Below, in pieces: positions 1-64,000 of a stretch of 64,000 bases of DNA. The notes below the pieces were generated by a model, which was given only the letters and a program-made list of their open reading frames with translations, ran no database searches and had not been told where the DNA came from. Origin of the DNA: Ostrea edulis (taxonomy: Eukaryota); the NCBI RefSeq assembly GCF_947568905.1, contig NC_079170.1, positions 35,960,001-36,024,000 on the forward strand, written 5' to 3'. Both the position numbers and the translations under genes were made by a program. Positions within the stretch are counted from its first letter, which is position 1. Every line of letters starts with the position of its first letter.

Positions 1-14300: not shown

Positions 14301-17300
14301 ATCTTGAGGCTCTGAATGAAGTAAAATTACAATATTGTCTTCTTGTATCAAAATTGATTTCTATATATAATGCTATATATTCAATAGAATCAAAATCTTT
14401 ATTTTGATAAAATCTTAACAATCAATAACTACGGTTGAAGTCACATACAAAACTATCATAATAGCACATTTTTACAACAAAATAAAACTTTCAGATTTAT
14501 AGCTAATAAACATGTTACCCTATAATTAACATTTACTACAAATCTTCCAAATCTAACATAGGACACAAAAGTATCAATTTCTACACATTTCACTGGAGGG
14601 AACTGTAGCTGACGATCTGTGACCTTGAAAACCTGACAGCTGTCCACAATAGTGACAAGGTAATCTTGTGTGATGATGGCCAGGGCTATTCCCAAAGTTT
14701 ACAATGTACACATTTCTGCGTAACACCCAGGGGGTTCTATAATTGATTCAATTACAGTGACTTGCCAATTCAGATACGAGAAATAGAATTACCAGGAAAA
14801 GCTTAAAACCATCACGCTTAATTAAAGGCATAGCAAAGGTGCTAAATCTGAGACAAACAAATTAATTTCATCCCCCCCTAGAGGCTATATTTCTTGTTTA
14901 TTTTCTGAAATAGCTACTTTCTCATACATCACCATTGCCCACGGAATGTATCAACATATATCACTGACCACGATAGGGGCATGCTTCTACAAAAATAAAA
15001 CCCCGAAGTTGTGTAATCTAAACAAATGTAAACATTAAACAGTGAGGAAAACCCTCCTGACCCTGATTTCTAATTAAAGAAGGCAATCGGTTGAAAAAAA
15101 TCCTATGTAGATCTCAGCATTAAAAATAATTCTCTCTGAGTGATATTCAATCAATGACATACACATCTTATCAAAAGTTTAAAAAAATCTTTAATGCTCT
15201 AAAAAATGTGTCAGTGAAAAATAAACTTAAACTGTTATCAAGTTTAAAATCTGCAAGAAATGTAAGTGATAGAGAGATCTCCTCACCCTATGCAATAGCA
15301 AATGCAATTCAGTATTAGACTCTTATTTATACAAATATTTATAAACAAATCTAGTTCAAAGATTCCAGAGCCTATAACCTCACAATCAAACTCACTCTTT
15401 CTATAAATTCACACGTAATGTGACATTATAATAGCCCACTAATCCAGGGGCGGATCCAGGAATTACGGTTAAGGGGGGGGGGGGCGCAACTTTACAAGGT
15501 CTGGGGGCTGCATTAAGGCTCCCAGTGGGTCCAGGGTGAAGCCATGGGGGCAAAGCCCTCAGAAACTCCTGGATTTTACAGATTGTATAGGGCTTGAAAT
15601 ATGTCTCCTATGCAGTCATTTTTACAATTTTCTGTCATTTATAATAAGGTGAAATTAATAAAATGACGTAAATTTTAATGGGTTTTTTTTGGGAAAAAAT
15701 GCAAGTTCTTCCAATAAAAGTGATTCAATAAATCAAAAGATTTTGTCATTTATTTCTCTGAAAGTGGAAGTATATATTACTTCTTTTATCGTTTACATTT
15801 TTCTAAGCAAGAGACCACATTCACCTTAAATATGAAAATTTTAGAGGGGTGTGTGTGTGTGTGTGTGTTGGCCCCTTAAACTTAAATCCGCCACTGCACT
15901 AATCAGCTTATAAATATAATGTGCCAATCAAATACACACAAACTAATAAAGTTATCTGATACATGTAGACCTATAGTCATGCAATTGCATATTACTTCAC
16001 TTTTTATGAATTTAAACTTTTGATAAAATCCACAGGGGCTTATATAAGCTTGTTTTGGACCCAACTCTGTGATACCATAAATTATTTATGGTATCACAGA
16101 GTTCGGGGCCCAAAATGGGCTTAGCCCCAGTGAAAAAATCAGCAAAATAAATATTAAATCACAACTAGCATGGAACAGCCTCTGAGAAATTCAATACATC
16201 TAAGATGCTAATCATGAAGCAAACTATTCAAGCTTAGTAGGAGAAGTGAAGGTCATGAGTCTTTCAGGTATGACCTTGCAAACAGACATTTCATGGTAGG
16301 CGTTAGCACGACAAAGAACCCTCATGAGTGCTATACAGTCTTAAGCATAATGCATTAGTCAAGAGTTGTTGTATTTAAGGACATATATATACAACGTTTA
16401 GAACTCGGTAACATAATTTTTTTTATGATATTCCATGTACAATTCACAAAACATTTTGAGGTATATTACCATGTCTGTTTTAGAATTGGCATATTTTAAT
16501 AGTTCCTGTTTGGTTTCAAGTGAAAATGTAACGTCTGAGCTCTGATGTATTACAGTAAGTTGTATAAATGGACATTTACTGGAGCAAAGGAGGAGAGAAA
16601 AATCTTTGGAACAATTGGGCGTTTAGAATCTTAGGGACGTTTCGGTTACATTACTTAGTTTGGTGATCTAACCACTGAGTTACCCACACCAGTATCCAAA
16701 GCATGGTAATATAAACTACAAAATAAAATTTAAACCTATTTCAGAAAACATAAAAGAACTCGATCTTCATGTCAAGAAGACGAAAAAATAATTTTCAAAG
16801 GAAAATGTCAGAAATGTCATGTATGTACTTGAGAAAAGCTGGGGACATCTTTAAATTTAAGTGACACATTCTTGAATGGGATGATAAACAATATGCAAAC
16901 AAAATATTGATGCAATTAAAAATTCACTGTTTGAAGATAAAAAAACCCAACTGTGCTCTGACCATTATTGATTATATATACCATATGGGATCCCCTGAAG
17001 CTTAATGTGTTTTGTGATTGAGCATATTTGTGGAGAATTTAGTGACATTTATAGCAAAATAATGTCCCCCCTGACCGCCAGATGTTTATCAGGGATATGG
17101 GCACACCTCACTATTAGACTGAGGGTCAAAAGGGGTCACGGAAACTAAGACACAAGATAGTGACATTACTGTATCAAATCTCCTGACTCTTCTGTGATAT
17201 CTAATCTCCCTTATACACATGCTTATCTTTAAATTATGTCCAGCAAAAAGAACACAAATTTAAATTATTTCATGTGAACCAATCTGTTTGAACAGCCTGT

Positions 17301-17889
17301 TAAATACTTTGTGTTCTATCAATATCTCTTTTTGATGTTCAACATGTAAAGATGCTCAAAAACTAAATAAATACAGTTGATTGATGCCATTCTTTACAAT
17401 TAACATATACACTTATACACTTCTTTTCATCTGATATCAAATTACATCTTATACATACCAAACAAACCCGGAGTATATACACATATACTGTATATACACT
17501 GGTTTCTTTATCAATTATTTCAACAATTCAACTTTTATCCTTTGGAATTTGTTCCTCCAAGTATGTGAAATTTCAAATAAAAATAAATTTACCTTGAAAA
17601 TTTTATCCAGGATATTAAGCTTCTCAGGCACGGAAGCTGCAGGGACCTTTTGAATGCTTTGTTTCTTTTGCAGGAATACCTCCTTTCCAGTGTCAGTTTT
17701 TCTAATAATTCGCTTTTCATGAAACTTGAACACATGGTTTTCCTGTGGCTCTCTGTGACCTACAGGAGGGTGTGGTAAGTAAAGTCCTATATGATAGGTT
17801 AAAAGCATGGAGAAAAAAGCAATCAGCAGCAGCAAAAGAAAAATGTCCTTGACCCCTTGAACTGAGGTGAACAATGCCATTCTTCTCAT
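235..17889 (-). CDS. CPED1: Cadherin-like and PC-esterase domain-containing protein 1-like; N-terminal 453 aa, gene continues left of the window
   Basis: Phase-consistent GT-AG exons, 5' to 3': 17889-17593, 13099-12970, 10971-10880, 8221-8134, 7169-7025, 3237-3060, 2739-2648, 1931-1797, 817-745, 363-235 (1359 nt). There is an N-terminal hydrophobic anchor (IFLLLLLIAFFSMLL). Motifs LRLTALLTSLSPLRAYLHST and RCCSRCFQSLHLDVVF match recalled human CPED1 [20 protein letters not shown] and RCRFCFQLLTFDIGY in colinear order. Confidence 0.8.
2289..2647. repeat. 72-bp tandem repeat, about 5 copies, abutting a CPED1 exon donor
   Basis: GACTAAC recurs at 2425, 2497, 2569 and 2641. Confidence 0.95.
3582..5142. 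mobile_element. Non-autonomous Kolobok-like DNA transposon, 1561 bp
   Basis: TTAA flanks at 3578-3581 and 5143-5146, with the host repeat resuming on both sides. Terminal inverted repeat (TIR) AGGACACATC(T/G)C(G/A)TGTTTT. TTAA TSD with RR termini fits Kolobok. Confidence 0.8.
5281..6223 (+). mobile_element. Helentron-associated (HINE/Pearl-like) element carrying 5 x ~143-bp satellite units
   Basis: Sub-terminal inverted repeat ATACCCCC (about 5314) / GGGGGTAT (about 6213). Core units start at 5411, 5554, 5697, 5834 and 5979. An ACGG/ACAG microsatellite and a 3' stem-loop follow. Inserted in an A-run with no TSD. Confidence 0.8.
8006..8162. repeat. Short tandem duplication of a CPED1 exon 3' end plus donor
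   Basis: AACAG|GTAAGT or AACAG|GTACGC occurs three times on the minus strand; the functional copy is at 8134. Confidence 0.85.
8529..8949 (+). mobile_element. Short HINE/Pearl-like element
   Basis: AACAAGATG start, ATGCCTCC / GGGGCAT sub-terminal inverted repeat, CAAGGTCAAGGTCAC core and GACAGA microsatellite, in an A-rich insertion site. Confidence 0.6.
9626..10133. mobile_element. Kolobok-like MITE, 508 bp
   Basis: TTAA flanks and TIR AGGGACTG(A/G)TTC. The interior is homologous to 24824-25345 and 52744-53241. Confidence 0.82.
12161..12495. repeat. Degenerate ~22-bp minisatellite
   Basis: Recurrent TGTCTGCCGAG(T/C)CT(G/A)GT units. Confidence 0.85.
15445..15896. mobile_element. hAT-type MITE, 452 bp
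   Basis: TIR CAG(G/T)GGCGGAT and exact 8-bp TSD CACTAATC at 15437-15444 and 15897-15904. Confidence 0.88.
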
Positions 17890-20800
17890 GTAATTCCGGA
17901 GTTAGTCTTCATTTAAGGGCCATCAACTCTCTGGAAAAAAAACACAAGAAAAAAAAATCATCTACAAAGAGATAAATGCTGAGTAATACACAGTGAATTA
18001 ATTAAAATCAATTTAAAGTCAAATCAATGAAAAATGAAAAAAAAACTGCCATCTCAGTTTTAGCTTCCTAATAGCACAGTAAGCTAAAACAATGAACATC
18101 AAAGACACCTCTGCAGAGGTACAGTGCGGCAACCCTGAGGTGCAATATCACAAGTTGCCAATTTCCTTACTGTTGTGATCAAAATGTGAAAAACACACCT
18201 GTCTATAAACCATGATAATTCTGACCAAAAAGGTGGCTGAACTCTTCATGCACTGACGTCAACCTAAAGCTATATCCACCGAACTTAATTATGCCAAACT
18301 GCATCCCAACCAACTGCTTTCTTAAAACACTTTCCTTGTGAAAGGAAGCAGATTTTCCTGGTAAATATCTATACTGATAGCAATAGTGGTGAAAAAAAAA
18401 ATTGCTTATCATAAGCACTGCCTGCTTTGTCACACAATATCCAGCTTAACTGAAACTTAAAGGTTTTCATTTGTCAATGAAATCTCCATCTTCCGTATGG
18501 ACTCCTTAAAAGTGTCATTGACTTGAAGAATGCAGCATGCCAACTTAAATACGATCCCATGTGCCTATCACACAAACTTATCACAAGTGGACACTGAGGA
18601 GTTTTGGTCACTTAACTCTCATAGATCTCATCAAGATACAAAAAAAAAAATCAATTTTGTCAGAGTAAATAAAAGTTAATTTGTCATTTTTTGATAAAAT
18701 CCCCACCCTGATAGGAGCAATGAATTCAGAAGTTGACGTCTGGTGTGACATACAATATTGACGAGAACTGTGACTGCAAGGGATTTCTTTACCAGCTGTA
18801 GGAGAATTATATATGTGTGGTTTATTCATTTGTTGGCATGATAATAAAATAGACATGCGGCGTGAAAATATCACAAAAGACGTAACAATACCTGCAAAAA
18901 ATGAAGACTTACACGTATAATTTCTCTCACAGAATACAGTTTCATCTCGCACATCTGCCTGAAACTTTTCATCCTAATCTATAAACATAATCTGGCTGCA
19001 CAAATGTCTAGATTGTGTAACATGGTTAATATATAAATTGCTGTATGTCGAATTACAGATACAATTTGTAAATGGCATAATCAATCGAGGAGACTTTTTT
19101 ATGAATTTGACCAATGCTGTTAACAGGCAGCAGATGCTGGACTCATTAGATTGGTTTCTATATAATCGACAATTTGATTGATTAAACACAAAACTTTCAT
19201 GATCTCCTCTGTAATACTGACTGAATTGCCTATCCAAGGCCAAGTATTTCACAATCATGTTTCACATACCTCATATTTTAATCACCCCCTCCCCCCTCCA
19301 AAAAGAAAAAAATGTTGAAAATTTCCTTATAAATTTTTTTTCATTGAGGTCATAATTCAATTAAGCCTCAGATTGTTATAATTAAATTCTGAATGCTTTT
19401 TATCAAGAACACATAGGAAATACAATCTAAAGAAAAGATATTTCTAGCTCTTTGAATTGCGTGGCCTTCAACGCTTTACTGTCTGAGGAATGTCAGCAAT
19501 GCCCAATATTTCATACCTTTACAGGTAAAACCATTACCCTGGCATGCTAACACATAAAGCAGATTTCAACTTCTCTTGTGTCAAATCACTGAAACCTCAA
19601 CACCTGCTTCTGAACATCTTCATTCACTCAACACATCATGTTCAAATCCCTATTATAAACAGTGGCAAAACAATGTCAATGCAAACTATCAAAATCTCAG
19701 TTTATAGATAGCAAATTTACCCAGCTTCTGCCCTGTTTACCTTAATAAACTTCAAATCAGGATACCTTGTGAATTATTATGCAACATATGATCTACCTGG
19801 TTTTTAAAAAAAAAAATTGGGTCAAGTAATTAACATTTTACAAATTTCTGTAGATATATATTACATGTATATACATGATATATATAGCGACTTTCTTCTA
19901 TTGCATGTTGCTCTTTATTGTATGTCCTCAAAGGTCCCAAATTGGTTTCAATAAATCTTATATTATATCGATAAACACAGCACATCAAGTAAGGAAATAA
20001 TCAAATTAGAGAGTTATGTCCCCTGTATTTACATTGTGTGCGACTTTGGTATATTTTAGTTTTATCAATAAAAAAACAGCCACTGCATGGTCAGGCCAGG
20101 AAACTGGAATTAAATACTTGTCTGAAAAGTCCATAAAATTGAGTCTGGCTTCTAAAAATGTTCATGAATTACAAAAATCATCTATCATTGGGGGCACAGG
20201 GGTAAGAGGTTGATGACAACAAATTTTAAAAAATACTTGTACATAAAAATTGAAAGAAACATTGAGTAGAAGTTGCGTTTCATTTGGGCTGGTAAATTTC
20301 TGTCAGTATCGTAAACAATCCCGCTTCACAGACTTGAATGGCAGTATACTCAAAAAAAGTTTTCTGTGCGAATTGATACTTATACATGAGAATGATAGAC
20401 AGGGGTTAATCCCTGCACACCTCACCATACTACATAAAGAGAATGTTATATACTCCCAAAATCTGTAGAATCTTACCCCTGTCAGTCTGAAAATTTAGCA
20501 ACGCCAGTCTCCATAATGGGAGAGATATGTCAGCCTTCTAACTTAATTGACACAAACAACAAAAGATATAGATAAAATTTCCAACCAATATGTAACATTT
20601 ATATAGACATATTACTTCGAGCAGTTATTTTTATTGCAGGGATACATTAGGACATCGCTGATAAGATCATTCCCTCCATCGCTTCAATGACAGGTTGAAG
20701 TTTATGTGTTCTCATCAATGCTGATAGAAAACTATATAATATAAAGGCCGTAAGGCTGAATTCAAATTTCGTTGCTGAATTTATTTATCATTGCTGAATT

Positions 20801-23800
20801 GAATTATCATACCTATTTTCCTTCTAAATTCACATATATACAATATACATATCTCAATAGTGTTATACTAAATGCACCTTAGCTTCTATAAGGTTTGGCA
20901 TTTTAAAATTAGTATCAAATGGAGCAATTTTGTAATCACAATTTTATTATGATTAAAAATAAAAATAAAAAAACCAACCAAGTCTGACCACCCATTCTAG
21001 ATATCAATTCAAGCTAGCACTCCTCATTACCCCAACTTAATCAACTCAAAATTTCCCTACCAACCCTTCACAATCGAATCTTAAATATTTCCCTATCACT
21101 ACTACATATAATCAATACTTAAATGCCCCCCCCCCCCCCCACCACCACCACCACCACTCCAAAATCAATGCTTTAGGTCATACTCAATGATTCTAACATT
21201 TCTTAAAAATTTTATTTTCACCTCCTCTATATGAAGAAATCTTGTTGAGATTATATAGTGTAGTAACTATAGTAATGTATTACCATACTGCATATCTCGG
21301 CCCCAGGTTAGCTCAATGACCACATCCCCTATCTAGTTATGCAAGGGCACCAGTTTAACCCCCCATTGTTCCCAAGATTTTTCTCCCTTTCCTTGCAACA
21401 TTAACTAAAAGTAATGTCCCTATAGAACCATCTGTAATACGTACAGCTGATTTTACTTTTTACTAATGTAAACTGATCTATAAAACAGATATATTGTGAT
21501 AATATACCCCAAGTTATCTGTACAAACAAAAAGCAAGTGAATTGTACCCAAGATGTCACGAAAAATATATTATTGAGAAATGTCACACATTTCCTTAAAG
21601 GTCCCCTACCACCACTCCAAAATCATGTCTTAAATGTCCCCCATCACACCTTAATCAACTTCTAAAAAAACACCCTGATTCCACCACCACTCCAAAATCA
21701 TTTCTTAAATGTCCTCCATCACGCCTTAATCAACTTCTAAAAAAACACCCTGATTCCATCATGATCTAAATGCAGATACCCTGGTAACCTTATATGGACC
21801 GTTGGTTGAGACCTGAATGTTTAAGATGGGTGTGTATCTTTTTGTCTTTGTATCTTTACTATCTTATTACTTGGTCCACGCTGGTGGTTTTTCTCGCCCC
21901 AGGCCAGTCTTCACTCATGTTCATCTGACAGATAAGCATATTTTATATGGTCAGTCATCACTTAATCACTTGTTCCAAATCCAATTCAGTCATTCAATCC
22001 TCTAATTATTTCCTTATAGAGGGACAAACACCTTTCCATAAATCACCTATCTGATTGGTTCAGGTAAAACTGAGTTTACCTTGACAAAGACACGGAATGG
22101 CTGAACAAGTCATTAAAGGGATCCCACAAAAAGATGAGACTTATCAGTCACGCGGTTAAAAGTCCCAGTGAAAGAGAAGCTCCTTACAAAACCTGCAATA
22201 TCTTTCCGCTGGATTCATGAAGAGAGGTTAATTAAATCCTGTGTCCTCTTTTCAAATTTAAACGACTGCAAATTTGTTTGATGTACTGATAATTTTGAAG
22301 ATAAAGTGCCGTAAGCTTTCCCAAGAAACTTCACAGTTCACATTAAGATCAAAAGTTAAACACTGCTCACTGAACTGAGTCAAAATTAGCTAGTTTAATA
22401 AAGCACACTATATAAACTTTAATTAATGTATCACAACAGAATTAATCTAATTAAAGGAAGGGTCCATATTAATTTCCATCTCACTCATCAATCCTTGTTT
22501 TGAATTCATCTAAATGATTGTGTGAAAAATGACTTGGAGATCAGATTATTTTATTGATTAAAATTGTTCATAAATCACATGCAAATCAATTAAATTCTTG
22601 TACATTTGCAGAGCTATATCCACAGAACATATTCACAGTATAAAGATATTCATCAACTAAATTTACATATTCACTATAGAATTAAAATTAATAATGCTTG
22701 TGTTCCGCTTCAGATAACTGCCCTTATCTTAATAATAATTTGAAACTCCAGTCTGAGATCTATATATATCTAACCTAGTATGCATGTAAACTATGCTTTC
22801 GTTGAATTCATGCAGGCAAAACGTTTATTTTTTTTTTTTAAATTCAAATACTAGCTGCCAACAAAAAAAATTGAAAATACACGTAAATGGGCATGAGCAT
22901 TCCATTTATAATTGTTTTATGATTTTTGATAGTTGAAAATGTATTCAAAATGTATACATAATGTATAATCTACATATTTCAAACAAGCACAATATATTAT
23001 CATTACAGTAAGTGAATGATGGCTTACCTTACAATGTTTCGACTAGTCCACTGTGACAGAATATGTGACAATAGGATTTGGACATGAGAGAATTTTGTGG
23101 TCCAATGTTTCACCCAGGGGTACCATGTCAGTATACATTAATCTTCCCCCCAGTTCCTTGCTTAGCACTCCGAATTACTCTATAAACAAACTCCCATAAC
23201 GCATGCGGTCAAGCACAGAAATCCTGCACTCAATTCAAGTCACACAGTGTGCATATACTTCTGTCTGTAATGAACAAAATAAATATGTGCAATCACAAGG
23301 AGCTGTCATGGTTGAATTACATAACACTGATGGCATCAAATTAAAATGGAAATTAAATTAGAAAGTACTTGGGTCTGGTACCAAAATACATGTAGCTTGT
23401 ATAGAGCCTACCTGTGTATTTCTGATTTTACTTCTTCCTCCGGTTAATCTTTAAATGAATTCCATAAGAGGCTTCCCCATGGAGAAAAATTAAATGCTGT
23501 CGCGTTTGACATCTCGCCTTGATACGGGGCTACAGCTGACACTCTTTGAGAATCAGATCTTGACATTGGATATTTGGGATTTCTGGTGAATTTAAATTTC
23601 TTTACAACTCTACACCTGAAAATATAACATAAACATTTACATTAGTCGCATGAAGTTAACAAGATTTTTAAATTAGCAGTTGACATAATTTCTCTGTCAT
23701 TATACCAAAACAAACCTGCTATACAAATTGTTCGTATAAGGAATACAATGTAACAATTTGTATTTATTTTCCTTCATTACACAGAAACACGTGTTTGATC

Positions 23801-24823
23801 GTCCTCCTTGTAATTACTGACATTTTGTTAAGTGGTTCAAGAAAAAGAAGAAACACACCTGTGTTTGCCCATCAGTCACTTTGTTTGCTGTTTATTGTGT
23901 GTATTGTAGTAGAAATTGTATCACACAAGCTCAGGATAAAACAACATCAAACAGAAAACTGAAATGGATCTGCATGGCTAAATCCATGTCCCAGTGCTGC
24001 AGAATTAATTTCTTTTCCCCTCTTCGTTTTCAGGATAATAAACATGAGGCCCATGGGCCACATCACTCACCTTTTCCATACACAGGTAACATTTCATGTG
24101 AACATCTCACGGTGAATTTCAATCGAATTGCTGTTCACATGAAATTCATGTGAATATTTTTACATGAATTTTATGCAAATCCCTTTTCACATGTAATTCA
24201 TGTAAAATGTTCACATGAACAGCAACTCTAACCCATCGAATGGCCCTTGCTGAAATCGGGGTTCGTGGTCTAAACTTACGCTAAATGATAATTCCCGCCT
24301 TTGACATTTTGCACCCTAGCTTGTAAATAAAGTTGAATCTGAACTGCATGAAGATCATTGAATACTAATTTGATAACATAACCTTGTGGTTCTTGTTAAG
24401 ATTTTCATTCAGCATTGTCCTAAGTATAATGTGAGGCTTTAAACTTCTCATATAGCTACATCCCGACCTAGGTGTCATGATGTACTACTGCAATACTAGT
24501 ATATGAGGATGCTTGCATATCATTTTAACAATATGTGTGCCATTGTAGTTCTTGAGAAAAGATTTTTCGAAGATATTTCCTTAACATTCCTATGTAAAAC
24601 TTGTAACCCTCATCTGAGAGTAATAGCCTTGGAGATTGATTTCTATAAGGCAGAGATTTAAAGTGTGTATACATCATATATAAAAAATACATGTATCGAG
24701 AACTCGGATTGAGTTCCATCCTTAAGTTCCGTCCAGATAAACCTCAGTACTTCAGATTAAGAATATATGAAGACAATACCGAGATCTCAGATTGAGTTTG
24801 GACCTTATGTTCCGTCCAGTTAA

Positions 24824-25345
24824 AAGGACTAATTCACAATCCCTCCCCCCCCCCCCCCCCCCCCCCCATTTGTTTATCACTTTTTATGATCAAAATCTAC
24901 TGTCTAATGTGTTGAAAAGGTTTCACAAAAAATAAAGTTATAGATTATAACAGCTCATTTTAGAGAGTTTTATTATTTGTTTTGTAAACAAAGACTGATG
25001 GCATTGTTTTCGAAGTTTACAGAAGAAATGGATATCAATCTAAGTTTATTATATCTATCACATTTCAAGCATTCTTTGAGTAAAATGTGTCATATAAAAG
25101 TTAAATTTGTGACTGTGCAAAATTAAGATGCTTTGAACAACCAAATCTTAAAACATTTCTGAATCACTGGTTTGATTGTAAAGATAAAAAAAGACTTGAG
25201 AGTTAAGGCTAGAATATAGCTCTTTTACACATGTATATATAGCTTATCCTTGCATTCAGAAGGTCAAAATTTTGGCTGTCAACATTATGTAAATGAGTTA
25301 TATTTTTAATGTTTTGCATCATAAATGAAAAATATATCAAGAATG
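24824..25345. mobile_element. Kolobok-like MITE copy lacking its right TIR
   Basis: Starts after TTAA inside a unit of the 80-bp repeat. The body is homologous to 9626-10133 and the terminal CCAGTCCCT is absent. Confidence 0.7.
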
Positions 25346-25367
25346 TGAAGACAATAACTGAGACTCG

Positions 25368-25765
25368 CTCGGATTGAGTGTGGTCTTATGTTCCGTCCAG
25401 TTAACCATCAGTGCTACGGATTCAGAATCTGGAGACAATATTGAGAGCTCGGATTGAGTGTGGTGCTATGTTCCGTCCAGTTAACCATTACTACTACGGA
25501 TTCAGAATCTGGAGACAATATTGAGAGCTCGGATTGAGTGTGGTGCTATGTTCCGTCCAGTTAACCATTACTGCTACGGATTCAGAATCTGGAGACAATA
25601 TTGAGAGCTCGGATTGAGTGTGGTCTTATGTTCCGTCCAGTTAACCATTACTACTACGGATTCAGAATCTGGAGACAATATCGAGAGCTCGGATTGAGTG
25701 TGGTGCTATGTTCCGTCCAGTTAACCATCAGTGCTACGGATTCAGAATGTGGAGACAATATCGAG
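25368..25765. repeat. 80-bp tandem repeat, 5 copies (older copies at about 24700-24820)
   Basis: CTCGGATTGAG at 25368, 25448, 25528, 25608 and 25688. Confidence 0.95.
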
Positions 25766-25820
25766 ATCTTTGACCAAGTTCCATCCTGTAAAATATTAAC
25801 TGCTACACACATGTATAAAA

Positions 25821-28800
25821 CTTACTTACTTAGTCCTCTTCGTGCTGGTCAGCACATAAGGCCGTCACCAGAGACTTCCATGTTGGTCTGTCTTTTGCCC
25901 ATTTCTGGACCTCTCCCCAACTCCAGCTGTTATCTTTCATTTCTTTCTCCACCGATCTTCTCGAGGTCTCTCTTGGTGTTCTCTCTTTCTCTTGCCAGTT
26001 GGTGACCATTTCAAAGCAACCCTTGGGATGGAATTTGGGTACATTCTGCATACATGTCCTATCCACAGCCATTTTCTCTTTCTGATCGTCTGGGATAGAG
26101 GAGTGGTGTTTGTCCTTTTGTACAGTTCGTCATTTGAGATGGTGTTAGGCCAGAAGATGCGCAATATTCTGCGGAGACATCGGGTCTGAAATACATCCAG
26201 CTTGTTGGAAATAGACTTGGTTACTTTCCAAGATTCAGCACCATATAGTAGGACCCCAAGCACGTTGCTCTTGAAGATCTTAATTTTGAAGTTGGTGCTA
26301 AACTATGTTGACCTCCAGATGTTCCGCAGAGCAGCATACGCTACTGTGGCTTTAGAAATGCGAGCTTGTACATCTGCCTCTGAACCCCCATCAGTGGTGA
26401 TCTTATTTCCTAGGTATGGGAAGTAGGTGACATCTTCTATGTTTGTGCCATTTAAAGAGATAGGTTCCTCTGATATGGTATTGACCTTCATGATCTTAGT
26501 TTTGGAGGTGTTTATATGAAGGCAAATTGTTTCAGCTGTTTTTGCGAGCTTGGTGGTTTTTTCTTGCAATGTCTCGATGACGGTGAGATAACAGTGCAAT
26601 ATTGTCCGTAAAATCAAGGTCTTCAAGTACTTCTGTCATACCCCAAGTAATCCCTGTTCGTTTGCTTCTAGTTGTTTTTCGCATAATCCAGTCGATGCAG
26701 AAGGTAAAGAGAAGAGGAGAGAGCAGACATCCCTGTTTCACTCCTGTCATCAATTTAAACTCCTCTGATAGGTTTGATAATTCTGGCATTAAGTTCAGTG
26801 TATTGCATCTTGATGATGGAGATGATTTTATCTGGGATTCCATAATGACGAAGGATTCTTTCTAGGGCTAGGCGATTAACACTATCAAAAGCTTTGGTGA
26901 AGTCGATGAAATTGATGTATAATGGGGAGTTCCATTCATTGCTTTGTTCTAGAATTTGTCTGAGAGCGAATATCTGATCAGCGGACGACTTCCCTTTCCT
27001 AAAACCTGCTTGTTCTTGACGCAGTAAGGGATCTGTTACTTCTGCAATTCTGTCCAGTATCACTCTGCTTAGAACCTTCATGGTAATGGAAAGCAACATT
27101 ATTCCTCTATAGTTGTTACAGTTTGAAAGTATGTCTCATTTCTTTGGTAATTTAACTATAAGGCCGGTTTTCCAGAAGGATGGTGTTTCTTCTGATTCCC
27201 AGATCATCTGTAGGATATTTGTCAAAATTGTAGGTGTCCAGTATTCTTTGGCCTTGAGAAGCTCTGCATGTATCTGATCAATGCCTGCAGCTTTTCCAGT
27301 TTTAAGTTTGGTGATTGCCTTTTTTACCTCTTCTATACTTGGTGGATCAGTATCAATATCTAATGTGTCCGTGGCTGGTATTATTATTGCCTCGTTCTCT
27401 GGGTCTTTCATATTAAATACTTCTTCAAAATGTTCCTTCCAGCATTTCAGTATGATTTCTTCTTTTGATAGTACATTTCCCTGTTTGTCTTTAATTGGTA
27501 GCTCTGATGACTGAAATTTGCCTGCTAATGTTTTTGTAATTCGATAGAGGGTCTGCATGTCTTGTTTAGAAGCTGCTTGTTCTGCCTCATAAGCTAGCTT
27601 TTCAGTGTATGCCTTTCTGTCAGCTCTTGCACTCCTCTTTACTCCAATATTCTGCCTGGAGTTGGTCCTTTTGCCTCTTGGATTTTGTGGACAAGATTTT
27701 ATTTTCTTCTCTTTTCGTTCTTCTACTATTTTCCATGTTTTATCTGAAATCCATTCTTCTTTTTTCTTTCTCTTTGGACCAAGTATTCGTTGACTATTTA
27801 CTATTAATACTTTGTTAAAAGTTTCCATATTGATTTCATCAGGATGTTCCATGAGTGTTGAAAACTTGTTTTGGACTTTTAATTGAATAGATCTCAGTTT
27901 TTGTATCTTTGAGTTTTTGGATGTTGATTGGAGGTGGTCTTCGATCTTTTTTCCTTGATTTCCTCAATTTTAACTTGATTTTTGCCAGTACTAAAGAGTG
28001 GTCACTTCCCACATCAGCCCCTTGTTTTGTAACCACTTCGAGAAGACTACTTCTCCATGCATCTCTTGTTGATGATAATATGGTCAATTTGGTTCTTAGT
28101 ATGACCATCTGGTGAGTTCCATGTTGTCTTATGGATGTCTTTGTGCATGAATATAGTTCCACCAATTACTAGGTCGTTTTCTTGGCAGAAAGTGCATAGT
28201 CTCTCTCCGTTGTTGTTACATTCTCCTATTCCTTACTGGCCTATGATGGTTTCTTTACCTTGGTTGCATTTTCCAACTTTAGCATTTAAGTCCCCAAGGA
28301 TAAGCAGAACATCATGAGATGGTGTGTCGTCTACTACATTTTGTAGGCTGTCATAGAAAGATATTTTCTCTTCATCTTCTCCATCATCTATTGGTGCATA
28401 GCAAACCACAGCAGTCAATTTGGCAAAGGCTGAGTTGTACCTTGCTGTTATTATTCGCTCACTCACAGGTTTCCATTCTAAAAGACTTCTGTGGACCTCC
28501 TTTGTTGTAATAATGGCTACTCCTTTGCAATGATGGTCGTCGGTTCTTCCAGAGTAGAGTATCTGATGTCCTGATACTAGTTGTTTTGATCCACTACCTG
28601 TCCATCTGGCTTCACTAACTCCTAGGAGCTCGATCTTGTAATGCTCCATTTCTCTCACCACTTGTGCTAGTTTTCCTGTTTGGTAGAGGGTCCGCACGTT
28701 CCAGCAGCCCACTCTACGGGTTATTTTCGGTCGAAGGACATCTCCTATCGGGATGGATGATTCACCCGTCATACTTCCATTGTCCTGAATGGTGTCAATC

Positions 28801-29369
28801 CTTCTTCCATCATTTTGTTTTCTGGTTAACGTTTCTGTAGCGTCTTTTGTTTAACATGTTAGGGTTGCTGACCCTAAGCATAACCCCCTGAACTCGGAGG
28901 ACCAGTGGTTTTCTGTTGGGGTTGTCCTTCCCTTAGATGATTGCTTTCCCTTGCTTTCGTGTTCATCTACACAGATTTTCTTTCTGGATTTTCTTCCATA
29001 GCCTTTGACTTGCCAAAACCATCCACAAGGCAGTGGAACTATTTGACCCATAGATGGGGCAAGGTTGGTAAGAGCCAGGGCATGTCCACGCACCGGTGGG
29101 CCTGCACTTTACACCTCTAGGGTCCTTACTACTCCGAGATCCCCTTCATATTAGCCTTGAGTGCTAGACCCAAGTTTCCGTGTGTTGCCCTGAGGAGGTG
29201 TTTGAAGGAGTCTTAAGTAATGTAGAGGCTGGTACTGGCGGGGCGAGATTTCTGCTTTCGCTACTTTCCCTTTCACCTACAAGTAGGCTAGCCAGCGGCA
29301 GTAAGGATCTATAGGCGTTTGATCTTTACCGGACTAGACGCATATCATTACTCTGTGATAAACACCAAC
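25821..29369 (-). mobile_element. Apparently full-length, frameshifted RTE-clade LINE (AP endonuclease + reverse transcriptase)
   Basis: Endonuclease motif VGCWNVRTL (ORF 28772-28233) and RT fragments ([44 protein letters not shown]). (TAAG)n 3' tail. 16-bp TSD ACACACATGTATAAAA at 25805-25820 and 29370-29385. Confidence 0.93.
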
Positions 29370-29409
29370 ACACACATGTATAAAAGACTAAACACAATTA
29401 TATAGAAAC

Positions 29410-30574
29410 CAGTGCTCCCACTGGACCAGAATTCCCTTTCGCCACTTTTTCGGGGAGCGGCGCAGCACAAATAATCGCATGCTTTACAATTATTTCCATC
29501 ATAATATATATTATTTTATTCATTACACTTATTTTAGCATTTTGAATCAGTTACATTACTTAATCATATCCAGCTACCATACCTAAACACTTCTTAAATT
29601 TCTGAAATAATAAGAAGTTTTTTTGTTTGATAAATTCTATTATGGAAATCAAAATTCAGATAATAAATCATATAAATATAAACTTCATGATGCTACACCC
29701 CTCAGTGAAAACATTGTGTACATTGCCCGAAATGCAGATGTCACAAAACATCAAGCCCAATTTAGAGTCGTATCTCAACCATTCCCTATTAAATTTCCGT
29801 TTTTGTATGGAAGATTTTGCAATTTGGACAGAATCAGATGTTTGAGCAGGTGGGGTTGACAGTAAAGCCAAACATAGTTATGTTTTTAATTTTAGACTGA
29901 CTAGGGTCAGAAGCTACAAGTTTAGTGTCAAAATAGAATGGGGTGCATAGTCTTATGAGATTAGCATTTTTATACTGTTGCACACCGAACTTCAAAGAAA
30001 ATTATTTATTAAATTTGCTATGTCCATATCAATGGTGACTGCACCGCATTGTTTATGAAATATTCGAACTAAAATCAAACACATCAAATCCAAAATCTTG
30101 TAATCAACGAGTTTGGCCGCAAAAACAAACAATTGATGTATTCATATATACATTATACACAATAATACGGCCAATTTAATTACCGTTCGGTTCTCTGGTT
30201 AAGAATTGACATTAATGTGGAGATGATAACACGATAATGAATAAGACTTTAAATGTTAAATAATTGACCACAGCAGGGTAAACAGCTGTCCCATGTACTT
30301 TATTACATAATCACTGACTTTCTTGCAGCCATAAATTACCTGAGGCTGTGACCAGCTCTGTGTGCACTGGAGCGACGCGAGATTTCCGGTTGCACGCGTT
30401 GACTGAATAAACAGATTTTGACTGCATAAACAAACAGGCTATAATGCGTTACTGACAAAGGATTTAAAATACAATTTATTGCAAAAAGGGATCTTCGCCA
30501 CTTTCAATTTTTTTTCGCCATTTTGGAAAAAAATTCGCCATTGGCGAAAATGGCGAAGCCCAGCTCGAGCACTG
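29410..30574 (-). mobile_element. Internally deleted hAT transposon retaining a TTF-type zinc-finger fragment
   Basis: TIR CAGTGCTC / GAGCACTG, exact 8-bp TSD ATAGAAAC and subterminal TTCGCCA motifs. ORF 29871-29668 reads KRKFNREWLRYDSKLGLMFCDIC...NVFTEGC. Confidence 0.85.
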
Positions 30575-30989
30575 ATAGAAACATCAAATATAGGGACGTG
30601 TCCTTCAATTCCATCCACTTGTTAATATCAGGAGGAAAATCTAACATGGATGGAAAGTGAAGCATTAGTACAATGATATACTGATGGAGTTTAAAAATGC
30701 AACACCTATTTCTTCTAAATGTAAAAATTTGCTTATGTTTTCCACACTTAATTACACCCCCCCCCCACCTCAATACATTGGCCTGATGTTTAAAATCCAT
30801 TAATCTGTGTTAGTCGTGTTAATCATTGTTTACACGGTGTGAGTAGTATTGCACAAAATCTTCCAGATGCTATCCAAAAGATATGAAAAGGTAAAGACCA
30901 GTTTTGCCATACAATCCATACAAGTTTTATCACCAAAAAGGGTCCAATAATGATCCCCCAAGATCTGGTCAACCATTTGTGACAACACA

Positions 30990-31760
30990 AAGTTAACAGG
31001 CGTTCATACGGCAGCGCCACCTGCAGGACAGGTTTATGGCTGTTGCGATGACAGAGAGGCAAACAATTAGATATTGAAATGTCCTCAATGGGATTCTCTG
31101 CAGAATACCTTACAAAGGTTTACAAATCAAAACCCAAACATCGACGTTACAGAGTACAGTAGGCCCCGACATTGAGATTAAATCGATGCCAAACTTTGAT
31201 ATGGTTCATGTATTTTGACAAATCAAGGTTCAATGTCTATATAATGCGGATGGCAGAATACGCACTTACTGACGTATCCATGAACGATAAGTAGACAATT
31301 GCATGATTTAAAGAAACAAAATTGGCAGAGGTTTGTCATGGTTTGTGGTGCGATTAACACATTTTCACTCCCGATTGGTCATTTTGCACAGAAACGTACC
31401 TGCTCAGCGGTATATATATATGACGTTCTGCTGCCTTTGTTGGCACACAGCAGCACAGACAATGCAACAGATTAAACTCTCATCACGACAATCCCAGTAC
31501 ACTCATTGCAAAACTGACAGGGAATTTTATTCAAAGAAATAGCATCAATGTCCTTGATTGGCTTGCAATGTCCCCAGACCTTAATATGATTGGACATGTT
31601 TCCAATGAACTTAGTAGACATGTGCAAAACTGCCAGTCTCAGAATCCACAAGAACTGGGAAGCGAGTAGTTGGAAGAGTGGCAGAATATTCCTCACAGAA
31701 GCATTCAAACCATTTGTCAGTCAATGGAAAGTCATATGCGCTGTCATAAATGCTAAACCA
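30990..31760 (+). pseudogene. Degenerate Tc1/mariner transposase remnant
   Basis: From 31544 the translation is INVLDWLAMSPDLNMIGHVSNELSRHV...LEEWQNIP, matching the Tc1 WPxxSPDLNPIEHxW and LxEEWxxIP motifs. Stops and frameshifts are present and boundaries are approximate. Confidence 0.8.
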
Positions 31761-34053
31761 GAATTTTTGCCCACTCCTATCACCTTTGACCTCAGTGAAT
31801 GTAGCCTCTCAGGGAATATATAGAATTGAAATTTAAATTGAAGGCTATATATAAACTTTGTTTATCAAGATTATTGCAGAAATATGATGTGTTTCAAGAT
31901 AATGAAATAAAAAAAATAGGACAAAAAACTACAAAGGAAGGGTTATTTTTTAAAGCCTCTCAGTATATTTTGAAATTGAAAAGTTTCAGATTTACGTTAA
32001 GTTACTTATAGTTAAAAACAAGCAGTTTTAGAAAATATCTGGAAAAAAATTAAAACATCTGCTAGACTCAAACTACAGATCAGCAGTCGACACGTTCACC
32101 TACTGAGCTACCCAGCTAGGGAATTAGATTTAAAAGGAATAATACACGTATCTATAATTGCTGATTTTTATATTCTTAAAAAGTAAATGAGCCTTTATGA
32201 CATAAGAAGTTCCTCCTTAAATAGTAATTTTACAGATTAAGGAACAAAGTCAATATGGAAAGCACAGATCAAATTCATATATAGTCATTAAGTTACATAC
32301 CTGATATTAAATACCAATTTAATGCTAAAGATTAAGGGCATTTACTTAATGCTTGATTTTACCTTTGATCACACACACACACATTCTGGCAATAATATAG
32401 ATACACACTGGAGTTTTCTCTCTGTATTATATCATCACAAGTTTTCATTAATGTAACACCTGCTAGATCAATCGTTCAAAGTATTCGTTTTGTGCATAAA
32501 TTAATAAAACTTAGGACTATGACTAAAGCAACCTTTCACCAACCCAGTCCTTACCTGCAGAAACCTCCCAATGTGACAGAGTCATCTCCCCTGCTAATAA
32601 ATTCCTCCTCTAACTTGGTTTATCACCATGCAGTTCCTACCCTGTACAGCTTCTGGATTTTGTTTCAGCAGAATTCTGTTCTCCCTCCATTTCACCACAT
32701 GTAGCAGACCTGGATTTTTCAACAACAACAACAACAAAAAACTCCTTAGATTTTGACTGCTCAAATAAAGGAAACTCAACTTATGTTTGAATTTTTTCTG
32801 AGAAATCCAAGCATTTCACATAATCGTCCGTCAGTGATCCTGAAAGCAAATGTTCTTTTTAAAAAGCTGTGTCAAAATGACACAAATGTCCCGATCTATA
32901 TTTATCTTGAATAAAAGCTCCGAATTTCGACTCGATAATCACATTACACTTTATAATAGCAGGTCAACGTCTCATTTGAAATTCTCAGAGTCCAGGAACC
33001 AAACCTCTGCTGAAAGTATTTTAAGTCAAATCACTGATACTATAGTTAAACTTAATCTCATTAAATACTGTACTATATGATTATCTACTGTTCAATCACT
33101 CTTACTTTATATGAAGGCCCTCTTACTATGGATAAATCTAAATACATGTGTGTTGAATTACTGAATCAGAAAAGAGAACTCCAAATGGAGTTACTCCCCC
33201 TTTAGGATTTATTTTTTGCATGTGGATCAACACTGATTTAAAAAAAAATCTGCATTTAAATATATGTGTGCGGATGATTATAAATAAAAATGGATAATCA
33301 ATGGTCAAATCAAAATGATGTATTTATACAATTAACACAGTGATAATTCAATATACAATACCATAGCATGAATAGTAGCAATTAATCTACATAAGTTCAA
33401 ATCTGTTATGACACAGATTATATTCAAAAGCAATTTATCATTCAGTTCATTGATAAGAATTTGTGTATATTTTCTGACTTCAGTGTCTTTAGAGGAAATT
33501 TAAAGAAAAAAACAAACTAAAAAATTGATTAGTTTGATGTACTCCGACCGACCCGTCAAATTTGCTCCTACCTGATCATTTTTTTCAGCAATTTTTTTTG
33601 TTGTTGTTTCCCTTAAAAAATAGAAAATTCTCCTTATTTTAAAAGAAAATATTAGAAATTTTAATGACGTTCCAAAAAAAAACCCACCCTACCTACCGAC
33701 CCACCTTGGAAAATGTGGGTCGTAGTACATCAAACAAAAATATTTTTAATGATGGCCTAATATATTGATTTTAGCATACACATACATATACATGCAGCTA
33801 GTGGCAATATGTACAACAATTAATGCTACTGACAATGGTTTTGCCATGCATTCGATAGCAAAGCAGGAATATCATACTTTTATACATATATATATATATA
33901 TATGTGTATATTCTTACATATGAATGAATTTAGGCCTAATACATAAATTAAATGAAGATCGATAATGTCATTTCATCAACAATATATTTATTTAGTTAAC
34001 CAGTTCATTACAATAAAAGAATTTAAATCTTATTCCCCAGAAAGCCATTATTC

Positions 34054-34182
34054 TGTAGTTGTCAGCCAGGTTCGATGGCCAGAGGCCAGATAGCTCAGTT
34101 TATAAATCAACTGACTAGAGATTCAGGGGGCCCAGGTTAGAATTCCAGTCTGATTCATTGCATTTTATCCCTTCCTGTTACA
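34054..34182 (+). mobile_element. Solo tRNA-like LTR
   Basis: Starts TGTAG and ends TGTTACA. It has an A-box-like ATAGCTCAG and a degenerate B box, and is homologous to the LTRs at 49372-49754. Confidence 0.6.
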
Positions 34183-34324
34183 AATGTAAGAATATCATCC
34201 TTAAATCATGTAAATATAGGTGCACAATAATTGTCAACAACATAGAAAATTGTTACTTATCCACTTGGGGAAATTTAAAATCTTAAAATGTGAGTAGAAT
34301 CATCCAAACAAAACACTACAAAGG

Positions 34325-37290
34325 TCACTGATCCCTGTCAGATTAAAGCAATCAGACACAACATACCAGTAAAATTAACCCCAGGAAACAGTTATAACAG
34401 AATAATGAACACTGATCCATGTCAGATTAAAGCAATCAGACACAACATACCAGTAAAATTAACCCCAGGACACAGTTATAACAGAATAATGGACACTGAT
34501 CCCTGTCAGATTAAAGCAATCAGACACAACATACCAGTAAAATTAACCCCAGGAAACAGTTATAACAGAATAATGGACACTGATCCCTGTCAGATTAAAG
34601 CAATCAGACACAACATCCCAGTAAAATTAACCCCAGGAAACAGTTATAACAGAATAATGGACACTGATCCCTGTCATATTAAAGCAATCAGACACAACAT
34701 ACCAGTAAAATTAACCCCAGGAAACAGTTATAACAGAATAATGGACACTGATCCCTGTCAGATTAAAGCAATCAGACACAACATCCCAGTAAAATTAACC
34801 CCAGGAAACAGTTATAACAGAATAATGGACACTGATCCATGTCAGATTAAAGCAATCAGACACAACATACCAGTAAAATTAACCCCAGGAAACAGTTATA
34901 ACAGAATAATGGACACTGATCCCTGTCAGATTAAAGCAATCAGACACAACATACCAGTAAAATTAACCCCAGGAAACAGTTATAACAGAATAATGAACAC
35001 TGATCCATGTCATATTAAACCAATCAGACACAACATACCAGTAAAAGTAACCCCAGGAAACAGTTATAACAGAATAATGAACACTGATCCATGTCATATT
35101 AAAGCAATCAGACACAACATACCAGTAAAATTAATCCCAGGAAACGCTTATAACAGAATAATGGACACTGATCCCTGTCAGATTAAAGCAATCAGACACA
35201 ACATACCAGTAAAATTTACCCCAGGAAACAATTATAACAGAATAATGGACACTGATCCATGTCAGATTAAAGCAATCAGAGACAACATCCCAGTAAAATT
35301 AATCCCAGGAAACGCTTATAACAGAATAATGGACACTGATCCCTGTCAGATTAAACCAATCAGATACAACATACCAGTTAAATTAACCCCAGGAAACAGT
35401 TATAACAGAATAATGGACACTGATCCATGTCAGATTAAAGCAATCAGACACAACATACCAGTAAAATTAACCCCAGGAAACAATTATAACAGAATAATGG
35501 ACACTGATCCATGTCAGATTAAAGCAATCAGAGACAACATCCCAGAAATTAATCCCAGGAAACGCTTATAACAGAATAATTGACACTGATCCATGTCAGA
35601 TTAAACCAATCAGATACAACATACCAGTTAAATTAACCCCAGGAAACAGTTATAACAGAATAATGGACACTGATCCATGTCAGATTAAAGCAATCAGACA
35701 CAACATACCAGTAAAATTAACCCCAGGAAACAATTATAACAGAATAATGGACACTGATCCATGTCAGATTAAAGCAATCAGACGCGGTTGAGTTAAGGCT
35801 TTCCCCATAAAATTTTTACTACCAGTGCTGTACATAAATATACTTTACCGCACTGGCACATTGAACGACGTCACAATGAAAAATACGTCATGACGAAGGT
35901 CATGACGTACATAACTACAGTCCTTTTGTGGTTGGAAATGTCGAAATATTGTTTCGTTTTTTACCACCGCTGTCAAACGGTAAACTGCAATCGCGTAAAA
36001 GTTTCTGTCAAATGGGTTATATTAATTCTCTTTGATATTGAAAAAGTTTCAATTTCTTCTTTATATAGCATACATGCTAAAGTAATGTCCATATTATATT
36101 GTGATCTTGATATCGCCCCTAATCTACACGTATAGTTACTTTCACAATGGACTCATTTGCATAAACAGGGTTTCCGTACATAAAAATTTCATCATTGGCA
36201 CGACATCCCGAGGTTTTTAAGTGAAAGATATTTGATTTATGTGACAAGTGAACTTCAGTGCCAAAGGAAAGTTAGGGGAGCAAGTTCTGGCTTCAACAGA
36301 AAATATGTTTTCCAGGCTAGATTCAACTTCGTATGTGCAAAAATCGCCGCATATTGCATATTCAATGCAAAAATTAGACATGTTACAAGTCACAATAAAC
36401 TTGCTCTCAGCACTTTTCAAATTAAGAAATCAATATGCTTTGAAGTTATATTAACTTCAACTTGCATTGATATCTGGATATCGTGCCAATTTAACGATTT
36501 ATACATACACGATACGTTTTTATCTTGATATTTGATCACGTGATACAGAGTTGATGTAGAGACTGTCGGTCTGGTGAAAAATGTATAAGAGGTCAATATG
36601 CACTTAATGATATATACATATTGTTTTGTATAAAAGGGTTGTGTTTACAGAATTTGTCACAAATTGATCTGTTTATTAATGCTTTTTTCCTGACATATTT
36701 CTATGGCCCTACTTAACACAACTGCGGACACAACATACCAGTAAAATTAACCCCAGGAAACAGTTATAACAGAATAATGGACACTGATCCCTGTCAGATT
36801 AAAGCAATCAGACACAACATCCCAGTAAAATTAACCCCAAGAAACAGTTATAACAGAATAATGGACACTGATCCATGTCAGATTAAAGCAATCAGACACA
36901 ACATACCAGTAAAATTAACTCCAGGAAACAGTTATAACAGAATAATGGACACTGATCCATGTCAGATTAAAGTAATCAGACACAACATCCCAGTAAAATT
37001 AACCCCAGGAAACAGTTATAACAGAATAATGGACACTGATCCCTGTCAGATTAAAGCAATCAGACACAACATACCAGTAAAAGTAACCCCAGGAAACAGT
37101 TATAACAGAATAATGAACACTGATCCATGTCATATTAAAGCAATCAGACACAACATCCCAGTAAAATTAACCCCAGGAAACAGTTATAACAGAATAATGG
37201 ACACTGATCCCTGTCAGATTAAAGCAATCAGACACAACATACCAGTTAAATTAACCCCAGGAAACAGTTATAACAGAATAATGGACACTG
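34325..37290. repeat. 84-bp minisatellite (about 17 + about 7 copies) interrupted by a transposon
   Basis: Unit GACACTGATCCCTGTCAGATTAAAGC...AGAATAATG. It accounts for the 388-aa and 205-aa repetitive ORFs. Confidence 0.97.
35783..36726. mobile_element. Non-autonomous DNA transposon, 944 bp, CGC termini, 2-bp TSD
   Basis: TIR CGC(G/A)GTTG(A/T)GTTAAG. The host unit ATCAGA|CACAAC is split with GA duplicated. Confidence 0.8.
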
Positions 37291-37375
37291 GCACAGCTAG
37301 TCAAATATGCTATTTCAATTGCAAGTGGGGGGGGGGGGGGGGTAGTATTAGATTTAAACATCATTACCTTTTGAA

Positions 37376-37698
37376 ATTTAGCAGTCTCGGCTAATATAGG
37401 ATTTATTATTTAGCAGTCTCAGCTAATATAGGATTTATTATTTAGCAGTCTCAGCTAATATAGGATTTATTATTTAGCAGTCTCAGCTAATATAGAATTT
37501 ATTATGTAGCAGTCTCAGCTAATGTATGATTTATCATGCAGCAGTCTCAGTTAATATAGGATTTATTATTTAGCAGTCTCAGCTAATATAGGATTTATTA
37601 TGTAGCAGTCTCAATTAATATAGGATTTATTATGTAGCAGTCTCAACTAATGTATGATTTATTATGTAGCAATCTCGGCTAATGTATGATTTATTATG
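37376..37698. repeat. 32-bp minisatellite, about 10 copies
   Basis: Unit TTTAGCAGTCTCAGCTAATATAGGATTTATTA. Confidence 0.92.
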
Positions 37699-37887
37699 CT
37701 ATTAAATAAAACTGCATCTTCTCATCAATTTAATCTGAATCTGATACAAATATCAATTAGCTATCATTTGACAAAATGATTTCCACTTGAATGATTAAAT
37801 GGGTCAATGATTCTAAAAAGTTAATAAATTGATATGTATCTTCATTCTTTGTTCAAAGATCTTAAGAATGCACTGTTCTATTAAAAA

Positions 37888-38022
37888 TTCAACAGAAGGG
37901 AGAAAATGCAACAGACTTGGCCAAAATTCGAACCTGGGCACCCGGCCCGTGAATCTCTATTAGTCAAGCGCTCTACCGAGTTATCTCAGCCACCGACAAT
38001 GGACTCCCGTCTGAATGCTACA
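37888..38022 (-). mobile_element. Solo tRNA-like LTR, minus strand
   Basis: Reads TGTAGC...ATAACTCGGTAGAGCGCTTGACTA...GGTTCGAATT...GCATTTTCTCCCTTCTGTT, sharing its layout and 3' tail with 34054-34182. Confidence 0.55.
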
Positions 38023-38942
38023 AGTCTATTCTCAGTTTTATCGTCTTGAAGCCAGGGGGCAATCACTCTCACCCATCAGAGAGTATATATATACATCCAA
38101 GTCCCAACGTGGGCACCAACTTCCAACAAAAATTGTTTTGGTGCTGCTGATCAGGATTCAAACTCAGGACCTTTGGCCTTGCAGTCTATCGATAGAACTT
38201 AATCCTATAAGAGACACACATAATTATATATAACACAATATGTTATTGATCTTCATTAATTTAGAAATTTATAGGTCCTTGCTTGAATCATTCAAACAAA
38301 GAGGCAAAACTCCTGGGAGAGTTCCAAATAGATTAAAATTGCAACATCATCTACGGTGACCCACAATGGTTACATACAGCAAGTTTCAGTCTGATATGCG
38401 AGTGACAGAGAAATGAAAACCTCGAATAGACGGACGTACAGACATCGCTCTACCATAATTATATGGTCTAAAGAGTTTACAAACGCATGTATAGATTATT
38501 ATAGAATTTTCTGTATTGAACTTATCTGTTCTCCACACTATATAGCAGATGATTTGTTTCGGGGATAGCAAAATTATGATTACCAACATTTTAACGGATC
38601 TGCTTCCAAAACATGAAAACCAAGTCGCGTACTCCTAAGCCTAGACATTTTGATTTTTCGCGGGAAATTTTTATGACATGGGGATCGAGATTCCAGTCAT
38701 GAATAAAATGATAGCACTTTTATTTATTTATTTCTGTCTTTTCTAAATTTTTGATAACGAGAGAAAAGAAGAAAGAAAGAAAAAAGTATTTGATCCATCA
38801 GAGACATAAAATGTTCGCTGACAGAGCGTAATCCGGAATTATAAACGTTCCAACGATTTTGTATTTTGTAGACCTCTGGCGATATCCCGTTCTGAAATAG
38901 GCTCAATCGATATATAAACGATAGTATTTCATTATTTTCCAA

Positions 38943-41900
38943 ATGAGCGGAGGACTTGCTCCTAGTAAAAGCACAGTGTATGTGGGCAATCTGCCATTTT
39001 CCCTAACGAATAATGACATCCATAAAATATTCGAAAAATACGGGCGGGTAGCCAAGTAAGTCCATGTTTATCTGTTTATGTGTGCTGTGCAACACCCCAA
39101 CAGAGAAAGTGTGACAGTTTGTATGTGTGCAATGCAACACCCCAACACTGGCAACAGAGAACGTGTTTCACAGTTTGTATGTGTGCTGTGTAACACCCCA
39201 ACACTGGCAACAGAGAACGTGTTTCACAGTTTGTATGTGTGCTGTGCAACACCCCAACAGAGAAAGTGTTTCACATTTGGTGTGTGTGCTGTGCAATATC
39301 CCAACAGAGGAAGTGTTTTACAGTTTGATCTATTATAAATAGTATTTCGTACTTTAGTTTAGGTTCCAGTCAGATGGCCAAGCATGACTGTGTTATGTGA
39401 TCCCTTTGCTTGTGACTGGTTTGTAACATTAAGTTTAACTTTTTTTTGAAAACAGAAAAGCCTAAACTTTTATTTTGGATGAAAAGCCTATCGGTCTATC
39501 TCAGAGCTGTTTACATGTATGAATTGTCCGTATTTTCCACGGATTTTTAAGTCAAAATATGCTCTACGGATTCACATTGAAAATCCACGATTTAACGTTC
39601 CACGAATCTGGGGGAAAAATCAATTCCCGAAATTTACCGATTGGTATGATAAAAAAGCTTGTCGATTGAATTAAACTGGCTCCCTGCTGATTGGTGCTAC
39701 ACCGAAGAGAGAAGTGAGGTCAATAGGGAGCCAGTTTAGTCAATTAAAGTTACCATTGTTTAAAGTGCACAATTGATATATGTCAAACTTTTAAAAAAGC
39801 ATGGATGTCAAATGCCAGATTGACGAGAATGCAAACAAAACATCCAAACCCATTCAGAGGTTGAAAACAAGAGAATATATGCCCAAATTATAAGGACTCA
39901 TACAGGGTGCATTCACGCTTAGTACCAGGTATATTTCAAATTGGACATTTCATGTATTATGTCTTTTCATTTATTTACACTTTTCCCCTCTGTATAGTTT
40001 ACTTTATGCATGTCTGTTGTTCTTGCATGCCCTTAATGGGGCCCAAATTTTAAAAAAAGACAAACACAAAACAACAGTCTCATTCTCACAACTTTCACTT
40101 TGTTTCAACCAGAATTTAACCATTGTTTCTGTCCTTATTAATAAAGTTTTCTGTTGGTCTTAAATCAGTAGCTTGGATATTTCATTTCACAACTTCAAAG
40201 TTTGAACGGTGTTGAGCCCCTACTTATGTTGAAAATAAAGTGGACATTTTGGCAGTAAGAACAAAAACAATTTCTCATCTTCATAAATGAGCCACGGAGA
40301 CCCCATGGTCAACAATAGTCTTTATGGTTTTCTTTATAGTTTGATTTTTTCTTTGATCGTTCAGGGTTTGGCAACTCAGTTTCTTTACCATATTTTGGTC
40401 GAATTCACACATTGTTTAACTGGGTGTTTTGCTCTTGCATAATATCTTTTTTTTATATTCTTCCAGAGTTACAGTTTTAAAGGATGATTCAAGAAGAAGT
40501 AAGGGTGTGGCGTTCATCATGTTTATAGAGAAGGATTCAGCCTACAAGGCTGTTCGTGCCCTGAACAAGACAGAGGTACGGAATCTTCTTGCCGTTACTG
40601 AGAGATTTATTTCTCTAATATTAATGTAATGCTTTCATGTGTCACTGATACTGCACTATGACAAGTTAACTGTATGTTCCAAGTCACTGTTCTTGCAGCA
40701 TGTTTTGTAGGACCCTGGTGTTACAATTAGCATTAGACAAGTTCATATTAATTTGAGGAAATGAGTAATTATAATTGTTGAAAATCTTGGATAATTACTG
40801 CCATGGATAGTGTTCAGGCCTTAAAATGTCTCTCCATCAACCCGAGATCAACAAGAGGATCAATGAATTTAAAACATAAGTCTGTCCATTGTGCTAGTAA
40901 AAAATCATGTTTCATTTATGAAAAAACAAGGCCTTCACCCATAATAGACCACTTAACCTACATGTAGGTTAATACGTCAGTTTTTGATAAAGAGTCTGAT
41001 ATGTTATACTTACTTACTTAATCCTCTTCGTGCTTGAAAGCACATAAGGCCTTCACTGAGGATCGCCATCTCTGTCTGTCTGCTGCCATGTTCTGAATCC
41101 GGCCCCAAGTCCATCCACACTCCTTCATCTCTTTCTCTACTGATCGCCGCCATGTTTCCTTTGGTCTCCCTCTATTTCTCTTTCCTGCTGGTGTCCCTCT
41201 CAGGGCAATCTTTGGAATTGATGTTGCTCCCATCCTGTGGACATGGCCGATCCATTTCCATCATGTCATCTTGATCATCTCAGATATTGGTGATGTTGAC
41301 GTTCTCTGATATAGATCTTTGTTGCTGATGGTGTTGGGCCAGAAGACCTTCAGAATCCGTCGTAGGCATTTGGTCTGGAAGACATCCAATCTGTGGACAA
41401 TACCTTTGGTCACCTTCCACGACTCAGCACCATATAGGAGGACTCCAATAATGTTACTCTTGAATATCCTGATCTTGGTCTTGATGCTGATGGCTGTTGA
41501 CTTCCAGATGTTCCTCAGGCTTGCGAAGGCTGCTCTTGCTTTGGCTATTCTGCTCTCTACATCAGATGTTGAATCCCCATCGGCTGTGATCTTACTGCCG
41601 AGGTAAACAAACTCTGAGACTTCCTCTACTACATTGTTCCCAATAGTCACTTCTCTTTCTGTTTTGTTGTTAACTTTCATGATCTTCGTCTTTCCGGCGT
41701 TGATGTTGAGACCTATCTGGCTGCCGTAGTTTGCCAAGTCGGTTGTCTTCCCTTGGATGTGTTGGAAACGATGAGCCAGGAGTGCGATGTCATCTGTGAA
41801 GTCTAGATCTTCTAGAGACTTTTCAAATGTCCAAAGCAATCCCCTGTTGTTCTGACTGGTTGTCTTCTTCATCACCCAGTCAATACACATCACAAAAAGT

Positions 41901-44900
41901 AGGGGAGATAGTAAACATCCCTGTCTCACTCCAGTCTGTAGTGGGAAGCTGTTTGTGAGGTTTGTGCCACAGATCACTCTGGCCTGGAAGTCCTGATAGA
42001 GCATCTTGATGATGGTTATGATCTTGTCTGGTATTCCGTAGTGTGCCATGATCTTCCACATTGCAGGTCGATGGATACTGTCAAATGCCTTGGCGAAGTC
42101 TATGAAATTGGCATATACTGTGGCGTTCCATTCGTTACTCTGTTCCATAATCTGTCTCAATGTGAAGATATGGTCTGCGCACGACCTTCCTCTCCGAAAC
42201 CCTGCCTGCTCATTCCGTAGGAGAGGGTTCACCATGTCTGTTATTCTGTTCAAGATGACTCTGCAGAGGACCTTGCTTGTGATGGACAGTAGCATGCATC
42301 CCCTCCAGTTGTTGGTGTCTGTCAGGTCTCCTTTCTTGGGCAGCTTCACAATCAGGCCAATTTTCCATTGGCTGGGTGCTGTCTCTGTCTCCCAGATGTT
42401 CTGCAGGATATCCGTCAGTACTCTTGGTGTTACCACGTCCTCTGCTTTCAGCATCTCTGCGTGTACCTGGTCACATCCCGGTGCTTTTCCATTTTTGAGG
42501 GTCCTGATGGCTTTGGTGACCTCTTCCAGTGTTGGTTTATCAGTGTCTATATCAAGGACTTCATCCGAAGGGCTGATCTCTGCTTCTGCTGATGGGTCCT
42601 CTCTGTTGAGCACTCGTTCAAAGTGTTCCTTCTAACATGTTAGCTCCTCTTCCGTACAGCTTGTCAGTTCCCCATCCTGTTTCCAGACTGGTATTTCTGC
42701 ATTCTTGAAGCCTCCGCTGAGAGATTTAGAGATATGGTATAATGTGCCCATATCCTTTCTAGCAGCTGCATCCTCTGCATCAGTAGCTAACCTCTTGATG
42801 TAGTCCTTCTTTGCGCTCTTCTTGACCTCTTTGTCCTGTTGAGAATATGTTCTCTTCAAGCTCTCCTTCAGCCTTGGTGACTTAGTTGACAGAAGTTTGC
42901 TCTTCGTAGCTTTTCTCCTTACAATCATATCCCAGGTTTTGGCTGATATCCATTCTTTCTTCCTCCTTCTCAACCCAAGTGCCTCCTGTCCTACTTCCAT
43001 CATCACTGTGTTGAAGTCATCTAGGTCGAGTTGCTGTTGATCTTGTAGCACCTCGAATCTGTTCCTGACTTTCAGCTGGAATGCTCTCATTATCACTGGA
43101 TCTTTCAGTTTCTGTACATCAAAAAGCAGTGATCTTTGTTCCCCTTTCTTGGCTTTCCTCAACTTCAGTTTCAGCTTTGTCAGGATAAGAGAATGGTCAC
43201 TTCCAGCATCAGCTCCCCGTAAAACTCTTACATCTTGTAGTGTCCCTCTCCATCTCTTGTTTATAGGACATGGTCTATCTGATTCCTGGTCTGCCCATCT
43301 GGCGATGTCCATGTCCATTTGTGGATGTTCTTGTGCTGGAAGATGGTGCCTCCAATGACCAGGTTATTGTCCTTGCAGAAGTTGACAAGTCTGCTTCCAT
43401 TGTCATTGATGATACCACATCCTTGTTTTCCCATCACCCGTTCTTTTCCTTCATTGTTTGTCCCAACTTTTGCATTGAGATCTCCTAATAGCAGAAGCAT
43501 GTCGTGAACTGGTGTCTCTTCCACTGTCGTCTGAAGTTGGTCGTAGAATGCCTCTTTCTCTTCCTCCTCGGAGTCTTCTATAGGAGAGTAGCAGATAACG
43601 ACTGTCAGCTTGGCATACATACTTTGAATGAAATCTTGAAGTCAGAATTCTGTCACTCACTGGCTTCCATCCAATCATGCATCTACTAAGTCTTCTGTTG
43701 GTCATAAGACCTACTCCTCTGCTATGATGGTCATCCTTCTTTCCTGAATAAATGATGGTATGTGCCGTAGCTAACTTCCAGGATCCACTTCCAGTCCACC
43801 TCGTTTCACAAACTCCTAGCATCTCGATGTTATTCAACTCCATCTCCTTGATGACTTGTGCTAGCCTTCCTGTTTGTTAGAGGGTGCGTGCGTTCCAGCA
43901 TCCAACTCTACATACGTCTTTAGGGGTGAGAACGTCTGCCGTCTGGATGTCAGTGTCCTGTCGGCTTTGGCTGTCATCCGTCATGGATCCAGTATCCTGG
44001 GTAGCGTCTATCCTCTCCCCAGTTCCAAGTTCCTCAGTGTTTGTTTCTGTAACGGGTTCGGTTTTTTACATGGCAGGGTTGCTGGCCCTGCGCACAACCC
44101 TCCTCCTTTCTCATCCGGGCTTGGGACCAGCCATGGCGGAGTTCTGATATGTTATAGATGTTGCAAAAAATTTAGAGAAAGCAACAACTCTATTTCAATC
44201 TTTGATTTTGATTCAGATTATCTGTCTAATAGTTCTGAATAAATTAAAATTAATTATCAAAACTTACATTTTGATATCTTTTGATAGTAAACATTAATAA
44301 TGTATTACATATCATCATTAGTCACCAGAAGGACAGCAAATCTAGAACAGGACCAGTAACTCTGCATGGTTACTGGTCATGTAGACCACTGAGTTAAAAA
44401 ATTAGTCACAAGAAGGACAGCTAGACAAATCTAGAACAGGACCGGTAGCTCGGCATGGTTACTGGTCATGTAGACCACTGAGTTAAAATTAGTCACAAGA
44501 AGGACAGGTAGACAAATCTAGAACAGGACCGGTAGCTCTGCATGGTTACTGGTCATGTAGACCACTGAGTTAAAATTAGTCACAAGAAGGACAGGTAGAC
44601 AAATCTAGAACAGGACCGGTAACTCTGCATGTTTACTGGTTTTGTAGACCATTGAGTTAAAATTAGTTACAAGAAGGACAGCTAGACAAATCTAGAACAG
44701 GACCGGTAAATCTGCATGGTCACCGGTCCTGTAGACTAGTGGGTTAAAATGCTAAGGTGTGTACATTGGTCATAGATATGTTGAATTATATGTGTTAATT
44801 ATTTTATCATATTTCATGATGTAGATGTTTGGTAGGACTATAAAATGCAACATTGCAAAAGACAATGGCAGGACTACAGATTTTATTCGGAGGAAAAACT

Positions 44901-47900
44901 ATCCTGACAAATCCAGATGCTATGAGTGTGGTGTAAGTATTTAAATGGATTTAAAAAAAAAACTTTAGACAAATCCAGGTGCTATGTGTGATGTAAGTGT
45001 TAATTTAAAGGAAAAAACTCTCAAGAAATCTTGAAGTTACGAGTGATCTGGTTTAAATATTAGAAAACAACTTTTCCACATCTTAATACATGTACTGTGA
45101 GTGTGGTGTAAGAACAAAAGTTAGAAAATGCAGATCCAGATGCAGAAACATGAAAAAGGAATTTTTAACAAAGAACAAGATACGACTGTATACATAAAAA
45201 GGCCCAAAAAATTTCTTTCTATAAAATGTGTCTGGAATTAACTTTAATCAGTATTTTAAGAAAGTAAAATATATGCCAGGTATACTATGTCAACAAAATC
45301 AGAATGATATTCCTAAATGGATAGCATTATGGCATCATGAATAAGACATTTCCCACCTTTTTCTCAAAATAAGCCTGAAAACTGTCAAATGACATACAGA
45401 TTATTGCTCAGGAAAAGATGTGCGCATTTGTTGAGCAAAATGAAAATGATATATATTGTGAATTATTTTACAATGAAAAATATGCTTGAATATGAATTTG
45501 CTCGACGCATGCGCTGTATGTTTTCTGAAAGGAAAACCACCTGAATTTGTGGATATTTTCTTTGAAAATGGCATTTTTGCAATTTTAAACCAACTTCAAG
45601 CTCTCGTCATATGACACAGATCATTTTGCTGATCAAACTGAGCGGATTTTGGGTTTGTTAATCCATTCCTTATTTGAATGCCAAGTTTGAGCTACAAGTG
45701 AAATCATCAATATTTTGGGACAAATGACTTTAGAAACTGTACCTACTTCTTAGTTGATGACCCAAACTTGCCTCCCCAGACTGTTTCTGATGAGGAAAAT
45801 ACAAGTTGACTTTGATTCTGAATTTCTTTAATGGAAGAGGCATTTTTTATGTTGAGTTATCCCCCCCCCCCCCCCCCTGAAATCTGTACACCACTGTATT
45901 AAAGATTTTGAAATTATAGAATGATACATATCAATTATCAATTTCAGATAAAATGTACCTGTTATGTATGCATAAATCAACACTTCATAGTTCTATAGGA
46001 TCTAATTATGAGTTGTTTATCAAAGATATAATTTATCAGAAATGTAATAATTCATCAGAAATGTAATAAATTATCAGAAATGTAATAATTCATTAGAAAT
46101 GTAATGATTTATCAGAAGTGTAATTATCATTATTAGATCTGAAATGAAATCATTTTTGTAGGAAGAGGGTCATCTAAGTTACAAGTGTCCAAAAAATCTT
46201 CTTGGTGAAAGGGAACCACCTCCTAAAAAAGAAAAGAAGAGAAAGAAGGAAGATGAGGAGGAATACAGGTACAGATTCACTGGGTGTCTAGTCAGACCAG
46301 GACTGGACATCAGATGACCGGGACAGGACTGGACATCAGATGACCGGGACAGGACTGGATGTCTGATGACCAGGACAGGACTGGACATCAGATGACCAGG
46401 ACAAGACTGGATATCAGATGACAGGGACAAGACTGGACATCAGATGACCGGGACAAGACTGGACATCAGATGACCAGGACACAACTGGACATCAGATGAC
46501 CGGGACAGGACTGGACGTCTGATGACCAGGACAGGACTAGACGTCTGATGACTGTGACAGGACTGGACGTCTGATGACCAGGACAGGACTAGACATCAGA
46601 TGACTGAGACAGGACTGGATGTCTGATGACCATGACAGGACTGGACTTCTGAATTAATGTCCATGACAGGACTGGACTTCTGAATTAATGTCCATGACAG
46701 GACTGAACTTCTGAATTGACCACAATGTTCAATCAGAGTGGGGCAGGACTGGACGTTTGAAACTGTACACCACATTTAGTGATCAGATATTCAAAACATA
46801 ACCTGTTCATGGTTCAACTTCTTACAGCCGTTTATTTATCTACCAACAATTTCAAACTAATCAATGTCTACTCATTCTGTCACCGATCTGCACCTAAAAC
46901 TCCAAGAAGTGTTGTAGACTCACTCCTTGTTGATGATACAAATATATTTGTCCTTATTTTGTGAGGTGTTTTATTCACAAATTCATAAAACTGACTTTAT
47001 CTTTTCTCCATGGAATATATTTAGGATTTTTAAATATTCAGAATTTCTTGTACCTCTAAGAAAGTGGGAACTGTAAAGTTACTTTCGAAATACAACATGA
47101 AATTACGCATTGAATTTTTGGTTTTGGAGACTGTCAATCCTACAAAACAACTGAACAATTATCAAAAAGAAAAACAGATATTAGTTAATTTCACAAAAAT
47201 TACTTATCAATTAAAATTCAGTTTATACAACTTATGGACTTCGATGTTATATTTGGAACAATATTAAAATTGCAAGCAGAAACTATGGACCAAGCATTAT
47301 GGAGTTACTAGAAATTTCCATATGTCTGATTCAAGATTGAAGAAATGAACAGGCATATTTCATTTATTCAAAAATTATCAAAACTCGTTTCTTTTGTAAG
47401 ATCAAAATCAAACATCGATAAATGTAACCACTATTTACATGTACGGATTTACTTTATATTGTATTACATGCATTTTATGTAAAAGTTGTTATTTTAAAAA
47501 AGAAATATTGCCCGACTTAGATCCACCAAAGCATGTCCACCCCTTTACTCTCTTTTCTGCTATTTCAGGATAGTTAATAGGGAACCAAAGTAGGTTTATG
47601 ATTAATTTCACAATAATTACTAATCAAGTCAAATTCTGTTATAGCTTACAAACTTGATCATATACAGGTATATGAAACAATATCAAATGTGTAAGCAGTA
47701 ACTCTGGAGTGTCTCGGAGTTTGTTGTCAAAATCTATTACTTTTATACAAGTAGATACTAGCCATCAAGTTACTAAAGCAGGTTTGTCATTTATAGTGAA
47801 GAAGAGGAAGAGAGTGAAACAGAAGACCCAGCCCTGGAGAGTTTGTCTGCAGCCATCAAATACCAGGTACACACATTTTGTAGATGCCGAACTGTAGCTC

Positions 47901-48318
47901 TCTGAAAAAATATTGTGACAGATCTGTCGACCACCATCTTTTTTCAGAGAGCTACAGTTCTGCAGCTAATCTTGTCGTATATAAAATGGCCAGAATTATG
48001 ATTGCATGTAATTCTTGCAACGTAAAGGGAAATTCTAAAAATACATGTAGATATAAGAGAAAGCATTCCCCAAGAAAATACATTGATTTGTCCCGCAAAA
48101 TAGTCACACACCCCTCCTGAAATATGCAATATCTGTACAATACTATTTAATGTTTGTAATTATCCCCCCTTTATATGCAGCAACACCAGATGGAGCTGGA
48201 ATCTATGAGATATGCAGCCACTTCCTCCTCTTCTGTGCACGAGGAAGAGGAACCCAAGCGTAAAAAATACAAGAAAGATGCTTACTTCAGCGATGAGGAA
48301 GAGTTTGATGACGGTTGA
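38943..48318 (+). CDS. ZCRB1: Zinc finger CCHC-type and RNA-binding motif protein 1 (U11/U12 snRNP 31 kDa), 214 aa
   Basis: Exons 38943-39055, 40467-40575, 44825-44932, 46162-46268, 47797-47866, 48181-48318 (645 nt, all GT-AG, phases consistent). The protein reads [25 protein letters not shown] (RRM), [17 protein letters not shown] (CCHC knuckle) and [11 protein letters not shown], closely matching recalled ZCRB1. Confidence 0.96.
39075..39320. repeat. ~50-bp tandem repeat in ZCRB1 intron 1
   Basis: Recurrent TGTGTGCTGTGCAACACCCCAAC. Confidence 0.85.
41009..44143 (-). mobile_element. RTE-clade LINE, antisense in ZCRB1 intron 2
   Basis: 450-aa RT ORF at 42613-41261 plus endonuclease fragments. 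(TAAG)n tail. TSD TCTGATATGTTATA at 40995-41008 and 44143-44156; the base at 44143 could belong to either TSD or element. Confidence 0.94.
44095..44143 (-). ncRNA. Twister ribozyme (P1-type), 3' cleavage-product portion, at the LINE 5' end
   Basis: The minus strand reads AACUCCGCC-AUG-GCUGGUCCCAAGCCCGGAU-GAGAAA-GGAGGAGGGUUG. This aligns to the recalled rice twister (U^AACACUGCC-AAU-GCCGGUCCCAAGCCCGGAU-AAAA-GUGGAGGGGG), with a covarying P2 (CUCC/GGAG). Confidence 0.85.
44320..44750. repeat. ~86-bp tandem repeat, 5 copies
   Basis: Recurrent AAATCTAGAACAGGACC...GTAGACCACTGAGTTAAAA. Confidence 0.9.
46297..46720. repeat. 26-bp minisatellite just after ZCRB1 exon 4
   Basis: Unit CAGGACTGGACATCAGATGACCGGGA. 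Confidence 0.92.
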
Positions 48319-49371
48319 CCCAAAGTGACCCAGTCAAGCGTGTTAATGAGTTGACATATTTTATGTTCGCATTTGATGTAGATTTGATTGTAGTTGCAAG
48401 AAATGTTCGAGTTCAAGTGTACAAATCTCCAAACCAATGTACAGACTTTTTCATGGTAAAGTTGATTGTGTACCTTGGATAAGGAACATATGCAATTACA
48501 TACATTTGTATTGAAATATAGTGCACTGTTCAGGTCTACTTGTTCAAGCCAATTCAACAGGGCAGATTTTTCAAAAATTCCTGTTGTTGCAAAATTTCAT
48601 TGCAAGATTTCAATAAAATCATACATGTAGATGGTGTGCATTTCAAATGCTGCCAACTTCCTCTGTAAGTGCAGTTATACTGGTACACATACCATATGGG
48701 CATTGTTATTATGGTAGTTGAGGGTAAACTCGACACATATCACCATATGTTCCTGCCATATTTAAATAAAATAATCCATGAGATTTTGCATAAATTGAAT
48801 TTATTCTCAGCAACAACATGTATGCAACACTGGTTGTGGTCGCCTCATGTCAACATAATATCAACACGATGGTGTGATAATTGTAGAGAAATCAATTATG
48901 ACATGAATTTTATCGACACAATGATGTGATAATTTTAGAGAAATCAATTATGACATGAATTTTCTTCTGTTAACATGTGAACCCTACAGCAAATACTATG
49001 GACATGAAGAAAATAAAAGTGATCTCGCATAATTTACATGTAACTTTAACATCCAGGTGGTAAATAAACTGCTGACAATTGATTTAAAATACACACACAT
49101 GCTCGCACACACACACACTAAACAAAAACAAAACATACAAACATCAGAAGCAATATACAATGTATATTATGTCCTTATTTATTTGACCCCATATCTACAT
49201 TCAGATCTGACACTTGGGATGTTGAGTATTGATGGTTATATATATGTGTGTGTGTGTATATATATATTTGTGTGTGTGTTTATATATAATTATATATACA
49301 CACACACACCAGTGATTTGTTCAGTACTCTTTATTTATATATAAGATCAGTGCCTCATTCTATACACTTTT

Positions 49372-49754
49372 ATTAGTTAGGGCTATACGGACCATGGGAT
49401 ATCAGTCTGAATAGCTCATTGGTTAGAGCACCTGACTAGTATTGCAGGAGTCCCGGGTTCGATTCCTGGTCCAGTCATAGATTTTCTCCTATACTACATT
49501 TGGTGCCGTTGACCACTCCTGCACTACAGGTTGTCCTGCCAGGGGCAAACAGAATCTGGGTTGTGTGTCATTGAAGGAGGTAGGAATGTAGTAGCTGGCA
49601 CTGTACGGACCGTGGATAGCTCAGTGGTTAGAGCACCTGACTAGTATTGCAGGGGTCCTGGATAGCTCAGTGGTTAGAGCACCTGACTAGTAATCCAGGG
49701 GTCCCGGGTTCGATTCTCAGTCCAGCCATGGATTTTCTCCTCTCCTATGTTACA
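49372..49754 (+). mobile_element. Miniature LTR retrotransposon (TRIM) with tRNA-Thr-like LTRs
   Basis: LTR1 ends TACA at 49498, followed by PBS-like TGGTGCCGT at 49501. PPT GAAGGAGGTAGGAA is at 49573-49586. LTR2 runs TGTAG (49587) to TGTTACA (49754). Both LTRs have A and B boxes. The left boundary is approximate and no TSD was seen. Confidence 0.72.
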
Positions 49755-51364
49755 TGTATATATTGTTGATTATTTTATTACTCTTTATGTTTGAATGTCT
49801 GTGTATTAAGGAAGGTCTGGTTTGGGAAATGAAGTGACCACTTGACTGGAGCATCGCATTAAAGGGATTAAGCAAGAATTATCCAGGACTCGGATCAACT
49901 GACCTCCTCATCAACCCCCAAACAACTACAAAGTTATTTACTTTTATCATATACGCATCAATAATCCGTGATTTAATGCTGTAAAATTCAGAGTGTGATC
50001 TGAATTTCTGGATTCTCTGAGAAATGTATAATGCCATAATACATGTACATGAATGCATGTTTTTGTTGAAAGTGAAGGACTGAGTCACAGAAAAATTGCG
50101 AACACAAAAAAATCATTTCACTGTTTGTCTTTCTGATAATTAAGAATTTACTCGTCTTATAAACATGTATCTTAAAAATACAGAAGGGGGTATGTACATG
50201 TGATGAATATATCATTACTACAGGTACTGTATCTTGATCTGAAGACTTGGATCATATCTCCTTGACGTTTCACGTCTCGTTTAATCTGATAATCCATGCC
50301 TGTCAACGCGATGTGATCCGACTCTTCGGATCAAGGTTACTGTAGACTAGTAATAATATATGTACATTTAGTTTTCAGTTTTCTCTATAATCAATGCTGA
50401 CAATAAACAAATTTCAAATATAAGATATACATGCAACTCACAAGAATTATAAACAAAAATCATTATTGATGATGTCTACTTCAGAAAAAATAACAATGAG
50501 TATCAAACCTGCATGTAGTTCAAACGCGGTACTTTCTCCATCAAAACAATACACCATTAAAATTCAGGTAATATAAACACGATATACATGTACTTTCACC
50601 ATAAAAAAAATTACACCAGTAAAATTCATATCCGATATACAATTATCTTTCTTGATGCAATCAACAGGTTGAAAGTTCACAAAATAATCAAACAAATGCT
50701 GTCAATGTACCTGTACATGTAGGTGTCACCGAGTAACACTAATATTGATTTCAATGTGGGACTATACCGATGACTAGATGGGACTTATCGAGATCACTAA
50801 TTAGTAGACGACTCATGCATTCTCAAACACTATACAGCTGTCCAATGGCATGAAATTCATTTTTGAAAGTACACAAGGGCGTTAACTGATATCATTCCAA
50901 TGCACAATTTCCGAACACAGCAATAAGCATTTGTACCCACCGTGTACCAAGAGTTCCACAAGGGAAATTACTATTGGGCAACTCGGAAATTGTGTAATGG
51001 TAAGACAAAGGTGAAAACATAAGAAGTAATGATCTCTTTTGAAATCCGAACCAAGAGTCCTTGATTTATCTAATGAGTTGTAAATAAAATGCTCCTTAAT
51101 TCTAGAGAATTTTAGTATGCCTTATTTATGCCATTAATCTTGTCCTCACTGAATGTTTTTAATCATACATTGTGTAAGATGAAGATGGCTGATTGTGTTG
51201 GAAGTTTTCACTCCGGTAGACATCGACTACGTTTTATCTATCGAGCATCAGGTAAATCTTACAATATTTCCATTCTGATTGACCATTATGCAGACCAGAA
51301 AAAAATCATAATTTACATTTCAGTATTGAAAACATGCATTATAGGAACTGTAATAGTTCACACA

Positions 51365-51730
51365 TTCATGTCGGTGTCAACAATGTTTCAGTTTATGTCA
51401 GTGTCAACAATGCTTCAGTTCATGTCAGTGTCAACAATGTTTCAGTTTTTGTCGGTGTCAACAATGCTTCAGTTTATGTCGTTGTCAACAATGCTTCAGT
51501 TTATGTCGTTGTCAACAATGCTTCAGTTCATGTCGTTGTCAACAATGCTTCAGTTTATGTCGGTGTCAACAATGCTTCAGTTTATGTCGGTGTCAACAAT
51601 GCTTCAACAATGCTTCAGTTTATGTCGGTGTCAACAATGCTTCAGTTTATGTCGGTGTCAACAATGCTTCAGTTTATGTCAGTGTCAACAATGCTTCAGT
51701 TTATGTCAGTGTCAACAATGTTTCAGTTTA
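51365..51730. repeat. 27-bp minisatellite
   Basis: Unit ATGTCGGTGTCAACAATGCTTCAGTTT. Confidence 0.93.
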
Positions 51731-52123
51731 TGAACTTGATGCAAAAATGAATAAATTATAAACATAAAACAACTGAAGTACAAAATTATGCATTACAAAA
51801 CTAAACTCATATAAGTTAGTAAATACTGGCTTTTCCTAACTCGTGTCAATAATTCACCAATATATATATATAGATTTAATAACCCTGTAATATTGAAGAA
51901 ATCAACACCAGAGAAATGAAGTCGAAAACAAATTAAAATACATAAATAGTCAAGCTATGTAAAACCCCCTACATTTTATTTTCTATCAGTTTGGTGTAAT
52001 ATATATGGGAGGACAGTGTGTAGCTTTATGTTAAGGACAGGTATTAGACAGTGGATAATAAAGTACACAGCTATGGTATATATATGCTACGCTTGTCCAC
52101 AACTCTCATGTACATGATGAATA

Positions 52124-52190
52124 GTTTCTGTGGAAACGAGGGGGTTATTTATATTCGGTCTATAAATAACCCCCTCGTTTCCACAGAAAC
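52124..52190. repeat. Perfect 30-bp-arm hairpin flanked by 13-bp direct repeats
   Basis: Arms 52124-52153 and 52161-52190, loop TTCGGTC, and TACATGATGAATA at 52111-52123 and 52191-52203. Confidence 0.9.
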
Positions 52191-52326
52191 TACATGATGA
52201 ATATCTGTGTGCATACTTGAAGTCACATGACTATGATGCTGTCATTTGCTATTCCAAAAGGAGGCCACAGTGACCTACTTTTAGGTTGTGACACATTCCC
52301 CTCCTACAATGCATCAACAGACCAAG

Positions 52327-52530
52327 TGTATAATGATGACCCTAAGCCTCCCAGTCTGACCCAGTTAGATTGCATAATGATGACCCTAAGCCTCCCAGTC
52401 TGACCCAGTTAGATTGTATAATGATGACCTTAAGCCTCACAGTCTGACCCAGTTAGATTGTATAATGATGACCCTAAGCCTCACAGTCTGACCCAGTTAG
52501 ATGTATAATGATGACCCTAGACTTCCCAGT
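52327..52530. repeat. 44-bp tandem repeat, about 4.5 copies
   Basis: TAATGATGAC at 52331, 52375 and 52419. Confidence 0.9.
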
Positions 52531-52743
52531 CTGCTGGTGAGTCTAAATAATTGTTGATCCTCTATCGTGATGTTGAAGCAGAGCTGATGTTTCCACGATA
52601 TTGTTAAATGTGTCATATACCATCTTACCATTAGCTTTTCTTGTGAATTTGAAATAATTATTTCGAAGTTAAAACCTTCAACTCCTAGTTAAAAAGATTA
52701 TCATGTAGCTTATACATGTACATATATTTATCCAAGACATTAA

Positions 52744-53241
52744 AGGGTCTGATTCTCGATTTTCCCACATTTTTTTTTTTTTTTGCTTTAATTTAATGAT
52801 CAAAATCTACAGTGTAATGTGTTTGATTTCACAAACAAATAGTTATACATTATCACAGAAACTGATCTTAGAGAGTTTTTTGTTTCTTTTGTAAACAAAC
52901 ATTGTGGTATGTTATTGTTTATGAAGTTTTCAAAAGAAATGGATATCGATCTAAGTTTAAAATATCCATCACATTTCATGTATGTCATTTAAAAGTAAAA
53001 TTTCTGACTGTGCAAAATTAAGATGCTTTCAAATAACAAAATTAACATTTCACTGGTTTGTTTGTAAACACAAAAAGACTTGAGTCTTTGTTTACATAAC
53101 ATAGATTTAACTTAGGCTTAAATATTGCTTTTATTCTTGCATTTAGAAGGTCAAACTTTAGGCTGTCAATATTAATTGAGTTATATTTCTAATGCTTAAC
53201 ATCAAAAAGAAAAAAAAAATTAAAAACATAAACCAGTCCCT
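52744..53241. mobile_element. Kolobok-like MITE, 498 bp
   Basis: TTAA flanks, AGGG(T/A)CTG TIR and an interior homologous to 9626-10133. Confidence 0.82.
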
Positions 53242-53374
53242 TTAAAAGGGAATTCCTGTGAATTATCAAGAAAATATTATAAAGTTTTATATGATAAACA
53301 ACTATTTGGGAATACTGTCTTCTCCCTGTCCAGTTTACATCGAGCTAGAAATGAGAAGATGCCCGATTCCTACA

Positions 53375-53707
53375 TTTAGGACTTGTTCACAATAGGGAGA
53401 GGGCGACTTTGTTCATAAAAACATTAGGACTTGTTCACTTGTTTCCAACTGAGTGACCTGTTCATAATCATTAGGACTTATCCACAACAGGGTTGACCGT
53501 TCATAATCTTAGGATTTGTTCACAACTAAGTTGACCATTCATAATCATTTGGACTTGTTCACAACTGGGTTGACTGTTCATTAACATTAGGACTTGTTCA
53601 CAACTAGGTAAACTGTTTATGAACATTAAGACTTGTTCGCAAATGAGTTGACTGTACATAAATTAACATTAGGACTTGTTCAGAACTGGGTAAACTGTTT
53701 ATGAACA

Positions 53708-53727
<20 letters not shown>
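53375..53727. repeat. ~39-bp tandem repeat overlapping the SLC35E3 stop codon
   Basis: Recurrent CATTAGGACTTGTTCACAAC; the unit at about 53707 includes the TAA. Confidence 0.85.
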
Positions 53728-63236
<9,509 letters not shown>

Positions 63237-63476
63237 CGTTGAACTGTGGTGGGAATATGGGTAACAGAGGTAGCAGGCTGGGTTGTGTACCGTTGTCGCT
63301 TATGTCATCGCAGAATGTTGGGGAACGACTTCCTGTTTCGACCCCTTACATCATTGTCTATAACATTAGGAGTGGATCAAGGGGAACGGTGATCCCGATA
63401 CATGTTTTGTGATCGGAAAGATTATTGCCTGCCTATCCATCCGTGAATTGAGCATGAAAATCTAAAATAATTATTT

Positions 63477-63873
63477 CAAGGGTCAAAAGTATTTCTGCAG
63501 TGCTAATTTTCACTGTATATTCATTGTACAACTTTCATTTTTAAAACCTCAACAAAATTTGATAATTAAAGTTATCACTATGAAATTTTCCGAATATATA
63601 CAGAATTCACTCAAGATTCGTGACAAATGCTACTTTTAGTGTTATTTTTTGTGGGTCGATTTATGAATTACTAGGCATAGACTTTTTAAAATGTGTAAAA
63701 TTAAGTTCAAATAAAGTTCTTACAACATGACTATCCTATGCATAATTTGTGAAATTTTTCTCTGCAGAAGAAATATTTTCATGATAGGTGCTTTAAAAAA
63801 ATGATTTATTCAATGATTTACAGATGTGGATATATAATGAAAATTATCAGTGCAGAAATACTTTTGACTCTTG
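63477..63873. mobile_element. MITE with ~35-bp TIRs upstream of SLC35E3
   Basis: CAAG(G/A)GTCAAAAGTATTTCTGCA(G/C)TG(C/A)TAATTT at both ends, inverted. The TSD is unclear. Confidence 0.72.
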
Positions 63874-64000
63874 AGTGTATTATATTTGGCCTATTTAAGA
63901 CATTCACCCCGACTTGTGAAATTTTTGAGCGGTACACGTTGTTTCCTACACATTAATTTTTAAAATTATCAAAAAAAAATTATAATAATGATAATAATAA

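What the first reader, a model, noticed from the sequence alone, without database searches (positions are those of the whole stretch)
44095..44143. RTE LINE begins at the cleavage site of a twister ribozyme
Seen: the element's first bases, next to its TSD, are (A)ACUCCGCC-AUG-GCUGGUCCCAAGCCCGGAU-GAGAAA-GGAGGAGGGUUG, with P2 CUCC/GGAG and P4 CUGG/CCGG. Established: P1-type twisters cleave at U^AA just after the P1 5' strand, and twister-processed RTE 5' ends are known in Schistosoma. Inference: the inserted RNA was the self-cleaved 3' product, so the P1 5' strand is missing. The flank (AUAUCAG) does not rebuild P1, so only copies whose target site restores P1 would regain cleavage. That would couple insertion site to element activity in a bivalve.
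Basis: partly seen in the sequence, partly recalled or inferred. Interest (0 to 1): 0.8.

Follow-up and report, generated by a model that had tools for sequence, protein, structure and literature searches.

The report
Twister ribozyme heading an oyster RTE
A dead copy of an oyster jumping gene (an RTE LINE) begins exactly at the cut site of a small self-cutting RNA, the twister ribozyme, which is the same 5'-end trimming device already shown for Perere-3 elements of blood flukes, so this is a solid new example in a new phylum and not a new mechanism.

Summary
On the minus strand, a 3.1-kb RTE LINE (41009-44143) with a broken ORF and a (TAAG)3 tail is flanked by a 14-nt target-site duplication. 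Its first bases, AA-CUCC-GCC..GGUCCCAAGCCCGG..GGAG-GAGGG-UUGU, match Rfam twister-P1 at 38.8 bits (E 2.8e-7). That is below the gathering score because the auxiliary P3 stem is absent.

Other copies in the same species end at the same base: 8 contigs of one run break at 44143 into unlike flanks. So do about 20 independent insertions in metagenome and ENA contigs. P4, and P2 in distant relatives, show compensatory changes.

The whole 5' UTR (twister, a covarying hairpin, then GCUACAGAAAC) is homologous to that of a Schistosoma Perere-3-like element. The mechanism is therefore the published one (Liu et al. 2021).

Flank-to-P1 pairing across insertions is at chance (2.07 of 4), and published large-scale assays find P1 dispensable. 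Liu et al. had already raised that idea.

A sister RTE in the same window is headed by an HDV-like core instead, and the RT tree interleaves leader types.

The scan noted another twister-headed RTE elsewhere in this genome (s1-301888).

The parts
44143..44156 (.). 5' copy of the target-site duplication (TCTGATATGTTATA on the + strand). Base 44143 is shared with the element's first A.
   Evidence: Exact 14-nt direct repeat with 40995-41008.
44094..44143 (-). P3-less type-P1 twister ribozyme as the 3' cleavage product. AA 44143-44142; P2 44141-44138 with 44106-44103; GCC 44137-44135; P4 44130-44127 with 44118-44115; L4 UCCCAAGC 44126-44119; GAGGG 44102-44098; P1 3' strand UUGU 44097-44094.
   Evidence: Rfam RF03160 at 38.8 bits, E 2.8e-7. 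P4 covariation and a paired indel in 19 homologues. Own model R1 scores it 113 bits, but this row helped build the model.
44144..44148 (-). Flank that would act as N-1 (G 44144) and the P1 5' strand (AUCA 44148-44145). It is target-site DNA, not part of the element.
   Evidence: The CM alignment pairs 3 of 4 positions with UUGU. Flanks of other copies pair at chance level.
44073..44091 (-). Conserved hairpin SL2 (GCAGGG-CCAGCAA-CCCUGC) directly after the twister.
   Evidence: 94.7% of cells paired and 4 of 6 pairs with compensatory changes across 19 elements, including Schistosoma and elements without a twister.
44043..44053 (-). Conserved 5'-UTR box GUUACAGAAAC.
   Evidence: Near-invariant in alignments A4 and A5 across all leader types.
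41021..43984 (-). RTE ORF (APE + RT + DUF6451). ATG at 43984-43982. The frame is broken near 43620-43650 and at about 43264, so this copy is dead.
   Evidence: Pfam hits. tblastn against P0121 gives three pieces covering residues 1-992 at 61-62% identity. It is 90% identical to the intact 991-aa ORF of L036.
41009..41020 (-). 3' tail (TAAG)3. The first TAA is the stop codon.
   Evidence: The same tail occurs in L002, L003, L025 and L036.
40995..41008 (.). 3' copy of the target-site duplication.

Best explanation
The first 50 bases of this RTE LINE are a minimal type-P1 twister ribozyme: P2, P4 and both pseudoknot partners are present and the auxiliary P3 stem is absent. An RTE of this lineage is transcribed as part of a longer read-through RNA. 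The twister folds and cuts between the upstream base (N-1) and the first A. This discards all upstream host RNA and leaves a 5'-AA end. That RNA is translated and copied into a new site by target-primed reverse transcription. Every full-length insertion therefore begins at AA, next to its target-site duplication. Because P1 is dispensable, the ribozyme works whatever lies upstream, as HDV-like ribozymes do in other LINEs. Shown here: the motif, the TSD, the shared 5' end of many independent copies, covariation, and homology to the Schistosoma Perere-3 leader. Inferred: cleavage of the oyster sequence itself, by analogy with experiments on Schistosoma T-variants. This particular copy is a dead relic with a broken ORF, though its ribozyme core looks intact.
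For: The sequence and TSD are as described, and the twister-P1 CM hit has E 2.8e-7. Same species: 8 contigs of run X12 align up to 44143 and then run into unlike sequence (agreement 0.51). Word depth falls from the 3' end to the 5' end, as in 5'-truncated LINE families. L002 is a relative (RT about 66% aa identical to the window copy) with TSD TAATGCATGGTGGT directly before AACUCC. A metagenome scan gave 28 loci. In 19 distinct 5' ends the flanks lose all similarity exactly upstream of AA; 16 have two or more A, two have one A and one has none. An RTE ORF follows at a fixed distance in lineages down to 45% aa identity, and in L027 at 27% with a P3-bearing twister. Covariation: 95.7% of cells paired; P4 has 2 compensatory pairs plus a paired insertion/deletion. 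P2 is UCCU/AGGA in L012 and CUCU/AGAG in L038, against CUCC/GGAG here. The Schistosoma mattheei Perere-3-like locus has a twister (56.2 bits) followed by the same SL2 and GCUA.A.AAAC box. Experiments on that family show cleavage in vitro and in vivo giving a 5'-AA end, and TSDs next to the cleavage site (PMC8501958). The window's twister differs from that of the intact family member L036 by one base, turning a C-G pair in P4 into U.G.
Against: The score is below Rfam's gathering threshold, 38.8 against 67.2 bits. The experimentally studied Schistosoma type also falls below it, at 56.2. The 3' strand of L2 carries three extra bases relative to the consensus. The nested MFE fold is no more stable than shuffles (z -1.05), but that calculation cannot see the pseudoknots. 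No RNA reads were available, so no 5'-OH end at AA has been seen in oyster RNA. No cleavage assay exists for this sequence.
Confidence: 0.85

Rival explanations
1. One reading: the ribozyme is real, but a new copy regains cleavage only if its target site happens to rebuild the P1 5' strand. Insertion site would then decide whether a copy can be a source element.
For: P1 5' does come from the flank or TSD. Liu et al. 2021 raise the same possibility. One intact family member, L036, has a flank ACAA that pairs 4 of 4 with UUGU, but the flanks of that contig may be an assembly artefact.
Against: Flank-to-UUGU pairing over 15 insertions averages 2.07 of 4, the chance value. The P1 3' strand is all G/U, so any base has a 50% chance of pairing. 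CHiTA reports P1 as dispensable with no impact on self-cleavage (PMC11662667). N-1 identity is irrelevant. Most insertions are dead ends, so this census cannot exclude a modest kinetic effect.
Confidence: 0.1
2. The motif is an inherited but no longer active relic. The uniform 5' end reflects a fixed transcription start or another processing step, not self-cleavage.
For: No cleavage or RNA data exist for oyster. The score is below Rfam's gathering threshold. Sister lineages do without a twister.
Against: All pseudoknot and catalytic-site bases are invariant across lineages with only 45% aa identity, and the stems covary. The end coincides to the base with the known twister scissile bond. The lineages that lack a twister and were checked carry another self-cleaving-type core instead, which argues that cleavage itself is under selection.
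Confidence: 0.04
3. Chance resemblance to a twister in a GC-rich leader.
For: The motif is short and below the gathering score.
Against: E 2.8e-7. The core occurs once, against 0.04 expected. The same motif sits at the same place in dozens of related elements and in Schistosoma.
Confidence: 0.01

Closest known systems
T-variant twister ribozymes at the 5' end of Perere-3 (RTE clade) in Schistosoma mansoni (Liu et al., NAR 2021, PMC8501958)
   Same: The ribozyme class is the same. P2 (CUCC/GGAG), L4 (GUCCCAAGC), GAGGG and the UUG start of the P1 3' strand are identical. The position at the element's first base, next to the TSD, is the same. So are the downstream hairpin and the GCUA.A.AAAC box. 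The RT is 48% identical.
   Different: The host is a bivalve mollusc. The P3 stem-loop is replaced by a 4-5 nt linker. The P1 3' strand is UUGU, not UUGG. No experiments exist for the oyster sequence.
HDV-like ribozymes at the 5' ends of R2, RTE and other non-LTR elements (Eickbush & Eickbush 2010; Ruminski et al. 2011, as cited in PMC8501958 and PMC13725137)
   Same: The job is the same: cut the element out of a read-through transcript and leave the ribozyme on the element's 5' end, whatever lies upstream.
   Different: The fold is different. The HDV-like ribozyme cuts at its very first base and needs nothing upstream. The twister nominally leaves its P1 5' strand behind. A sister RTE in this same window uses an HDV-like core.
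Rfam RF03160, type-P1 twister; minimal twisters without auxiliary stems
   Same: The core is P1/L1, P2/L2, P4/L4 plus two pseudoknots. P0, P3 and P5 are auxiliary (PMC11662667). From memory, the crystallised rice twister Osa-1-4 also lacks P3.
   Different: The score is below the family's gathering score because the model expects P3. P1 is not encoded by the element.

Membership tests
type-P1 twister ribozyme (RF03160) | Conserved L4 loop GUCCCAAGC with partners for both pseudoknots (GGG of GAGGG; GC after P2) | tested here: met
   All are present at 44126-44119, 44100-44098 and 44137-44136. They are invariant or nearly so in 19 homologues.
type-P1 twister ribozyme (RF03160) | P2 and P4 helices supported by covariation | tested here: met
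   P4 has 2 pairs with changes on both sides plus a paired indel. P2 is invariant in the close set and changes compensatorily in L012 (UCCU/AGGA) and L038 (CUCU/AGAG).
type-P1 twister ribozyme (RF03160) | Scissile N^AA directly 5' of P2 | tested here: met
   G^AA at 44144/44143. G*AA is cleaved in Schistosoma variants.
type-P1 twister ribozyme (RF03160) | P1 stem closing the ribozyme | tested here: inconclusive
   The 5' strand is flank DNA. It pairs at 3 of 4 positions here and at chance level across copies. P1 is reported as dispensable.
type-P1 twister ribozyme (RF03160) | Score at or above Rfam's gathering threshold | tested here: not met
   38.8 against 67.2 bits, because P3 is missing. 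The Schistosoma homologue also falls short, at 56.2.
type-P1 twister ribozyme (RF03160) | Site-specific self-cleavage | not testable with these tools
   This needs an in vitro transcription and cleavage assay. No raw RNA reads were on offer.
RTE-clade LINE (Perere-3-like) | Single ORF with an N-terminal AP endonuclease and a reverse transcriptase, about 3.2 kb overall | tested here: met
   Exo_endo_phos_2, RVT_1 and DUF6451. Full-length alignment to a 992-aa RTE ORF. The element is 3135 bp.
RTE-clade LINE (Perere-3-like) | Short 3' UTR ending in a simple repeat, flanked by a TSD | tested here: met
   (TAAG)3 overlaps the stop codon, and the TSD is 14 nt.
RTE-clade LINE (Perere-3-like) | RT groups with Schistosoma Perere-3-like elements | tested here: met
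   48% aa identity to Schistosoma RTs. It lies in one clade with L035 relative to L027 in the ML tree. The 5' UTR is homologous.
HDV-like ribozyme-headed RTE | P3/L3 core CCUCCUC.GGG followed by a P1 3' strand complementary to the element's first bases | tested here: not met
   Absent from this copy. Present in the second RTE of the window and in L004 and L005.

The most novel reading that the evidence does not exclude
Within one RTE subclade, and within this single oyster window, sister lineages carry interchangeable 5' self-cleaving modules. A 50-nt twister or a roughly 480-nt leader opening with an HDV-like core is joined at the same point (GGGUU) to a conserved hairpin-plus-box UTR. The modules have been swapped at least four times. 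Selection would then act on 5' self-cleavage as such. The twister-RTE alliance would be old (flatworm and mollusc, with a P3-bearing form in a 27%-identical LINE) or horizontally spread.
Probability: 0.5. Interest if true: 0.65.

Novelty: new member of a known kind. Interest (0 to 1): 0.45.

Why it matters
In the literature I could search, the twister-LINE link rests on a single species, Schistosoma mansoni. These data show the same leader in an oyster genome and in many unidentified marine eukaryote contigs, including an intact 991-aa family member and a 385-nt non-autonomous derivative. The device is therefore a general feature of an RTE subclade. A P3-less, 50-nt version suffices. This gives a natural, minimal, flank-independent 5' processing module. 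It also gives a comparative data set of twister-headed and HDV-like-headed sister elements for asking why LINEs need a self-cleaved 5' end.

Tried and rejected
- Rfam at gathering thresholds finds only two tRNA-like hits in the window. The twister appears only in E-value mode.
- The RT-piece protein search gave no near-identical oyster proteins; the best hit was 66%. The family member L036 came only through the N-terminal search with L002's ORF.
- L001 has no twister and is probably 5' truncated.
- I considered an alternative pairing of GGGUUG with the downstream CAACCC. I dropped it because relatives such as L009 lack CAACCC, while the SL2 hairpin covaries.
- A twister-like stretch in the L004 leader (GGCCCCAAGC) is not conserved in the window's second RTE, so I take it as chance.
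- Rfam finds no HDV-family hit in the non-twister leaders. The HDV-like reading there rests on my own motif-and-pairing script.
- I did not identify the leaders of L006, L037 and L039.
- The read laying 'joints' that skip about 3.2-3.4 kb do not match the exact empty site. They look like other copies of the repeat into which the RTE inserted, so I make no claim of insertion polymorphism.
- All runs were contigs and none was on record as RNA, so expression and RNA ends could not be examined.

Full report
**What is there.** Read on the minus strand, window 44143-44094 is AACUCCGCCAUGGCUGGUCCCAAGCCCGGAUGAGAAAGGAGGAGGGUUGU. It opens an element that runs down to 41009.
- The ATG is at 43984.
- The ORF pieces carry Exo_endo_phos_2, RVT_1 and DUF6451.
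- Together they align to residues 1-992 of an intact RTE protein at 61-62% identity, in three frames.
- The stop codon is part of a (TAAG)3 tail at 41020-41009.
- The element is flanked by an exact 14-nt direct repeat at 40995-41008 and 44143-44156.

This is a full-length but dead RTE-clade LINE of 3135 bp. Its TSD touches the AA. One A is shared with the repeat, so the start is 44143 or 44142.

**Is the twister real?** Rfam's default scan lists only two tRNA-like hits. In E-value mode, twister-P1 (RF03160) matches 44148-44094(-) over the full model at 38.8 bits, E 2.8e-7.
- The shortfall against the gathering score of 67.2 comes from the P3 stem-loop, which a CAUGG linker replaces.
- P3 is an auxiliary stem-loop in the published structural model (PMC11662667).
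- The conserved letters are all present: AA, GCC, GGUCCCAAGCCCGG, AAA and GAGGG.
- The Schistosoma homologue, whose family is experimentally active, also scores below gathering, at 56.2 bits.
- The 14-nt core occurs once in the window, against 0.04 expected.

**Do other copies start at the same base?**
- *Same species.* I laid contigs of three DNA runs from three studies on 40700-44500. In run X12, eight contigs align up to 44143 and then continue into mutually unlike, AT-rich sequence (agreement 0.51). Word depth rises from about 200-300 in the 5' half to several thousand at the 3' end, against 24-59 in the unique flank. That is the usual signature of a 5'-truncated LINE family. Junction-spanning contigs without differences show that this insertion is present in all three runs.
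- *Close relatives.* L002 (RT about 66% aa identical to the window copy) has TSD TAATGCATGGTGGT directly before AACUCC. Its near-twin L003 sits in a different flank.
- *Metagenome scan.* A scan for GGTCCCAAGCCC-N10-20-GAGGGTTGTGC returned 28 loci. After duplicates are removed, 19 RTE-type 5' ends align perfectly from the AA onward and not at all upstream. Thirteen have AA, three have AAA, two have a single A and one has none. This spread resembles the published 0-7A T-variants.
- *ORF position.* The RTE ORF starts 145-165 nt after the core in lineages from 100% down to 45% identity. In L027 (27% identity) it follows a P3-bearing twister.
- *Intact family member.* L036 carries an intact 991-aa ORF that is 90% identical to the window copy. 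Its twister differs by one base, a C-G pair in P4 that is U.G in the window.

**Structure support.** On the 19-sequence alignment, 95.7% of cells pair, against 30-63% with slid partners.
- P4 has two pairs with changes on both sides plus an inserted U-A or A-U pair that is present or absent on both strands together.
- The pseudoknot partners never vary.
- P2 is invariant in this set.
- In more distant elements P2 changes compensatorily: UCCU/AGGA in L012 and CUCU/AGAG in L038.
- A hairpin directly after the twister (SL2, 44091-44073) has four of six pairs with compensatory changes.

**Relation to the known case.** Liu et al. 2021 showed that twister 'T-variants' head Perere-3 in S. mansoni. 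They cleave in vitro and in reporter cells to give a 5'-AA end. TSDs abut the cleavage site and supply the P1 5' strand. I fetched a Schistosoma mattheei locus through its RT, which is 48% identical to the window's. Its twister is followed by the same SL2, an A-rich stretch and GCUA.A.AAAC. The oyster leader is therefore homologous to the Perere-3 leader, minus P3. In the searchable literature up to November 2026, that paper is the only one tying twisters to a LINE. A 2024 survey lists bivalves among species with predicted twisters but does not discuss retrotransposons beyond citing it.

The claim was that the flank does not rebuild P1, so only lucky insertions regain cleavage.
- The CM pairs AUCA with UUGU at three of four positions.
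- Over 15 insertions the mean is 2.07 of 4. Chance gives exactly that, because U and G each pair with two of the four bases.
- CHiTA treats P1 as dispensable and found no impact on cleavage. Imperfections at N-1 are tolerated.
- G*AA, C*AA and A*AA substrates are cleaved.
- The twister therefore most likely works like an HDV-like ribozyme, independent of what lies upstream.
- A modest kinetic effect of P1 cannot be excluded from sequence alone. The idea is also not new.

**Beyond the finding.** The window holds a second RTE on the minus strand (25833 to about 29371) with a 16-nt TSD.
- It is 93% identical in protein to an Ostrea edulis element (L005) and close to a Saccostrea element (L004).
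- These three lack the twister but share the UTR from GGGUU onward, that is SL2 and the box.
- Their long leaders contain CCUCCUC(R)GGG followed by six bases. The only perfect upstream partner of those six bases lies at the element's start. It is the very first bases in L004 (UCUGCU/AGCAGA). It is within the 2-nt TSD ambiguity in the window copy (GUGUUG 29371-29366 with CAACAC).
- That is the P3/L3/P1 arrangement of HDV-like ribozymes, with P1 covariation. Rfam models do not detect it.
- On an ML tree of the ORFs, twister-headed and otherwise-headed elements interleave. At least four changes are needed, and the AU test rejects twister-headed rows as one clade at p 2e-7.
- L012 shows a 385-nt non-autonomous element with a 17-nt TSD. 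It starts at AA-UCCU-GCC, keeps only a remnant of the RTE C-terminus, and ends in (GTT)n.

**Verdict.** The main inference, a self-cleaved 5' end, is well supported comparatively but untested biochemically. The P1-gating idea is not supported. It is a new member, in a new phylum and in a P3-less form, of a known kind. The leader-swap pattern is the part a specialist might find new.

Noticed in passing
window 25833-29371 (-): Second, related RTE copy with TSD TTTTATACATGTGTGT and a leader of about 580 nt. It has no twister. Instead it carries an HDV-like core CCUCCUCAGGG (29198-29188) followed by CAACAC, which pairs with GUGUUG at the element's 5' end (29371-29366). L004 (Saccostrea) and L005 (Ostrea edulis) show the same arrangement, and L004 has a different but still complementary P1 (UCUGCU/AGCAGA). 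Rfam models do not detect it.
   Followed up: partly
window 44073-44091 (-) and 28878-28860 (-): A hairpin (SL2) and a GYUACAGAAAC box are conserved with compensatory changes in every element of this RTE subclade, whatever heads it, including Schistosoma. Their function is unknown; translation or RNP assembly is possible.
   Followed up: partly
loci L002-L039 (RT tree): Leader type (P3-less twister, twister with P3, HDV-like or other) is interleaved on the ORF tree, with at least 4 changes. The leaders of L006, L037 and L039 remain unidentified.
   Followed up: partly
L012:554-937 (also L016): A 385-nt non-autonomous element with a 17-nt TSD (1 mismatch). It begins at the twister AA (P2 UCCU/AGGA), keeps only a remnant of the RTE C-terminus, and ends in (GTT)n. 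The organism is unknown.
   Followed up: partly
L003:128-147 and L011:132-151: Two insertions of one family in otherwise different flanks share the five bases GGTCT directly upstream of AA. This could be target preference or a few uncleaved leader bases carried along.
   Followed up: no
alignment A3, column 11: The base before the AA is U (11 of 19) or G (7 of 19), with C once (the no-A copy L022); A cannot be scored, because a trailing A counts as part of the element. In L036 it is C. This may be a weak target-site or junction bias.
   Followed up: no
L035:1775-1879 (-): A second twister-plus-SL2 leader (58 bits with model R1) lies 2 kb from the first in the Schistosoma mattheei locus, on the opposite strand.
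   Followed up: no
window 49405-49477 and 49656-49728 (+): Two tRNA-like units 251 bp apart (Rfam tRNA, 43.6 and 35.3 bits).
   Followed up: no
window 44160-44500 and 40900-40995: The RTE sits inside other repetitive DNA. There are about 60-nt tandem units upstream, and many contigs join the two flanks at varying points when laid at 80% likeness.
   Followed up: no
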